A stretch of DNA of 64,000 nucleotides from Oscillospiraceae bacterium (lineage in GTDB: Bacteria > Bacillota > Clostridia > Oscillospirales > Acutalibacteraceae), in assembly GCA_015066635.1 (NCBI GenBank), contig SVOA01000005.1, forward strand, positions 2,057 to 66,056, read 5' to 3'. A program made the position numbers and the translations under genes. Shown here piece by piece: positions 1-64,000 of this stretch. Numbering within the stretch: the stretch's first letter is position 1; each line of letters starts with the position of its first letter. The notes below the pieces were generated by a model. That model was given only the letters and a program-made list of their open reading frames with translations. It searched no databases and was not told where the DNA came from.

Positions 1-1
1 C

Positions 2-2074
2 GAGCCGGGCGAAGGTAAGGTATTCTCCACCGTTGACGAGGCCGTTATGGCTTATGACGAGGGATATATCGGACTTCACTCAAAAATCAAGGTCAGAATG
101 ACCAAGGAAATAAACGGAGAAACCGCTTCAAAGATTATCGACACCACACTCGGTAAGATTATCTTCAACAACCCCATCCCTCAGGATCTCGGTTTTGTTG
201 ACAGAAGCGATCCCGAAAACGCTTTCAAACTTGAGGTTGATTTCCTCGTAACAAAGAAAACGCTCGGTAAGATTATTGACAGATGTATTAAGATTCACGG
301 CGTCAATAAGTCATCCGAGGTGCTTGACGCCATCAAGGCTCAGGGATATAAATACTCGACAAAGAGCGGTATTACCGTTGCGGTCTGTGACGCAATTATT
401 CCTCCCCATAAGGCAGAGCTTCTCAGTAAGGCCGGGGAAGAAATTGACGAAATCACGGAATATTACAGAGACGGTTTCCTCTCAAATGCTGAGAGAAGCA
501 AGCAGGTTATCGACGTATGGGCAAAGGTAACCGACAGCGTTTCAAAGGGCATTAAAGAGAACCTCGGCAAGGACAACCCGATATATATGATGGTTGACTC
601 CGGCGCCCGCGGTTCCGAGTCTCAGCTTCGTCAGCTGTGCGGTATGCGCGGACTTATCGCAAACACCGCAGGTAAGGTTATCGAGGTTCCCATCAGAGCT
701 AACTACCGTGAAGGACTGAACGTACTCGAGTACTTCATTTCCTCGCGCGGCGCGCGTAAGGGACTTGCGGATACAGCTCTGCGTACTGCCGACTCCGGTT
801 ATCTGACAAGACGTCTTGTTGACGTTTCTCAGGATGTTATCATCCGTGAAGAGGACTGCCATTGCCACGACGGTATTGATGTTTACGACATCAAGGACGG
901 CAACGAGCTTATCGAGAGCCTCAAGGAAAGACTTACAGGCAGATATCTGCTTGAGGACCTTGTTGATGAAAAGACAGGCGAAATCATAATGTCCAAGGAA
1001 GTTATGATGGGCGAGGAAGAGGCTGCAGAGGTTGCAGATATTGTCAACGCCAGAAAGAACCCCGAGGACAGAAAGATAAAAATTCGCTCGCTTCTTACCT
1101 GTGAATCCGAGCACGGCGTATGCATTAAGTGCTACGGCTCAAACCTTGCAACGGGCGGACCCGTTACGGTAGGCGAGGCAGTCGGAATTATCGCCGCTCA
1201 GTCCATCGGCGAACCCGGTACACAGCTTACGATGCGTACCTTCCACACCGGCGGTATCGCTTCGAGTCAGGATATTACACAGGGTCTTCCGAGAGTTGAA
1301 GAGCTCTTTGAGGCAAGAAAGCCCAAGACGCTTGCAATCCTTTCGGAGATTGACGGCAGACTTTCGTTCAGAGATATAAAGAAGAACGAGCATATCGTTA
1401 TCACTAACGATGAAACCGGCGAGGAAAAGACATATCTTATTCCTTACGGATATCATAAGAGATTCAATACCGAAACCGACGAAAAGGGCAAGCCCATTAT
1501 GATAAAGAAGGGTACGGCTCTTACCGAAGGTTCGCCGAATCCTCACGATATTCTTGCCATTAACGGCGTTCACGCGGTTCACGACTACCTCATCAAAGAG
1601 GTTCAGAGAACCTACCGTATGCAGGGTGTTGACATCAACGATAAGCACATTGAGGTTATCGTCCGTCAGATGATGAGAAAGCTCAAGATCGACGATCCGG
1701 GCTCAACTCACTTCCTGCCCGGCGAAACCATCGAAAAGACCGAGCTGAATATTGCCAACAGAAAGGCTGAGGCAGAGTGCGCGGAGAACGGCGAGGAGTT
1801 TATCCCCGCAACCTACGAACCCGTACTTCTCGGTATCACAAAGGCTTCTCTTGCTACAGATTCCTTCCTGTCGGCTGCATCCTTCCAGGAAACAACAAGA
1901 GTTCTTACAGACGCAGCTATCAAGGGTAAGGTTGACCCGCTTATCGGTCTTAAAGAAAATGTTATTATCGGTAAGCTTCTTCCTTCGGGAACAGGTATGC
2001 AGTGCTACAGCGATGTAGAGCTTGAAAATGTTTACGCATATTCAACCGAAACTGCAACGCAGGACGAAGAATAA
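2..2074 (+). CDS. rpoC: DNA-directed RNA polymerase subunit beta' (C-terminal part; 5' end lies upstream of the window)
   Basis: The reading frame is open from nt 2 ([15 protein letters not shown] precedes the listed Met). Typical beta' C-terminal motifs are present ([45 protein letters not shown]). The gene sits directly upstream of rpsL-rpsG-fusA-tuf. Confidence 0.97.
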
Positions 2075-2091
2075 TTAAAATTAAATAATGC

Positions 2092-2121
2092 TTGACAATC
2101 AAAGGTTTTTAATGTTAAAAT
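2092..2121 (+). promoter_or_regulatory. Sigma-A-type promoter candidate for the str operon (TTGACA, 18-nt spacer, TAAAAT)
   Basis: TTGACA at 2092-2097 and TAAAAT at 2116-2121, read directly in the rpoC-rpsL spacer. Confidence 0.5.
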
Positions 2122-2134
2122 CTTTGATTGTGTG

Positions 2135-2175
2135 AGCAAAGCAAATACCTCGGTAATACGGGTGTTTGCTTTGCT
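2135..2175 (+). promoter_or_regulatory. 5'-proximal leader stem-loop of the rpsL mRNA (about 16 bp stem, 9-nt loop, no U-tract)
   Basis: agcaaagcaaatacct (2135-2150) pairs with gggtgtttgctttgct (2160-2175), including two G-U pairs. It lies just downstream of the predicted transcription start and is not followed by a T-run, so it is not a terminator. Confidence 0.4.
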
Positions 2176-2219
2176 GACACGCAGTGTCGTAAAATTTTTA
2201 TTTCGGAGGTGAGAAAAGA

Positions 2220-2642
2220 GTGCCGACATTTAACCAGCTTGTCAGAAACGGAAGAGAGACAGCAGAAAAGAAGTCTAAGGCTCCTGCTCTGGGCAAAGGT
2301 TTAAACTCGAAGAAGAACATTATGACAAATAATGCTTCTCCGCAGAAGAGAGGTGTTTGTACTGTTGTTAAGACAGATACACCCAAGAAGCCGAATTCAG
2401 CGCTTCGTAAACTTGCCAGAGTTCGTCTTACAAACGGTATTGAGGTTTCAGCCTATATTCCGGGCGTAGGTCACAATCTGCAGGAACACTCAGTTGTTCT
2501 TATCCGTGGCGGGCGTGTTAAGGACCTTCCCGGTGTGCGTTATCACATCATCAGAGGAACGCTTGATACGCAGGGTGTAAGCGGCAGAATGCAGAGCCGT
2601 TCAAAGTACGGTGCAAAGAAGCCGAAGACCGCCAAAAAGTAA
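2220..2642 (+). CDS. rpsL: 30S ribosomal protein S12
   Basis: GTG start preceded by [22 protein letters not shown]...[11 protein letters not shown]...VRYHIIRG is diagnostic of S12. Confidence 0.97.
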
Positions 2643-2791
2643 GGTTAGTCAGACCTTAATAGCTAACAGACAGAATCTACTTGCTAAGGTTTAGCCGATG
2701 CAGGTGTATATTATATATGCCTTTTGCGTTGGCACCACGGGTTTTGTCACCGAGTACCTATGATATCATTACTATGAAGGAGGGAAGCGAA

Positions 2792-3262
2792 GTGCCAAGA
2801 AGAGGCCAGATCGCAAAACGTGATGTTTTGCCGGATCCGCTTTACAATTCAAAGCTTGTAACAAGGCTTATCAACAGCGTTATGTTGGACGGAAAGAAGG
2901 GCGTTGCCCAGAAAATCGTTTACGATGCTTTCGACATTATCGCTGAAAAGACAGGCAAGGAACCCCTTGAGGTTTTCGATGCCGCTATGGAAAACGTTAG
3001 TCCCCAGCTTGAGGTTAAGGCTCGCCGTATAGGCGGTGCTACCTATCAGGTTCCCATGGAGGTCCGTCCCGAGAGAAGACAGACTTTAGGACTTCGTTGG
3101 ATTACTCTTTACGCCCGTCAGCGTTCCGAAAGAACGATGAAGGAAAGACTCGCTAACGAGATTATGGATGCTGTCAACGAAACAGGCGCAGCGTTCAAAA
3201 AGCGTGATGAGACACACAGAATGGCAGAAGCAAACAAGGCTTTTGCACATTTCAGATGGTAA
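2792..3262 (+). CDS. rpsG: 30S ribosomal protein S7
   Basis: The ORF track starts at 2681, but the S7 N-terminus (V)[15 protein letters not shown] begins at GTG 2792, preceded by GAAGGAGGGAAG. The remainder is canonical S7. Confidence 0.95.
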
Positions 3263-3309
3263 TTTTACAATACTGTCTGAATTATTCCCACTAAGCATTG
3301 GAGGACATT

Positions 3310-5391
3310 ATGCCAAGACAGGTATCTCTTGAAAAAACAAGAAATATTGGTATTATGGCTCATATCGATGCCGGTAAAACAACTACCACAGAGAGAATTT
3401 TGTTTTACACAGGTGTTAACCATAAATTAGGTGAAACACATGACGGCGACGCGACCATGGACTGGATGGCTCAGGAGCAGGAGAGAGGTATTACCATCAC
3501 TTCTGCCGCTACCACCTGTTTCTGGAAAGAGCACCGTATCAATATTATAGACACTCCCGGTCACGTTGACTTCACTGTTGAGGTTCAGCGTTCACTTCGC
3601 GTGCTTGACGGTTCCGTAACCGTTTTGTGTGCAAAGGGCGGTGTCGAGCCCCAGTCTGAGACGGTTTGGCGTCAGGCTGACGAGTACAAGGTTCCCCGTA
3701 TGATTTACATCAACAAGATGGACATTATGGGCGCGGACTTCTACAGAGTACTCGACATGGTGGACGAGAGATTCAAATGCAATCCCGTTCCGATTCAGCT
3801 GCCGATAGGCTCGGAAGATACATTTAAGGGTATAGTTGACCTTGTTGAAATGGATGCTGAAATTTATTACGACGACTTAGGTAAGGACGTTCGCCGTGAG
3901 CCGATTCCCGAGGAGATGAAGGATCTGGCTGCGGAATACCGTACCAAGCTTATAGAGCAGGTTGTCGAAATGGATGAGGATCTCATGATGGAATACCTTG
4001 AAAACGGCACAGAACCTTCTGTTGCTGATATCAAGAGGATAATCCGAAAGGCAACTATTGAAAATGCCATGGTACCGATTACTTGCGGTACTTCATACAG
4101 AAACAAGGGCGTTCAGCCGTTGCTGGATGCGATTGTTGACTATATGCCCGCTCCTACTGACGTTGAGTCAATAAAGGGCGTTAATCCCTATACTGACAAA
4201 GAGGAAGTCAGACACTCCTCAGACAGCGAGCCGTTTGCAGCTCTTGCATTTAAGATTGCAACAGACCCGTTTGTCGGTAAGCTCTGCTTCTTCAGAGTTT
4301 ATTCGGGAACTATTGACGCGGGCGCAACAGTTTACAATTCGGTTAAAGCAAATAAGGAAAGAATGGGACGCATCCTTCAGATGCATGCAAACCACAGAGA
4401 AGATATCGCAACCGTATATTCGGGCGATATCGCTGCAGCCGTAGGTCTTAAAAATACGACCACCGGCGACACTCTCTGCGATGAGAAGCACCCCGTAATT
4501 CTCGAGTCAATGAACTTCCCGGATCCCGTTATCCGTGTTGCCATTGAGCCCAAGACCAAAGCCGGTCAGGAGAAAATGGGTATCGCTCTTCAGAAGCTTG
4601 CGGAGGAGGATCCCACCTTTAAGTGCTACACCGATGAGGAAACCGGACAGACCATTATTGCAGGTATGGGCGAGCTCCATCTTGAAATTATCGTTGACAG
4701 AATGCTCCGTGAATTCAAGGTTGAGGCAAACGTAGGCAGACCTCAGGTTGCCTACAAGGAAACCATCCGTGCCGAGGCATCATCTGACACCAAGTATGCC
4801 CGTCAGTCAGGCGGTAAGGGTCAGTACGGTCATGTTAAAATCAATATCGAGCCCAACCCCCACGGCGGTTACGAATTCGTCAATAAGGTTGTCGGCGGCG
4901 CAATTCCCAAGGAATACATTGAACCTGCAAATCAGGGTATTCAGGGTGCTATGCAGACAGGTGTACTTGCGGGTTATCCCGTAGTTGACGTCAAGGTTAC
5001 GCTTTATGACGGTTCTTACCACGAGGTTGACTCATCCGAAATGGCGTTCAAAATTGCCGGTTCAATGGCTTTCAAGGACGCAGCAAGGAAGGCAGACCCC
5101 ATTATCCTTGAACCCATAATGAAGGTTGTTGTTATCGTTCCCGAGGAATATATGGGCGACGTCATAGGCGACCTTAACTCAAGGAGAGGCGAGATTCAGG
5201 GCTTTGAGGACCGTTCGGGCGTTAAGCAGATTAACGCGCACGTTCCTCTCTCGGAGATGTTCGGCTATGCTACCGACCTCCGTTCCAAGACACAGGGACG
5301 CGGTCAGTATGTAATGGAACCCGACGGTTATAAAGAGGTTCCGAAGTCAATTTCCGAAAAGATTATCAGCGAAAGAGCCAAGAAAGACTGA
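3310..5391 (+). CDS. fusA: Elongation factor G
   Basis: [35 protein letters not shown], with the G-domain motifs DTPGH and NKMD. ATG 3310 follows GGAGGA; the TTG at 3298 is unlikely to be the real start. Confidence 0.97.
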
Positions 5392-5409
5392 TAATTTATG
5401 TAAAAAGGC

Positions 5410-5438
5410 TTGATATTTTGCTAAAATATTGGTAAAAT
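5410..5438 (+). promoter_or_regulatory. Internal promoter candidate for tuf (TTGATA, 17-nt spacer, TAAAAT)
   Basis: Hexamers read at 5410-5415 and 5433-5438. The element is embedded in a perfect 12-bp inverted repeat (5408-5419 / 5434-5445). Confidence 0.5.
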
Positions 5439-5493
5439 ATCAAGCGTGAAATAAAAATTTATTTTATCCACACATAAAAGGAGGAAATTCCAA

Positions 5494-6687
5494 ATGGCAA
5501 AGGCAAAATTTGAAAGAACAAAACCCCATGTTAATATTGGTACTATCGGTCACGTTGACCACGGTAAGACAACATTAACAGCTGCTATCACAAAGACACT
5601 CGCTTCAAAGGGTCAGGCTGACTTCGTTGACTATGCAAACATCGATAAGGCTCCCGAAGAGAGAGAGCGCGGTATTACTATCAACACAGCTCACGTTGAG
5701 TATGAGACCGACAAGCGTCACTATGCTCACGTTGACTGCCCCGGCCACGCTGACTATATCAAGAACATGATTACAGGTGCTGCACAGATGGATGGTGCTA
5801 TCCTTGTTATCGCTGCTACAGACGGCCCGATGGCTCAGACAAAAGAGCATCTTCTTCTTGCCCGTCAGGTTGGCGTTCCGGCAATCATCGTATTCCTTAA
5901 CAAGTGCGACCAGGTTGACGATCCCGAGCTCCTTGAACTCGTTGAGATGGAAGTTCGTGAGACTCTTGCTGAGTACGAATTCGATGAGAACTGCCCGATC
6001 ATTAAGGGCTCAGCTCTTAAGGCTCTTGAAGCTTCAGATCCTAACTCTGATGACGTTAAGTGCATTTGGGAACTCATGGACGCAGTTGACAATTACATTC
6101 CTACTCCCGACCGTAAGGCAGACCAGCCGTTCCTTATGCCTGTTGAGGACGTTATGACCATCACAGGCCGTGGTACAGTTGCTACCGGCAGAGTTGAGCG
6201 CGGACAGCTCAGACTCGGCGAGGAAGTTGAAATCGTTGGTCTTACAGAAGAGAAGTCAAAGACAGTCGTTACAGGTATCGAGATGTTCAGAAAGACTCTT
6301 GATTACGCTGAGGCAGGCGACAACATCGGTGCACTTCTTCGTGGTGTTGACAGAAAAGGTATTGAGCGCGGACAGGTTCTTTCAAAGCCCGGTTCAATCC
6401 ATCCCCACACTAAGTTCAGAGGCCAGGTTTACGTTCTTACCAAGGACGAAGGCGGCCGTCATACTCCGTTCTTCAACAACTACCGTCCTCAGTTCTATTT
6501 CAGAACAACAGATGTAACAGGTATCATCACTCTTCCCGCAGGCACAGAGATGTGCATGCCCGGTGATAACGTTGAAATGGACGTTGAACTTATCACTCCC
6601 ATCGCTATTGAAGAAGGTCTCCGTTTCGCTATCCGTGAAGGCGGCAGAACAGTTGGTTCAGGCGTTGTTATCGCTATCAACGAATAA
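5494..6687 (+). CDS. tuf: Elongation factor Tu
   Basis: [33 protein letters not shown]... is full-length canonical EF-Tu. RBS AAAGGAGGA lies upstream. Confidence 0.98.
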
Positions 6688-6720
6688 TTCTTTTACGGCG
6701 TAAGAATTTAATTAAAATCA

Positions 6721-6757
6721 AACTCCTCTGTCTGAAAGGACAGAGGAGTTTTTTTGT
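6721..6757. terminator. Bidirectional rho-independent terminator (tuf / YolD-like gene)
   Basis: aactcctctgtc-tgaaag-gacagaggagtt forms a 12-bp perfect stem followed by TTTTTT. It sits between convergent genes. Confidence 0.8.
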
Positions 6758-6951
6758 TATTTGTTTTTCCCGTTTGTATGCTCGGAGGTTTTCCGAATAG
6801 ACTCGTCATAACCGCTTAGCGCCGCAAACGGAGCGAATTGCGCCGCCCTGTCATGCATTGACATATGCTTACGCCTTGAGGACTGATAGTGAGGCAGGTC
6901 AATTATGTGCGCGTATTTCTCAGCGCCGTTTTCTTTTTTTTGACTGTTCAT
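6757..6951 (-). CDS. YolD-like protein (small accessory protein of Gram-positive Y-family polymerase operons)
   Basis: 64 aa with the RAAQFAPFAALSGY core typical of YolD-like proteins. ATGA start/stop overlap with the upstream polymerase gene. Confidence 0.7.
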   Translation of the reverse strand: MNSQKKENGAEKYAHIIDLPHYQSSRRKHMSMHDRAAQFAPFAALSGYDESIRKTSEHTNGKNK

Positions 6952-8429
6952 GCCTTATGCCCTCCTATCTGCTTATTGCGGTCTATTGCCGTTGCGCCCT
7001 CCTCAAGATTTATGCCTTTGAGTACGGCGTTCTTACCGTAACGCTTTTGCAGGGAAAGTACGGCCAACTGAAGATTTTTTTCCTTTTCAAGCCGTTCTTT
7101 TTCTTTGTTAAGCTCCTTTTCGCGCTGAGAATAGTCCACAAAAAGACTCAACTGTTCGGGTTCCGGCTTGGAAATATTACCCTCAACGGCAATATGATTT
7201 GCAACTATATACATTCTGCGCACGAGCAAATCTTTATCGACAATTCGGTCAAAGAGATGCAGAACGGTTTTATATATCTTTGAAATAGATGAGGTAAATT
7301 CGCCTATGTTTTCACTCCCGTGAGCCTGCTTAGGAACCTTGCGTCCGTATCTGTCAAGGGTAAACTCGCCCTTATAGTCATTATTCTGTATATCATAGCC
7401 GACTGTCAGCACCATCTGGTCTGTGGTAAGCCGTTTATCGACAAGTTCGAGTACAAGTGATTGCGTCATCTCTTTTATTATAAGTCTCGCTTTTTCAAAA
7501 TTGTACGGCTCGGCCAGAACCTGCCCGAGACTTAACGACCTATCCTGTGGTTTGTAAGACTTTATGTCGGATATTCTGCACGGCTCCCAGCCCCACGCGT
7601 GGTCAATAAGAAGCTCGGCGTATATACCGAATTCTTCATAGAGAATGTCCTCGTTTTTAAGTGAGAATTCGGCTATATCCCCCATTGTGTGAAGTCCGTA
7701 TTTGTTAAGCCGCCTGACATATCCCGCGCCTATGCGCCAGAAGTCGGTTAAGGGCTGATGATTCCACAGAAGCTCACGGTAACTGCGCTCGTCAAGCTCG
7801 GCTATGCGCACGCCGTCCCGGTCTGAGGGAATATGCTTTGCAACAATATCCATCGCAATTTTGCAAAGATAGAGATTTGTTCCTATGCCTGCGGTGGCGG
7901 TAATTCCCGTCTGCTTAAGCACATCCTTTATCATGGTCCTTGTCAGCTCGTATGCGCTCATTTTATAAGTTTCAAGATAATCGGTAACATCTATAAAGAC
8001 CTCGTCCACCGAGTAAACGTGTATATCCTCCGAGGAAACGTACTTCAGATAAATCTGATAGATTTTTGTACTCAGCTCCATATAGTAAGCCATCCTCGGG
8101 GGAGCAACGATAAAATCAAGTTTAAGAGATGAATTCTGTTTCAGTTCAGAGTCAAAATATGACAAACCCGAAAAAACGCCGTCGGGAGCATTCTTTTGCC
8201 GCTCGGCGTTTACTTCGCGTACTTTCTGAATTACCTCAAAAAGTCTTGCCCTGCCGGGAATTCCGTAGCTTTTGAGCGAAGGCGTTACGGCAAGGCATAT
8301 TGTTTTTTCGGTACGGCTGAGGTCGGCAACAACAAGATTTGTATTCAGGGGGTTAAGCCCTCTCTGAATACACTCTGCCGAAGCGTAAAACGACTTCAGG
8401 TCTATTGCCGCATAATATCTCTGTTTCAA
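6948..8429 (-). CDS. Y-family (UmuC/PolY2-UvrX-like) translesion DNA polymerase
   Basis: The N-terminus YYAAIDLKSFYASAEC (UmuC/ImpB-type catalytic motif), SVDEVFIDVT and later palm/little-finger regions. 493 aa. Confidence 0.9.
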   Translation of the reverse strand: MKQRYYAAIDLKSFYASAECIQRGLNPLNTNLVVADLSRTEKTICLAVTPSLKSYGIPGRARLFEVIQKVREVNAERQKNAPDGVFSGLSYFDSELKQNSSLKLDFIVAPPRMAYYMELSTKIYQIYLKYVSSEDIHVYSVDEVFIDVTDYLETYKMSAYELTRTMIKDVLKQTGITATAGIGTNLYLCKIAMDIVAKHIPSDRDGVRIAELDERSYRELLWNHQPLTDFWRIGAGYVRRLNKYGLHTMGDIAEFSLKNEDILYEEFGIYAELLIDHAWGWEPCRISDIKSYKPQDRSLSLGQVLAEPYNFEKARLIIKEMTQSLVLELVDKRLTTDQMVLTVGYDIQNNDYKGEFTLDRYGRKVPKQAHGSENIGEFTSSISKIYKTVLHLFDRIVDKDLLVRRMYIVANHIAVEGNISKPEPEQLSLFVDYSQREKELNKEKERLEKEKNLQLAVLSLQKRYGKNAVLKGINLEEGATAIDRNKQIGGHKA

Positions 8430-8695
8430 TCAGCGTGTCTCCTTTTCTTTGCTTTTGGCTCTACAAACCATTTGCTTTCGTATAAATCTTCAAACAGATA
8501 AGTCTGTTTTCCCCCGATAACAACGGGATACCTCAGACCGCAGCCGCCTGATGGCGAGACGGTCTGTTTGACATCTCCTACCGCGTCAATGTTATACATA
8601 CTGCCGTCGGTCCATTTTACCGTAATCGGTCTTTTGTTGCCGTCAGCGCTGTGACAAAGCACAACGTCAACATATATTCTTCCCAAAGCCTTCAT
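8426..8695 (-). CDS. Hypothetical 89-aa protein, first gene of the SOS/TLS operon
   Basis: The ORF has a 4-nt overlap with the polymerase start. It is preceded by GAGAGGA and by a promoter plus LexA box. I recognise no family. Confidence 0.6.
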   Translation of the reverse strand: MKALGRIYVDVVLCHSADGNKRPITVKWTDGSMYNIDAVGDVKQTVSPSGGCGLRYPVVIGGKQTYLFEDLYESKWFVEPKAKKRRHAD

Positions 8696-8722
8696 TATAT
8701 AACAATCCTCTCAAAACAAAAC

Positions 8723-8736
8723 CGAACAAATGTTCT
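8723..8736 (-). promoter_or_regulatory. LexA (Cheo/SOS) box, GAAC-N4-GTTC type
   Basis: The plus strand reads CGAACAAATGTTCT; the coding strand reads AGAACATTTGTTCG. It lies immediately downstream of the -10 of the operon promoter and about 30 nt upstream of the first start codon. Confidence 0.65.
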
Positions 8737-8742
8737 GATATA

Positions 8743-8770
8743 AATATATCACAAAATACGCATTTGTCAA
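8743..8770 (-). promoter_or_regulatory. Sigma-A-type promoter of the TLS operon (TTGACA, 16-nt spacer, TATATT on the minus strand)
   Basis: tgtcaa at 8765-8770 and aatata at 8743-8748 on the plus strand. Confidence 0.5.
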
Positions 8771-8898
8771 CCGGAAAATAAAGGATAAAACGGGAAACTA
8801 AGGAATTTGAGTACCTTTGTCGGGACTTTATTATAAAATAAGAATATGTAAATGAATATTCCGTATATATCCTCATATATTTTTTATGGGGTGATATT

Positions 8899-9375
8899 AT
8901 GAAAAACAAACCGTGGAAAAATTATGCTTTCTGGATAGCGGTTACGGAAATTGTCGGGCTGATTGCAGGTTTAATCAGCCGTAAAGGCACAGAGCTTTAC
9001 AGTGAAACAATTATTAAGCCGCCGCTTTCTCCGCCCGCTTTGCTTTTCCCGATAGTGTGGGTTCTGCTTTACGCTGTTATGGGTATCGGAGCCGCAAAAA
9101 TAAGTCTGTCAAGACCGTCGGAAACGCGCAGAAAGGCGCTCTATATCTATATCGCACAGCTTGCGGTAAACTTTTTCTGGAGCATAATTTTCTTTAACTT
9201 TCAGGCGTTTGCTTTCGCTTATGTGTGGCTGCTCGCCTTATGGGGGCTCATAGTTCTGATGATTCTGTCCTTCAGAAAGCTCGACAAAACTGCAGCGTAT
9301 CTGCAGATACCGTATCTTGTCTGGGTGTCGTTTGCGGGGTATCTCAATCTCGGAGTATGGCTTCTCAACAGATAA
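8899..9375 (+). CDS. tspO: TspO/MBR family tryptophan-rich sensory protein
   Basis: Five predicted TM helices. KPPLSPPALLFPIVWVLLYAVMG and the W-rich C-terminal helices are typical of TspO. Confidence 0.85.
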   Translation: MKNKPWKNYAFWIAVTEIVGLIAGLISRKGTELYSETIIKPPLSPPALLFPIVWVLLYAVMGIGAAKISLSRPSETRRKALYIYIAQLAVNFFWSIIFFNFQAFAFAYVWLLALWGLIVLMILSFRKLDKTAAYLQIPYLVWVSFAGYLNLGVWLLNR

Positions 9376-9378
9376 AAA

Positions 9379-9416
9379 ATCTCTCTTGCCGACACCGTTC
9401 CGACAAGAGAGTTTTT
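9379..9416. terminator. Bidirectional terminator (tspO / LRR-SLH gene)
   Basis: ctctcttgccg...cgacaagagag stem (one mismatch) followed by TTTTT, between convergent genes. Confidence 0.6.
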
Positions 9417-9417
9417 A

Positions 9418-10905
9418 TTATTTTTCAAAGTACCCGAGTCTGTCCATATTTGTTATTATCTGAGCAATCTCGCATCTCAGAGCATTGTCCTTGGGAGCGA
9501 GAGTGAATTTGTTTTTGCCGGCAATAATTTTATTCTGAACGCACCATGCGACGCTGACCTCGGCAAAATTGCTGACATTACCGCGGTCGTCAAACTTGCG
9601 CAGTACAAAATTGGGTGTGCCGTGCAGAGCAGTTTCCTTATCAATATAGGTCAGATAACGGTAAAGAATAGCGCAGACCTGCTCTCTCGTTATCGGGTCG
9701 CCTACTCCGAAGCGCCCGTCCTCATAACCGTTTATAATGCCTTCCTGCAAAGCCCATGCAACCGCACGGCCGTAGTAGGAGTTTATATCGACGTCGGGAA
9801 AACGGCAGTTTGTATATGAAGCTGAATTTACGCCGTCAATATTTGCGAGTATCAGAATAAAGTCCTGCCGCTGAAGTTTATTTGCAGGTCCAAACCGTCC
9901 GTTTCCGTAACCGTTCATAAAGCCGTGCCTTACACAGTAACCGACCGCATCACGGTACCAGACATTATCGGGAACGTCGGGAAGCGGGGCATAGGCAACG
10001 CCTATCGGGATAAATTCATAGCCGTGGTTTTCGGCAAAAATTTCTGCATAAGACCCCGTGAAGCCGTATATCGTATGCAGGTTATCACAGCCGTCAAAGC
10101 TGTCCTCGGGTATTATTTCAACATCTTTGCCTATTGTTATTTCTGTAATCTTAACACAGCTTTTGAGCGTACCTTCGTTTATCTTTACGACACCGTCGGG
10201 AATTATTATCTCGGTGGCTATACTGCCGATACCCGTATAGGTGCAGTAAGGATTATAGAAAACGGTTACATCTTTAAGCGAGGTACAGCCCATAACCAAA
10301 TCGGCATTTACATCATAAACGCCGGCGGGGAAGACAAGGCTCTGAAGCGAGGTACAGTTATAGAAGGCAAGCGAGCCCAGAATACGCAGACTGTCGGGTA
10401 AAACTATCCCGTCGAGTGAGGAGCAGCCGTCAAACGCCGTTTCCCCTATCTCATCAAGCCCGTCGGGGAGTTTTATGAAATCAAGCTTGGCACAATTGTA
10501 AAATGCGTTATCGCCGATTTTACTGAGCGAATCGGGCAGTACGATTTTTTCGAGCGCAGAGCAGTTATAGAAAGCACCGATTTCAAGGATGCTTATACCT
10601 TCGGGGACAGTAATTTGCGTAATATCCGAACGGTTGTAAAAGGTAAACGGTCCCACGGTGCTGACGGGTATTCCGTCAATCTCGGCGGGAACTGTCAGTT
10701 CGGTTTCATTACCCAAATAGGAGCTGGTTTTCCAGTTTCCTCCGGTAAGCGCGGCAGTGCCGTCGGAAAGCACAGTATATTTCCACAGTCCGTCATTGCT
10801 GATAACCGCATCGCTCTCATCGAGTGCGTGCGCAGGTAATGCCGCAATCATAATAAACATAAAAGCCGCTGTCAGTACGGCAGCAGTAAACCGTTTTTTA
10901 AACAT
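9418..10905 (-). CDS. Secreted BspA-type leucine-rich-repeat protein with three C-terminal SLH domains
   Basis: N-terminal signal peptide (AAFMFIMIAALPAHA). Repeated IxxxAFxxCxxLxxIxLPDxL units (LRR_5 type). Three SLH-like modules (WYRDAVGYCVRHGFMNGYGNGRFGP; YYGRAVAWALQEGIINGYEDGRFG; FAEVSVAWCVQNKIIAG). Confidence 0.85.
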   Translation of the reverse strand: MFKKRFTAAVLTAAFMFIMIAALPAHALDESDAVISNDGLWKYTVLSDGTAALTGGNWKTSSYLGNETELTVPAEIDGIPVSTVGPFTFYNRSDITQITVPEGISILEIGAFYNCSALEKIVLPDSLSKIGDNAFYNCAKLDFIKLPDGLDEIGETAFDGCSSLDGIVLPDSLRILGSLAFYNCTSLQSLVFPAGVYDVNADLVMGCTSLKDVTVFYNPYCTYTGIGSIATEIIIPDGVVKINEGTLKSCVKITEITIGKDVEIIPEDSFDGCDNLHTIYGFTGSYAEIFAENHGYEFIPIGVAYAPLPDVPDNVWYRDAVGYCVRHGFMNGYGNGRFGPANKLQRQDFILILANIDGVNSASYTNCRFPDVDINSYYGRAVAWALQEGIINGYEDGRFGVGDPITREQVCAILYRYLTYIDKETALHGTPNFVLRKFDDRGNVSNFAEVSVAWCVQNKIIAGKNKFTLAPKDNALRCEIAQIITNMDRLGYFEK

Positions 10906-11024
10906 ACTTATCTCTTCTCAAAACTTTTCTGTCTTTCGACACTTTTCACAGCAAAATTATACTTCCGACAAAAATAAGTGTCAAGTGGCTCTTATTTTTT
11001 TCTGATTAAAATGCTTTAAAAACA

Positions 11025-11053
11025 TTGAAAAAAAGTATAAAAAGTGGTATAAA
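11025..11053 (+). promoter_or_regulatory. Candidate promoter of the iol operon (TTGAAA, 17-nt spacer, TGgTATAAA)
   Basis: Hexamers read at 11025-11030 and 11048-11053, with a TG extended -10. The AT-rich context makes this weak evidence. Confidence 0.35.
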
Positions 11054-11127
11054 TAAATTAAATATATATACTGGCGCAATAGAATCGGTCAGTTGAAAGC
11101 GATGTGTTGATTTTGGCTCTTGTAACA

Positions 11128-11952
11128 ATGAAAAAATTGCTTGACGAAGCAAGAAAAAATAAAATTGCGGTAGGCGCATTTTCCGTAGGCAATATGGAAA
11201 TGGTAATGGGCGCCGTCAAGGCGGCTGAGGAACTCAAAACGCCTATAATACTTCAAATTGCAGAGGTCAGGCTTAAAAACTCGCCTCTCGAATTGATGGG
11301 ATCTATGATGCTCGCGGCTGCGGAAAACTCAAAGGTCGATATTGCTGTGCATCTTGACCACGGACTTCGCGTTGAAACGGTGGACAAGGCTCTGAAGCTC
11401 GGCTTTACCTCGGTAATGTTTGACGGCTCTTTGCTTGAACTTGAGGACAATATAAAAACAGTAAAGTCCGTAGTTGCAAGGGCGCGTGAATACGGCGCAA
11501 CCGTTGAGGCTGAACTCGGAGTAGTAGGCGGCAACGAGGGCGAGGGCAAAAAGCACGACATTATGTGCACAAGACCTGCCGATGCGGAGCGCTTCTGCAT
11601 TGAAACGGGAGTTGACGCTCTTGCCGTTGCAATAGGAAACGCTCACGGAAACTATCCTGTTTCACCCGTTCTGCGCTTTGACGTGCTCGAGGAAATCCAT
11701 AAAAAAACCGACACGCCGCTTGTACTGCACGGAGGCACGGGAATAAGCGACGAGCAATTCCGTAAGGCAATAAAACTAGGCGTCCGCAAGGTAAATATTG
11801 CAACAGCTTCCTTTGACCGTCTTGCGGAGTATGCAAAGGCATATTGTGACTCAAAGGATAAGGCAAACTATTTTGAACTTTCCGCCGCGGAGGTGCAGGG
11901 AGTTTACGAGAATGCTAAAAAGCATATTAAAGTTTTCAGCTTTATAGATTAA
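11128..11952 (+). CDS. iolJ: Class II ketose-bisphosphate aldolase, probable 6-phospho-5-dehydro-2-deoxy-D-gluconate aldolase
   Basis: LLDEARKNKIAVGAFSVGNMEM...HLDHG...HG(N)Y...LVLHGGTG are class II FBA-family motifs. The operon context is iolCBDEAG. The start is uncertain (GTG 11104 or ATG 11128). Confidence 0.75.
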   Translation: MKKLLDEARKNKIAVGAFSVGNMEMVMGAVKAAEELKTPIILQIAEVRLKNSPLELMGSMMLAAAENSKVDIAVHLDHGLRVETVDKALKLGFTSVMFDGSLLELEDNIKTVKSVVARAREYGATVEAELGVVGGNEGEGKKHDIMCTRPADAERFCIETGVDALAVAIGNAHGNYPVSPVLRFDVLEEIHKKTDTPLVLHGGTGISDEQFRKAIKLGVRKVNIATASFDRLAEYAKAYCDSKDKANYFELSAAEVQGVYENAKKHIKVFSFID

Positions 11953-11968
11953 ATCGGGGGGATAAAAA

Positions 11969-12985
11969 ATGAAATACATTGAATTCGACAACAGCAAGGA
12001 ATTTGATTTAATACTGCTCGGCAGAGTGGCGGTTGACCTTAATCCCGTTGACTATTACTGCCCGCTTAATGAAAGCACAACCTTTAAAAGATACCTCGGC
12101 GGCTCTCCCGCAAATATTGCGGTGGGACTTGCAAGGCTCGGCAAAAAGGTTGGCTTTTTTGCACGCGTTTCCGACGACCAGTTCGGAACCTTCGTAACCG
12201 ATTTCTTTGAAAACGAGGGCATTGACACCTCGCATATCAAAAGATGTAAAAACGGAGAAAAAATCGGCCTTACCTTTACCGAAATCAAATCGGAAACCGA
12301 AAGCTCAATAGTTATGTACCGCAACGAAGCGGCAGATTTAAAGCTTGATGTTGAGGATATTGACGAGGAGTACATAAAGAGGGGCAAGGCTCTGCTTATT
12401 TCGGGTACGGCTCTTGCAGAGAGCCCGTCGAGAGAGGCGGCGCTTAAAGCTGCAGCGCTTGCAAAGAAAAATTCAATTCCGATTATTTTTGACATTGATT
12501 ACAGAGCTTATAACTGGAAAAATGACGATGAAATTGCGATTTATTATTCATCTGTCGCAAAGGATGCCGACATAATTCTCGGCTCAAGAGAGGAATACGA
12601 CCTCACTCAGAAGCTTATAAAGCAGGGTATGAACGATATTGAAACGGCAAAATACTGGCATAACCAAAATGCGAAAATTGTTATCATAAAGCACGGCAAG
12701 GAGGGCTCTACTGCATACACCGATGACGGCGAGAGCTATTCGATAAAGCCCTTCCCGATTAAGCTGCTTAAATCTTTCGGCGGCGGAGACGGTTACGCCA
12801 GCGCCTTCCTTTACGGACTGTTTGAGGGCTGGGAGATTATCGACTGTCTTGAATTCGGCTCTGCTTCGGCTTCAATGCTCGTTGCTTCTCACGCCTGCTC
12901 TCAGGATATGCCGACAGTTGACGCCGTAAAGGAATTTATTAAAAAGGAAAAAGAAGAATACGGAGAGCTTATAGCAAGAGTTTAA
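11969..12985 (+). CDS. iolC: 5-dehydro-2-deoxygluconokinase (PfkB family)
   Basis: FDLILLGRVAVDLNP...YLGGSPANIAVGLARLG...GGGDGYASAF. IolC-like length and context. Confidence 0.85.
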   Translation: MKYIEFDNSKEFDLILLGRVAVDLNPVDYYCPLNESTTFKRYLGGSPANIAVGLARLGKKVGFFARVSDDQFGTFVTDFFENEGIDTSHIKRCKNGEKIGLTFTEIKSETESSIVMYRNEAADLKLDVEDIDEEYIKRGKALLISGTALAESPSREAALKAAALAKKNSIPIIFDIDYRAYNWKNDDEIAIYYSSVAKDADIILGSREEYDLTQKLIKQGMNDIETAKYWHNQNAKIVIIKHGKEGSTAYTDDGESYSIKPFPIKLLKSFGGGDGYASAFLYGLFEGWEIIDCLEFGSASASMLVASHACSQDMPTVDAVKEFIKKEKEEYGELIARV

Positions 12986-12999
12986 TTTCTGACAGAACT

Positions 13000-13701
13000 A
13001 TGAAAGTAAAGAAGGATAAAAAACCGAAAAAGCATTTTATCAGAATAAAATGGCTGCGGCGGGTTATCTGTATTGTGCTTTGTCTGTGCATAGGCGGTGC
13101 GCTGTTCGTAGGACTTGCAAATGCATATATTATCAGCTGCTCGTCAAAATACATACTCGACCTTGATACAATCACTGACGAAAGGTTTGACTGTGTAATG
13201 GTTCTCGGTGCCCGTAAAGGCTCACCGATGCTTGACGAGCGGTTGCAGTTCGGTCTGAAGGCGTACAATACCGGTTGTACCAATCGACTGCTGATGTCGG
13301 GCGACCACGGGACTGAAAGCTACGATGAGGTCAATTTTATGAAGGGCTTCGCAGTTGATATGGGAATTCCTGCCGACAACGTGTTTATGGACCATGCGGG
13401 TTTTTCGACTTATGAGTCGATGTACCGGGCCAAAGAGGTCTTTCAGGTAAACAAGGTTCTTATAGTTACTCAGACATATCATCTGTACCGCGCCGTTTAC
13501 GATGCGAGAAAGTTAGGGCTTGACGCATACGGCTATAAGGCGGAAAATCTTTTATATCCCGCAATCAATGATGTGCGCGAAGCGGCGGCGAGAGTCAAGG
13601 ATTTTGTCTGGTGTATTTTTAAGCCCGAGCCGACATATCTCGGCGAGGCGATACCGATTTCGTCCAGCGGCGCGCTGACTGACGACAGAATTAAAAATTA
13701 A
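13000..13701 (+). CDS. SanA/YdcF-like DUF218 membrane-anchored protein
   Basis: N-terminal TM segment, then DCVMVLGA...LLMSGDHGTESYDEV...VLIVTQTYHLYRAVY, as in SanA-type DUF218 proteins. Confidence 0.7.
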   Translation: MKVKKDKKPKKHFIRIKWLRRVICIVLCLCIGGALFVGLANAYIISCSSKYILDLDTITDERFDCVMVLGARKGSPMLDERLQFGLKAYNTGCTNRLLMSGDHGTESYDEVNFMKGFAVDMGIPADNVFMDHAGFSTYESMYRAKEVFQVNKVLIVTQTYHLYRAVYDARKLGLDAYGYKAENLLYPAINDVREAAARVKDFVWCIFKPEPTYLGEAIPISSSGALTDDRIKN

Positions 13702-13704
13702 GGT

Positions 13705-14481
13705 GTGATGAAAATGTATCATAATCCGCAATTCAATGATAATAACGAAAAAATCTTATGTGAAATGGGTGGGATCAACTCCGATATGCTCATGAATATA
13801 AAGATTAAGGTTTTAAAGGCAGGAGAGAGCTTTACGGTTTGCGATAACGCAAATGAAACCGCAATTCTTTTAATGCAGGGCGACGCAGATTTCTGCTTTG
13901 AGGGGAGAAACGAAAACGCAAAAAGACGCTCTCCGTTTCTCGACAAGGCAACCGCAATTCATTTCTCAAAGGGAACAGAGGTAACGGTTAAGGCAAACGC
14001 CGACACCCGCCTTGTGATTGAGCAGACAGATAATGACAGAGATTTCGGCGTTCATTACTATACGCCAGACGACCTTATGATACAGCACTTCGGCGCTGAC
14101 CAATGGGACGGAACGGCAGACAGATTTGTACTGACGGTGTTTGATTATGAGTCTGCGCCGTATTCAAATCTTGTGCTCGGAGAGGTTTTTCATAAGCCGG
14201 GATGCTGGACGAGTTATCCGCCGCACTATCATCCTCAGCCCGAGGTTTACTACTATGAATTTGAAAAGCCGCAGGGCTTCGGCGTAGGCTTTAACGGGGA
14301 TGACTGCTATAAGGTAGAGGACGGAGGATGCCTCTGCATTACGCCTATGCACACGCATCAGCAGGCGGCGGCTCCCGGATATAAAATGTGCTATGTCTGG
14401 ATGATACGCCATCTTGACGGCGACCCGTGGAGGAAAACAAGAATAGACGCTCCGGAGCATAAATGGCTCCTTGATGAATAA
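13705..14481 (+). CDS. iolB: 5-deoxy-glucuronate isomerase
   Basis: IolB-like cupin (YPPHYHPQPEVYYYEF...HTHQQAAAPGYKMCYVWMIRH). Start ambiguous among GTG 13705, ATG 13708 and ATG 13714. Confidence 0.85.
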   Translation: MMKMYHNPQFNDNNEKILCEMGGINSDMLMNIKIKVLKAGESFTVCDNANETAILLMQGDADFCFEGRNENAKRRSPFLDKATAIHFSKGTEVTVKANADTRLVIEQTDNDRDFGVHYYTPDDLMIQHFGADQWDGTADRFVLTVFDYESAPYSNLVLGEVFHKPGCWTSYPPHYHPQPEVYYYEFEKPQGFGVGFNGDDCYKVEDGGCLCITPMHTHQQAAAPGYKMCYVWMIRHLDGDPWRKTRIDAPEHKWLLDE

Positions 14482-14502
14482 AGATTAAAATGAGGTGACG
14501 AT

Positions 14503-16419
14503 ATGGCGAAAATGACTATGGCTCAGGCGATTGTAAGATTCCTTGACAATCAGTATGTATCCTTTGACGGAAAAGAAACTAAATTCGTTGACGGAATCTT
14601 TACCGTTTTCGGACACGGAATAGTCTTGGGTCTCGGCGAGGCCCTCGACTCCGACAAGGGCGGACTTAAAGTCTATCAGGGCAAAAATGAACAGGGTATG
14701 GCTCACGTCGCCGCGTCCTTTGCAAAGATGAATAACCGCAGAAAGATTATTGCCTGCGCTTCTTCCATAGGACCCGGTTCTGCAAATATGGTTACTGCCG
14801 CCGCAACCGCAACGGTAAACCATGTTCCGCTTCTGCTTTTCCCCGCAGACGCATTTGCAACCCGTCAGCCCGACCCTGTGCTTCAGCAGTTTGAGCAGGT
14901 TAATTCTCTCGCAACAACTACAAATGACGCCTATAAGGCGGTTACAAGATATTGGGACAGAATTCAGCGCCCCGAGCAGATTATGAGCGCGTTGATTAAC
15001 GCTATGAGAGTGCTTACGGATACAGCGGAAACGGGCGCGGTAGCTATCAGCATCTGTCAGGACGTCGAGGGAGAGAGTTTTGATTATCCCGATTCGTTCT
15101 TTAAAAAGAGAGTTCATAAAATCACAAGAATTGCTCCTGCGGATGAGGAGATTGCAGACATAGCCGCAGTTGTAAAAAAGGCAAAGAAACCCCTTGTAAT
15201 CTGCGGCGGCGGTGTCAGATACTCCGAGGCGGGCGAGGAGCTTGAAAAATTCTGCGCAAAGTTCAATATACCCTTTGCCGAAACTCAGTCGGGCAAATCT
15301 GCCTGTCTGTCAAGCAATGAATATAACCTCGGCGGTCTGGGCGTTACGGGCAACTCGGCAGGTAACGACATAGCTAAAGAAGCCGACGTCATTATCGGCA
15401 TAGGCACACGCTTTTCCGATTTTACCACCGCGTCAAAATCTCTTTTCAAAGCCGACGCCGAATTCGTTACAATCAACACCTCACGTTTTGACGCCTACAA
15501 GCTTGACGCAGTCAAGGCAGTTTGCGATGCCAAACTCGGCATAACGGCCTTGGGAAATGCTCTTGAGCAGGCAGGCTATAAATCGGCATATACGTCCGAA
15601 ATCAAAGCAGCCCGTGACGGCTGGGATAAGGAAATGGAATTCCTCGCAAATTACCGTTATGACGAGAATTTCAAGCCTCTTATAGCGGCAGGGGACGAGA
15701 AAACCATTCCCGAGTTTGCCGAGAAAATCGGTACGGTAACACAGACTGCCGCAGTTGCGCTTATCAGAAAGCTTATTCCTGCCGACGCAACCTGCACGGC
15801 GGCTGCGGGCTCGCTTCCCGGAGACCTTCAGAGAATGTGGACAACCGACAGCCGTTATACCTACAATATGGAATACGGTTATTCCTGCATGGGTTATGAG
15901 ATTGCGGGTGCCCTCGGCTCAAAAATGGCTATGCCCGACAGGGAAGCCTACGCCATGTGCGGAGACGGAAGTTATCTTATGCTTCACTCCGAACTTGTTA
16001 CAAGCCTTCAGGAGCATAAAAAGATTAACGTTATGCTCTTTGACAACTCGGGCTTCGGTTGTATAAACAATCTTGAAATGTCAAACGGAATAGGAAATCT
16101 TGCTACAGAATTCCGTTTCAGAGATGATAACGGAGAGTTGCTCGGAGGACTTATCCTGATTGATTTTGCAAAATGCGCTTCGGGTTACGGCGTAAAGACC
16201 TATACCGCAAGAACCGTTGAGGAACTTGAATTTGCAATTAAAGACTCCTTAAAGCAGGAGGTTTCAACGCTGATAGACATCAAGGTTCTTCCCAAGACCA
16301 TGACAGACGGATACGGCGCATGGTGGCACGTGGGAGTTCCGAGCGTTTCAAAAAATGAAAAAGTAAACAAAGCCTTTGAGGAGAAGGAAAACAATAAAAA
16401 TAAAGCAAGGAGATACTGA
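14503..16419 (+). CDS. iolD: 3D-(3,5/4)-trihydroxycyclohexane-1,2-dione acylhydrolase (ThDP-dependent)
   Basis: 638-aa ThDP enzyme ([16 protein letters not shown]..., GDGSYLM ThDP motif). Matches IolD in length and context. Confidence 0.9.
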
Positions 16420-16420
16420 T

Positions 16421-17314
16421 ATGCTTGATAAGAATAAGGTTAAACTCGGTATTGCGCCGATAGCGTGGACAAACGACGATATGCCCGATCTGGGCGCGGA
16501 AAACACCTTTGAGCAGTGCATTTCCGAAATGGCGCTTGCAGGCTTTACGGGCTGTGAGGTCGGCAATAAATATCCCCGTGATACGGCAGTGCTCAAAAAG
16601 GCGCTCGACCTTCGCGGTATGCAGATTTGTAACGCGTGGTTCTCGTCATTCCTTACAACAAAGCCCTACGAAGAGGTTGAGAAGGACTTTATCGAACACA
16701 TTACCTTTTTAAAGGAAATGGGAGCCAAGGTAGTCGGTATTTCCGAGCAGGGACATTCGATTCAGGGTACGGACAAGCCTATCTTTGAGGCGAAGTATAT
16801 AATGAACGACGCCGAGTGGGATATGCTCTGCACGGGCATCAACAAACTCGGTAAGGTTGCAAAGGATATGGGTATCAAGCTTTGCTTCCACCATCATATG
16901 GGCACGGTTGTTCAGACCGAGGCAGAAATCGACAGAATGATGCAGAATACCGACCCCGAGCTTTTCGGACTTTTGTTTGACTCGGGACATCTTGCATATT
17001 GCGGAGAGGACTATATGTCTGTGCTCAATAAGTACGCCGACCGTATCCGCCACGTCCATTTAAAGGATATTCGCCCCGAAATAGTACAGAAGGTTAAGGA
17101 TAATCACTGGAGCTTCCTTCAGGGTGTCAGAGCAGGCGCTTTCACGGTACCCGGAGACGGCTGTATCGACTTCAGACCGATATTTGATGTGCTTGAAAAA
17201 ACGGGCTATGAGGGTTATGTACTCGTAGAAGCCGAGCAGGACCCTGCAATAGCAAACCCGTTTGAATACGCTCTAAAGGCGAGAAAGTATATCAGGGAAA
17301 CGGCAGGACTTTAA
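16421..17314 (+). CDS. iolE: Inosose (2-keto-myo-inositol) dehydratase
   Basis: [25 protein letters not shown] is the IolE N-terminus, in a xylose-isomerase-like TIM barrel. ATG 16421 lies 1 nt after the iolD stop; the ORF-track start at 16376 overlaps iolD. Confidence 0.85.
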
Positions 17315-17358
17315 TTCGGAAGTAATTATTTGATAATATATCCAAAGGAGATAAAAAA

Positions 17359-18867
17359 ATGGCAGTAGAAAGATTAAAGTATTTTGTCAACGGAGAATTC
17401 CGTGACTCAAAGACTGATGTATGGTATGACCTTCATAACCCGTCAACGGGCGAAATCACGGGACAGGCTCCCTGCTGCACCAATGACGAGGTTTTAGAGG
17501 CTATTGCAGCTGCAAAGGCGGCATATCCGGGCTGGAGAGCGGTTCCCGCCATCAAGAGAGCGCAGATTCTTTATAAAATTCGCGACCTCATTATTGAGAA
17601 TATGGAAGAGCTCACTATGTCAGTTGCCCGTGAAAACGGCAAAGTATGGGGCGAGGCAGAGGGCGACGTTCTCAAGGCAAAGGAAGGCACGGAGCTTGCA
17701 ACTCAGGTCCCCTCGCTTATGATGGGCGAGAGTATTATGGACGCGTCAAACGGTTACGATACGGTTAAATACCGTGAGCCTCTCGGCGTATTTGCAGGTA
17801 TTGTTCCCGTTAACTTCCCTGCAATGATTCCCTTCGGTTGGATGGCTCCTACCTGTATTGCCTGCGGTAATACAATGGTGCTTAAAGCTGCTTCGCTTAC
17901 ACCGAAAACAGCTATGCTCTTTGCAAAGATTTACAAAGAGGCAGGCGTTCCCGACGGCGTTATTAACGTTGTAACCTGCTCCAGAAACGAAATCAATACA
18001 ATTCTCGACCACCCCGACGTAAAGGGTATTACCTTTGTCGGCTCGACTCCCGTAGGTCTTAAAATCTATCAGAGAGCGGCGGCGGCAGGCAAACGCTGTC
18101 AGGCGCTCTGTCAGGCAAAGAATCACGCGCTCGTTATGTCCGACTGCGCTCTTGAGAGAACTGTCGCAGGCGTTATCAATTCGGCATACGGCTGTGCAGG
18201 TCAGCGCTGCATGGCTCTTTCCTGCTGTGTGGTTGAGGAGGCTATTGCCGATAAATTCGTTGCCGAGCTTAAAAAGCAGGCAGAGAAAATTAAGGTCGGT
18301 CCTTCATGGCTTAAAGATTCCAAACTCGGACCGATTACATACGAAAAGCATTATAAGGAAGTTATCGCAGATATTGACAAGGGCGTAGCAGAGGGAGCAG
18401 AGCTTGTTCTTGACGGCAGAAACTGTGTCGTTGAAGGCTATGAGAACGGCTACTTTGTAGGCCCGACAATCTTCGATAAGGTTACCGAGGATATGACTAT
18501 CGGCAGAGACGAGGTTTTCGGACCCGTTCTTTGCATCAAGCGCTGCAAGGACTTTGAGGAAGGTCTTAAAATTATGAACAGCAACCCTTATGCAAACGGT
18601 TCGGTTATCTACACTCAGTCGGGATATTTTGCACGTCAGTTTGCAAGATACACAGACGGAGGACAGGTCGGCATCAATGTCGGCATCCCCGTTCCCGTCG
18701 GCTTCTTCCCCTTCTCGGGACACAAGCAGTCCTTCTTCGGCGACCTTCATTGCTTAGGCAAGGACGCTTACCGCTTCTTTACCGAGTCAAAGGCAGTTAC
18801 CACGCATTGGTTTGACGAGGAAGAAAAGACTTCGACCAATGTTTCTACATGGGACGGTACTATCTGA
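17359..18867 (+). CDS. iolA: CoA-acylating methylmalonate/malonate-semialdehyde dehydrogenase
   Basis: Aldehyde dehydrogenase family (FPAMIP, GQRCMA catalytic Cys region). 502 aa in iol context. Confidence 0.85.
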   Translation: MAVERLKYFVNGEFRDSKTDVWYDLHNPSTGEITGQAPCCTNDEVLEAIAAAKAAYPGWRAVPAIKRAQILYKIRDLIIENMEELTMSVARENGKVWGEAEGDVLKAKEGTELATQVPSLMMGESIMDASNGYDTVKYREPLGVFAGIVPVNFPAMIPFGWMAPTCIACGNTMVLKAASLTPKTAMLFAKIYKEAGVPDGVINVVTCSRNEINTILDHPDVKGITFVGSTPVGLKIYQRAAAAGKRCQALCQAKNHALVMSDCALERTVAGVINSAYGCAGQRCMALSCCVVEEAIADKFVAELKKQAEKIKVGPSWLKDSKLGPITYEKHYKEVIADIDKGVAEGAELVLDGRNCVVEGYENGYFVGPTIFDKVTEDMTIGRDEVFGPVLCIKRCKDFEEGLKIMNSNPYANGSVIYTQSGYFARQFARYTDGGQVGINVGIPVPVGFFPFSGHKQSFFGDLHCLGKDAYRFFTESKAVTTHWFDEEEKTSTNVSTWDGTI

Positions 18868-18977
18868 TTCTGACATATTATCCGTATTGCGCCGCGTACT
18901 TATTCCGTCCGCCTTGCTTTACGGAAAATCTGCTGAAAAAGTCAGGGATATATACTAACAATACGGAGGAAAAATAA

Positions 18978-19991
18978 ATGTTGAAAATAGGCATTATAGG
19001 TGCGGGACGCATCGGAAAGGTTCATCTCGAATCTATTTCATATCATGTTAAAAACGCGACGGTTGTCGCTGTTGCCGACCCGTTTATGAACGATGAGACA
19101 AGGACATTCATTGAGGGCTTCGGCGTTGAGAAAATCTATACCGATTACAAAAAGATTCTTGAGGACAGCGAAATAGACGCAGTTCTTGTTTGCTCGTCAA
19201 CCGATACTCACGCTTCTATTTCGATAGAGGCAATTAACGCAGGCAAGCACGTTTTCTGCGAAAAGCCCGTTGACCATTCGGTTGCTAAAATTCAGGCTGT
19301 TGCGGATGCTCTTGCGGCTCATCCCGACATCAAATTCCAGGTCGGCTTCAACCGCCGTTTTGACCACAACTTTGCCGCTATACGCAAGGCATATGACGAG
19401 GGCAAGATAGGCGAGGCGCATATACTTAAAATCACTTCACGCGACCCCGAGCCGCCGAATCCGAAGTATATAGCTGTTTCGGGCGGAATTTTCCTCGATA
19501 TGACTATTCATGATTTTGATATGGCATGCTTCCTTACAAACAGCGACGTAGAGGAACTCTATGTTAATTCGGCGGTCCTTGTTGACCCGGCTATCGGAGA
19601 GCAGGGAGATGTCGATACCGCCATTATCACTATGAAGATGGCAAACGGCGCGCTTGCCGTTATCGACAACTCAAGACGCGCGGCATACGGCTATGACCAG
19701 AGAGCGGAGCTTTTCGGCTCAAAGGGTATGGTTGCCACCTCAAATGACACTCTGTCCTCGGCAGTCATCGCTGATGCAAACGGAGTTACGGGCGAGAAAC
19801 CGCTGTTTTTCTTCCTTGAAAGATATATGGAATCCTTCTCGGAGGAAATGCGTCAGTTTGTTGACGCCTGTGAGAAGGGAACAGATGTCCCCGTAGGAAT
19901 TCACGCAGGTATGCAGTCGGTTAAAATCGGACTTGCGGCAAAGAAGAGCGTTGCCGAGCACAGACCCGTCAAGCTCTCGGAAATTCAGTAA
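18978..19991 (+). CDS. iolG: myo-inositol 2-dehydrogenase (Gfo/Idh/MocA family)
   Basis: MLKIGIIGAGRIGKVH Rossmann start, EKP motif (FCEKPV) and iol context. Confidence 0.8.
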   Translation: MLKIGIIGAGRIGKVHLESISYHVKNATVVAVADPFMNDETRTFIEGFGVEKIYTDYKKILEDSEIDAVLVCSSTDTHASISIEAINAGKHVFCEKPVDHSVAKIQAVADALAAHPDIKFQVGFNRRFDHNFAAIRKAYDEGKIGEAHILKITSRDPEPPNPKYIAVSGGIFLDMTIHDFDMACFLTNSDVEELYVNSAVLVDPAIGEQGDVDTAIITMKMANGALAVIDNSRRAAYGYDQRAELFGSKGMVATSNDTLSSAVIADANGVTGEKPLFFFLERYMESFSEEMRQFVDACEKGTDVPVGIHAGMQSVKIGLAAKKSVAEHRPVKLSEIQ

Positions 19992-20005
19992 TTTTATAAA
20001 ATATA

Positions 20006-20035
20006 AAAGAGAGCACGGTTTTGTGCTCTCTTTTA
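20006..20035 (+). terminator. Rho-independent terminator of the iol operon
   Basis: aaagagagcac-ggtttt-gtgctctcttt forms an 11-bp perfect stem followed by a T-run. Confidence 0.75.
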
Positions 20036-20169
20036 TCGTTAAAACAAATCTCCGATTTTTATCCAACGCCCGAGAGGAATACTGAATTCAAAAGAAAATG
20101 TCCCGAATACGCTTTGTACTTTTGCTGTGCTGATTTCTGATATTGTTACATATTAACACACCGAGGAAA

Positions 20170-20198
20170 TTGACTTCTTTTTCCTGAAGTTTTATAAT
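20170..20198 (+). promoter_or_regulatory. Near-consensus sigma-A promoter (TTGACT, 17-nt spacer, TATAAT) for the XRE regulator gene
   Basis: Hexamers read at 20170-20175 and 20193-20198. Confidence 0.55.
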
Positions 20199-20228
20199 AT
20201 ATCAAAATGAATTAACGAGGGAAATAAT

Positions 20229-20582
20229 ATGCTTAACGAACAGATGAAGCTTATCAGAAAAGCTAACAAATTCACACAGGAGCAGACGGCAAAGGCACTC
20301 AATATAGAGCGCTCAACCTATGCTTCATACGAGACAGGCAGAAACAGACCTGATATTTCGCTTCTTGAGATTTTTGCGAGAACCTTCGGCGTAACGGTGG
20401 ACTTTATCCTCAACCTTGACACGCAGGCGGAAATGTCCGACGTAGCCAAGCCCTACAACGGCGAGGATAACTCACTCGTTCTGAGCAAACTCAATTCGGA
20501 GGAAAAGGATATAATTGCTTTTTACCGTAACTGCTCTCAGGAGGATAAAGACAGAATAAAATCAATAATTGAACGCAAATAA
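20229..20582 (+). CDS. XRE-family helix-turn-helix transcriptional regulator
   Basis: KLIRKANKFTQEQTAKALNIERSTYASYETGRNRPDISLLEIFARTFGV is a Cro/C1-type HTH. Confidence 0.85.
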   Translation: MLNEQMKLIRKANKFTQEQTAKALNIERSTYASYETGRNRPDISLLEIFARTFGVTVDFILNLDTQAEMSDVAKPYNGEDNSLVLSKLNSEEKDIIAFYRNCSQEDKDRIKSIIERK

Positions 20583-20607
20583 AAAAAGCCCTTTCAGGGC
20601 TTTTTTG
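20582..20607. terminator. Bidirectional terminator (XRE gene / alr)
   Basis: aaaaagccct-ttc-agggcttttt with flanking A- and T-runs, between convergent genes. Confidence 0.75.
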
Positions 20608-20618
20608 TTTATCTTTTT

Positions 20619-21788
20619 TTATATGCTGTCAAGATAGTCAACCGTCTGTGAGATTTTGCCGTTTTTGATATAAACTCTCGGCACTCTCATATTTATATCG
20701 CAGCAGAATTCATAGTTGAAGCTGCCTGCTGTTCCGGCAACCTCCTCACAGGTAATACTAAGTCCCGATTCTTTATCGGTGCCGACAAGTATTACGCTGT
20801 CGCCCTGACGCACGTCAATTCCCGTAACATCAACCATTATTTGGTCCATACAGACCCTGCCGACAATTTTTGCGTAATGCCCGTTCACGATAACCCTGCC
20901 TTTGTTTGAAAGGCTTCTCGGGTAACCGTCGCCGTATCCTATGGAAACGGTGGCGATTTTCATTTTATCGGGCGCGGTAAAGGTACTCGAATAGCCGACG
21001 GTGTCGCCTTTTTCAATTTCCTTGACGTATGCGACGCTGCTTATAAGCTGCATAGCAGGCTTTAACGGGAAGCCTGACTTATTTACTTCGTCAGACGGAT
21101 ACAGACCGTAGGTCATAATTCCCGTTCTTACCATATCAAGGAAGTCGCTGCTGTAATCAATGATACCCGCGCTGTTGTCCATATGTTTAATCGGGATGCT
21201 TATTCCCTTTGCCTCTAATTTATCGAGAAAATCGAGGTACATCTTTTTCTGTGCGTTGCTCGAGGTCTTATCCCTGCAGTCAGCGCAGGCAAAGTGGGTA
21301 AAGATGCCGTCGATTTCGATATTCGGAAGAAGCGAAATCTTTTTTATTATTTCGGCGTTTTCGTCTGTGGGCTTTAAGCCGATTCTGCCCATGCCGGTAT
21401 CAACCTTTATATGAATTTTTGCCGTAACGCCGAGACTTTTGGCTTTTTCGGAGAGAAGCTCTGCGGTTTCATACTGGAAAACGGCGTGCATAAGGTCGTT
21501 TTTAAGCAACCTGTCGTAGTCCTCGGGATATACATAGCCGAGTATAAGCACAGGGTTGGTTATCCCGTGGCGGCGAAGCACCTCGCCCTCCTCAACGCTC
21601 GCAACACCGAAAGCATAAACACCGATTTCGGCAAGCGCCTTTGAAACGGGCACGGCACCGTGACCGTAGGCATCGGTTTTGACTATTGCCATAACCTTTG
21701 TACGAGGACCGACCTTATTCATTACATTTTTTACATTTTCACAAACCGCATCAAGGTCTATAAGCGCATAAGCTCTTTTTGGAAGCAT
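20619..21788 (-). CDS. alr: Alanine racemase
   Basis: AIVKTDAYGHG PLP-lysine motif. The C-terminal ...VCMDQIMVDV... is typical of Alr. 389 aa. Confidence 0.92.
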   Translation of the reverse strand: MLPKRAYALIDLDAVCENVKNVMNKVGPRTKVMAIVKTDAYGHGAVPVSKALAEIGVYAFGVASVEEGEVLRRHGITNPVLILGYVYPEDYDRLLKNDLMHAVFQYETAELLSEKAKSLGVTAKIHIKVDTGMGRIGLKPTDENAEIIKKISLLPNIEIDGIFTHFACADCRDKTSSNAQKKMYLDFLDKLEAKGISIPIKHMDNSAGIIDYSSDFLDMVRTGIMTYGLYPSDEVNKSGFPLKPAMQLISSVAYVKEIEKGDTVGYSSTFTAPDKMKIATVSIGYGDGYPRSLSNKGRVIVNGHYAKIVGRVCMDQIMVDVTGIDVRQGDSVILVGTDKESGLSITCEEVAGTAGSFNYEFCCDINMRVPRVYIKNGKISQTVDYLDSI

Positions 21789-21997
21789 AGCTACTCCTTT
21801 TTGTAAAAATATTTCTTATCTTATAAATTATAATCTAAAGTTCGGATAAAGTAAAGAATTGATTTTAAATTCTTATAATTCATTTATTCGCGCGGCAGAA
21901 ATAATATTACAAAACTACCGTAAAGGCGAATCACTTTACATCTTTGTCGGGTGTAAATAAAAATTCTGTCAAAAATAAGAAAAAATGCCCGTAAATA

Positions 21998-22026
21998 TTG
22001 AAGTTTCGGTAAATATAAGTTATAAT
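21998..22026 (+). promoter_or_regulatory. Promoter candidate for zapA-U32-dut (TTGAAG, 17-nt spacer, TATAAT)
   Basis: Hexamers read at 21998-22003 and 22021-22026. Confidence 0.5.
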
Positions 22027-22074
22027 ATATAAGATAAAATATATAAAACTCTTTTGAAATGGAGAGGTGCAGTT

Positions 22075-22437
22075 ATGGGAAATACAGTTAAAGTTACTAT
22101 TGCAGGCGTAAACTATGCCTTAAAAACAGAGGAAACGGCTACGTTTACAAAGCAGCTTGCAAAAGAGTTAAACTCAAAAATGGTTGAGATTAAAAACGCA
22201 AATCCGTATATTTCAACCAACCAGATAGCAGTGCTGCTCGCCATGGAATACGCCAGCAACTGCAAAAAGGCGGAGCAGACCGCCGAGAAATTAAAGGGCG
22301 AGATGAAGGATTATCTTGAGGACGCCGCAAAGGCTCAGTCCGAGAGAGATTTCTATAAAAGAGAAATTGACAGATTAAAGGAAGAAACAAAGGCAAAATC
22401 TCAGCAGATAAATCTCTTTTCGGATGAGGACGAGTGA
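22075..22437 (+). CDS. zapA: Cell division protein ZapA
   Basis: VKVTIAGVNYALKTEE...ELNSKMVEIKNANPYISTNQIAVLLAM matches the ZapA pattern and is followed by a coiled-coil tail. ATG 22075 follows GGAGAGGTG. Confidence 0.7.
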   Translation: MGNTVKVTIAGVNYALKTEETATFTKQLAKELNSKMVEIKNANPYISTNQIAVLLAMEYASNCKKAEQTAEKLKGEMKDYLEDAAKAQSERDFYKREIDRLKEETKAKSQQINLFSDEDE

Positions 22438-24446
22438 TGTCTGAAATTTTAGCCCCCGCCGGAAGCTTTGAAGCGCTGACGGCTGCCGTCAGAAGCGGCG
22501 CGGATGCCGTGTATTTCGGCACGGGTAATTTTAACGCCAGAAGGAACGCCGAGAATTTCTCGGGCAACTCTCTTAAAGAGGCGGTGGACTACTGCCATCT
22601 TCACGGTGTTAAATGCCATGTCACGCTCAATACACTTGTTTCGGACAGGGAAATGAACGAATTTACCGAGACCGTTAAGCGTACCTGCGAGTGCAACGCA
22701 GATGCGCTTATTTTGCAGGACCTTGCGGCGGCAAAAATCGTCAGAGAGATATGCCCCGATATAGAAATGCACGCGTCAACCCAGATGTCAACGGGTACGC
22801 TTGAAGGCTTAAAGCTGTTAAAAAAACTCGGCTTTAAAAGGGCGGTGCTTCCGAGAGAACTGTCAAAAAAGGAAATTCGGTATCTTGCGGAGAATTCCCC
22901 GATAGACCTTGAGGTCTTTGTTCACGGCGCTTTGTGTATGTGCGTTTCGGGACAGTGCCTTATGAGCGCCGTACTCGGTTCGAGAAGCGGAAACAGAGGA
23001 CTTTGCGCCCAGCCGTGCAGACTTCCCTTTGGCGCGGAGAACGGTACGGGACACGATTTGAGTCTTAAAGACCTTTCTCTTATTGAGGAGCTTCGTGAGC
23101 TTTCCGATATGGGTATTGTTTCGTTTAAAATTGAGGGCAGGATGAAGCGGCCCGAGTATGTCAGCGCGGCGGTTACGGCCTGCCGCGAGAGTCTGGACGG
23201 CAGTTATTCTGCACAGAGAAAAGAGGAACTCAAGGCCCTTTTCTCGCGTCAGGGCTTTACAAGAGGATATTATGACAATATGCCGGGCAGAGAGATGTTC
23301 GGAACCCGTGATAAGGAAAATGTTACCTCTGCCACAAAGGAACTTTTAAATAAATATTCGCTCATTTTCGCTAAGGAAACCGCAGACAGACAGGCCGACT
23401 TCCGCTTTACCGCAAGACTCTGGGAAAGTCCCGTGCTTAAAGCCGAGTGCGGAGATGTAACGGCAGAGGTTAAAAGCGACTTCGTCTGCGAAAAGGCGAT
23501 AAACAAAAAACTTGATGCCGACGCCGTTTCGGTACAGCTCGGTAAATGCGGCGGCACGGCGTTTCGCGCGGGTAAAATCAGGTGCGATATTGAGGACGGA
23601 ATAAGCGTTCCGCTGTCCGTTATAAACTCGCTCAGGCGTGAGACGATAGAGAATCTGAGCGCCGAAATTATAAAAAGGGACAGAGTCATAAAAGATTTTA
23701 TCCCCGAAGCAAAGCCTGACAGAGAGCATACAAAAAACGAACTGTATCTCGTTTTTTATAAGCCCGGGAATATGCCTGCCGATATTAAGGCGGATAAAAT
23801 ATTTCTGCCGCTCGGCGCGCAGACCGACGGCTCCTTCGGTGCGTTTATACCGAGAGGGATATTCTTTAACAGTCGGGAGATTTTAACGGCGCTTGAAAAC
23901 AGTCCGTCTGAGTACGTTCTGTGCAACACTCCCGACGCAGTTGCACTTGCTCTTGAAACGGGTAAAAAAATCACCGCGGGACCGTTTATGAATATCTTTA
24001 ACAGCATTTCTCTCGCAGAGTATGAAAAACTCGGCATAAATGAAGCCGTGCTGTCATATGAATTGACGGCGAAGGAAATTTCCATGCTTTCCTCGCCTTT
24101 AAAGAGGGGAGCCGTGATTTACGGCAGGACTCCTCTTATGCTGACAAGGAACTGTCCCGTCAGGAACGGGAAAACCTGCGCAGAGTGCAAAAAGCACGGC
24201 GTAATAACCGACAGACTGGGTATAGAATTCCCCGTTATATGCGGCAACGGTTTTTCGGAGATATTAAATTCACGGCCGACATATATGCTCGACAGGGCAG
24301 ATGAAATAAAGAATACCGATTTTGATATGCTTGTCTTTACCGATGAAAGCAAAACGGAAATTCAGAGGATAATCAATTCGTATTATTCAAAAGAAAAACC
24401 TGTCGGCGAATTCACAAGAGGACTGTTTACAAGGGGTGTTGAATAA
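22437..24446 (+). CDS. U32 family peptidase-like protein (collagenase-like / RNA-hydroxylation family)
   Basis: SEILAPAGSFEALTAAVRSGADAVYFG and ...E(I/V)FVHGALCMCVSGQCLMS are U32 signature regions. ATGA overlap with the zapA stop. Confidence 0.85.
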   Translation: MSEILAPAGSFEALTAAVRSGADAVYFGTGNFNARRNAENFSGNSLKEAVDYCHLHGVKCHVTLNTLVSDREMNEFTETVKRTCECNADALILQDLAAAKIVREICPDIEMHASTQMSTGTLEGLKLLKKLGFKRAVLPRELSKKEIRYLAENSPIDLEVFVHGALCMCVSGQCLMSAVLGSRSGNRGLCAQPCRLPFGAENGTGHDLSLKDLSLIEELRELSDMGIVSFKIEGRMKRPEYVSAAVTACRESLDGSYSAQRKEELKALFSRQGFTRGYYDNMPGREMFGTRDKENVTSATKELLNKYSLIFAKETADRQADFRFTARLWESPVLKAECGDVTAEVKSDFVCEKAINKKLDADAVSVQLGKCGGTAFRAGKIRCDIEDGISVPLSVINSLRRETIENLSAEIIKRDRVIKDFIPEAKPDREHTKNELYLVFYKPGNMPADIKADKIFLPLGAQTDGSFGAFIPRGIFFNSREILTALENSPSEYVLCNTPDAVALALETGKKITAGPFMNIFNSISLAEYEKLGINEAVLSYELTAKEISMLSSPLKRGAVIYGRTPLMLTRNCPVRNGKTCAECKKHGVITDRLGIEFPVICGNGFSEILNSRPTYMLDRADEIKNTDFDMLVFTDESKTEIQRIINSYYSKEKPVGEFTRGLFTRGVE

Positions 24447-24889
24447 TGGAAAAAGTAAGAATTAAAAAGTTAAATAAAAATGCGGTAATACCCGCACGCG
24501 CCACCGAGGGCTCGGCAGGTGCAGATTTATATGCGGTATGCGACAGCGAAACCGTAACGGTTAACCCTCACGAAACCGTGCTTATTCATACGGGGCTTGC
24601 GTTTGAGATTCCCGACGGCTTTGCGGGTCTTGTCTTTGCAAGGAGCAGTTTGGGTACAAAAAGGGGACTTGCACCTGCGAATAAGGTCGGCGTAATCGAC
24701 TCCGATTACAGAGGCGAGGTAATGGTGTCGCTTCATAACCATACGGACGGGGTTCAGCATATAGAGAACGGCGAGAGAATAGCACAGCTTGTAATAGTTC
24801 CCTTCCTTAAAGCAGACTTCGTTTTGAGCGACGAGCTTGACGAAACTGACAGAGGTGCGGGAGGCTTCGGCTCAACGGGAAAAAAGTAA
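24446..24889 (+). CDS. dut: dUTP diphosphatase
   Basis: GSAGADLYA...GVIDSDYRGE...RGAGGFGSTG are dUTPase motifs. Confidence 0.92.
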   Translation: MEKVRIKKLNKNAVIPARATEGSAGADLYAVCDSETVTVNPHETVLIHTGLAFEIPDGFAGLVFARSSLGTKRGLAPANKVGVIDSDYRGEVMVSLHNHTDGVQHIENGERIAQLVIVPFLKADFVLSDELDETDRGAGGFGSTGKK

Positions 24890-24986
24890 GCGTTTCTTGA
24901 CAAAGATACGGATATTTTGATATTATTATTTTTAAGGAAAAATTCTTTGTAAATGAGATTTTATTCTTGCAAACGGAGGCTTGAAA

Positions 24987-26675
24987 ATGCTCGTTGATAA
25001 TTTGTGTATGAGCTGTATGAAGGATATAGGTCAGCAGAAGCAGTGTCCGTACTGCGGCTTTCGCCGCGAGACACCGCAGATAGCGCCTTACCTCCCTTAC
25101 AGAACCGTGCTTTCCGACAGATATATAATAGGCAAGGTAATAACCGCCGGCGGAGACGGTGTTACATATATGGCGTGGGACAAAACCGCTCAGTCAGCCG
25201 TTACAATACGCGAATTTCTGCCTGACGGAGTTGCCGCAAGACTTCGCAATTCGGCAACCGAGGTCGGCGTTTCCGATGCGGGCAAGCTCGCATTTTATGA
25301 CGGAATCAAGGAATTCCTTGAACTCTGGAGAAATCTTGCGAGATGCCGTAACCTTCAGGGCGTTATTCCCGTGCTTGACATATTCGAGGAGAACGGAACC
25401 GCTTATGCAGTAAGCGAATATATAGAGACTATTTCGCTTCGTGACTTCCTGCTTAAAAGCAGAACGGGTTATCTTTCGTGGGAGAGAGTGCAGTCTATTC
25501 TTATGCCGTTGCTTACCACGGTTTCAACCCTTCACTCAATGAATGTATTTCATCTCGGCATTTCGCCCAATACGCTTGTTCTCGGTCGGGACGGCAAGCT
25601 GAGACTTACGGGCTTTATGATAAATCCCGCAAGATGCTTTAATACCAAATATTCATCGGAGCTTGAGTCGGGCTATGCCGCAATAGAGCAGTACAGCGAT
25701 ATTGACGACACGGGCGCATGGAGCGATGTTTATGCCCTTGCGGCAGTGATTTACCGCTCGCTTATCGGCAGTACACCCGTTGCCGCAACCGACAGAATCA
25801 CAAACGATAAGCTGATGATACCTCCCAAATTTGCAGAGGTTTTGCCTGCTTACCTTATATCTGCGCTCGACCATGCGATAAACATTGACCCGAGCGAGAG
25901 GACACCCTCCATTGACGAGCTTCGCGAGGAGCTTTCGGGGTCTCCGAGCGTTATGGCAAACAAGCTTAAAGCAGACAGCGAAACTCCCGTTACGACTCAG
26001 GAGGAAATCGCAGAGAGAAAGCGCCTTGAGAGGCTTGCCGCTCAGGAGCAGAACAGACAGCGTCAGAGAAAGACCGCAATAGTTTCCTTCTTGGTAGTTA
26101 TGCTTGTCGGCGCGCTTGCGCTCGGCGGATATTTCGGCTATCAGAAGTATGAGGAGAAGAAAAACGAAACCACAACTGCCGAGGCAGTTTCCGAGATAAT
26201 TGAGGTTCCCAATTTCGTCGGACAGAGTTATTCGAGAGTCGCAAACGACGATGTCCTCAGCGAGAGATTTGAATTCAGCGTAACCTACGAGTATTCCGAG
26301 GAGGTTGAGGCAGGTCTGATAATCTCTCAGAATATTGCAGAGGGAACGGAGGTAGAGAAGGGCTCGCTTCTGTCGCTGACAGTCAGCAACGGTATAGAGT
26401 ATGTTAAACTGCCGAGCGTTGTCGGCAAGGACTATGTTGCCGCAGAGCAGACGCTCGCACAGCTTGGCTTCTCCTGCAAAAAGGTCGAGAGAGTCAATGA
26501 CGGCACGCAGACCGAGAATACGGTCATTTCTTCCTCGCCCGAGGCAGGCGGCAGTTATAAGAAGGGTACGGAGATACTGCTTCAGGTATGGGGCGCACCG
26601 CCTACAACTCAGCCCGAAACCACTACGCAGAAAACCATAGCGGATGTAATCAACAGCGCTATCAACCCTTCGTAA
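24987..26675 (+). CDS. Membrane protein with an N-terminal zinc ribbon, a catalytically degenerate Ser/Thr-kinase-like domain, one TM segment and two extracellular PASTA domains
   Basis: CMSC...CPYC ribbon. Kinase fold is recognisable but VAIK is replaced by VTIR, HRDxK by HLGIS and DFG by TGF. TM segment AIVSFLVVMLVGALALGGYFGY. Two PASTA-like modules (VPNFVGQSY..., LPSVVGKDY...). ATG 24987 lies 7 nt after GGAGG. Confidence 0.8.
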   Translation: MLVDNLCMSCMKDIGQQKQCPYCGFRRETPQIAPYLPYRTVLSDRYIIGKVITAGGDGVTYMAWDKTAQSAVTIREFLPDGVAARLRNSATEVGVSDAGKLAFYDGIKEFLELWRNLARCRNLQGVIPVLDIFEENGTAYAVSEYIETISLRDFLLKSRTGYLSWERVQSILMPLLTTVSTLHSMNVFHLGISPNTLVLGRDGKLRLTGFMINPARCFNTKYSSELESGYAAIEQYSDIDDTGAWSDVYALAAVIYRSLIGSTPVAATDRITNDKLMIPPKFAEVLPAYLISALDHAINIDPSERTPSIDELREELSGSPSVMANKLKADSETPVTTQEEIAERKRLERLAAQEQNRQRQRKTAIVSFLVVMLVGALALGGYFGYQKYEEKKNETTTAEAVSEIIEVPNFVGQSYSRVANDDVLSERFEFSVTYEYSEEVEAGLIISQNIAEGTEVEKGSLLSLTVSNGIEYVKLPSVVGKDYVAAEQTLAQLGFSCKKVERVNDGTQTENTVISSSPEAGGSYKKGTEILLQVWGAPPTTQPETTTQKTIADVINSAINPS

Positions 26676-26688
26676 AAGCAAAAATATA

Positions 26689-26720
26689 TCCCTGACTTGT
26701 TTTAAAGTCAGGGATTTTTT
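26689..26720. terminator. Bidirectional terminator (kinase-like gene / LMW-PTP operon)
   Basis: tccctgactt-gtttta-aagtcaggga followed by TTTTTT, between convergent genes. Confidence 0.75.
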
Positions 26721-26730
26721 ATTGTCGGAA

Positions 26731-27198
26731 TTATTTGCAGAGCTTATCTCTGAGAGCCGTACAGCCCTTGAGAATATCATTGAATGCAAGGTCGAAATTT
26801 CCTGTGTACCACGGGTCCGAAACGCTTCTGCTCTCTCCGGCAAATTCGAGCAGGGAAAAGATTTTATCCTTTGCAGAGTGTCCGAGTATTTTAAGCATAT
26901 ATCTGTTGTTTTCCGCGTCCATACCGATAAAGTAATCGAAATTATCCCTGTCGGCGGTTTGCAGCAGTTTTGCCCGTTTATCCGCGGAGTACGGAACGCA
27001 GTGGCTTTTTAGCTGTTCTCTTGCGGGCGGATAAATCGGACTGCCCGTACCGTTCCATATTTCATCGGTGTGCGTTGCGCGGGACTCAATGTGAAATTCG
27101 TTTTCAAACCCTGCCTTTTTAACAAGGTCCTTCATAATGAATTCCGCCATCGGCGAGCGGCAGATATTGCCGTGGCAGACAAAGCATATTCTTGTCAT
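26731..27198 (-). CDS. Low-molecular-weight protein-tyrosine phosphatase
   Basis: ICFVCHGNICRSPMAE is the CX5R(S) P-loop, and a downstream DP motif is present (SVSDPWY). Confidence 0.9.
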   Translation of the reverse strand: MTRICFVCHGNICRSPMAEFIMKDLVKKAGFENEFHIESRATHTDEIWNGTGSPIYPPAREQLKSHCVPYSADKRAKLLQTADRDNFDYFIGMDAENNRYMLKILGHSAKDKIFSLLEFAGESRSVSDPWYTGNFDLAFNDILKGCTALRDKLCK

Positions 27199-27207
27199 TT
27201 TTACTCC

Positions 27208-27762
27208 TTACAGTCCTACGTCAACGGAAATAATATCGTTCTCATAAAGATAGTTGTATTCCTCGGAGCCCTCCTTGAAAACTCCCGAGGACTTGCCCGA
27301 GCCCGGATGCGCAACGTCAGCCGTTACTCTGATTTTAAGCATTTTCCCTTCGGTATAGATTTCCGCGTTCAGGTCGAGGTCGGCCTTTTTTGCTTTGCCC
27401 GAGCAGATATAAACAAAATGTATTTCGCTTGTCTGAGGCAGATTTTTGATTCTGCTGTCGCCCGTAACCTCGGCAAGCTCCGTATTGTCAACTTTAAAGC
27501 AGAAATCGTAAACGCCGTCCTTTGAGCCCTTGAGTTTAAAATTTTTACCGTTAAAGCCGAGCTTTTCGGACTTCTCGGAGTTGTGTGTATATTCAGCGCT
27601 TTTTATAGGGGCAAATTCCTGCCCGTTGACGGTAACTCCGAAGGTGCCGCTGATTTTCTGCTTGCCGCCCGTAAAGATTAAAACGGCGGCGAGTATAACC
27701 GCGGCAGTAATTACGGCGAGTATGATATATGTATTTTTATTTTTATTCTTTGAAGTTTCCAT
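27208..27762 (-). CDS. Hypothetical membrane-anchored protein (one N-terminal TM segment, extracytoplasmic beta-rich domain)
   Basis: ATG 27762 is preceded by GGGAGGAAG. The TM segment is YIILAVITAAVILAAVLIF. The gene ends 9 nt upstream of the LMW-PTP gene. I recognise no family. Confidence 0.6.
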   Translation of the reverse strand: METSKNKNKNTYIILAVITAAVILAAVLIFTGGKQKISGTFGVTVNGQEFAPIKSAEYTHNSEKSEKLGFNGKNFKLKGSKDGVYDFCFKVDNTELAEVTGDSRIKNLPQTSEIHFVYICSGKAKKADLDLNAEIYTEGKMLKIRVTADVAHPGSGKSSGVFKEGSEEYNYLYENDIISVDVGL

Positions 27763-27862
27763 AACTTCCTCCCTGAGCAGAATTATTACTGTAAATATAG
27801 TAATATAAAACGCAAATCTTTTCAACAAAATAATAAATAATTACAGAAAAATCAAAAAACCC

Positions 27863-27891
27863 TTGCATTTGACGATTTATTGTGATATTAT
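27863..27891 (+). promoter_or_regulatory. Promoter of rplS (TTGCAT, 17-nt spacer, extended -10 TGaTATTAT)
   Basis: Hexamers read at 27863-27868 and 27886-27891, with a TG at -15/-14. Confidence 0.6.
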
Positions 27892-27897
27892 TTATAG

Positions 27898-28012
27898 GCA
27901 TTTCGGCGCTTGTAGCAATACAAACGGCAGTTAATGGCAACATTAAAGCGAGTGGTCCTCTGCACATGTAACTTGTGGTATGAACGCTTGAAACTAATTT
28001 TGGAGGTTCATT
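27898..28012 (+). ncRNA. Structured 5' leader of rplS (possible L19 autoregulatory leader)
   Basis: About 115 nt of untranslated leader. It contains two short hairpins, each capped by a GCAA tetraloop (27910-27923 and 27931-27946). L19 leaders are known in Firmicutes, but homology is not verified here. Confidence 0.35.
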
Positions 28013-28357
28013 ATGGACGCATTGAAAATTGTAGCCGACGGCATGGTCAAGGAAGACAAGCCGCAGATTAAAATCGGCGACGTAGTTAAGGTACATGTTA
28101 AAATCCGTGAGGGCGAGAGAGAAAGAATTCAGGTATTCGAGGGTACAGTTATCGCACGTAAGGGCAGCGGTGTTTCCGAGACCTTTACGGTTCGCCGTAT
28201 CTCCTACGGTGTAGGCGTTGAGAGAGTATTCCCCGTTAACTCGCCTAACGTTGCAAAGGTAGAGACAGTAAGAAGCGGTAAGGTTCGCCGTTCAAAGCTT
28301 TATTACCTTCGTGACAGAGTCGGTAAGGCTGCTAAGGTTAAAGAGCAGATTAAGTAA
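28013..28357 (+). CDS. rplS: 50S ribosomal protein L19
   Basis: [35 protein letters not shown]...[17 protein letters not shown] is canonical L19. Confidence 0.97.
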
Positions 28358-28373
28358 TTTTAACAAAGAATTT

Positions 28374-28403
28374 AAGGAGTGGAAAATCCACTCCTTTTTT
28401 CTT
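28374..28403 (+). terminator. Terminator/attenuator after rplS
   Basis: aaggagtgga-aaa-tccactcctt forms a 10-bp stem followed by TTTTTT. Confidence 0.7.
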
Positions 28404-28473
28404 TATATTATTATAAAAAACCTTTGATTTTTTTGCTCTTTTGTTGTATTATAGTATATTAAGATACCTTATT

Positions 28474-29076
28474 ATGGGCAGGTGTATTATTTTGAGAAAA
28501 AAAGAGGATGCAAAAATCTATTTTGACGAGATAGAAAACTCCTATGCAAAAAACGCAAAAGTATGGAGGTTTATATACAGTTGGCTTGACACGCTGATAT
28601 TTGCAATAGTGGCAATAGCGATTATTTTTACCTTCCTTTTCAGGTTTGTAACCGTTAACGGCAAGAGTATGACGCCCACGCTTCACAACGGCGACTGTCT
28701 GTCGGTCAGCGCCATAAGAACTCACTATGAGCGCGGGGACATAATTGTTATTACCCAGCCGAATCAGCTTAACGAGCCGCTTATCAAAAGAGTTATTGCG
28801 GTCGGCGGCGACACCGTTGACATAAACTTTGCGGACGGCACGGTCAAGGTAAACGGGGAGAGGCTCAACGAGAGCTATATTGCTGAGCCTACAAACAGAA
28901 TGTTTGACGTTGCGTTTCCCGTAACCGTACCCGAGGGCTGCGTCTTTGTTATGGGCGACAACCGAAACGATTCGCTTGACAGCCGCTCGACAATAGTCGG
29001 CATGATAGACGAGAGATATGTGCTCGGCAAGGCGGGCATAAGAATATTCCCTTTAGGCGATTGGAAGATTAACTGA
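28474..29076 (+). CDS. lepB: Signal peptidase I (copy 1)
   Basis: VNGKSMTPTLHNGD (catalytic Ser), IKRVIAVGGDTV (Lys box) and GDNRNDSLDSR. Start uncertain (ATG 28474 or in-frame TTG 28492 after AGGTG). Confidence 0.85.
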   Translation: MGRCIILRKKEDAKIYFDEIENSYAKNAKVWRFIYSWLDTLIFAIVAIAIIFTFLFRFVTVNGKSMTPTLHNGDCLSVSAIRTHYERGDIIVITQPNQLNEPLIKRVIAVGGDTVDINFADGTVKVNGERLNESYIAEPTNRMFDVAFPVTVPEGCVFVMGDNRNDSLDSRSTIVGMIDERYVLGKAGIRIFPLGDWKIN

Positions 29077-29077
29077 T

Positions 29078-29614
29078 ATGAGAAAAAAGACGGCATCGTA
29101 TTTTTACGATTTTACATCAATCATAATTTCATCACTTATCTGCGTTACCGTGATTTTTACCTTTGCGTTTAAGATTTCCACGGTTAACGGCGGGTCTATG
29201 CTCAATACCCTTCACAACGGCGACAAGCTTATAGTTACCTCGCTTCACAAACAGCCCGAGCGCGGCGACATAGTTATAATTTCACAGCCAAACGCCTACG
29301 CAAAAATTCTTGTAAAAAGAGTTATTGCAACGGGCGGACAGACAGTTGAAATAAATACTGTCAAGGGCGTTGTAATTGTTGACGGCGAGGAGCTTTACGA
29401 GCCGTATCTGAGCGTAAAGACCAAGGTCCTCGGCGACGGCTTTACATATCCCGTAACTGTACCTGAGGGCTTTGTATTTGTAATGGGCGATAACCGTAAC
29501 GAGTCGGCTGACAGCCGTTTTGCAGGCGTTGGTTTTATTGACGAGAGATATATACTCGGAACGGCAGTTTATAAAATAGGCGACAGAGCTTTACTGAATT
29601 CGGAGTGGAAATGA
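29078..29614 (+). CDS. lepB: Signal peptidase I (copy 2, tandem paralog)
   Basis: VNGGSMLNTLHNGD, VKRVIATGGQTV and GDNRNESADSR. It starts 1 nt after copy 1. Confidence 0.85.
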   Translation: MRKKTASYFYDFTSIIISSLICVTVIFTFAFKISTVNGGSMLNTLHNGDKLIVTSLHKQPERGDIVIISQPNAYAKILVKRVIATGGQTVEINTVKGVVIVDGEELYEPYLSVKTKVLGDGFTYPVTVPEGFVFVMGDNRNESADSRFAGVGFIDERYILGTAVYKIGDRALLNSEWK

Positions 29615-30489
29615 GCGACAGCGTAAAACAAAATGTACAGTGGTTCCCCGGTCATATGGCAAAAACGAGAAGGCTTATCAAAGAGAGCCTTCCTTTAGTT
29701 GACGCCGTTACCGAGATAGTTGACGCGCGTATGCCGATTTCCTCGAGAAACCCAGAGCTTCGTGAAATCATAGGAAACAAGCCTTTGATAATACTTCTCA
29801 ACAAGTGCGATGTGGCGGACCCCAAGGCAACGGAGGAGTGGATAGCGTACTTCAAAAGCAAGGGCGATTCATGTCTTGCGGTTGACTGTAAGTCGGGAAA
29901 CGGACTTAAAAATTACGCTCCGCTTTTAAGAACGGTCTTAAAGGACAGGATTGCTGCCAACGAAGCAAAGGGGATGAAAGGTAAACCCTTGAGAATAATG
30001 GTTGTCGGAATTCCCAACACGGGCAAGTCCTCATTTATAAATAAAATGGCGGGCAGGAACCGTGCCAAGGTTGCCGATAAGGCAGGTGTTACAAGACAGA
30101 ATCAATGGTTCGTAATAGACAACGGCATAGAGCTGCTTGACACGCCCGGTGTTCTGTGGCCCAAGTTTGACGACCCGAAGGTAGGCGACAGACTTGCTTT
30201 TATAGGCTCGGTCAAGGATGAGGTCTTTGACAATGAAACCCTTGCCGTAAGACTTATTGAGGTACTTAAAAACGGTTATGCGGACAGACTTACCGAGCGT
30301 TATAAAATAACCGATTTTGAGGACTGCGAAGCGTGGGAGATTCTTGAACTTATCGGCAAAAAAAGAGGTATGATGATGAGAGGCGGCGAGGTCGATACCC
30401 TGCGCGCTTCCGTAATGCTTCTCGACGAATACCGTGCGGGAAAGCTCGGCAAGCTCACGCTTGACAGTATCGGAGAATTAAATGGTTGA
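29611..30489 (+). CDS. rbgA: Ribosome biogenesis GTPase A (YlqF/RbgA)
   Basis: VQWFPGHMAKT, circularly permuted G motifs (LNKCD...GIPNTGKSS...DTPG). ATGA overlap with the preceding stop. Confidence 0.9.
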   Translation: MSDSVKQNVQWFPGHMAKTRRLIKESLPLVDAVTEIVDARMPISSRNPELREIIGNKPLIILLNKCDVADPKATEEWIAYFKSKGDSCLAVDCKSGNGLKNYAPLLRTVLKDRIAANEAKGMKGKPLRIMVVGIPNTGKSSFINKMAGRNRAKVADKAGVTRQNQWFVIDNGIELLDTPGVLWPKFDDPKVGDRLAFIGSVKDEVFDNETLAVRLIEVLKNGYADRLTERYKITDFEDCEAWEILELIGKKRGMMMRGGEVDTLRASVMLLDEYRAGKLGKLTLDSIGELNG

Positions 30490-31081
30490 TTACAGCATAG
30501 AAAACGAATATGCCGACAATGGCTATAAGACAATATGCGGCATTGACGAGGCAGGACGCGGACCTCTTGCGGGACCCGTGTGCGCGGCAGCGGTAATTAT
30601 GCCGTCGGGCTGTGAAATAGAGGGACTCAACGACTCAAAAAAACTTACCGAAAAAAAGAGAGAGGCGCTTTTTGATGTAATCAGAGAAAAGGCGCTCGCC
30701 TATTCGGTTGCTTTTGCGGATGAGAAGGAAATTGACGAAATCAATATACTCAACGCCACCTTCCTTGCCATGAAACGCGCCGTTGAAGGACTTGAAATCA
30801 CACCCGATTTACTGCTTGTTGACGGTAATCAGAAGCCCAAAACGGGCATTGACGAGGTAACCGTTGTAAAGGGCGATGCAAAGTCTGTTTCCATAGCCGC
30901 CGCTTCGGTGCTTGCCAAGGTTTCAAGGGACAGACTTATGCTTGAATACGCAAAGAAGTATCCCGAGTATGAGTTTGAAAAGCATAAAGGGTACGGCACC
31001 AAACTTCACTACGAGAAAATTGCCGAGTACGGCATTAGCGAAATACACAGAAAAACCTTTTTAAAGAAAATAACGGGGTAA
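30482..31081 (+). CDS. rnhB: Ribonuclease HII
   Basis: ICGIDEAGRGPLAGPV, DSKKL and ASVLAKVSRD motifs. Confidence 0.92.
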   Translation: MVDYSIENEYADNGYKTICGIDEAGRGPLAGPVCAAAVIMPSGCEIEGLNDSKKLTEKKREALFDVIREKALAYSVAFADEKEIDEINILNATFLAMKRAVEGLEITPDLLLVDGNQKPKTGIDEVTVVKGDAKSVSIAAASVLAKVSRDRLMLEYAKKYPEYEFEKHKGYGTKLHYEKIAEYGISEIHRKTFLKKITG

Positions 31082-31083
31082 TT

Positions 31084-31446
31084 ATGAATACTGCGCTTAC
31101 GGGTGCTTTCGGCGAATTGACTGTCGGGAGATACCTTCGTGAAAACGGATATAATATTATAGCCTCAAACTATCGCTGCCGTTTCGGAGAGATAGATATT
31201 ATAGCGGGCGACAGACATAACATTATGTTTGTCGAGGTAAAGACAAGAAGCAACCCCGACGCTGCCATAAAGGCGGCGGACGCCGTTGACGCAGGCAAAA
31301 TCAAAAGAATTATTGCCGCCGCAAACTTCTTTCTGACTCAGTACGAAACAAAGCTTCAGCCGAGATTTGATGTTGCCGAGGTCTATGTTGACGGCACCGA
31401 AGTCAAAAAACTCAATTACATTAAAAACGCTTATTCGGCTGACTGA
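31084..31446 (+). CDS. yraN: YraN family (UPF0102) endonuclease-like protein
   Basis: GELTVGRYLRENGYNIIASNYRCRFGEIDIIA...FVEVKTR is the classic YraN pattern. The position after rnhB is conserved. Confidence 0.85.
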   Translation: MNTALTGAFGELTVGRYLRENGYNIIASNYRCRFGEIDIIAGDRHNIMFVEVKTRSNPDAAIKAADAVDAGKIKRIIAAANFFLTQYETKLQPRFDVAEVYVDGTEVKKLNYIKNAYSAD

Positions 31447-31482
31447 AATTATAAATAATCACCACGGACAGGATGTGACGTA

Positions 31483-32976
31483 ATGTTCTATACAAGCACA
31501 AGAGACAATACCGTTAAGGTTACGTCTGCTCAGGCAATCGCAAAGGGAATTTCGTCCGACGGCGGACTTTTTGTCCCCACGGAAATTCCGAAGCTGAGTC
31601 TTGACGATTTAAAGAGAATTTCATCCCTTGACTATATAGGCAGGGCAAAGGAAATATTAAGATTCTATCTTACCGACTTTACGGAGGATGAGCTTGATAT
31701 GTGCGTAAACGGCGCATACAAAAAGGGCAAGTTTTCTTCGGACAAGGTCGCCCCGCTTTATAAACTCAACGATAGGGAGAATATACTTGAACTCTGGAGA
31801 GGACCTACCTGCGCTTTCAAGGATATGGCGCTCCAGCTGCTTCCGTATCTTCTTAGCGTTTCCGCGGGAAAGACCTTAAAGGATACTAAAATTGTTATCC
31901 TTGTCGCTACCTCGGGAGACACGGGCAAGGCGGCGCTTGAAGGCTTCAGGGACGTTCCGAATACCGAAATACTTGTATTTTATCCCGTCGACGGCGTAAG
32001 TCCCATGCAGAAGCTTCAGATGACCACGCAGGAGGGAAGCAACGTAAATGTCTGCGCCATCAAGGGCAATTTTGACGACGCACAGAGCGGAGTCAAGGCA
32101 ATATTTACCGATAAGGAAACAGAAAAGAAATTTGCAGAGAATAAACTTGCGTTTTCTTCGGCGAATTCCATCAACTGGGGACGTCTTGTGCCTCAGATAG
32201 TTTATTATGTTTCCGCATACTGCGATATGGTTTCCGCGGGCAGTATAAAGCTCGGGGATGAAATCAACATAGTAGTTCCGACGGGTAATTTCGGAAATAT
32301 ACTCGCCGCATACTATGCAAAGGAGATGGGCGTTCCCGTAAAGAAGCTCATCTGTGCGTCAAACGCAAACAACGTTCTGACAGATTTTCTGACGGGCGGC
32401 ACCTATGACAAAAACAGAGACTTTTACTGCACGGCTTCCCCGTCAATGGATATACTTATTTCCTCAAATCTCGAGAGACTTCTGTATATTCTTTCGGGCT
32501 ATGATGACAGTACCGTAAGGGAGCTTATGTCAAAGCTTGCCTCCGACGGCAGATATACCGTTTCGGATAAAATGCTTTCGGACATTAAGTCCCTCTTTGC
32601 TGCGGGTTACTGCGACGATAACGGCACAAAGAGAACCATCAGGGAGATTTTTGAAAAATACGATTACTTAATTGATACTCATACGGCGGTTGCGGTCAGA
32701 GTTTACGAAGATTACGCCGAAAAAACGGGAGACGCTACGCCTGCCGTTATCGCCTCTACGGCTAATCCCTATAAATTCTCTGCGAGTGTGCTTTCCGCTA
32801 TAAGCGACAGAGTTGAATCAACGGACGAATTCTCAATGGTCGATGAGCTTTACAAAAAGACGGGCAAAGAGATTCCCGTTCAGCTCGCAACTCTCAAGGG
32901 CAAAACACCGAGATTTACGGGCGTTGCGGAAAAGAGCGAAATGCCTGCTGTCGTCCTCGGTATGCTCGGACTTTAA
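31483..32976 (+). CDS. thrC: Threonine synthase (long form)
   Basis: MFYTSTRDN...GISSDGGLFVP...PTCAFKDMALQ (PLP lysine). 497 aa. Confidence 0.92.
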   Translation: MFYTSTRDNTVKVTSAQAIAKGISSDGGLFVPTEIPKLSLDDLKRISSLDYIGRAKEILRFYLTDFTEDELDMCVNGAYKKGKFSSDKVAPLYKLNDRENILELWRGPTCAFKDMALQLLPYLLSVSAGKTLKDTKIVILVATSGDTGKAALEGFRDVPNTEILVFYPVDGVSPMQKLQMTTQEGSNVNVCAIKGNFDDAQSGVKAIFTDKETEKKFAENKLAFSSANSINWGRLVPQIVYYVSAYCDMVSAGSIKLGDEINIVVPTGNFGNILAAYYAKEMGVPVKKLICASNANNVLTDFLTGGTYDKNRDFYCTASPSMDILISSNLERLLYILSGYDDSTVRELMSKLASDGRYTVSDKMLSDIKSLFAAGYCDDNGTKRTIREIFEKYDYLIDTHTAVAVRVYEDYAEKTGDATPAVIASTANPYKFSASVLSAISDRVESTDEFSMVDELYKKTGKEIPVQLATLKGKTPRFTGVAEKSEMPAVVLGMLGL

Positions 32977-32993
32977 AGAATCGGTAAATTGTT

Positions 32994-33203
32994 ATGTATA
33001 AGCATTTATGTACGGTTTTTGATTTGAAATCAAAATATGAGATTTCAAATCTGCTTGAGAAGAATTCGGTGGAATACCGTTTAAAGCATAGCAGAACAAG
33101 GCTTGCCACGGAACGCGACGTCAAGACGTATCACAGATATCGGTTCCGTGTCAAACGCCGTAACCTCGCAGAAGCGCAGGCACTTACAGACAGCATTATG
33201 TAA
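32994..33203 (+). CDS. Hypothetical small basic protein (69 aa)
   Basis: The ORF lies between the thrC stop and the first terminator hairpin, so it would be on the thrC transcript. There is no clear RBS and I recognise no family. Confidence 0.4.
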   Translation: MYKHLCTVFDLKSKYEISNLLEKNSVEYRLKHSRTRLATERDVKTYHRYRFRVKRRNLAEAQALTDSIM

Positions 33204-33229
33204 AAGCGGAAGTTTATTTCCGCTTTTGT
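33203..33229. terminator. Bidirectional terminator (thrC unit / DUF1540 gene)
   Basis: aaagcggaa-gttta-ttccgcttt followed by a T-rich run, between convergent ORFs. Confidence 0.7.
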
Positions 33230-33232
33230 GCT

Positions 33233-33385
33233 TTAATGTCTGTCCTCACATTCGTAGGTCGAGCATTTTGCTTCGCAACTGTCGGACGGGCTTGAGAAGT
33301 CAACGCTGATACAGTCGGCTGTGCACTCGCAGTTTCCGCCGTGATATATACAGTTGCTTACGTCACATTTGATTTTTCTTTTCAT
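33233..33385 (-). CDS. DUF1540-type cysteine-rich small protein (50 aa; absent from the ORF track because it is under 60 aa)
   Basis: My minus-strand translation is MKRKIKCDVSNCIYHGGNCECTADCISVDFSSPSDSCEAKCSTYECEDRH, followed by a stop. RBS AAAGGAGT lies 7 nt upstream. The C-x-V-x-N-C...C-x-A-x-x-I-x-V pattern resembles DUF1540. Confidence 0.7.
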   Translation of the reverse strand: MKRKIKCDVSNCIYHGGNCECTADCISVDFSSPSDSCEAKCSTYECEDRH

Positions 33386-33467
33386 AATATACTCCTTTGC
33401 ACCTTTTTTGTACCATTAGTGTTGGTATAATTACGGCAGATATTCAAATTGTTTGAGGTATTTTTTT

Positions 33468-34163
33468 ATGTCACTTTTTGCAATAGGCGACACGCATCTT
33501 TCCTTCGGCACGGACAAACCGATGAACGTTTTCCGCGGCTGGGACAATTATGTTGAGCGCCTTGAAACAAACTGGAAAACTCTGGTAGGGGCTGACGATA
33601 CGGTAGTCATTATGGGCGACGTTTCGTGGGCTATGAATTTTGACGAATTAAAAAAAGACCTCGAATTCATCAACTCTCTGCCGGGACAGAAGATTATACT
33701 CAAGGGCAACCACGACTACTGGTGGAATACCCTCTCAAAAATGAACGCCTTTTTAAAGGAAAATTCCTTTGACACTGTAAAATTTCTGTATAACAACGCC
33801 TATCCCGTAGGCAATATAAGCGTCTGCGGTACAAGAGGCTGGTTTTTTGACTGTGAGGAGGAGCACGCCGAGAAGATAGTGCTCAGAGAGGCAGGCAGAC
33901 TCAGAACCTCAATACAAAAGGGCAGAGAAACGGGACTTGAACCCGTGGTATTTCTTCATTATCCGCCGCTCAGCAAGACCGAAATATGTCAGCCGATCTT
34001 TAATGTGCTCAAAGAGGAGTGCATACGTTACTGCTATTATGCGCACCTTCACAGCGCGTCGGCATACAATTCGTTTAACGGCGAGTACGAGGGGATAAGA
34101 TTTGAACTTCTCTCGGCTGATTATCTGAAATTCTGTCCGAGAAAGCTTAATGAAATAAAATAA
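33468..34163 (+). CDS. Metallophosphoesterase (calcineurin-like)
   Basis: FAIGDTHL, GDVSW and GNHDYWW metal-binding motifs. ATG 33468 preferred over TTG 33453. Confidence 0.8.
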   Translation: MSLFAIGDTHLSFGTDKPMNVFRGWDNYVERLETNWKTLVGADDTVVIMGDVSWAMNFDELKKDLEFINSLPGQKIILKGNHDYWWNTLSKMNAFLKENSFDTVKFLYNNAYPVGNISVCGTRGWFFDCEEEHAEKIVLREAGRLRTSIQKGRETGLEPVVFLHYPPLSKTEICQPIFNVLKEECIRYCYYAHLHSASAYNSFNGEYEGIRFELLSADYLKFCPRKLNEIK

Positions 34164-34240
34164 GAAAAAAGTATGGCATTTTATAACATTATCTGTTATA
34201 ATAATAAAGATATCCTAATATTTATTGGAGGAAAGTATAA

Positions 34241-35680
34241 ATGAGTTTGAATTCATCAAAAAAAATCGACGAAAACACCTGGGAAATAGAAGTAGGCGTT
34301 GACGCCGAAACCTTTAAAGATGCCGTAAACAAGGCTTATTTAAAGCAGAGAAAAAAGATTAACGTACCCGGCTTCCGCAAGGGCAAGGCACCCAAAGCCA
34401 TGATTGAAAAAATGTACGGTACGGGCGTGTTCTATGAGGACGCTCTCGAGATAGTTTATCCCGACGCTGTCGGCGCTGCTATCGAGGAGGCAAAGCTTGA
34501 CGTTATCGACACACCCTATGACCTTGATGTCAAGGAAATCGGAGACAACGGAGTTGTAATGACTCTCAAGGTTACCGTTAAGCCCGAGGTTAAGCTCGGC
34601 AAATATAAGGGCATAAAGGTTGAGAAACCTGCCGTTAAGGTCGGCGCAGACGAGGTCAAGAACCGCCTTAACCAGATGCTTGAGCAGAACGCTTCGGTTT
34701 CAACCGTTGAAACCGACAGAAAGGTAAAGAAAAACGACATAGCCGTTATCGACTTTGAGGGCTTTGTTGACGGCAAGGCGTTTGACGGCGGTAAGGGCGA
34801 GAATCACGAGCTTGAAATCGGCAGCGGCCATTTTATCCCCGGTTTTGAGGACCAGATTATCGGTCATAAAAAGGGCGAGGAGTTTGACGTAAACGTTAAG
34901 TTCCCCGAGGACTATGCCGAGGAGCTTTCGAACAAGGACGCAGTTTTCAAGGTAAAGCTTCACGAAATCAAGGTAAAGAGCGTTCCCGCGCTTGACGACG
35001 AATTTGCAAAGGACAACGGCTTTGATACCCTTGACGAGCTCAAAAAGGATATAAAGAAGGAAATAGAAACTCAGAGACAGCAGGCAATCGATTCTCAGGC
35101 AAACAACGAGGTACTCGATAAGGTTGCCGAGGCAGTAGAGGCCGTTATTCCCGACTGTATGATAGAGAAGAAAATCGACCAGGATATTCAGGACTTTGCA
35201 TACAGACTTCAGGCTCAGGGTATGGATTACAAGACTTATCTCAAGTACACCGGTACAGATGAGGCATCTATCCGCACTATGTATAAGGATCAGGCCGAGA
35301 AGCAGGTCAAGCTCGACCTTGCTCTTGAGCAGATTATCGAGAAAGAAAAACTCGACGTTACCGATAAGGAAATCGAGGAAGAATACAAGAAGTACAGCGA
35401 AGCATATAATATGGATGTTGACCAGATCAAGAAGTTCATCCCCGAGGAAAACCTCAAGCCCGACCTTCTTCAGAGAAAGGCGGTTGACCTTGTAATCGAC
35501 AACGCTGTATTTACAAAGGAAACTGCGGCAAAGAAGGCAGAGGAAAAGCCTGCGGCACAAAAGAAGCCCGCGGCTAAAAAGACCGCTGCCAAGGCGGATG
35601 CGGAGAAAAAGCCCGCAGCAAAGAAACCCGCTGCAAAAAAGGCTCCCGCCAAAAAGACGGAAAAGAAGGATAAGGAATAA
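34241..35680 (+). CDS. tig: Trigger factor with a Lys/Ala/Pro-rich C-terminal extension
   Basis: GFRKGKAP ribosome-binding motif, an FKBP-type PPIase region and a position upstream of clpP-clpX. The C-terminal roughly 50 aa are AAKK/KPAAKK repeats. Confidence 0.93.
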   Translation: MSLNSSKKIDENTWEIEVGVDAETFKDAVNKAYLKQRKKINVPGFRKGKAPKAMIEKMYGTGVFYEDALEIVYPDAVGAAIEEAKLDVIDTPYDLDVKEIGDNGVVMTLKVTVKPEVKLGKYKGIKVEKPAVKVGADEVKNRLNQMLEQNASVSTVETDRKVKKNDIAVIDFEGFVDGKAFDGGKGENHELEIGSGHFIPGFEDQIIGHKKGEEFDVNVKFPEDYAEELSNKDAVFKVKLHEIKVKSVPALDDEFAKDNGFDTLDELKKDIKKEIETQRQQAIDSQANNEVLDKVAEAVEAVIPDCMIEKKIDQDIQDFAYRLQAQGMDYKTYLKYTGTDEASIRTMYKDQAEKQVKLDLALEQIIEKEKLDVTDKEIEEEYKKYSEAYNMDVDQIKKFIPEENLKPDLLQRKAVDLVIDNAVFTKETAAKKAEEKPAAQKKPAAKKTAAKADAEKKPAAKKPAAKKAPAKKTEKKDKE

Positions 35681-35762
35681 TCACTGATTAAATTCTATTT
35701 ATTCTTTCAATAATTATTAAGGGAAATTCGGATAAGGGAAATATTATTTGGAGGTTAGTTTT

Positions 35763-36365
35763 ATGGCATTGGTACCTTATGTAGTTGAACAGACTAACAG
35801 AGGCGAACGCTCATACGACATTTTTTCAAGACTTTTAAACGACAGAATTATCGTTCTTTCGGACGAGGTTAACGATGCGACTGCATCTCTTGTAGTTGCT
35901 CAGCTTCTTTACCTTGAGGGTCAGGACCCCGATAAGGACATCAGTCTTTATATCAATTCTCCCGGCGGCTCGGTAACTGCAGGCTTTGCAATTTATGATA
36001 CAATGCAGTACATCAAGTGCGACGTTTCCACTATCTGTATGGGTATGGCAGCATCAATGGGCGCCTTCCTGCTGAGCGCGGGAACAAAGGGTAAGAGATA
36101 TGCTCTGCCGAATTCGGACATTATGATTCATCAGCCCTCGGGCGGCGCTCAGGGACAGGCAACCGAGATTGAAATAACCGCAAAGCACATTTTAAAGACT
36201 AAGGAAAAGCTCAATAAAATTCTTGCGGAGAATACAGGCAAGCCCATTGAGGTCATCGCGGCAGATACCGACAGAGATAACTTCATGTCAGCCGAGGAGG
36301 CTCTTGAATACGGACTTATTGATAAGGTTCTTTACAAGAGAAATAACGCGGAAGGTGCCGAATAA
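35763..36365 (+). CDS. clpP: ATP-dependent Clp protease proteolytic subunit
   Basis: [31 protein letters not shown] (catalytic Ser) and IHQP (His). ATG 35763 follows TGGAGG. Confidence 0.96.
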
Positions 36366-36367
36366 AA

Positions 36368-37651
<1,284 letters not shown>

Positions 37652-37673
37652 CGCAAAAATGCAATAAAAAATC

Positions 37674-37706
37674 AAAGCCGATTGTCAAACAGGACAGTCG
37701 GCTTTT
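37674..37706 (+). terminator. Terminator after clpX
   Basis: aaagccgattgtc-aaacag-gacagtcggcttt (one G-U pair) followed by TTT. Confidence 0.65.
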
Positions 37707-37727
37707 GCTTAAAATCAGGGAGACTTT

Positions 37728-38591
37728 ATGAGGAAATCAAAGAGAATTGATTTTTCAAACAGAAACATAAAAAAGGCAAAAAGAGTCAGAACATTTATTA
37801 TCGCCTTTGCGGCGTTTGTAATTGTTCTGGGTTCGGTTTCCCTGCTTATTTTTATGAAAGACCTGAACTTTGATTTAAAGAATTTGGTTTCAAAAAAGGA
37901 AACGACAACCGTTGCCGAGGAGACGACAACCGCTGTCGAGCCGGTTGAGCTTGAGGGCACAACCAAGCTTATTACGGCTATTGCAAACGCCGAAGGAAAA
38001 CTTACCTCGGTATATGCCGTTATTACCGATTTTGAAAAGAAGGAAATCAAGGTTTACAGCATACCCGTAAGTACTGTCGGCAGTTACGATACAATATCGG
38101 GAACTCTTGTCGAGATTTATGACAAATACGGAATTCTCGGTTTAAAGAGAGCGGCAGAAGGTGTTTACGGCGTCAGCTTCAACAGATATATAGCTTCAAG
38201 CGAGCCCATATTCAGAGGGTTACTCGCAAAGCTTGACGATGTTACCGTTGAACTGGATGAGCCGCTCGACGGCAGCACCTCCGACGGACTTGTGCTTGAC
38301 AAGGGCAGGCAGAGTCTTACTCCGGAGATGTATGTCAAATATCTTAATCTCTGCCCTGAGAGTAAAAAGGCAGAGACTTTCGCCGCACTTTTACAAGTAA
38401 TTATTTCCGAAAATAATTCGGATAATCTTTCAAATCAGTTTACCTTTATTGCAAACAACACTCAGACCGATATAACCATAATCGACTATTCAAACGAGGA
38501 AAAGAAAATAAAGGGATTTATATCCTCTGAGGGAAAAATTATTCCCGAGGCAGATACAGATAAATTAAACGGGGTAAAAGATGAGAAGTAA
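37728..38591 (+). CDS. Membrane-anchored protein with a degenerate LytR-CpsA-Psr (LCP)-like domain
   Basis: One N-terminal TM segment. SVYAVITDFEKKEIKVYSIPVST and the following segment follow the LCP core pattern, but the conserved Arg/Asp (R-x-D-T, P-R-D) are missing. The functional call has low confidence. Confidence 0.45.
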   Translation: MRKSKRIDFSNRNIKKAKRVRTFIIAFAAFVIVLGSVSLLIFMKDLNFDLKNLVSKKETTTVAEETTTAVEPVELEGTTKLITAIANAEGKLTSVYAVITDFEKKEIKVYSIPVSTVGSYDTISGTLVEIYDKYGILGLKRAAEGVYGVSFNRYIASSEPIFRGLLAKLDDVTVELDEPLDGSTSDGLVLDKGRQSLTPEMYVKYLNLCPESKKAETFAALLQVIISENNSDNLSNQFTFIANNTQTDITIIDYSNEEKKIKGFISSEGKIIPEADTDKLNGVKDEK

Positions 38592-39735
38592 AAAGCTGTT
38601 AAAACTTATAGGCATTTTAGTCTTTTGTGTGTGTGCGTATATGGTTCTTGACACACTCGGAGTCTTCCCCACCGACTTCTCGGATGTCGATATGATATAC
38701 GAGGGCGGGGGATATGAGCGCTTCTATTACAATACTCTGAGTGAGAACGGCAAAATTGCCTACACGCTTATACTTCCGAAATTAAGCGAGCATGAGGAGC
38801 AGATTGAAATTCCGAAGCTTTCAGAGGACGAAATATCGGATGTGGTCGGCGCGATTTTTTACGACAACCCCGAAATGATTTGCATAGGCAGACAGTACAG
38901 AACACTGACCTTAAACGGCAAATTCTTTTTTGAACCTACATATAACCACACTCTTACCGAGCATACGGGCTGCACATCGGCGCTTGAAAGTGCGGTCGGC
39001 AGGGCTTTGTCGGGTGTAAAAAACAGTATGAACGACTACGAAAAGGAGCTTTATTTCCACGACTATATCTGCAAAATCTGCAGTTATGCCACGGATGCCG
39101 AGCAGTCGGCGGGATATGACTGCGACACCGATGACGCTCTTGTTTCGGGTACTGCGGTTTGCGAGGGTTACTCAAAGGCGTTTCAGCTGCTTTTGAATAA
39201 GGCGGGTGTTCCCAATTACCTTGTTGTCGGCAGTGCCGACGAGGAGGACGGCAGCACCTCAAACCATATGTGGAATGTCGTAACAATAGGCATGGAGAAT
39301 TATTACGTTGATATTACCTGGGATGACAATGACGACGAGCCGGGTATGGACGAGGTGTGTTACTTCTATTTCAACGTAAATGACGATATTCTGTCCAAAA
39401 CCCACCATGATATTATTCCCGCATCAAACAACTGTACAAGTATGAAGGCAAACTACTACAATGTTAACGGCGATATGTACGAGCGCTTCGGACCGACGGA
39501 AAAGGCCAGAATGTCAAACAGAATCTGCCAGAACGTGAGAAAATCCGAACCGAAGCTCGAGATGTTCTTTACCGACAGCGAAGAATTTGACAAGGCTGTA
39601 GAGGCGCTTAAAGACAACAGGGAGATATTCGACCTTGTTGATGAAGCGAGAAAAACCGACAGACGTATCAACTATAACTATGCGCAATACTATATTGTGG
39701 CGGACAGCAACTATATGATTATTAACTTTTCCTGA
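38581..39735 (+). CDS. Membrane-anchored transglutaminase-like (papain-fold) domain protein
   Basis: N-terminal TM segment. [17 protein letters not shown] ... NHMWNVV ... D is the Cys-His-Asp transglutaminase core arrangement. 11-nt overlap with the upstream gene. Confidence 0.75.
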
Positions 39736-39749
39736 CAGGAGGTTTTGTT

Positions 39750-40307
39750 ATGGATTTACAGAGAATTGAAAACGCAGTCAGAGAAATACTTGCGGCGGTT
39801 GGGGAGGACCCCGACAGAGAGGGACTTGTTGAAACTCCCGCAAGGGTTGCGAGGATGTATGCCGAGATTTTCTCGGGACTTGACGACAACCCCGAAAGAC
39901 ATCTTAAAATCTTCAACGAGGGAAATGTTGACGAAATGGTAGTGGTAAGGGATATTCCCCTTTACTCAATGTGCGAACACCATCTGCTTCCGTTTGTCGG
40001 CAAGGCTCATATTGCCTATATATCCACTGACGGCAGAGTAATAGGACTTTCCAAACTCGCAAGAATTGTTGACAGCTTTGCAAAAAGACCTCAGCTTCAG
40101 GAAAGACTCACAACCCAGATAGCCGATTTTCTGTTTGAGAATCTCTCTGCAAAGGGAGTTGCCGTTGTTATCGAGGCAGAGCATCTTTGTATGACTATGC
40201 GCGGCGCGAGAGCCGCAGGCTCAAAAACTCAGACCTCGGCGCTCAGAGGAAATATGAGAAGCGACGCAAGAACACGCGCAGAGGCTATGGATTTACTTCT
40301 GGGGTAA
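39750..40307 (+). CDS. folE: GTP cyclohydrolase I
   Basis: [29 protein letters not shown] and the C-terminal HLCMTMRG motifs. Confidence 0.93.
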
Positions 40308-40312
40308 AAGAT

Positions 40313-41146
40313 ATGAATTATTTTAAAGGCTCGGGCTTTTCTTTTCCTCTCGGAGAGAAAACCTATATTATGGGCATTCTCAATATCACTCCCGATTCCT
40401 TTTATGACGGCGGCAGGTATAATTCTTTACATCTCGCCGCTGAACACGCGCGCCTTATGGAGAGCGAGGGAGCCGATATTATTGACATAGGCGCAAATTC
40501 CACTAACCCTAATGCCGTAATTCTTTCGGAGGATGAGGAGCTTGCTGTTATAAAGGAATTCCTTATACCGGTTGTAAAGAATATAAATGTTCCCGTTTCG
40601 GTTGATACCTTTTATCCCGCGGTGGCGGAGTACTGCCTTGGAAACGGCGTCAGCATAATAAACGATGTCAGCGGCAGACGGGATAAAAAGATGACAGAGC
40701 TTGTAAAGGCATACGGCGCAGGGCTTGTGGTAATGCACAACCCTCTGTTTTCGTCAAAGGAGACGGGGGACTATTCGTCTGACGGCGGTGTGGTAAAAAG
40801 CATAAGAAGCTTTTTTGCCTCGTCGCTTGAATACTATGAAAAAGCAGGCGTAAATAAAGAACAGTTGCTCTTTGATACGGGCATAGGATTCGCAAAAACA
40901 AACGCAGATAACCTCGAGGTTATCAAAAGACTCGGCAAAATAAAACTACCCGATACCGCGCTTCTTACGGCGCTTTCAATGAAAAGGGTAACGTCCTTTT
41001 ACAGCGGAGCCGAGGGCGAGGACAGACTGTATCCCACGCTTGCGGCAAATGTGCTTTCCGTGTCGGGCGGCACAGATTTCGTAAGAGTTCATGCGGTCAA
41101 GGAAGCGGCGCTTTCGCTTAAAATGGCGGACGCATTATTGAGGTAG
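40313..41146 (+). CDS. folP: Dihydropteroate synthase
   Basis: IMGILNITPDSFYDGG, DIIDIG and INDVSG motifs. ATG 40313 is the real start; the ORF-track start at 40187 overlaps folE in another frame. Confidence 0.9.
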   Translation: MNYFKGSGFSFPLGEKTYIMGILNITPDSFYDGGRYNSLHLAAEHARLMESEGADIIDIGANSTNPNAVILSEDEELAVIKEFLIPVVKNINVPVSVDTFYPAVAEYCLGNGVSIINDVSGRRDKKMTELVKAYGAGLVVMHNPLFSSKETGDYSSDGGVVKSIRSFFASSLEYYEKAGVNKEQLLFDTGIGFAKTNADNLEVIKRLGKIKLPDTALLTALSMKRVTSFYSGAEGEDRLYPTLAANVLSVSGGTDFVRVHAVKEAALSLKMADALLR

Positions 41147-41150
41147 AACT

Positions 41151-41510
41151 ATGGATAAGATTATCGTTAAAGGACTTAAAATTTTCGCATATCACGGCGT
41201 AAATCCCGAGGAGAAGCAGGACGGTCAGCAGTTTGAAATCGACCTTACCGCAGATATTGACCTTAAAGCCGCGGGACTTTCCGACGACCTCGGAGAGACG
41301 GAAAGCTACGCCCGTATAATAAAGACGGTAAAAAGGGTATTTACCGCCGAAAAATACGATTTAATTGAGAAAGCAGCGGAGGTTATCGCAGAAGCCGTAC
41401 TTGATGAATACGGCAAAATAAATGAAGTAACCGTAACCGTTAAGAAACCGTTTGCGCCTGTCAGCGCAGAATTTGACTATGTTGCGGTCGAGATAACGAG
41501 GAGAAGATAA
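41151..41510 (+). CDS. folB: Dihydroneopterin aldolase
   Basis: IIVKGLKIFAYHGVNPEEKQDGQQFEIDL is FolB-typical. 119 aa. Confidence 0.88.
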   Translation: MDKIIVKGLKIFAYHGVNPEEKQDGQQFEIDLTADIDLKAAGLSDDLGETESYARIIKTVKRVFTAEKYDLIEKAAEVIAEAVLDEYGKINEVTVTVKKPFAPVSAEFDYVAVEITRRR

Positions 41511-41987
41511 ATGAAGGCAGTTTTATCTATCGGAACTAATTTAGGCGACCGCCTTCGGAATATTGACGATGCGGTTAATTCTCTTGAACGCGTGCCGAAA
41601 CTCAGAGTGCTTGAGGTTTCCCCGATTTATGAGACAGAGCCCTGGGGGTACGCCGAACAGGATAACTTTTTTAACTGTGCCGTTACTGTTGAAACGGAGC
41701 TTTCCCCATCGGCGCTTCTCGGAGCGTGCCTCGGAATTGAGGCGGCTCTGGGCAGAGTGCGCAAAATTAAATTCGGACCGAGAATCATTGATATAGATAT
41801 ACTTCTGTATGAAGGTTTTGCCTCTGATACCGAGGAGCTGACAGTACCCCATAAGTTCATTTTCGAACGAGATTTTGTGCTCGTTCCGCTTCATGACCTT
41901 TTTCCGTCGGGTACGGCGCTCGGATTTGATTTTTCCGAGGCATACAAAAAAACAGATTTAACAAAATTAAAGATGATAAAAAGCTGA
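41511..41987 (+). CDS. folK: 2-amino-4-hydroxy-6-hydroxymethyldihydropteridine diphosphokinase
   Basis: LSIGTNLGDR...YETEPWG...RFGPRIIDIDILLY...PH are HPPK motifs. Confidence 0.9.
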   Translation: MKAVLSIGTNLGDRLRNIDDAVNSLERVPKLRVLEVSPIYETEPWGYAEQDNFFNCAVTVETELSPSALLGACLGIEAALGRVRKIKFGPRIIDIDILLYEGFASDTEELTVPHKFIFERDFVLVPLHDLFPSGTALGFDFSEAYKKTDLTKLKMIKS

Positions 41988-42137
41988 GAAAAGGGCAGGA
42001 ATTTGCTTGTCAGAGCCGCCCTGAGTCTCGGCATTTTTATGTAATAAACTGTCAAATAGTATTATTTCTATTGTCTTTAAGGGACATTTGTGATATATTA
42101 GTTGAGTAAAGCAAATTATTGATAGGGGATATAAACT

Positions 42138-43013
42138 TTGCACTATATTGTAATGGACCTTGAGTGGAATACTGCTTACAGTAAACGGTACGGCAGTTTT
42201 TTTAATGAGGTGATTGAAATCGGTGCCGTCAAGCTTGACGAGGGATTTAATGTGCTTGATACGGTGTCGATAATCGTTAAACCGCAGATAGGCAAAAAGT
42301 TAAGAGGCAGGACAAAAAATCTGACGCATATTACCAATGAGGATGTGTCCTCGGGACTTATTTATCCCGAGGCGATTGCGGAGTTTTCCGAGTGGCTCGG
42401 AAACGGGGAAAACACATTCCTTACATGGGGAGACGGCGATATCCGTGTGCTTGTTAAGAATAACGAGTACTTTATGAACAGCTGCAGACTTGATTTTATA
42501 AACAGCTATGCCGACGCTCAGAAGTACTGTCAGAGTTTTATTAAAACCGAAGGCTCAAATCAGATAGGACTTTCACTTGCCTGCGAGCAGCTCGGCGTTG
42601 ATGCGGACAGGTTCTCACACCACAGAGCGCTTGACGACAGTCTGATGACGGTTGAGTGCATCAAAAAGGTTTTTGACCGCGAAAAGCTGAATACATATAT
42701 TCATCCCTGCAACGAGGACTTCCGCAGATGGCTTGTATTCAAGCCCTATTATATCAAGGATATGAACAACCCCATAGTTGAGCTCAAAAGCAGGAAATGT
42801 ATATGTCCCATTTGCGGAAAACCTGCGCGGCAGATTAAAAAATGGCGCGTTGTCAATCAGTCCTTCAGGTCTGAATACCATTGTCCGCGCTGTGAAAAAA
42901 ACTACCGCCTTACCGTCAGATACAAGCAGCTTTTTGACCGCATCGACGAGAGACAGACGCAGACAGAAATCAAGCCGAAGCCCAAGGTGAAAGAGAAAAA
43001 AGAGCAGGTATGA
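42138..43013 (+). CDS. DEDD-family (ERI-1/KapD-like) 3'-5' exonuclease with a C-terminal double CxxC zinc ribbon
   Basis: YIVMDLEWN (Exo I), TWGDGD and HHRALDDS (Exo III, DEDDh). Then CICPICG ... CPRCEK and a K-rich tail. TTG 42138 follows AGGGGA; ATG 42153 is an alternative start. Confidence 0.8.
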   Translation: MHYIVMDLEWNTAYSKRYGSFFNEVIEIGAVKLDEGFNVLDTVSIIVKPQIGKKLRGRTKNLTHITNEDVSSGLIYPEAIAEFSEWLGNGENTFLTWGDGDIRVLVKNNEYFMNSCRLDFINSYADAQKYCQSFIKTEGSNQIGLSLACEQLGVDADRFSHHRALDDSLMTVECIKKVFDREKLNTYIHPCNEDFRRWLVFKPYYIKDMNNPIVELKSRKCICPICGKPARQIKKWRVVNQSFRSEYHCPRCEKNYRLTVRYKQLFDRIDERQTQTEIKPKPKVKEKKEQV

Positions 43014-43633
43014 GTTTAAAAGCAAAATTTAAAAGCAACGCTTCGGCGCCAAAGGGACTTCTCGGCAGAATTCTCCTTATGAGAATGAATATCGGCACGC
43101 ATTTCAGACTTGCTGAATGGGGACTCGGATTTCTGAATTTTAAAAGTGATGACCGCACTCTTGATATAGGCTGCGGAGGCGGCGCAAATGTCAGGAAAAT
43201 GACATCGTTGTGCCCCGAAGGCAAGGCGTACGGAATTGACTGCTCCGAGGTAAGCGTCGGCAAATCGCGTTCACACAACAGGCGCAGTATAAGAAACGGA
43301 AAGTGCGAAATACTGCTTGCGGACGCAGGCGAGCTTCCCTTTGACAGCGGATATTTTGACATTGTTACGGCGTTTGAGACCGTTTATTTCTGGCAGGATA
43401 TACGCAAGGCCTTTTCCGAGGTGTTCAGAGTGCTGAAAAACGGCGGCAGTTTTGCCGTGATTCAGGAAACCGAGGGCAGAGGCGGGAGCGCAGAGAAAAC
43501 CGCGGAAATCATAAAGGACATTAAATTCTATACGGCGTCCGAAATAAAAGAGCTTATGCTTGCGGCAGGATTTTCGGAGACTGCGCAACACAGTTCTCCC
43601 GAGGGCTGGTTTACGGTTGTCGGAGTTAAATAA
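43010..43633 (+). CDS. Class I SAM-dependent methyltransferase
   Basis: Motif I is LDIGCGGGANV. Post-I/II regions (FDIVTAFETVYFW, LKNGGSF) are present. ATGA overlap with the exonuclease stop. Confidence 0.85.
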   Translation: MSLKAKFKSNASAPKGLLGRILLMRMNIGTHFRLAEWGLGFLNFKSDDRTLDIGCGGGANVRKMTSLCPEGKAYGIDCSEVSVGKSRSHNRRSIRNGKCEILLADAGELPFDSGYFDIVTAFETVYFWQDIRKAFSEVFRVLKNGGSFAVIQETEGRGGSAEKTAEIIKDIKFYTASEIKELMLAAGFSETAQHSSPEGWFTVVGVK

Positions 43634-43640
43634 AAAATAA

Positions 43641-43668
43641 AAAGCGAAGGTGTTAACCTTCGCTTTTA
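43641..43668. terminator. Bidirectional terminator (methyltransferase / GH3)
   Basis: aaagcgaaggt-gtta-accttcgcttt is a perfect stem with A/T flanks. Confidence 0.8.
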
Positions 43669-43679
43669 TTATTGCTCTG

Positions 43680-46127
43680 TTAAATCTGCTTTAATTTTCC
43701 GAGCTGTTTGAATCCGCCGCCCTTGAAGAAGCCGCCGATTATAATTCTCAGACCCTTTGCAAATTTGTCGTCATTGAGTATAACGAGCAGACCCTCAGCC
43801 ATCCTCGGGCTGAATATGCCGAAGCTCATTGAAATAAAGTTCTTTATCGGGAGCTGGAGTGCAACAGCGCTCATCATTGTATCCTCGCCGAGGAATTTTT
43901 TGAGAATTCTGTTGAGTCTGCCGCCCCATTTGCCGTCAGCCGCATCCTCGATAGTATTCATAAGAGTCAGGGGCTTGCTCTTGTCTCTCTGTGTCGGAGG
44001 AATTTCGTGGCCGAGAACGGCTTTGAATTCCTCGTCGGGAATGTTCGTTATGTCAACCGAGTAATATGACGGAGCCATCTTGCTGTAATCGGGAATTGAG
44101 TAAGCAACGGTTGACTCAACGTTGAGAGACGCTTCAAGTCTTATATCACGGCTCGATGCGCCGATAAGAATCTTGAATTCGCCCGTTTCAACCTGCCAGT
44201 CGTGTGCGTCAACGTTGTAGAAAGCAAACGCGCGTTTATCAAGCTCTATGCTGACTTCCTTTTCCTCGCCTGCTTTAAGAAATACCTTTTTAAAGCCCTT
44301 GAGTTCCTTGACGGGTCTGTAAATAGTTGACTCAACGTCGGCAACATAAAGCTGTGCTGCTTCGGCGCCGTCGCGAAGTCCCGTATTCCTGATTTTGAAG
44401 GTTGCGGTAACCGTGTCGGTATCCTTTATGCTGTCTGCAGAAAGCTTCAGGTCGCTGTATTCAAAGCTTGTGTATGAGAGACCGTGGCCGAAGGGAAAAC
44501 GGACTGCTTTGTTAGCCGAGTCATAGTAACGATAGCCGACATAAATTCCTTCTCTGTATTCAACCGAAACAGATGTGCCGGGGAAGTAGTTGTTGCTTGA
44601 GTTGTCCTCAAGAGCAAAGGGATATGTTTCGGAGAGCTTGCCTGACGGGTTAACATCGCCGTAGAGTATATCGCATACTGCGCTGCCCGAAGCCTGACCG
44701 GTAAGGAAAGCGTTAAGAATTGCAGGAACACTGTCAGCCCAGGGCATTTCAACTGCCGCGCCGCCCGAAAGAACGACTACGACATTTTTATTAACCTTTA
44801 AAACTTCCTCGACAAGACGGTTGTGAAGCGGCGGAATACCGAGATGCCTTCTGTCGTTTCCTTCTGTTTCAAACTCGTCGGTAAGACCGATAAAGAGGAG
44901 TACGGTATCAGCGTTCTTTGCAACGTTTACTGCTTCCTCTGTAAACTGGTCGTCGGAAATCTTATTCTTCTTTGCGGTCGAATAGCCCTGAGCATACTCA
45001 AAGTCAATGCCCATCTTTTTGAGCGTGTCATAAGCGCAGTCGAGTTTAATCGGGTTGATAAGCGACGAGCCTGCGCCCTGATAACGCGGCTTCTTTGCCA
45101 TTTCGCCGATAACCGCAAGCTTTTTATCCTTTTTAAGGGGAAGGATATTGTTGTCGTTTTTCATAAGCACCATGCACTGCGAAGCAATTCTGCGCGCAAT
45201 TTCATGATGCTCGTCGGGGTCGTATGTATATTCGCCGAGTGTCGCCGTTGACTTGTCAACCATATCGAGAAGCAGGTCAACCGCATGGTCAAGAACTGCC
45301 TCGTCAAGAGTTCCGTCCTTAACAGCGTCGACGATAAGCTTTGTACCCATACCCGACGAAGTGGGCATTTCAAGTTCCTGACCTGCAATAAGTCCGGGAA
45401 CTCTCTCGTTTTCTGCGCCCCAGTCGGTAACTATGAGGTTTTCATAGCCGAAGTCTCCGCGAAGAACGTCGGTAAGCAGCCATTTGTTCTCAGCGCAGTA
45501 ATATCCGTTAAGTCTGTTATATGCACACATAATGGTCCAGGGCTGTGCCTTTCTGACGGCAATTTCAAACGGACGCAGATAAATCTCTCTGAGCGTTCTT
45601 TCGTCAACAACCGTGTTTACGGTCATGCGACGGGTTTCCTGATTGTTTGCCGCATAGTGTTTAAGCGATGTGCCTATGCCCTTGGACTGAACGCCGTTGA
45701 TAAATGCGGCGGCTATTTCGCCGGCAAGTACGGGGTCCTCCGAGAAGTACTCAAAGTTTCTGCCGCAGAGGGGAGAGCGCTTGATATTGGTGCCGGGTCC
45801 GAGCAGCACGGAAACCTTTTCCTTTCTGCACTCGTCGCCGAGCGCTTCGCCCATTTCTCTGATGAGGTCAACGTCCCACGAACAGGCGGTTGCGGATGCG
45901 GTCGGGAAGCATATAGCGGGTACGCCCTTGAGAAGGTCGGTTTCACCCTTTTTTGCCTCCTCGGGATTTCCCTTTTTACGGATTCCGTGAGGGCCGTCGT
46001 TAAGAGCAACGGATTTTATTCCGAGACGCTCAATGGGCTGACTGTGCCAGTAATCAAGACCGTCGCACATACTTGCCTTTTCTTCGAGCGTCATTTTTTT
46101 GATAAGCTCTTCATGTTTAAGTGACAT
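43680..46127 (-). CDS. Glycoside hydrolase family 3 beta-glucosidase (cytoplasmic; with Fn3-like domain)
   Basis: MTLEEKASMCDG, NDGPHGIRK, GLIVTDWGA (nucleophile region: NLIVTDWGA) and the C-terminal Fn3-like segment. No signal peptide. Confidence 0.92.
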   Translation of the reverse strand: MSLKHEELIKKMTLEEKASMCDGLDYWHSQPIERLGIKSVALNDGPHGIRKKGNPEEAKKGETDLLKGVPAICFPTASATACSWDVDLIREMGEALGDECRKEKVSVLLGPGTNIKRSPLCGRNFEYFSEDPVLAGEIAAAFINGVQSKGIGTSLKHYAANNQETRRMTVNTVVDERTLREIYLRPFEIAVRKAQPWTIMCAYNRLNGYYCAENKWLLTDVLRGDFGYENLIVTDWGAENERVPGLIAGQELEMPTSSGMGTKLIVDAVKDGTLDEAVLDHAVDLLLDMVDKSTATLGEYTYDPDEHHEIARRIASQCMVLMKNDNNILPLKKDKKLAVIGEMAKKPRYQGAGSSLINPIKLDCAYDTLKKMGIDFEYAQGYSTAKKNKISDDQFTEEAVNVAKNADTVLLFIGLTDEFETEGNDRRHLGIPPLHNRLVEEVLKVNKNVVVVLSGGAAVEMPWADSVPAILNAFLTGQASGSAVCDILYGDVNPSGKLSETYPFALEDNSSNNYFPGTSVSVEYREGIYVGYRYYDSANKAVRFPFGHGLSYTSFEYSDLKLSADSIKDTDTVTATFKIRNTGLRDGAEAAQLYVADVESTIYRPVKELKGFKKVFLKAGEEKEVSIELDKRAFAFYNVDAHDWQVETGEFKILIGASSRDIRLEASLNVESTVAYSIPDYSKMAPSYYSVDITNIPDEEFKAVLGHEIPPTQRDKSKPLTLMNTIEDAADGKWGGRLNRILKKFLGEDTMMSAVALQLPIKNFISMSFGIFSPRMAEGLLVILNDDKFAKGLRIIIGGFFKGGGFKQLGKLKQI

Positions 46128-46349
46128 TTATTTTTCCTCCTGTGTAAATGAATAAATTTGCATTATTATAAAAACACATACTATAATATAACAAAATCGT
46201 TTTTTTTACAAGTGCGCTGAAAAAATGTTTGCTTTATTTGTATGCTTTTAACATATTTTTCTGCCGGTTATAGTCACTTTGACAAGTAATTATTGCGTTT
46301 TTAATATGAATATGATAAAATTATATAGATATGGAAATGAGGTGAAATC

Positions 46350-48800
46350 ATGCCTTTTGAAAAGAAAGTCAGCGTTTGTATAAACGCATACAACTGTCAG
46401 GATTATATAGCAGAAACACTCCAGTCTGTTATTGACCAGACCTATGACAATCTTGAAATAATATTGGTCGATGACTGCTCAACCGATAATACCGTTAGCG
46501 TTGTTGAGGGCTTTACCGACAGCAGAATAAAACTTATCAGGCTGCCTGAGAACGTAAACATTTCTGCGGCAAATAACGAAGCGCTCAGAAATGCAACGGG
46601 CGACTATATTGCGCATCTGGACTCCGACGATGTCTGGGAGCCTGCAAAGCTTGAGAAACAGATTAAGTTTATTGAGGAGCACCCCGAGTATCAGGCGTGT
46701 TTTTCACACGTTAAGGTTATAAATGAAAAGTCGGAGCCCGTTGAAAAGGGCAGTTACTTTGAAAAGGTCTTTAATATTGACACAGTTTCTCAGGTCGATT
46801 TCATAAGGCTTTTTAACGACACGGCAAACCACCTCTGCCACTCCACAATGCTTATAACCCGTAAGGCGTTTGAGAAGCTCGGCTACCACGACCTGAGCCT
46901 TCTTTATCTGCACGACTATGACTGCTGGACAAGACTTATATTTATCACGCCTATTTTCATATATCCCGAGCCGCTGACAAGGTACAGAGTCAGAAGCGGC
47001 AGCAACTCGTCGCAAACGGACGAGAAGGATATTGCTCATAACGAGGAATATGCCAGAGTAACATACAACCTTATCAATAATTGTCCCGACGATATGTTCC
47101 TCAGGGCTTTCAGCGACAGACTGAAGCTGGAGGGGGAGCACACGCACGAGGAAACAGAGGTTGAGAAGGCCTTTGTGCTTCTGAATTCCTTTATCGTACT
47201 TCAGGGAAACACATATCTCGGCATAAAGAAATTTGACGAACTTTTCAAAGACGGGAAATATATAAAACTCTGCAAGGAAAAATTCAACTTCTCCTTAAAG
47301 GATTTCTACGCTCTGCATACTAAGGAAATATTCTATAACGGGCCCAAAACCGAGCAGATGAAAAATGAAATCATCGGTCTTAACGGCAGAGTTGACGAAT
47401 TAAGCGGCGAGAACGCAAGACTCGGTACGGAGCTGTCCGAGACGCAGAACGAATTGCTCGGCACACAGGCTTCGCTTGCTCAGACAAGGTCCGAGCTTGA
47501 AAGCACCGTACAGGATAAGGATAACCTTGAGCGGCAGTACAGAGCGCTTGACAGCGGATACAGACATCTTGAGGATATGTATAATCTGGCTCTTAATTCC
47601 CGTTCAATGCGTTATACCCAACCTATACGTGTGCTCAGAAAGCTGAAAAATCTGTTTGTAAAGACGACCAATGACGGCAGGAAGGCAAAGGCAAAGCTTG
47701 TGCTTTACGGCTTTTACGGGCATAACCTCGGAGACGACATATTCTTTGATATGCTTTTCAAAAGGTATCCGGATATACTTTTCTATGTGCTGTGTACGCC
47801 TGACTACGCTCCCGTTTTCGGTAAATATGCAAACGTCAGATTTTACGATTGCACACGTCCCGCAGTACAGAAGATTAACGCTCTGGGCAAAAAACTCGGC
47901 ATCAGAGATTTGTTTGAGTGGCTGCTGCTCGATGCAACCGACGGTGCGGTTCATATAGGCGGCTCGGTCTATCAGCAGATAGCCGACTGGGAGCTTGACC
48001 TTAAAATCAGAAAGGACAGACACCATCTCGGCAAAAAGTTCTTTGCAATTTCAAATAATTTCGGACCTTATTCCACCGAAGATTACTATAAATTCTGGTA
48101 CCGTCAGTTTAAGAAGTGGGACGATATATGCTTCCGGGATTACTATTCCTATAATCTGTTTAACGGCATACCTCATGTCAGGGTTGCGCCCGATTTGCTT
48201 TTCTCATATCCTCATGCGCCCTGCGAGAGCAAAAAGAAGGTTGCCGTTTCGGTAATAAACCCGCGCTTCAGAGTCAGAAGCTTTACCGAGGAACAGTCGG
48301 CGGCTTACGAGAAAAAAATAGCGGAGCTTATTGAATTCTATGCCGGACGCGGTTATGAGATTTCGCTTCTCGGTTTCTGCACTCTTGAGGAAGACCAGAC
48401 CGAAATTGAAATAATAAAGCAGATGCTTTCGGATGAAACCTCAGAGAAGGTTGTCAGCACGGTGTTTGCAGACAGTATTGATGCCGTTATAAATGAAATC
48501 AGAGAGAGCGAAATAGTTATCGCAACCCGTTTCCACGCCATGATTTTAGGATATATTTTCGGCAAGGATGTTCTTCCAATTTGTTACGGCGACAAGATGA
48601 GCAACGTTGTACGCGACTTTGTACTGAGCGCCGAAACGATAAAGATGACCGAACTCGGCAGGTATTCCGTGCAGGAGCTTGACATCCTCAGGAACAGCCT
48701 CGGCGCCGAGCAGATAGCTCATCTTTCGGCACGCGCCTCGGAGCAGTTTGCAGGACTTGACAGATATGCAGAAAAAAAGCACTGCGAAATCATCAGATAA
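46350..48800 (+). CDS. Fusion protein: GT2 glycosyltransferase, coiled coil, polysaccharide pyruvyl transferase (CsaB/WcaK-like)
   Basis: N-terminal VSVCINAYNCQDYIAETLQSVIDQTY...LVDDCSTDNT...HLDSDDVW (GT2). A coiled coil of about 90 aa. C-terminal LVLYGFYGHNLGDDIF ... IATRFHAMILG is typical of pyruvyl transferases. Confidence 0.8.
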   Translation: MPFEKKVSVCINAYNCQDYIAETLQSVIDQTYDNLEIILVDDCSTDNTVSVVEGFTDSRIKLIRLPENVNISAANNEALRNATGDYIAHLDSDDVWEPAKLEKQIKFIEEHPEYQACFSHVKVINEKSEPVEKGSYFEKVFNIDTVSQVDFIRLFNDTANHLCHSTMLITRKAFEKLGYHDLSLLYLHDYDCWTRLIFITPIFIYPEPLTRYRVRSGSNSSQTDEKDIAHNEEYARVTYNLINNCPDDMFLRAFSDRLKLEGEHTHEETEVEKAFVLLNSFIVLQGNTYLGIKKFDELFKDGKYIKLCKEKFNFSLKDFYALHTKEIFYNGPKTEQMKNEIIGLNGRVDELSGENARLGTELSETQNELLGTQASLAQTRSELESTVQDKDNLERQYRALDSGYRHLEDMYNLALNSRSMRYTQPIRVLRKLKNLFVKTTNDGRKAKAKLVLYGFYGHNLGDDIFFDMLFKRYPDILFYVLCTPDYAPVFGKYANVRFYDCTRPAVQKINALGKKLGIRDLFEWLLLDATDGAVHIGGSVYQQIADWELDLKIRKDRHHLGKKFFAISNNFGPYSTEDYYKFWYRQFKKWDDICFRDYYSYNLFNGIPHVRVAPDLLFSYPHAPCESKKKVAVSVINPRFRVRSFTEEQSAAYEKKIAELIEFYAGRGYEISLLGFCTLEEDQTEIEIIKQMLSDETSEKVVSTVFADSIDAVINEIRESEIVIATRFHAMILGYIFGKDVLPICYGDKMSNVVRDFVLSAETIKMTELGRYSVQELDILRNSLGAEQIAHLSARASEQFAGLDRYAEKKHCEIIR

Positions 48801-48802
48801 TA

Positions 48803-48844
48803 AAAAGCCTGACAGTTTTATAACTGTCAGGCCCTTTTGTTTTT
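48803..48844. terminator. Bidirectional terminator (GT2-pyruvyl transferase / histidine kinase)
   Basis: gcctgacagtt-ttat-aactgtcaggc is an 11-bp perfect stem with A- and T-runs on either side. Confidence 0.8.
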
Positions 48845-50080
48845 TTATTTTAAATAAGCGGTAAAAACAATTCTGTGCCCGTCGGGACTTTCGGCTTTTA
48901 TTTCGCCCTTGTGCGCTTCGGCTATGCTTCTCGCCATTGATAGCCCTATTCCGAAGCCTTGATTTTCCGAGTTCCTTGATTTATCCGCACGGTAAAATCT
49001 GTCAAACAGCTTGTCAAGTTCCGATGTGTCAAGGCTGTCGCATTCGTTTGTCGATTTGATTACAATACCGCTTTTTGCCTTTTCAAGAGAGAATTCAATT
49101 TCCGAGTCTTTGACCGAATATTTGATGGCGTTGTCAATAAGAATCGAACACAGGCGTCTGACCATATATTCGTCTCCGTTGTAACTCAGACCGTCCGGAA
49201 TACTCAAAGCAAGTCTGCGTCCCTGACTTTCGGTATATTCCCTGAAAGATTCTGCGGTTTCCTTAACCGCGGCGCTTATGTCAAAGCTGTGAATTTTTAC
49301 GGGCGTTTCCTCCTCGTCCATACGGGAAAGAGAAACAAGAGAGTTTACAAGCTCTCCGAGTTTTTCTGTCTGTGCCTTTGCCTTGTCTATCCATTTTTGT
49401 CTGCCGACCTCCATTTCGAGTACGGTAAGACTTGTGGCAATAACAGTAATCGGTGTTTTCAGCTCGTGTCCCGCGTCGGTAATAAACTGCTTCTGCTGAG
49501 CGTCCGCCTTTATGACGGGGTCAACGGCCTTGCGGGAAAACAGTATGATAAGCACGGTTATCAGGGCAATGCAGACCGCAGTTGCACCGACTGACAGCAT
49601 AAGCGTTGTGAGCATTGAGCTTATTTCCTTGTCGGCATTGAGAAATACAGCCGAATAGTTACCGTCAGACTGCTTTGTTACGGAATATCTGTATCCGTCG
49701 GCATAACCTTTGCCCTCGCCGTTTTTTTGCGCAATTCCGAGATAGAACGAAATGTCATTTTCCGTAACGGCGGCAATACTTTCAAGATTTGCAGCTGTTA
49801 CGGTTCCGTCCTCAGTATAGTTTATGACAAAATACCGTGTCAGAAACGGTGTTTCCCTGCCGAAATCTCTGTCGGGTTTGCCGTCGGGCTTAAACTCTCC
49901 GCCCTCGCGGAAGGAGGGCATATTACCCATATTCCCGTTAATCATATTGAGGGTATTATCGAGCTTTGAGGTTGTCGAAATAAGGTTTGCGGTGTTCAGA
50001 ATAACGCACAGCAGCAGCATTACGCCGGCAACGGTAAAGCTTGCGATTTTTATAAATTTTTTCTGTAAGCGTTTAATCAT
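48845..50080 (-). CDS. Sensor histidine kinase (two TM segments flanking an extracytoplasmic domain of about 140 aa)
   Basis: H-box FITDAGHELKTPITVI, N-box IDNAIKYS and G-boxes GFGIGLSMA. Confidence 0.9.
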   Translation of the reverse strand: MIKRLQKKFIKIASFTVAGVMLLLCVILNTANLISTTSKLDNTLNMINGNMGNMPSFREGGEFKPDGKPDRDFGRETPFLTRYFVINYTEDGTVTAANLESIAAVTENDISFYLGIAQKNGEGKGYADGYRYSVTKQSDGNYSAVFLNADKEISSMLTTLMLSVGATAVCIALITVLIILFSRKAVDPVIKADAQQKQFITDAGHELKTPITVIATSLTVLEMEVGRQKWIDKAKAQTEKLGELVNSLVSLSRMDEEETPVKIHSFDISAAVKETAESFREYTESQGRRLALSIPDGLSYNGDEYMVRRLCSILIDNAIKYSVKDSEIEFSLEKAKSGIVIKSTNECDSLDTSELDKLFDRFYRADKSRNSENQGFGIGLSMARSIAEAHKGEIKAESPDGHRIVFTAYLK

Positions 50081-50753
50081 TTTCGGCCTCCAGAATATAT
50101 CCTAATCCGCGGTTGGCGTGAACAGTAACCTTTGAACCAATACCGTACAGTTTTTTGCGAAGGTTTGAAATATGCACCCATACTACATTGATTTCGGCAT
50201 CGGAATCCCAGCCCCATACTCTTTCCATAATTTTGTCGGCAGACAGGACGGTTTTGGGATTGCGCATAAATAACTCCATAACCTGAAATTCTCTGCCGCT
50301 GAGTCTTACGGATTTGCCCGAAGTACATTCAAGCAAGTCGCTTGACGGGTTAAGCGAAATGTCTCCGAATGACAGCACGGAGGGCTTGTATTCCTCACGG
50401 CGCCGAAGTATTGCCCGAACACGGCTCAGCAGTTCGTCTGCTTCAAAGGGCTTGGGAAGATAATCGTCTGCACCCGAGTCGAAACCTTCGATTCTGTCAT
50501 CCTTCTGAGCCTTTGCGGTAAGCATCATAATAGGCGTGCGGTTCCCGTCGCTGCGGAGCCGCTTTAAAACCTCGATGCCGTTGAGTCCCGGCATCATAAC
50601 ATCAAGAATTATAGCGTCATATTCGTCTGCACAGGCATATTCGTAGGCAGATGTTCCGTCATTTACGGTGTCAACCGTGAACTGATTTTTTTCAAAAAAT
50701 ACCGTCAGAGCTTCAGCTAAATCAAGCTCGTCCTCGGCAATAAGTAAACGCAT
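50073..50753 (-). CDS. OmpR/PhoB-family response regulator
   Basis: MRLLIAEDE...ILDVMMPG (phospho-Asp)...LTAK. The C-terminal winged helix is LSGREFQVMELF...GLGY. 8-nt overlap with the kinase gene. ATG 50753 follows GGGTGG. Confidence 0.92.
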   Translation of the reverse strand: MRLLIAEDELDLAEALTVFFEKNQFTVDTVNDGTSAYEYACADEYDAIILDVMMPGLNGIEVLKRLRSDGNRTPIMMLTAKAQKDDRIEGFDSGADDYLPKPFEADELLSRVRAILRRREEYKPSVLSFGDISLNPSSDLLECTSGKSVRLSGREFQVMELFMRNPKTVLSADKIMERVWGWDSDAEINVVWVHISNLRKKLYGIGSKVTVHANRGLGYILEAEND

Positions 50754-50809
50754 ATAAACCACCCGAAATAATTATATTATAAATTGGTAATAAAAGCAAT
50801 AATCGTGTT

Positions 50810-51472
50810 TTACAGCGCTTCCTTGCTGTCAACCTTGCTGCAGACTATATTCAGGTTTCCGTTACGGCACCTTATTTCGTCAATAAGCGCTTTTGGTATC
50901 TGCGGCTGTTTTAGTATAATTTCGTACTGTAATTCAAACATGGTTCCCATATTTGTCGTCTTGACCTTTTCGAGCGAAGCGTGCTTTGTGTACTGCTCAA
51001 ACAGGTCGTCAAACAGTCCGTCGTAATCGAGATTTTCGGGAATTGTGATTTTGAGAGTTCTTGCAGAACTGTTCCCTGAGCCGAAATCGGTTACGGTTAA
51101 AACTATTATGAATACGGACAGTATTGCAAAGAATATTCCTGCCAGTGCAACATAACCCATACCTGTTGCAAGTCCGATAGCCATCGCCATAAAAATTGCG
51201 CCGATTTCCTTTGCCGTACCGGGTGCGGAGCGGAATCTTACCAGCGAGAAAGCTCCCGCCACCGCAACGCCTGCGCCTATATTTCCGTTTACAAGCATAA
51301 TTACTATCTGAACTATTGCAGGCAGCATTGCAAGCGTTACCGCAAAGCTTTGTGTGCAACGGTTTTTAAATGAGTAAACGAGCGCCGTACCGATACCGAG
51401 TACGAGAGATATTCCCGTACAGATTAAGAATACGGATATTGTTATTTCTGTTGATATAATTGAACTAAGCAC
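50810..51472 (-). CDS. DUF4956-type polytopic membrane protein
   Basis: Four to five TM helices with GAGVAVAGAFSLVRFRSAPGTAKEIGAIFMAMAIGLATGMG, then a soluble C-terminal domain. 8-nt overlap with the upstream VTC-domain gene. Confidence 0.75.
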   Translation of the reverse strand: MLSSIISTEITISVFLICTGISLVLGIGTALVYSFKNRCTQSFAVTLAMLPAIVQIVIMLVNGNIGAGVAVAGAFSLVRFRSAPGTAKEIGAIFMAMAIGLATGMGYVALAGIFFAILSVFIIVLTVTDFGSGNSSARTLKITIPENLDYDGLFDDLFEQYTKHASLEKVKTTNMGTMFELQYEIILKQPQIPKALIDEIRCRNGNLNIVCSKVDSKEAL

Positions 51473-52202
51473 TTAAACGCGCCTCCTTTTTGATTGCTTT
51501 GATACTGCTGTCGAGAATATGCTCCCGATAACAGGTACCGTATTTTGAAAATGAAGTCGGATAGATACCGAGCTGTGTGAGAATGTGTGAAAGGAACAGA
51601 GGACATACGCCAGGAATTTTGATTTCCATAAGTATTCTGCCGTCATTTACGAGAGCCTCTCCGTAATCTCCCTTTCTCAGGTCAAGCTCTGTGAGTCTGA
51701 ATCTTATATTCCTGTCAAAGGTTATTCTTAATTCACTGTCGTCCCTGCCCGCATAAGCCTCACGGTCATAGGCGATAAACGCTTTCGGAGATGAACGGTA
51801 TAAACTCTGGAAATATGAGATTTCCTTTGAAATCTGCGTCTGACGGTCGCTCGGATAGATTCCCCTTAACATAGGTTCGCAGAGATATGCGTCTGCCGTC
51901 ATCCTTCTTTTATAGACAACCCCGTCATATTTTTTCTTTAATTCTATAAAAACCTGCGAGCCGTTTTCGGGGACACCGTAGCTTCTTACTCTCAGCTTTT
52001 CCTTATAAACCGGTTTGTCGAGCGAAGCGCGTATAAGCGCATAGTCATCTGTGTCATAATAGATATTACATATAGTGTATTGTCCATATTCATCGGGCTT
52101 TACAAAGGGAGCGATTTCCTCTTTGAAGCTCCTGTACTGTTCCTCTGTCAGAAAGTACTTTTTTTCATATCTTTTAAAGCAGGTCTGAATACTGTTTGTC
52201 AT
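51465..52202 (-). CDS. VTC-domain (triphosphate tunnel metalloenzyme, Vtc4-like polyphosphate polymerase domain) protein
   Basis: FKRYEKKYFL, KLRVRSY, FIELKKKY, LRITFDRNIRF and LMEIKIPG are the alternating basic/acidic beta-strand motifs of the TTM/VTC tunnel. ATG 52202 lies 7 nt after AAAGGAGGT. Confidence 0.8.
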   Translation of the reverse strand: MTNSIQTCFKRYEKKYFLTEEQYRSFKEEIAPFVKPDEYGQYTICNIYYDTDDYALIRASLDKPVYKEKLRVRSYGVPENGSQVFIELKKKYDGVVYKRRMTADAYLCEPMLRGIYPSDRQTQISKEISYFQSLYRSSPKAFIAYDREAYAGRDDSELRITFDRNIRFRLTELDLRKGDYGEALVNDGRILMEIKIPGVCPLFLSHILTQLGIYPTSFSKYGTCYREHILDSSIKAIKKEARLSA

Positions 52203-52240
52203 AGGCGTTACCTCCTTTGCCGACCTCATTATAGGAGGAT

Positions 52241-52296
52241 AACCTAAAGAGAACCTAAAGGAAAAATTAAAGAATTCTTTAGGTTCACTTTAAGTG
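52241..52296. promoter_or_regulatory. Repeat-type operator candidate in the divergent promoter region: two direct AACCTAAAG repeats at 11-bp spacing, one inverted copy, and an adjacent palindrome
   Basis: AACCTAAAG at 52241-52249 and 52252-52260. CTTTAGGTT (inverted copy) at 52277-52285. CACTTtAAGTG palindrome at 52286-52296. Confidence 0.45.
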
Positions 52297-52339
52297 AGTG
52301 CTTTATGATAAAGCCGAAATCTCAAAGGAGGAGATTATT

Positions 52340-53869
52340 ATGAAAAACTCAAAACTCAAAAAATTAACGGCACTTACCGTAACCCTTTTAATAATAGTAT
52401 CGGTTTTCTGCTCCTGCTCGCTGAAAAAAACAGATTTATCGGCTGCAGAGTCGGACAGCACGGGGACGGGTAACGAGGCAGTCGTCAGTCTTTTGAACGA
52501 TTCGCAGGTTACTCCCGATACGCAGAGCGGAAATACTATTATACTTGAAGGCGAAACGGCAACCGTAAACGGAAACGGAGCAGAGGTCAAAGACGGAACA
52601 GTAACAATTACCGCAGGCGGAACCTATACCGTTTCGGGAACTCTTAAAGACGGAAGGATAATTGTTGACGCAGACGGCGAAGAGGTTATTATAGTTTTCT
52701 CGAATGCAAGCATCAGCTGTTCGTATTCAAGTCCGCTGTATATTTACAAGGCGTCAAAGGCAACAGTTTATCTTGCGGAGGGGACAAAGAACACCCTTAC
52801 CGATTCGGCGTCTTACAGCTACGGCGATTCTTTTTCCTCGCAGACGGATGAGGAACCGAACTCGGCTCTTTACTCAAAAACCGACCTTGTAATTGCGGGC
52901 AGCGGAGAACTTACCGTAAATGCGAATTTCAACAATGGCATTACAAGCAAGGACACTCTCAGAATTGAGAATGCAACGCTTACCGTAAACGCAAAGAATC
53001 ACGGTATCAACGGCAAGGATAATCTTGAGGTCAGAAATGCAAACATAACGGTTACCTGCTCGGGAGATGCGCTTCGCTCGACTAACGATACGGATTCCTC
53101 TCTGGGATATATCATTATTGCAAATTCCGATTTGACGCTGAATTCGGGCGAGGACGGAATTCAAGCTCAGACTTATCTCACTATAAGCAATTCCGATGTT
53201 ACGGTTACCTCGGGCGGAGGAAGTGGAACTTCTCTGAATTCCGAAGTCAGCGCAAAAGGACTTAAAGCCGAAACTGACATCACGCTTGAGGGAGGCAGCT
53301 TTAAACTTGACTGCTGCGACGACGCGGTTCACGCGGGACAGAATATAACAATTCAGTCAGGCGAGTTTACGGTCAGCACGGGAGACGATGCAATTCATGC
53401 AGACAACACCGTAACGATTAACGGCGGCGATATGACTCTTGAGTGCCATGAAGGAATTGAGGCAACGGTAATAGTAATAAACGGCGGTAAAACGGTTATC
53501 AATGCAAGTGATGACGGCATCAATGCCGCACAGAAGGTTTCGGGAATTACTCCGAGGGTTGAAATCAATTCGGGCGAAATCACGATTACAATGGGACAGG
53601 GAGATACCGACGGAATTGACTCTAACGGGGATATAATTATAAACGGCGGTACGCTCAGCGTAACGGGACAGTTCCCGTTTGACTATGACGGCACGGCATC
53701 GGTAAACGGCGGAACGGTTTATGCCAACGGCGAAAAGGTTACCGAGCTTCAGAATCAGTTTGCCGGCGGAATGTCCGGCGGAGGACAGATGCAGGGTGAA
53801 CCTCCCGCAGGCAGAGGACAGATGCCCGACGGTCAGAAGGGCGCTGTGCCTCCCGGAGGAAAAAGATAA
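52340..53869 (+). CDS. Secreted or lipid-anchored Cthe_2159-type carbohydrate-binding beta-helix protein
   Basis: Signal peptide with Cys (LLIIVSVFCSCS). NTIILEGETATVNGNGAEVKDGTVTITAGGTYTVSGTLKDGRIIVDA is followed by many DGI/DDAIHA-type helix turns. Gly/Pro/Gln-rich tail. ATG 52340 follows AAAGGAGGAG. Confidence 0.75.
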   Translation: MKNSKLKKLTALTVTLLIIVSVFCSCSLKKTDLSAAESDSTGTGNEAVVSLLNDSQVTPDTQSGNTIILEGETATVNGNGAEVKDGTVTITAGGTYTVSGTLKDGRIIVDADGEEVIIVFSNASISCSYSSPLYIYKASKATVYLAEGTKNTLTDSASYSYGDSFSSQTDEEPNSALYSKTDLVIAGSGELTVNANFNNGITSKDTLRIENATLTVNAKNHGINGKDNLEVRNANITVTCSGDALRSTNDTDSSLGYIIIANSDLTLNSGEDGIQAQTYLTISNSDVTVTSGGGSGTSLNSEVSAKGLKAETDITLEGGSFKLDCCDDAVHAGQNITIQSGEFTVSTGDDAIHADNTVTINGGDMTLECHEGIEATVIVINGGKTVINASDDGINAAQKVSGITPRVEINSGEITITMGQGDTDGIDSNGDIIINGGTLSVTGQFPFDYDGTASVNGGTVYANGEKVTELQNQFAGGMSGGGQMQGEPPAGRGQMPDGQKGAVPPGGKR

Positions 53870-53884
53870 TATGTAATTAAAAGA

Positions 53885-53918
53885 CGGCCTGACAGTAAAA
53901 ACTGTCGGGCTGTTTTTT
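53885..53918 (+). terminator. Terminator after the beta-helix protein gene
   Basis: cggcctgacag-taaaaa-ctgtcgggctg (imperfect stem) followed by TTTTTT. Confidence 0.6.
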
Positions 53919-53950
53919 AGTCGGGACTTGCAAATGAAAACGGAATTCGG

Positions 53951-53958
53951 CATACACT
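53951..53958 (+). promoter_or_regulatory. Mother-cell sigma (sigma-E/sigma-K type) -10-like element, CATACACT, upstream of sigK
   Basis: CATACAcT lies about 20 nt upstream of the sigK start and resembles the CATACA-T -10 consensus of Bacillus sigma-E/K promoters. The -35 is not convincing. Confidence 0.35.
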
Positions 53959-53977
53959 CTTAAAGGAGTGTGATAAT

Positions 53978-54667
53978 ATGCTTATAAATTTACTGTCCTT
54001 TATTTTTGCAAATATGTTTTACCTTATGCTTCATCTGGAGAATTCGGGGTCTTTCCCGAAGCCTCTGAGCGCAAAGGAGGAGGCGGAGGCTCTGGCAAAA
54101 ATGCAGCAGGGGGACGCGGCGGCGAGAGATTTGCTTATTGAGCACAATCTGCGGCTTGTGGTACATATAATTAAAAAATATTACTCGAATTATTCCGACC
54201 AGGACGATTTGATTTCAATAGGCACAATAGGACTTATAAAGGCGGTCAACAGCTTTGACAATTCCAAGGGCACACGGCTCGCCACCTATGCGGCGAGGTG
54301 CGTGGAAAATGAAATACTAATGTACTTCCGCAATCAAAAAAAGAGCGCACAGGATATTTCAATGAACGACCCCATTGACTTTGACGCGCAGGGCAACCCT
54401 CTGACGCTTGCCGATATTCTCTACACAGACGACACCGTTTTTGACGATATAGACAAGAGGATGAAGGTAGAAAAGCTTAGACAGTATATTTCGGAAATGA
54501 AGGATGAGAGAGAAAAACAGATTATAATAAGAAGATACGGACTTGACGGCAGGTGTCCGCTTACACAGAGGGAAATAGCAAAGCAGATGAATATTTCCCG
54601 TTCCTATGTTTCCAGACTCGAGAAAAAAGCCATAGAAGATTTGCGCAAAAGCTTTGACGGGGAATAA
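53978..54667 (+). CDS. sigK: Sporulation sigma factor K (pro-sigma-K, uninterrupted)
   Basis: Hydrophobic pro-sequence, then SFPKPLSAKEE...LIEHNLRLVVHIIKKY...DLISIGTIGLIKAV...LATYAARCVENEILM. This is closest to the SigK pattern (NAFPQPLS / LIEHNLRLVAH). Confidence 0.85.
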   Translation: MLINLLSFIFANMFYLMLHLENSGSFPKPLSAKEEAEALAKMQQGDAAARDLLIEHNLRLVVHIIKKYYSNYSDQDDLISIGTIGLIKAVNSFDNSKGTRLATYAARCVENEILMYFRNQKKSAQDISMNDPIDFDAQGNPLTLADILYTDDTVFDDIDKRMKVEKLRQYISEMKDEREKQIIIRRYGLDGRCPLTQREIAKQMNISRSYVSRLEKKAIEDLRKSFDGE

Positions 54668-54710
54668 ATGAAGTGATAAAATAAAGAATACAGAAGAAAG
54701 ACGTGAAAAT

Positions 54711-55772
54711 ATGATAAGCGAAATACTCAAAAAAACTTCATCGTGGGAAATGCTTAAAAGCACGGAACTGCCTGTAATTCTGTACGGCACGGGTAACGGC
54801 GCCGACAGGGTTATAGATGAATTCCTGCGCCTCGGCATTACTCTGTCGGGTATTACCGCAAGCGACGGCTTTGTGCGCAAACGTCAGTTCCGCGGATTTG
54901 AGGTTAAGGAAATTTCATATTTTGAGGAGCTTTACGGCGATTTTGCCGTTGCCGTTGCCTTCGGCTCAAATCTCGACAGCGTTATTAAAACGATTCTCGG
55001 CGTTGCCGAAAAGCACAGAACGGTTGTGCCCTGCGTTCCCGTTTACGGAGATACGGTTTTTAACCGTGAGTTTATTGAGAAAAATAAAATCAAACTGGAG
55101 CAGGTTTATGGTTTGCTTGCGGACGATATTTCAAAAGAGGTCTTTTCGGATGTCGTTAAATTTGAACTTACGGGCGAGCTGAAATATCTTCTTCGCAGCG
55201 AAACCTCAAAGGACGAGGCCTTCGGTAGCATACTCAAACTCGGCGCAGACGAGCACTGTCTCGACATCGGCGCATACCGAGGCGACACGGTTGACGAGTT
55301 TCTGAAATATACGGGCGGATTGTACGGGAGTATTACCGCACTTGAGCCCGATGCCAAGAGTTTTGAGAAGCTGCGCGCTCATACCTCAAATCTCAAAAAC
55401 TGTCGTCTTGTAAACAAAGGAATATGGAGCGAGTGTACCGAGATATTGTTTTCCGACGGTAAAAAGGGCAGGGGAAACAGCGCTTCTCAAAAGGGAAAAC
55501 CCGTTAAAACCGTTACGGTTGACTTGCTTGACGGTGCAGATAAATTCACATACATAAAAGCGGACGCCGAAGGGTGTGAAGGGGAAATGCTTTACGGAGC
55601 ATACAACACCCTCAAAAAGAAAAAGCCGAAGCTCAATATTGCTTGCTACCACAGAAGCGAGGACATATTTGAACTTCCGCTTAAAATCAGGGAAATAAAC
55701 CCCGATTACAGAATTTATTTAAGACATCATCATTACATACCCTGCTGGGATATGAATCTTTATTGCGTATGA
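54711..55772 (+). CDS. FkbM-family methyltransferase
   Basis: CLDIGAYRGDTVDEF...ALEPD...IKADAEGCE are FkbM motifs. The N-terminal LPVILYGTGNGA Rossmann-like extension is also present. Confidence 0.8.
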   Translation: MISEILKKTSSWEMLKSTELPVILYGTGNGADRVIDEFLRLGITLSGITASDGFVRKRQFRGFEVKEISYFEELYGDFAVAVAFGSNLDSVIKTILGVAEKHRTVVPCVPVYGDTVFNREFIEKNKIKLEQVYGLLADDISKEVFSDVVKFELTGELKYLLRSETSKDEAFGSILKLGADEHCLDIGAYRGDTVDEFLKYTGGLYGSITALEPDAKSFEKLRAHTSNLKNCRLVNKGIWSECTEILFSDGKKGRGNSASQKGKPVKTVTVDLLDGADKFTYIKADAEGCEGEMLYGAYNTLKKKKPKLNIACYHRSEDIFELPLKIREINPDYRIYLRHHHYIPCWDMNLYCV

Positions 55773-55773
55773 A

Positions 55774-55804
55774 AAAAGCTCTTTGCTTCGGCAAAGAGCT
55801 TTTA
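55774..55804. terminator. Bidirectional terminator (FkbM gene / TVP38 gene)
   Basis: aaagctctttgc-ttcg-gcaaagagcttt is a 12-bp perfect stem. Confidence 0.8.
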
Positions 55805-55808
55805 AACA

Positions 55809-56519
55809 TTATTTTTTAAATGCGCTTCTGACCTTTACGCCGAAGCAGTGAACTTTGTTGTTTATGGTGTCGCGGTATTTATACAGTAAGAACATGGCGA
55901 CAAAATCAAGCACAACAATTATTACCATAAAGGTATAGTCGTGAGAGAGTATCTTTCTTCCTATTGCGCACATCATAAAAATCTGCACGGAACTTCCGAT
56001 AAATACGCCGAGGGTGTATTTGAGCGCCGAGATTCTTGCGGCGGACGCGGCATAGGGGATAATTCCGTTAGGCATAACGGGTATCATAAAGCATAGCACT
56101 ATCGCAATAAACGGGTCGCCCTTGCTTAAAAAAGCGAGCATTTTACGGCTCTTTTCCCCGTCAAGAAAATCAGACTTGAAACGTCTTGCAAACAGAAAAA
56201 TCAAAAGGTTCGTAACCACAAACGAACTGTGGCAGACTATAAAGCTTTTTATAAATCCGTATGCCATACCGCCTGCAATTTCAATGGGCGCGCCGGGCAG
56301 AACTATTGAAATTACCTGAATTGCCTGCAGCAAAAACAGATATACAAGTCCTTTGAGAGTTCCGCTTTGCATCAGGAATTCCTGTATCTTTGCCTCGTCT
56401 CCGCTTTTCATGGCCTCCCAAAGTCCGGGTGCCATAGGCACAAACGCCTTGTAGAAAAACAGAATTGCCAGCGCAAAGCAGACAACGTATATTAAAGCTT
56501 TTATGTATTTTTTATTCAA
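55809..56519 (-). CDS. TVP38/TMEM64 (DedA-related) family membrane protein
   Basis: VLPGAPIEIAGGMAYG motif and a multi-TM architecture. Confidence 0.85.
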   Translation of the reverse strand: MNKKYIKALIYVVCFALAILFFYKAFVPMAPGLWEAMKSGDEAKIQEFLMQSGTLKGLVYLFLLQAIQVISIVLPGAPIEIAGGMAYGFIKSFIVCHSSFVVTNLLIFLFARRFKSDFLDGEKSRKMLAFLSKGDPFIAIVLCFMIPVMPNGIIPYAASAARISALKYTLGVFIGSSVQIFMMCAIGRKILSHDYTFMVIIVVLDFVAMFLLYKYRDTINNKVHCFGVKVRSAFKK

Positions 56520-57135
56520 CCGAAGCGCCCTCCCAAATTGAATATTTACATCCGCAGTAATTCTGACGGTAAAGACCGTATTCTTCCGAAAGCTCCGTTG
56601 AGCGCTTGTAGCCTTCCTTTTTCTTGAAATCGGACTGCAGAAACTTAACGCCGTACTTTTCCTGAGCTTTAAGTCCGAGTTCGTTTAAAAGCAAAGAGTT
56701 TTTATGAGGACTTACCGTAAGGGTGGTGCAGAAGTAGTCCGCGCCGATTTCCTTTGCCTTTTTTGCAGATGCTTCAAGGCGCAGTATAAAGCACTCGGTA
56801 CAGCGCCTGCCGCCCTCTTTTTCGTCCTCAAGTCCCTTGACGGCGTTATAGAAATCGTCGGGTATATATTCCGACTCTACGGTGTCTATCCCGTTGGGAA
56901 AATCGGCGTTTGCAAGCAGTTTGTCAAACTGAGCAAGGCGCTTGTAATACTCGCTTGCGGGGTAAATATTAGGATTGTAGAAATACAGCTTTATTTGGAA
57001 ATGCTCCTTTAATCTTTCAAGCACGGCGCTTGAACAGGGTGCGCAGCAACATTGAAGCAAAAGCACAGGTTTTGAGCCTGTGCTTTCTATTTTTTTCAGT
57101 TCTTCTTCCATCAAAAGCTGAAAATTCTGTTTCAT
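56512..57135 (-). CDS. queH: Epoxyqueuosine reductase QueH (DUF208)
   Basis: LLQCCCAPCSS, FYNPNIYPASEY and YRQNYCGCKYS are diagnostic Cys motifs. Confidence 0.88.
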   Translation of the reverse strand: MKQNFQLLMEEELKKIESTGSKPVLLLQCCCAPCSSAVLERLKEHFQIKLYFYNPNIYPASEYYKRLAQFDKLLANADFPNGIDTVESEYIPDDFYNAVKGLEDEKEGGRRCTECFILRLEASAKKAKEIGADYFCTTLTVSPHKNSLLLNELGLKAQEKYGVKFLQSDFKKKEGYKRSTELSEEYGLYRQNYCGCKYSIWEGASVE

Positions 57136-57908
57136 TATTTTACAACCTTATTGTCGGCGTACAGCGCATTGAGATTATATTTTCCCTTGTGTCTGTATGG
57201 GAAAATTCTCAGGAATATGACAGACGCAAGAGCGCCGAGCGTGTTAAGGATAATGTCCGCCATAGTATCCATAATAGGCCAGCGTACATCAAACACGGGG
57301 TCGATAAGCGTATTCTCCTTGGGAGTTCCGATAGCCGCCGCAAGATTCCAGTGCTGAGCGTCGCCTGCAAGTTCAATAGCTTTTTCCGCCGCTTTGGTGC
57401 CTATGCAGGAAATCTGGTCAAATGTAAATTCAAACAGCTCCCAGCCCGTTCCCGCAAGGAACGAGAAGCCCACAGCGCACAGAAGCGCGATTGACAGCGG
57501 TACCGCAACCTTGTCTCTTTTCTGCATAGCCGCGACCATTTCGTAGCCGAAGAAAACACAGGCGCCGCCGCCTATAAAGTGGAGTATAACGTCCCACCAT
57601 CTGAAATCATAGTAAAGATTAAGGAATTTGCCTCCGAAGGACGCGCAGAAAATTCCGACAACGAGAGCGGTCTGCACTCTCGGCGAAACGTGGCGAAGCG
57701 CGTTTTTCTCGGGGAGCATCATAAAGATTTCCCATATAAACATACACAGGAAGTTTGCGCCGACCTGAAGCGGGTCGGTAATATCAAACGGCTTCTTAAA
57801 GAAACCCGCAATAAATGCGTAAATCATAAGAGCTCTGAGTATCCACCAAAAAATGAGCTCGGCCTTGGTAGGCAGGGTAGTAATTCTCTTAAAATATTCT
57901 TTCATCAT
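57135..57908 (-). CDS. Multi-pass membrane protein of unknown function
   Basis: About seven hydrophobic helices. The WWDVILHFIGGG and WELFEFTFDQ motifs are reminiscent of DUF2238-like proteins (unverified). The stop overlaps the queH start. Confidence 0.6.
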   Translation of the reverse strand: MMKEYFKRITTLPTKAELIFWWILRALMIYAFIAGFFKKPFDITDPLQVGANFLCMFIWEIFMMLPEKNALRHVSPRVQTALVVGIFCASFGGKFLNLYYDFRWWDVILHFIGGGACVFFGYEMVAAMQKRDKVAVPLSIALLCAVGFSFLAGTGWELFEFTFDQISCIGTKAAEKAIELAGDAQHWNLAAAIGTPKENTLIDPVFDVRWPIMDTMADIILNTLGALASVIFLRIFPYRHKGKYNLNALYADNKVVK

Positions 57909-58086
57909 ATCCTCCGTTTATTAGACAAACATTATCAGTTTGCCGATGCTCAACAATAATAGCATATTTTGATGAAATTGGCAAGACAGTACGGTTTTTT
58001 ATTTGATTTATTTTTTTGCTTTCATTTACCGACAAATTTCTTTTGTTAAGTGTATTAAAATCGGAACAGAGAAAGGACTGATAAAA

Positions 58087-58434
58087 ATGCAAGATGTTTT
58101 GAAAGCGCAGCTGCAGATTAACGGAAAAACGGTTGCCGTAAAGCTGTCAGGAGAAATTGACCACCACTCCGTACAGACGGTAAGGCAGAGAATTGATGAC
58201 GCGATACTCGGCAGGGAGCCGGATAATCTGCTCATTGATTTCGGCGGGGTGAGTTTTATGGACAGTTCGGGAATAGGACTTGTTATGGGCAGGTACAAGC
58301 TTATTGAGAATACGGACTGCAAACTGTTTGTTACGGGACTTTCGGCGCGCGCATACACGGTTATGAAGCTGTCCGGACTTGAAAAAATAGCGGTACTGAA
58401 AAGGAGAAACGAAAAAGATGAAAACGCTCAATGA
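58087..58434 (+). CDS. spoIIAA: Anti-sigma-F factor antagonist (STAS domain)
   Basis: LSGEIDHHS...IDFGGVSFMDSSGIGLVMG (phospho-Ser motif DSSG). It lies upstream of spoIIAB-sigF. ATG 58087. Confidence 0.88.
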   Translation: MQDVLKAQLQINGKTVAVKLSGEIDHHSVQTVRQRIDDAILGREPDNLLIDFGGVSFMDSSGIGLVMGRYKLIENTDCKLFVTGLSARAYTVMKLSGLEKIAVLKRRNEKDENAQ

Positions 58435-58855
58435 GATGAGAATACGGCTTGAGAGCCGTTCGGTAAACGAAAGTTTTGCAAGGGTTGCCGTGGGAGCATT
58501 TTGCTCGCAGTCAGACCCGACGGTTGAGGAAATAAACGACATAAAGACCGCCGTCAGCGAAGCCGTTACAAACTGTATTGTCCACGCCTACCGTAACTCG
58601 GTGGGCTATATATACATAAGCGTAAAGCTGCTTGAAGATTCCTCCGCAGTAATTAAAATACGCGACAGAGGCTGCGGAATAGAAAATATAAACGAGGCGA
58701 TGACGCCGCTCTTTACCACTCTCGGCGGAGAGCGTTCGGGACTCGGCTTTTCGGTTATGGAAACCTTTTGCGACTCAGTCAGGGTGCGTTCGTCAAAGGG
58801 CAGGGGTACAACCGTAACGCTCATAAAAAAGATAAGGGGTAAAAACTCTTACTGA
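58418..58855 (+). CDS. spoIIAB: Anti-sigma-F factor (serine protein kinase)
   Basis: SRSVNESFARVAVGAF, EAVTNCIVHAY (N-box) and DRGCGI (G1). It overlaps spoIIAA by 17 nt. Confidence 0.9.
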   Translation: MKTLNEMRIRLESRSVNESFARVAVGAFCSQSDPTVEEINDIKTAVSEAVTNCIVHAYRNSVGYIYISVKLLEDSSAVIKIRDRGCGIENINEAMTPLFTTLGGERSGLGFSVMETFCDSVRVRSSKGRGTTVTLIKKIRGKNSY

Positions 58856-59508
58856 TGGACCGCGACGAGTTTATTGCGGAAAATATCGGACTTGCCCGTT
58901 CCTGTGCAGAAAAATTCAGAAACAGAGGCATAGAATACGACGAGCTTTTTTCCGCAGGATGTCTGGGACTCGTCAAGGCGTACGACGGCTTTGACAGCGA
59001 AAGGGGATTTAAGTTCTCAACCTATGCCGTGCCCGTAATCCTCGGAGAAATCAAGCGTCTTTTCCGCGACTCGGGTTCGGTCAGAGTCAGCCGTTCTTTA
59101 AAGGAGAAAGCGAGACTCTGTCTTAAAGTTAAATCGGAGCTTGAAGCGAGGCTCGGCAGAGAACCGACCGTAACTGAGCTTTCCGACGCGCTGGGAATTG
59201 AAGTGTGCGAAACAAGCGAGCTTCTTAATATCTGCGCGCCTCCCGTTTCGCTGACCTCCGCCTCGGACGAGGAAGAAAAACAGCTTGATATACCCGTTGA
59301 CTCGGGGGAGGATGCCATACAGAATAAGATAGCCATAGACGAGGTGCTGAACACTCTGGACGAAACCGACCGACGGCTGATAAGACTTCGGTATTTTGAG
59401 GGACTCACGCAGGCGGTAACGGCGCAGAACCTCGGACTGTCGCAGGTGCAGGTTTCAAGGCGCGAGCGGTTTTTGCTGGGCGATATGAGAAAGAAACTGA
59501 CGGGATAA
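58855..59508 (+). CDS. sigF: Sporulation sigma factor F
   Basis: DELFSAGCLGLVKAYDGFD...FSTYAVPVILGEIKRLFRD(S)GSVRVSRSLKE matches SigF regions 2-3. 1-nt overlap with the spoIIAB stop. The N-terminal region is short (217 aa in total). Confidence 0.88.
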   Translation: MDRDEFIAENIGLARSCAEKFRNRGIEYDELFSAGCLGLVKAYDGFDSERGFKFSTYAVPVILGEIKRLFRDSGSVRVSRSLKEKARLCLKVKSELEARLGREPTVTELSDALGIEVCETSELLNICAPPVSLTSASDEEEKQLDIPVDSGEDAIQNKIAIDEVLNTLDETDRRLIRLRYFEGLTQAVTAQNLGLSQVQVSRRERFLLGDMRKKLTG

Positions 59509-59589
59509 AAAGGAAAGCAAATATTAGTGGAAATTTTCTTGCATTTATGATATAATACTTTTTAAATTAAAAATGATAAGGAGAAACGT

Positions 59590-61818
59590 ATGAATTTTTC
59601 CGCTCATATTTCATTTAAAAAATTTATATCGCTTGCACTTGTGCTCGTTATGACGGCGCTGCTGTTTTCCTCGTGCGGAAAAGGCAGGGGAGTAACCGCG
59701 GCAAAAATAACCTCGGTTGAAACGGTCGGAACAAAGCTGAGTTCAGCCGAGTACCATACCGTTAACGAGGAGAATCTCGTTTATGTTGCCAAGTCGGGAC
59801 TTCTTGAAATGTATCTTGACAGCGTTTCCTATGCCGTTGCAATCAAAGAAACGGGCACGGGCAAAATGTGGCTTTCCCTTCCTTCGGCGGCAAGCGCGCC
59901 TGCGGATTACGGGGCAAGCGTAATTAATATTAACATATCAAAAGGGGACAAGCTTTATAAGCTTAATTCTCAGGATAATTCCGTAGCGCTCGGAAGCGCA
60001 AGCTTTAAAACCCTTGACAGCGGAATTGAAATTACCTACAATATCGCGCTTGACGCGGCAACCGCCAACAAGAGCGTCAACGCTCTGTCGGCAGGCGAGC
60101 TTTATGCCTCTGTAACCGTTGCATACGAGCTTGCGGACGGTGCCTTCTATACAAAGATAAACTGTAAGGATATAGTTTTAAGCGAGGGCTATGCGGTTGA
60201 AAAAATAATGCTTCTCGACTGTTTCGGAGCATTCGGCGAGGCGGCTGACGGCGACTATATTCTGGTGCCCGACGCAAACGGTGCCGTTATTAAACCCGAC
60301 AGGCAAAGCAGTTATTCCGAACGCCATTACAAGGTTTACGGCGATAACCTCGGTGCGTGTGAGAATTCGGACGCCTTTGACGGTATTCGCTATGCGCCTG
60401 CGCTTTTTGCCGCCTTCGGAGTTAAGACCGGCGAAAACGCATTTATGGGAATTGTTCTTTCGGGCGATGCGGTATGTGAAATCGATTCATACGCACAATC
60501 TGCAAGTAACCCTTACAACAGGGTAGGCACATCATTTAACATTACAGAAACCTGTTATAACGGTGCGGCTAAATACACGGGCGCTGTATATAAGGGCGAC
60601 ATAAACATCTGTTACCGTTTCCTGTCCGGCAGAAACGCGAGTTATTTGGGACTTGCGACTGCCTGCCGCGAAATGATGATAAGAAATTCGGTGCTTTCAA
60701 GCGAAATGCTTGAACCTTCAACGCATATACCTTTTATGCTCACGGTTAACGGTGCGGTCAGCAAGGGCAGCGCGCACTCCTACGAGAAGCTCTCAACCTA
60801 TGAGCAGACTCAGGACCTGCTTGAGGTCTTGAAGGCAAAGAGCGTCAACAGCATAGTTCTCAATTATGCGGGTGCGCTTGAGGGCGCGAATACTCAGGAT
60901 ATACTTTCGGACGCTTCGCGCATAAAGAAGCTCGGCAGTAAAAAGGACTTCGACTCCCTGCGTCAGTATGTAAAGACGCAGAAATTCAGTATGTATCTTG
61001 ACTTCAGTCTCTTCTCGTTTAACAGGAGCAGCGCAAAGGCGTCAAAGTATGCGGCAAAGGATATTGCAGGCAATTATATCAGCACATCAAACTTCGATAA
61101 GCTGTTTAATATGACAAAGAAAAATCAGGTTCTGTTTACCTCGCTTTCACATCTTAGCGCAGGAGTTGAGAAGTTTATAGGCAACCTTGACGAAAGCAGA
61201 TTTGACGGCTACTGTATCAATGACGCGGGCAGATATCTTTACTCCGATTACTCCTCGGACACCTACACAAGAAGCAACGCCGCCAATATGATTTCGTCGC
61301 AGCTTTCCGTTCTCTCAAACAATCATAAAATAATGGTTGAGCGCGGAAACTTCTGTACGCTTAAATACGCCGATATGGTGCTGAATCTGCCGAGAAATAC
61401 AACATATCCCGAGGATGACGGCTACCGTCAGATTCCGTTTGCGGAGCTTGTACTGCACGGGCTTGTCAATTATTCGCTGGAGCCGATAAATCTCTGTGAG
61501 GACAGCGAAAAGGCCTTCCTTCAGTCAGTCGAATACGGTGCTATGCCGAGCTATGAGTGGATATGCACCGAGAAGCAGGGCTATGAGGAGTATTATTATA
61601 ACAATTCGGTAGTCGAGGCGTCGGAATACTATCTGCGCGCGGACAACGTGCTCGGCGACCTTGCGGACGCAAGACTTACCAACAACTATGAGGTTCAGGA
61701 CGGCGTACATTTAAGCGAATACAACAACAGTATACTGATTTACTTCAATTACAGCAGCGAACCCGTAACAGTCAATTCAATGGTAATTGCACCAATGAAT
61801 TTTGTACGCGCTAACTGA
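59590..61818 (+). CDS. Large lipoprotein of unknown function (742 aa)
   Basis: Lipobox LLFSSCG after a signal peptide. RBS AAGGAGA. I can recognise no family with confidence. Confidence 0.7.
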   Translation: MNFSAHISFKKFISLALVLVMTALLFSSCGKGRGVTAAKITSVETVGTKLSSAEYHTVNEENLVYVAKSGLLEMYLDSVSYAVAIKETGTGKMWLSLPSAASAPADYGASVININISKGDKLYKLNSQDNSVALGSASFKTLDSGIEITYNIALDAATANKSVNALSAGELYASVTVAYELADGAFYTKINCKDIVLSEGYAVEKIMLLDCFGAFGEAADGDYILVPDANGAVIKPDRQSSYSERHYKVYGDNLGACENSDAFDGIRYAPALFAAFGVKTGENAFMGIVLSGDAVCEIDSYAQSASNPYNRVGTSFNITETCYNGAAKYTGAVYKGDINICYRFLSGRNASYLGLATACREMMIRNSVLSSEMLEPSTHIPFMLTVNGAVSKGSAHSYEKLSTYEQTQDLLEVLKAKSVNSIVLNYAGALEGANTQDILSDASRIKKLGSKKDFDSLRQYVKTQKFSMYLDFSLFSFNRSSAKASKYAAKDIAGNYISTSNFDKLFNMTKKNQVLFTSLSHLSAGVEKFIGNLDESRFDGYCINDAGRYLYSDYSSDTYTRSNAANMISSQLSVLSNNHKIMVERGNFCTLKYADMVLNLPRNTTYPEDDGYRQIPFAELVLHGLVNYSLEPINLCEDSEKAFLQSVEYGAMPSYEWICTEKQGYEEYYYNNSVVEASEYYLRADNVLGDLADARLTNNYEVQDGVHLSEYNNSILIYFNYSSEPVTVNSMVIAPMNFVRAN

Positions 61819-61830
61819 TGAATGAATAAC

Positions 61831-61870
61831 AATGCCTTCCTTTACATAAGGGAGGCGTTATTTGTTTTCT
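61831..61870 (+). terminator. Terminator candidate after the lipoprotein gene
   Basis: aatgccttcctt...aagggaggcgtt (12 bp with two G-U pairs) followed by a T-rich stretch. Confidence 0.5.
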
Positions 61871-61878
61871 CTGCAAAC

Positions 61879-61950
61879 CCGTAGGGGCGACCTGTGGTCG
61901 CCCGTATTTGAATTTACGCAGACTTGACGGGCGGTCATTGACTGCCCCTG
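61879..61950. repeat. Two inverted copies of a GC-rich hairpin repeat (REP-like) in an AT-rich spacer
   Basis: Copy 1 on the plus strand is CGTAGGGGCGACCTGTGGTCGCCCGT. Copy 2 on the minus strand is CGCAGGGGCAGTCAATGACCGCCCGT. The flanks are shared (CGyAGGGGC...GCCCGT) and the stem interiors differ in a compensatory way. Confidence 0.5.
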
Positions 61951-62117
61951 CGGATATTGATTCATTTTTTAATATGAATTAAAACATTTGTCCCTGCGCC
62001 GAATAATTCGGATAATATATCTTCAAAAAATATATAAAAACATTTCAAAAAATCTGTATTAAACAATTCCCTTTGAGCAAAATAATACTTGTAATGTATT
62101 AAAAAGGGAGAATGTAT

Positions 62118-62654
62118 ATGAAAGCCACAGGCATTGTCAGACGCATAGACGATTTGGGCAGAGTCGTTATTCCGAAGGAAATACGCAGAACGCTCCGCAT
62201 ACGCGAGGGCGACCCGCTTGAAATATTCACTCAGGCGGACGGAGAAGTTATTTTTAAAAAGTATTCTCCGATAGGCGAGTTTTCGGAATTCTCGCACCAA
62301 TATACCGAGGTGCTCAGCAAGGCGACGAATATGACGGTATTTATCTGCGACAGGGACCATATTATTTCCGCATCGGGGCAGAATAAACGCGAGCTTACCG
62401 AAAGGCGAATTTCCGAGGAGCTTGAACGTATGATGGATGACAGAGAGATTTTTATTGCAAAGCAGAATCCCTCCGACTTCAGACCTGTTATGAATAACGA
62501 CTGGACGGCGGGCGTTATGTACCCGATAATCGGTTCGGGCGACGTTTCGGGCGCGGTCGTTCTTATGCTTCCCGACAGCGGACTGCCCGGACCTACGGAT
62601 ATTAAACTTGCGCAGGTTGCAGCGTCCTTCCTCGGCAAGCAGACGGAGGAATAA
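62118..62654 (+). CDS. spoVT: Stage V sporulation protein T (AbrB-family regulator with GAF-like C-terminal domain)
   Basis: MKATGIVRRIDDLGRVVIPKEIRRTLRIREGDPLEIF is the SpoVT/AbrB swapped-hairpin N-terminus. 178 aa. ATG 62118 lies 7 nt after GGGAG. Confidence 0.9.
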   Translation: MKATGIVRRIDDLGRVVIPKEIRRTLRIREGDPLEIFTQADGEVIFKKYSPIGEFSEFSHQYTEVLSKATNMTVFICDRDHIISASGQNKRELTERRISEELERMMDDREIFIAKQNPSDFRPVMNNDWTAGVMYPIIGSGDVSGAVVLMLPDSGLPGPTDIKLAQVAASFLGKQTEE

Positions 62655-62656
62655 TA

Positions 62657-62706
62657 AAAAAGACCTGAATTCAGGGACATTGTCCTTTTTCAGGTCTTTT
62701 TGCTTT
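62657..62706. terminator. Bidirectional terminator (spoVT / L,D-transpeptidase)
   Basis: aagacctgaa...ttcaggtctt outer stem with flanking A- and T-runs, between convergent genes. Confidence 0.65.
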
Positions 62707-62707
62707 T

Positions 62708-63811
62708 TTACTGTTTCCAGGGGTTGTTCGGGTCGGGGTCTGTCGGGTCCCAGCCCTTTCTCGAATCGTTTGTGTCGATTCTTATCGGCGTCGGCTTTGC
62801 CAGCGGCTCGGGAGCCGAACTGTCGTAAACCGTTACGGGCGTACCCGTGGGACAGTTGTCATAAATCCATTTTGCGTCCTTGACTGCAAGCCGTACACAG
62901 CCGAGAGAAGCAGCCTGTCCGAGCTTGTTGTATTCGTTGTATTCAAGGTCGCCGGGGTTCTGAGTGTAATACGGAACCGAGTGGAAAAGTATGCTGCCGT
63001 TGAAGCGCGTAATATACTGTCCGTAAACACCGCCCGACAGCTGACGCCATCTGCTTTTTTCGGGTTTGCCATCCTGCGAGGCTCCGATTTTAAAGTTGCC
63101 CGTTTCGGTTTTACCGTTAAGACCTACCGAGCATACCATAGCCCTGACGGGCTTGGTGTATTCTCCGCTTTCGTCCTTTGAATAAACAATGACTAAGTTC
63201 TGCGTTCTGTTGACCTTGATATAGTAAGGAGCCGAGGACTTTATGTTATTCTGCGGAGCCGCTGTTTCGGATGCCTTCTGAGCCGAAATGTACTTGCCCG
63301 AAACATAGCCTTCATTACCGTTGTATTCAATTCTGTACCAGCCGTTGTCGCACTTGCCTGTAACCTTCAGTTCTGTTGAGGTGTTGACCTGACCCAGTTT
63401 ACGGCTGTTGGCGTCGGGCGCGCTCCTTACGTTAAGCGAATTCGTTGTCGGGTACATAGTTGCCGAGTAATCCTCGGTATTTACCGGCTTTTGCGTGGTT
63501 GTTTCGGTATTCGCTTTTGTTGTGGTTTCGGGTGCGGTCGTCTGCACCTCGGTTTCGGTTTCCGCCTCCGCAGGCGCTTCCGTTGCCGGAGCTGTTTCCG
63601 AAGTCGTTTCCGGTATTGTAACTATAACGTCAGTTTCCTTTGCGGGATGGCTGTTTTTGTATACTGCCGTGCCGATTATTGCGCCGAGTATAATCACAAG
63701 AGCAATAATAACCGTTGCCATAATCTTATTTTTCTTTTGCCTTGACGCTTTTTTGGAATTTGTATATACGGGCTTTATAATGCCGTTTTTATCTGTGCGG
63801 TATTCTTTCAT
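62708..63811 (-). CDS. L,D-transpeptidase (YkuD domain) with TM anchor, Thr/Glu/Ala-rich linker and SH3b domain
   Basis: LFHSVPY...ASLGCVRL is the YkuD His/Cys catalytic motif. SH3b: LNVRSAPDANSRKLGQV...GWYRIEYNGNEGYVSGKYI. ATG 63811 follows AAGGAGGT; the ORF-track start at 63934 is an upstream extension. Confidence 0.88.
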   Translation of the reverse strand: MKEYRTDKNGIIKPVYTNSKKASRQKKNKIMATVIIALVIILGAIIGTAVYKNSHPAKETDVIVTIPETTSETAPATEAPAEAETETEVQTTAPETTTKANTETTTQKPVNTEDYSATMYPTTNSLNVRSAPDANSRKLGQVNTSTELKVTGKCDNGWYRIEYNGNEGYVSGKYISAQKASETAAPQNNIKSSAPYYIKVNRTQNLVIVYSKDESGEYTKPVRAMVCSVGLNGKTETGNFKIGASQDGKPEKSRWRQLSGGVYGQYITRFNGSILFHSVPYYTQNPGDLEYNEYNKLGQAASLGCVRLAVKDAKWIYDNCPTGTPVTVYDSSAPEPLAKPTPIRIDTNDSRKGWDPTDPDPNNPWKQ

Positions 63812-63927
63812 AATGAATATACCTCCTTGATTTATACAACATACAGTATATTTAAAACTCAAAAATTTGTCAAATAATAATTGAATATGACATAAATTTA
63901 ATATATACTTAATATAAGGTGAAGGTA

Positions 63928-64000
63928 ATGACAAAGGAACAGTATCTTAAAATTTCAAAGCCTTTAAGGGAAAACGAAAAGCTCTCCTCGTTTGTCAGAA
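63928..64000 (+). CDS. 5' end of an unidentified CDS that runs off the window
   Basis: An ATG follows AAGGTGAAGG, and the frame is open to the window end (MTKEQYLKISKPLRENEKLSSFVR...). It is too short to identify. Confidence 0.35.
   Translation, partial: MTKEQYLKISKPLRENEKLSSFVR

Follow-up and report, generated by a model that had tools for sequence, protein, structure and literature searches.

The window (the whole 64-kb stretch of DNA that was analysed, from a gut Clostridia bacterium) contains a group of five neighbouring genes, which are listed with the other features of the locus in Table 1. Four of them lie on the minus strand and encode a VTC-domain protein, a DUF4956 membrane protein, a response regulator (RR) and a sensor kinase (HK), while the fifth, a Cthe_2159-family gene, is divergent. 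All five open reading frames are present in the sequence with the coordinates and start codons that an earlier note on this DNA had given. The longest open reading frames of the VTC and Cthe_2159 genes begin farther upstream (at 52229 and 52298), but since conserved -10 hexamers sit at or inside these extensions, the correct starts are the shorter ones (52202 and 52340). Direct reading of the sequence also bears out the tight packing of the minus-strand genes described in that note. Specifically, VTC and DUF4956 overlap by 8 nt (GTGCTTAG), with AAAGGAGG upstream, so that DUF4956 starts at a GTG within the VTC stop and has AAAGGAGG just before it; RR and HK likewise overlap by 8 nt (ATGATTAA), and the 56 nt between DUF4956 and RR hold no minus-strand terminator. 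The strong bidirectional terminator proposed at the end of the unit is a hairpin that folds well as RNA on both strands (minus -23.2 kcal/mol, z -8.2; plus -21.1 kcal/mol, z -7.7), and is common to the HK gene (minus) and a convergent GT2/pyruvyl-transferase gene (plus). The Cthe_2159 transcript is monocistronic, closed by a terminator of its own.

Table 1. Features of the VTC/DUF4956 locus (positions in the window).
Feature	Positions	Strand	Detail
HK	48845-50080	-	411 aa
RR	50073-50753	-	226 aa
DUF4956	50810-51472	-	220 aa
VTC	51465-52202	-	245 aa
Cthe_2159	52340-53869	+	509 aa
Box A, predicted RR site	52241..52259	-	TTTAGGTT-CTC-TTTAGGTT, perfect match
-10 hexamer TATAAT, VTC-DUF4956-RR-HK operon	52228..52233	-	7 nt downstream of box A
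Box B, predicted RR site	52278..52296	+	TTTAGGTT-CAC-TTTAAGTG, two consensus mismatches
-10 hexamer TATGAT, Cthe_2159 promoter	52304..52309	+	7 nt downstream of box B
Candidate internal sigma-70-type promoter of the two-component genes	50771..50799	-	TTGCTT, 17 nt, TATAAT, in the DUF4956-RR gap
Bidirectional intrinsic terminator	48807..48832	both	11-bp stem, T-tracts on both sides (U-tracts in RNA)
Intrinsic terminator after Cthe_2159	53876..53921	+	hairpin -29.3 kcal/mol, z -8.6, U-tract

Judged by homology, the VTC-domain protein is a true Vtc4-type triphosphate tunnel (TTM) domain, as had been claimed. It matches Pfam VTC with 133 bits (E 1.4e-38; cutoff 23 bits) over profile positions 1-231 of 235, with no second Pfam family at E 0.01 or better. 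The family profile finds the Vtc4 catalytic domain in PDB (3g3q) at E 1.9e-9, and hhalign aligns the protein with residues 189-481 of yeast Vtc4 over 220 columns (probability 96.1). The motifs quoted in support of the claim (FKRYEKKY, KLRVRSY, FIELKKKY, RITFDRNIRF and LMEIKIPG) are all found in the translation, and the catalytic residues of the tunnel are indeed retained: K15, R71, R73, K89, Y145, R147, E193, S219 and K220 correspond to K200, R264, R266, K281, Y359, R361, E426, S457 and K458 of Vtc4 (nine out of nine), with eight of them invariant within the family and Y145 nearly so. In Vtc4 these are the residues that bind triphosphate and Mn2+, their mutation lowers polyphosphate (polyP) in yeast, and the K458 position is I or L in the inactive Vtc2/3. 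E13, in strand beta1, is invariant too and aligns with T198 of Vtc4; acidity at this position recalls the hydrolytic CYTH/TTM enzymes. The protein is soluble, and has neither the SPX nor the TM domain of Vtc4. There is a fairly good chance, going by these alignments, that it is the catalytic subunit of a polyphosphate polymerase.

Its membrane partner belongs to Pfam DUF4956 (E 3.5e-16), with the signature motifs NGNxGxGVAVxGAF and RFRS, which are specific to this family and not shared with MgtC proteins. An AF2 model built with an alignment, in which confidence is no more than moderate (pLDDT 66.7, pTM 0.50), places five TM helices before an ACT-like C-terminal domain (beta-alpha-beta-beta-alpha-beta) in the cytoplasm. 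The RFRS loop, which is invariant (R79, R81), is predicted to face the cytoplasm and to lie outside the TM helices. The suggestion of a split synthase/translocase, modelled on the eukaryotic complex, thus stands as regards the translational coupling of DUF4956 to VTC, but on the membrane side it is an analogy and not a homology. DUF4956 is not homologous to Vtc1, the channel subunit in yeast (hhalign probability 0.1). A Foldseek search of PDB with the model gave no match below E 1e-3, and among the 50 matches listed there is neither a transporter nor a VTC chain; all that appear are ACT/CutA-like, and these fall in the C-terminal domain. Size, about five TM helices and the modelled ACT-like domain are shared with MgtC/SapB/YhiD proteins; MgtC is regarded as a regulator, not a transporter. 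However, DUF4956 never reaches the Pfam MgtC threshold (32 of 56 members match weakly, the best at E 0.06), and the direct test against E. coli YhiD failed (hhalign probability 0.2). Some DUF4956 members carry the name YhiD in JGI annotation. No genuine VTC-DUF4956 fusion was found, and the few longer proteins with both domains, which are truncated on both sides, look like assembly chimeras. On balance we favour a physical complex of the two proteins; export of polyP via DUF4956, which is argued by analogy, is a tentative proposal that may well prove wrong.

The Cthe_2159 protein (Pfam E 9.6e-96; PDB 4peu/4phb at E 2.6e-38) is, from its sequence features, an acidic surface lipoprotein. A lipoprotein signal peptide (lipobox VFCSC, Cys26) is followed by a Ser/Thr-rich linker, an acidic beta-helix and a Gly/Pro/Gln-rich tail, and the mature protein has a pI of 4.17. 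These properties are general, with a lipobox in 49 of 56 orthologous neighbours and a median pI of 4.05, a net charge of about -43 and abundant Asp among the lipoproteins. The extracytoplasmic placement suggested before is therefore upheld, whereas direct binding of a polyanion is not, because at a pI of ~4.1 contact with polyP would be made only via bridging cations. CotH-family proteins (LTD, Fn3_assoc and CHB_HEX_C domains) share the operon in related loci L045 and L052/L053/L059, in the latter with the order CotH-VTC-DUF4956-Cthe; CotH was not found in the 64-kb window.

The two-component system (TCS) consists of an RR that is, on its domains, of the OmpR/PhoB family (Response_reg 1.8e-31, Trans_reg_C 2.6e-21) and an HK with HisKA (2e-11) and HATPase_c (1.2e-17) domains. 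In NCBIfam, the best matches of the RR are below cutoff (RppA, 220 bits against 250; PhoB, 180 against 296), and the HK scores under every equivalog cutoff. Two hydrophobic segments of the HK (residues about 12-28 and 153-182) span the membrane, and the ~125 aa between them form an extracytoplasmic domain that matches no family. The TTGCTT-17 nt-TATAAT element may, tentatively, be an internal promoter for the TCS genes.

The dedicated control by the TCS that had been postulated gains its support from the promoters. At the promoter of the VTC operon, the -35 position is taken up by box A, whose direct repeats stand in tandem with a period of 11 bp, and the same tandem repeat, box B, faces the Cthe_2159 gene; within the window, box matches are confined to this intergenic region. 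Box A is kept in loci L002 and L004, the paired opposite-strand box is kept in related loci, and a box lies upstream of VTC in 19 of 39 TCS-bearing loci, mostly those with a close RR orthologue. Of 37 boxes from about 20 loci, counting both promoter directions, 34 lie 7 nt from a -10-like hexamer, and in 1.06 Mb of loci only three matches (allowing up to 2 mismatches) lie anywhere but upstream of VTC. The half-site varies with the clade of the RR (TTTAGGTT, TTTAAGT or TTTCAG). Binding of the RR to the TTTAGGTT boxes is thus predicted with good confidence. In class II promoters of the PhoB/OmpR type (the pho box), two direct repeats with an 11-bp period likewise stand in for the -35 element, a short and constant distance away from the -10. 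The present case differs in its half-site, TTTAGGTT, in the two back-to-back boxes serving divergent promoters, and in an RR that scores under the PhoB equivalog cutoff.

The earlier note had mentioned similar neighbourhoods in other Clostridia, and the comparison confirms co-occurrence in shuffled orders. DUF4956 directly follows VTC in 78 of 81 Clostridia loci, and 56 of 79 loci share the overlap of exactly 8 nt. Among the 50 of these 81 loci that have full context, a Cthe_2159 gene lies within 4.5 kb in 40 (in several gene orders), a close TCS homologue adjoins the module in 24 (in three arrangements), and eight have the VTC-DUF4956 pair with neither. The families of the module are arranged around VTC in at least six gene orders and occur in many families of Clostridia, and the genes flanking it here (sigma factor, GT2/pyruvyl transferase) are not conserved with it. 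The arrangement is far beyond chance, since it is found on dozens of unrelated contigs whose flanks differ.

A related trio has been described. CotH, VTC and DUF4956 (sometimes with DUF4832) accompany Gram-positive pel operons, as in Streptococcus intermedius SIR_1594-1592, where deletion of the three genes, so far the sole genetic evidence, gave no aggregation or Pel phenotype; the CotH homologue was described as secreted, the DUF4956 homologue is assigned to MgtC by CDD, and the authors favoured polyP that remains cytoplasmic (10.1101/768473; 10.1101/2024.04.20.589940). That trio resembles the present module in its VTC-DUF4956 pair, retained catalytic residues, TM-plus-ACT partner and secreted third protein, but the third protein is CotH there and a Cthe_2159 lipoprotein here, where a dedicated TCS and conserved promoter boxes also belong to the unit. 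No pel genes were seen beside the module in the window, and whereas the preprint did not find the trio outside pel operons, the VTC-DUF4956 pair is abundant outside them in the Clostridia loci. NELoc-2 of Clostridium perfringens likewise links VTC-domain genes to a secreted CotH-family protein, but has its own set of two VTC proteins, a sigma/anti-sigma pair, a glycosyltransferase and a deacetylase, and no link to a TCS or Cthe_2159 was reported (PMC2879425, PMC11677781). The novelty claimed earlier for the pair is therefore only partly sustained: the literature contains no enzymatic or transport function for it, but the pair itself (with CotH) had already been described, on bioinformatic grounds, beside pel operons, and it is the version with Cthe_2159 and a regulator that appears to be undescribed. 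Compared with the yeast VTC complex (PDB 3G3Q, 7YTJ, 8I6V), the catalytic tunnel domain is homologous over its whole length, with identical triphosphate- and Mn-binding residues and a membrane protein as partner. However, the 245-aa bacterial protein has no fused TM domain, DUF4956 is unrelated to the DUF202-type helices of Vtc1, control by inositol pyrophosphates gives way to a TCS, and polyP would be destined for the cell surface instead of a vacuole.

Taken together, the sequence evidence suggests that the module probably makes polyP at the cell membrane with a yeast-type enzyme, in place of the enzyme usual in bacteria. What the analysis shows is the homology, the conservation of the catalytic residues, the linkage of the genes, the layout of the promoters and the lipoprotein signals. 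The fuller reading that we put forward is putative as a whole, a plausible account that falls somewhat short of an even chance. The HK would sense an extracytoplasmic signal, leading to phosphorylation of the RR, which would bind the tandem boxes in place of the -35 elements of both promoters and activate the VTC-DUF4956-RR-HK operon (positive autoregulation) together with the lipoprotein gene. The VTC protein, docked on the oligomeric DUF4956, would polymerise the gamma-phosphate of ATP into polyP on the inner side of the membrane, and the chain, which would probably be a Ca/Mg salt, would pass through or along DUF4956 to the surface, where the acidic, cation-binding lipoprotein (or, in sister loci, the secreted CotH kinase) would use or retain it.

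Alternatively, synthesis may be membrane-tethered and purely cytoplasmic, serving the homeostasis of ATP, phosphate or divalent cations, with DUF4956 as an MgtC-like anchor and allosteric regulator (its ACT-like domain sensing a metabolite) and not a channel; internal polyP would then buffer cations and phosphate, the TCS would answer ion or envelope stress, and the lipoprotein would be co-induced as a surface cation binder. We consider this somewhat less likely, but it is the view of the S. intermedius authors as to where polyP stays, and the modelled architecture of DUF4956, its weak MgtC matches, the YhiD names and CDD assignment, the Foldseek matches listed (no transporter-like fold) and the Asp-rich lipoprotein all agree with it. 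It leaves unexplained, however, the persistent link to Cthe_2159 lipoproteins and secreted CotH kinases, two extracytoplasmic classes unrelated to each other, and to exopolysaccharide operons; MgtC homology failed when tested directly, and it is not obvious why a soluble polymerase should be so strictly coupled, at the level of translation, to a membrane protein. Several chemistries occur within the TTM superfamily, and the VTC protein could also be a hydrolase or transferase (a tri-/polyphosphatase, an enzyme that uses nucleotides, or one that donates phosphoryl or polyphosphoryl groups to protein or glycan) in a surface-modification pathway with DUF4956 and the secreted partners. The invariant E13, the missing SPX and TM domains and the phosphotransfer chemistry suggested by the CotH kinases speak for such an enzyme, but the full set of binding residues, including the lysine that marks the active polymerase against its inactive paralogues, and the exclusive, strong Pfam VTC match make it improbable. 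That the five genes adjoin by chance or common genomic history, without forming a functional unit, is the least credible explanation by far: the unconserved flanks and the loci with the pair alone would fit it, but it already conflicts with the comparative data, in which the families recur amid unrelated flanks, and one type of regulatory box precedes the VTC operon and the Cthe_2159 gene alike.

The product predicted under our preferred reading, polyP from a nucleoside triphosphate, is the same as that of PPK1/PPK2, whose fold and family are unrelated to VTC. If active, the VTC protein would therefore be a separate bacterial route to polyP, besides PPK1/PPK2.

The five genes of the two-component system (TCS) and the VTC, DUF4956 and Cthe_2159 proteins form a real, conserved and well-delimited module. 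Sampling a single genome from each species, a scan found 80 Clostridia loci around VTC genes, and with extra contigs 81 loci were compared; the co-occurrence in other Clostridia, which the earlier note had suggested and proposed as a check, is borne out across them, with the gene orders shuffled. The DUF4956 gene lies directly 3′ of VTC in 78 of the 81 loci, and the two overlap by exactly 8 nt in 56 out of 79. Among the 50 loci with full context (at least 4 kb on each side), Cthe_2159 occurs within 4.5 kb in 40, a close homologue of the window TCS, that is, a response regulator (RR) and a sensor kinase (HK), in 24, and both together in 22. The orders seen in these full-context loci include VTC-DUF4956-Cthe_2159 (13 loci), Cthe_2159 divergent from VTC-DUF4956-RR-HK as in the window (10), HK-RR divergent from VTC-DUF4956-Cthe_2159 (8) and RR-HK-VTC-DUF4956-Cthe_2159 (4).

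Some loci also encode proteins of the secreted kinase family CotH, bearing LTD, Fn3_assoc and CHB_HEX_C domains. Operons of the four genes CotH-VTC-DUF4956-Cthe_2159, in which the start of one gene overlaps the stop of another, are present in the compared loci L052 (5533-10565), L053 and L059 and join the CotH-linked and Cthe_2159-linked versions in one system, and a further locus, L045 (7983-12620), has the order VTC-DUF4956-unknown-CotH. Within the window, tblastn with three CotH proteins gave no match; the neighbours of the module there are a GT2/pyruvyl transferase, a sigma factor and an FkbM methyltransferase. Database searches with VTC or DUF4956 return at least 8000 matches each, and the relatives listed come chiefly from gut and rumen Clostridia. 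Two loci (L012, L013) are labelled Bacteroidaceae; their module is 58-60% identical to the Clostridia one with unchanged order, and they are probably mis-binned.

All five reading frames lie at the coordinates that the earlier note had assigned to them, its overlaps and its 56-nt gap between the DUF4956 and RR genes can be read directly from the sequence, and the peptide motifs that it quoted from the VTC protein are present in the translation; its choice of start codons is confirmed by the positions of the promoter boxes described below. At the junctions, VTC and DUF4956 share GTGCTTAG, the Shine-Dalgarno sequence AAAGGAGG of the latter being located within the 3′ end of the former, while RR and HK share the 8 nt ATGATTAA. 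The terminator claimed for the end of the unit is a hairpin with U-tracts on both strands, and the Cthe_2159 gene has one of its own. The stem core GCCTGACAG...CTGTC(A/G)GGC is common to both module-flanking terminators (48807-48832 and 53886-53911); this could be accidental, or a small terminator element may have been repeated. None of the module's genes was found twice in the window. The DUF4956 protein has an identical record in a Ruminococcaceae MAG, and a syntenic contig, 93% identical, exists.

Features of the module and its surroundings in the window
Feature	Position	Strand	Remarks
GT2/pyruvyl-transferase gene	46350-48800		816 aa; convergent with HK
Terminator at 3′ end of HK operon	48807-48832	both	minus -23.2 kcal/mol, z -8.2; plus -21.1 kcal/mol, z -7.7
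HK gene	48845-50080	-	
RR gene	50073-50753	-	
TTGCTT-17-TATAAT	50771-50799		in the DUF4956-RR gap
DUF4956 gene	50810-51472	-	
VTC gene	51465-52202	-	
Box A, TTTAGGTT-CTC-TTTAGGTT	52241-52259	-	then TATAAT after exactly 7 nt
Box B, TTTAGGTT-CAC-TTTAAGTG	52278-52296	+	then TATGAT after exactly 7 nt
Cthe_2159 gene	52340-53869	+	
Terminator of Cthe_2159 gene	53876-53921	+	-29.3 kcal/mol, z -8.6
Sigma-70-family gene	53978-54667		right behind Cthe_2159 terminator
FkbM methyltransferase gene	54711-55772		after sigma-70-family gene

The sigma-70-family protein has an N-terminal hydrophobic pro-sequence, like sporulation pro-sigma K/E; neither its gene nor the FkbM gene adjoins the module in L002 or L004, two of the compared loci. 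On the other side, the GT2 glycosyltransferase is joined through a coiled-coil linker to a polysaccharide pyruvyl transferase, a fusion that suggests an anionic (pyruvylated) glycan but is not conserved with the module.

The identification of the soluble protein as a VTC/TTM enzyme is upheld by its match to the whole Pfam VTC domain (PF09359; 133.3 bits against a cutoff of 23, E 1.4e-38), residues 19-234 of the 254-aa longest ORF covering profile positions 1-231 of 235. The protein itself has 245 aa, with VTC as its sole Pfam domain, and both an SPX domain and a transmembrane (TM) region are absent. Profiles of the bacterial VTC family match the catalytic domain of yeast Vtc4 (PDB 3g3q) at E 3.5e-8 and 1.9e-9, while a PDB search with a single VTC sequence gave no match, and Vtc4 was missed by a profile restricted to the C-terminal third. 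Because the HMMER alignment halted at an insertion in Vtc4, hhalign was used to pass it, aligning the family with Vtc4 189-481 over 220 columns (probability 96.1, E 3.3e-9); this Vtc4 sequence was assembled from printed alignments and a C-terminal stretch, the latter 100% identical to 8i6v_E 384-481. A cryo-EM preprint reports that K200, R264, R266, K281, R361, K458, S457, Y359 and the Mn-binding E426 are needed for polyphosphate (polyP) synthesis, and that the K458 position is I or L in the inactive Vtc2/3. All nine of these triphosphate- and Mn-binding residues are kept in the alignment that the earlier note had called for: K200, R264, R266, K281 and Y359 correspond to K15, R71, R73, K89 and Y145 of the window protein, and R361, E426, S457 and K458 to R147, E193, S219 and K220. 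Eight of the nine positions are invariant across the bacterial family and Y145 is nearly so; K220 lies in the invariant motif SFSKYG, aligned to KFSKFI of Vtc4. Judged by this alignment, the predicted active site of the window protein is a complete Vtc4-type one.

The adjoining membrane protein belongs, as proposed, to the DUF4956 family (PF16316; 59.8 bits against a cutoff of 30.6, E 3.5e-16), and all 56 aligned relatives also match this profile. A single-sequence AF2 model was not usable (pLDDT 50.7); the model built from the 56-sequence alignment, of moderate quality (pLDDT 66.7, pTM 0.50), has five TM helices followed by a C-terminal beta-alpha-beta-beta-alpha-beta domain. By the positive-inside rule, the N-terminus of the modelled protein would lie outside, with the C-terminal domain as well as the invariant RFRS loop (R79, R81) on the cytoplasmic side, where the soluble VTC enzyme may dock. 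Foldseek of the model against the PDB gave nothing below E 1e-3, with weak ACT/CutA-type matches for the C-terminal domain at E about 0.03, and none of the 50 matches listed is a VTC chain. The earlier note had suggested a split synthase/translocase by comparison with the eukaryotic complex, but for the translocase this is analogy only: the comparison with Vtc1 is negative, a yeast-type channel being rejected by an hhalign probability of 0.1 with a Vtc1 query checked at 100% identity to a PDB entry. The eukaryotic VTC complex builds its channel from Vtc1-type (DUF202) three-helix TM domains and is controlled through an SPX domain and inositol pyrophosphates, whereas the window VTC protein has neither TM region nor SPX; as to the coupling of the catalytic tunnel to a membrane pore, what the loci show is genetic, an 8-nt overlap (56/79 loci). 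At 50% identity the DUF4956 family falls into 5353 clusters; among the 150 best-scoring representatives, nearly every one is a protein of ~220 aa with a single domain. Apparent VTC-DUF4956 and DUF4956-HATPase_c ‘fusions’ (database proteins P0415, P0464 and P0467) were discarded as evidence of coupling, since each carries its two domains in truncated form; chimeras from metagenome assembly or from deletion across the module are the most likely origin. In Bacteroides thetaiotaomicron, a DUF4956 gene adjoins a DUF2490 gene (BT3498-BT3499), the two being co-regulated in iron limitation according to a transcriptome table. If DUF2490 is an outer-membrane barrel, this pairing would be relevant to the question of export in diderms.

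For the divergent gene, the beta-helix identity was confirmed by PF14262 (320.5 bits, E 9.6e-96) and by homology to the solved C. thermocellum protein (PDB 4peu/4phb, E 2.6e-38). The window protein carries the lipobox VFCSC, and a lipobox is present in 49 of 56 orthologous neighbours; these proteins are strongly acidic (median pI 4.05, net charge about -43). The sequences thus point to a surface-tethered beta-helix that is probably cation-binding. The extracytoplasmic partner envisaged earlier therefore stands as regards location, which the lipobox supports, but not as a direct binder of polyanions, which the strong acidity rules out; polyP could instead be bound through Ca2+ or Mg2+ bridges.

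The regulator and kinase, encoded together, have the domains expected of the OmpR-type pair named in the earlier note (Response_reg and Trans_reg_C; HisKA and HATPase_c), and all NCBIfam equivalogs for named systems fell below cutoff, the nearest being RppA (220 vs 250) and PhoB (180 vs 296). That the pair controls the module, as had been supposed, is supported by conserved predicted boxes at both divergent promoters. Within the window, the box pattern has no match outside the divergent intergenic region. Each box stands 7 nt from a -10 hexamer and so occupies the -35 position, the classical PhoB/OmpR class II activator architecture; 34 of 37 boxes, drawn from about 20 loci, share this geometry. 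Boxes upstream of VTC are essentially confined to loci with a close RR orthologue, and they co-vary with the regulator clade: the half-site layout is TTTAGGTT-N3-TTTAGGTT where RR similarity to the window RR exceeds 320 bits, TTTAAGT-N4-TTTAAGT at about 240 bits and TTTCAG-N5-TTTCAG at about 190 bits. The TTTAAGT layout occurs with the order RR-HK-VTC; the TTTCAG layout goes with an HK-RR pair that diverges from VTC, and there the tandem boxes form an inverted pair. Both keep a fixed distance from the -10 hexamer (loci L033, L040, L042, L047, L051, L074, L078 and L082, upstream of VTC, and L049, L057, L065, L075 and L076). A wider regulon was rejected, as there were 3 distant box matches across 1.06 Mb of loci and in no case did a -10-like hexamer follow at 7 nt. 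The comparison of loci is strong evidence, though still indirect, for activation of the VTC operon as well as of the lipoprotein gene by the TCS. A separate TTGCTT-17-TATAAT element in the 56-nt gap may be a constitutive promoter for basal TCS expression.

A group of CotH, polyP-polymerase and DUF4956 (/DUF4832) genes beside Gram-positive pel operons was reported in 2019-2020 (10.1101/768473). For the trio of S. intermedius, a 2024 preprint presented AF2 models, intact catalytic residues and a TM-plus-ACT partner; deletion gave no phenotype, the authors guessed that polyP is retained in the cytoplasm, and they saw no instance of the trio away from pel operons (10.1101/2024.04.20.589940). C. 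perfringens NELoc-2 also holds VTC-domain and CotH genes (PMC2879425, PMC11677781). Like the pel accessory cluster, the window has adjacent VTC and DUF4956 genes, but it lacks CotH. The novelty claimed for the pair thus falls in part, since it had been noticed before near pel, and holds in part: no enzymology, transport data or association with Cthe_2159 or a TCS was found in the literature for the pair, nor any published assay of polyP synthesis from ATP by a bacterial VTC member. The Cthe_2159 lipoprotein and the dedicated TCS with a predicted operator make this a new form of a pair noticed before.

The evidence best supports a regulon activated by the TCS, in which polyP would be made at the membrane by a Vtc4-type polymerase, with DUF4956 as its scaffold. 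Vectorial delivery of this polyP to the cell surface is proposed tentatively; we lean towards it because the pair is tied to two unrelated extracytoplasmic protein classes and to exopolysaccharide operons, and because VTC is strictly coupled to a membrane protein. The Vtc4-like tunnel enzyme would then dock on a DUF4956 oligomer and the nascent chain would be extruded to the surface, where Ca/Mg-polyP could be held by the acidic beta-helix lipoprotein or serve as phosphoryl donor for secreted CotH kinases. The composite claim of a third bacterial polyP synthase, VTC-type, vectorial via a DUF4956 oligomer, switched by a TCS and convergent with the eukaryotic coupling, is unlikely to hold in every part.

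Chance juxtaposition of the module genes is effectively excluded, and a role in anti-phage defence was rejected, as VTC, DUF4956 and Cthe_2159 have no PADLOC match; NCBIfam likewise has no model for any of the three. A different chemistry of the VTC protein, other than polymerisation, appears improbable, and is kept open by the diversity of TTM enzymes and by E13, a residue invariant in strand beta1 (RYEKKY) where Vtc4 has T198. E13 lies where hydrolytic CYTH/TTM enzymes have their acidic ExExK motif, and the residue could affect metal use or chemistry. The main rival, somewhat less likely than delivery to the surface, is that polyP stays inside; DUF4956 would then act like MgtC, regulating the homeostasis of ATP, phosphate or cations. 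Such a link is suggested by source annotations, which name some members YhiD, by CDD, which places the S. intermedius homologue in MgtC (10.1101/2024.04.20.589940), and by sub-threshold MgtC/SapB/YhiD matches (PF02308) in 32 of 56 members (best E 0.06). The hhalign comparison with E. coli YhiD was negative (probability 0.2); YhiD itself matches the MgtC family at 5.4e-39. MgtC-type proteins have about five TM helices and a C-terminal ACT-like domain, a layout that the DUF4956 model may share, given its pLDDT of 66.7 and the weak ACT and CutA matches.

Bacterial polyP synthesis is attributed to PPK1 and PPK2, and an evolutionary essay on polyP covers the VTC domain across eukaryotes only. If the enzyme is active, many anaerobes would have an unrecognised polyP route. 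With nine predicted catalytic residues, a minimal unit of two genes and a defined operator with its cognate regulator, the locus makes VTC-type polyP synthesis and export in bacteria directly testable questions. PolyP is reported to act on host epithelium and coagulation, and export would give gut bacteria a way to release it; it would also account for the CotH kinases and pel operons that travel with VTC-DUF4956 genes, and may provide an extracellular phosphoryl donor or a polyanionic matrix component. Should the vectorial reading be true, the coupling of polyP export to its synthesis would have been reinvented convergently, and gut Clostridia would have in this module a source of extracellular polyP.
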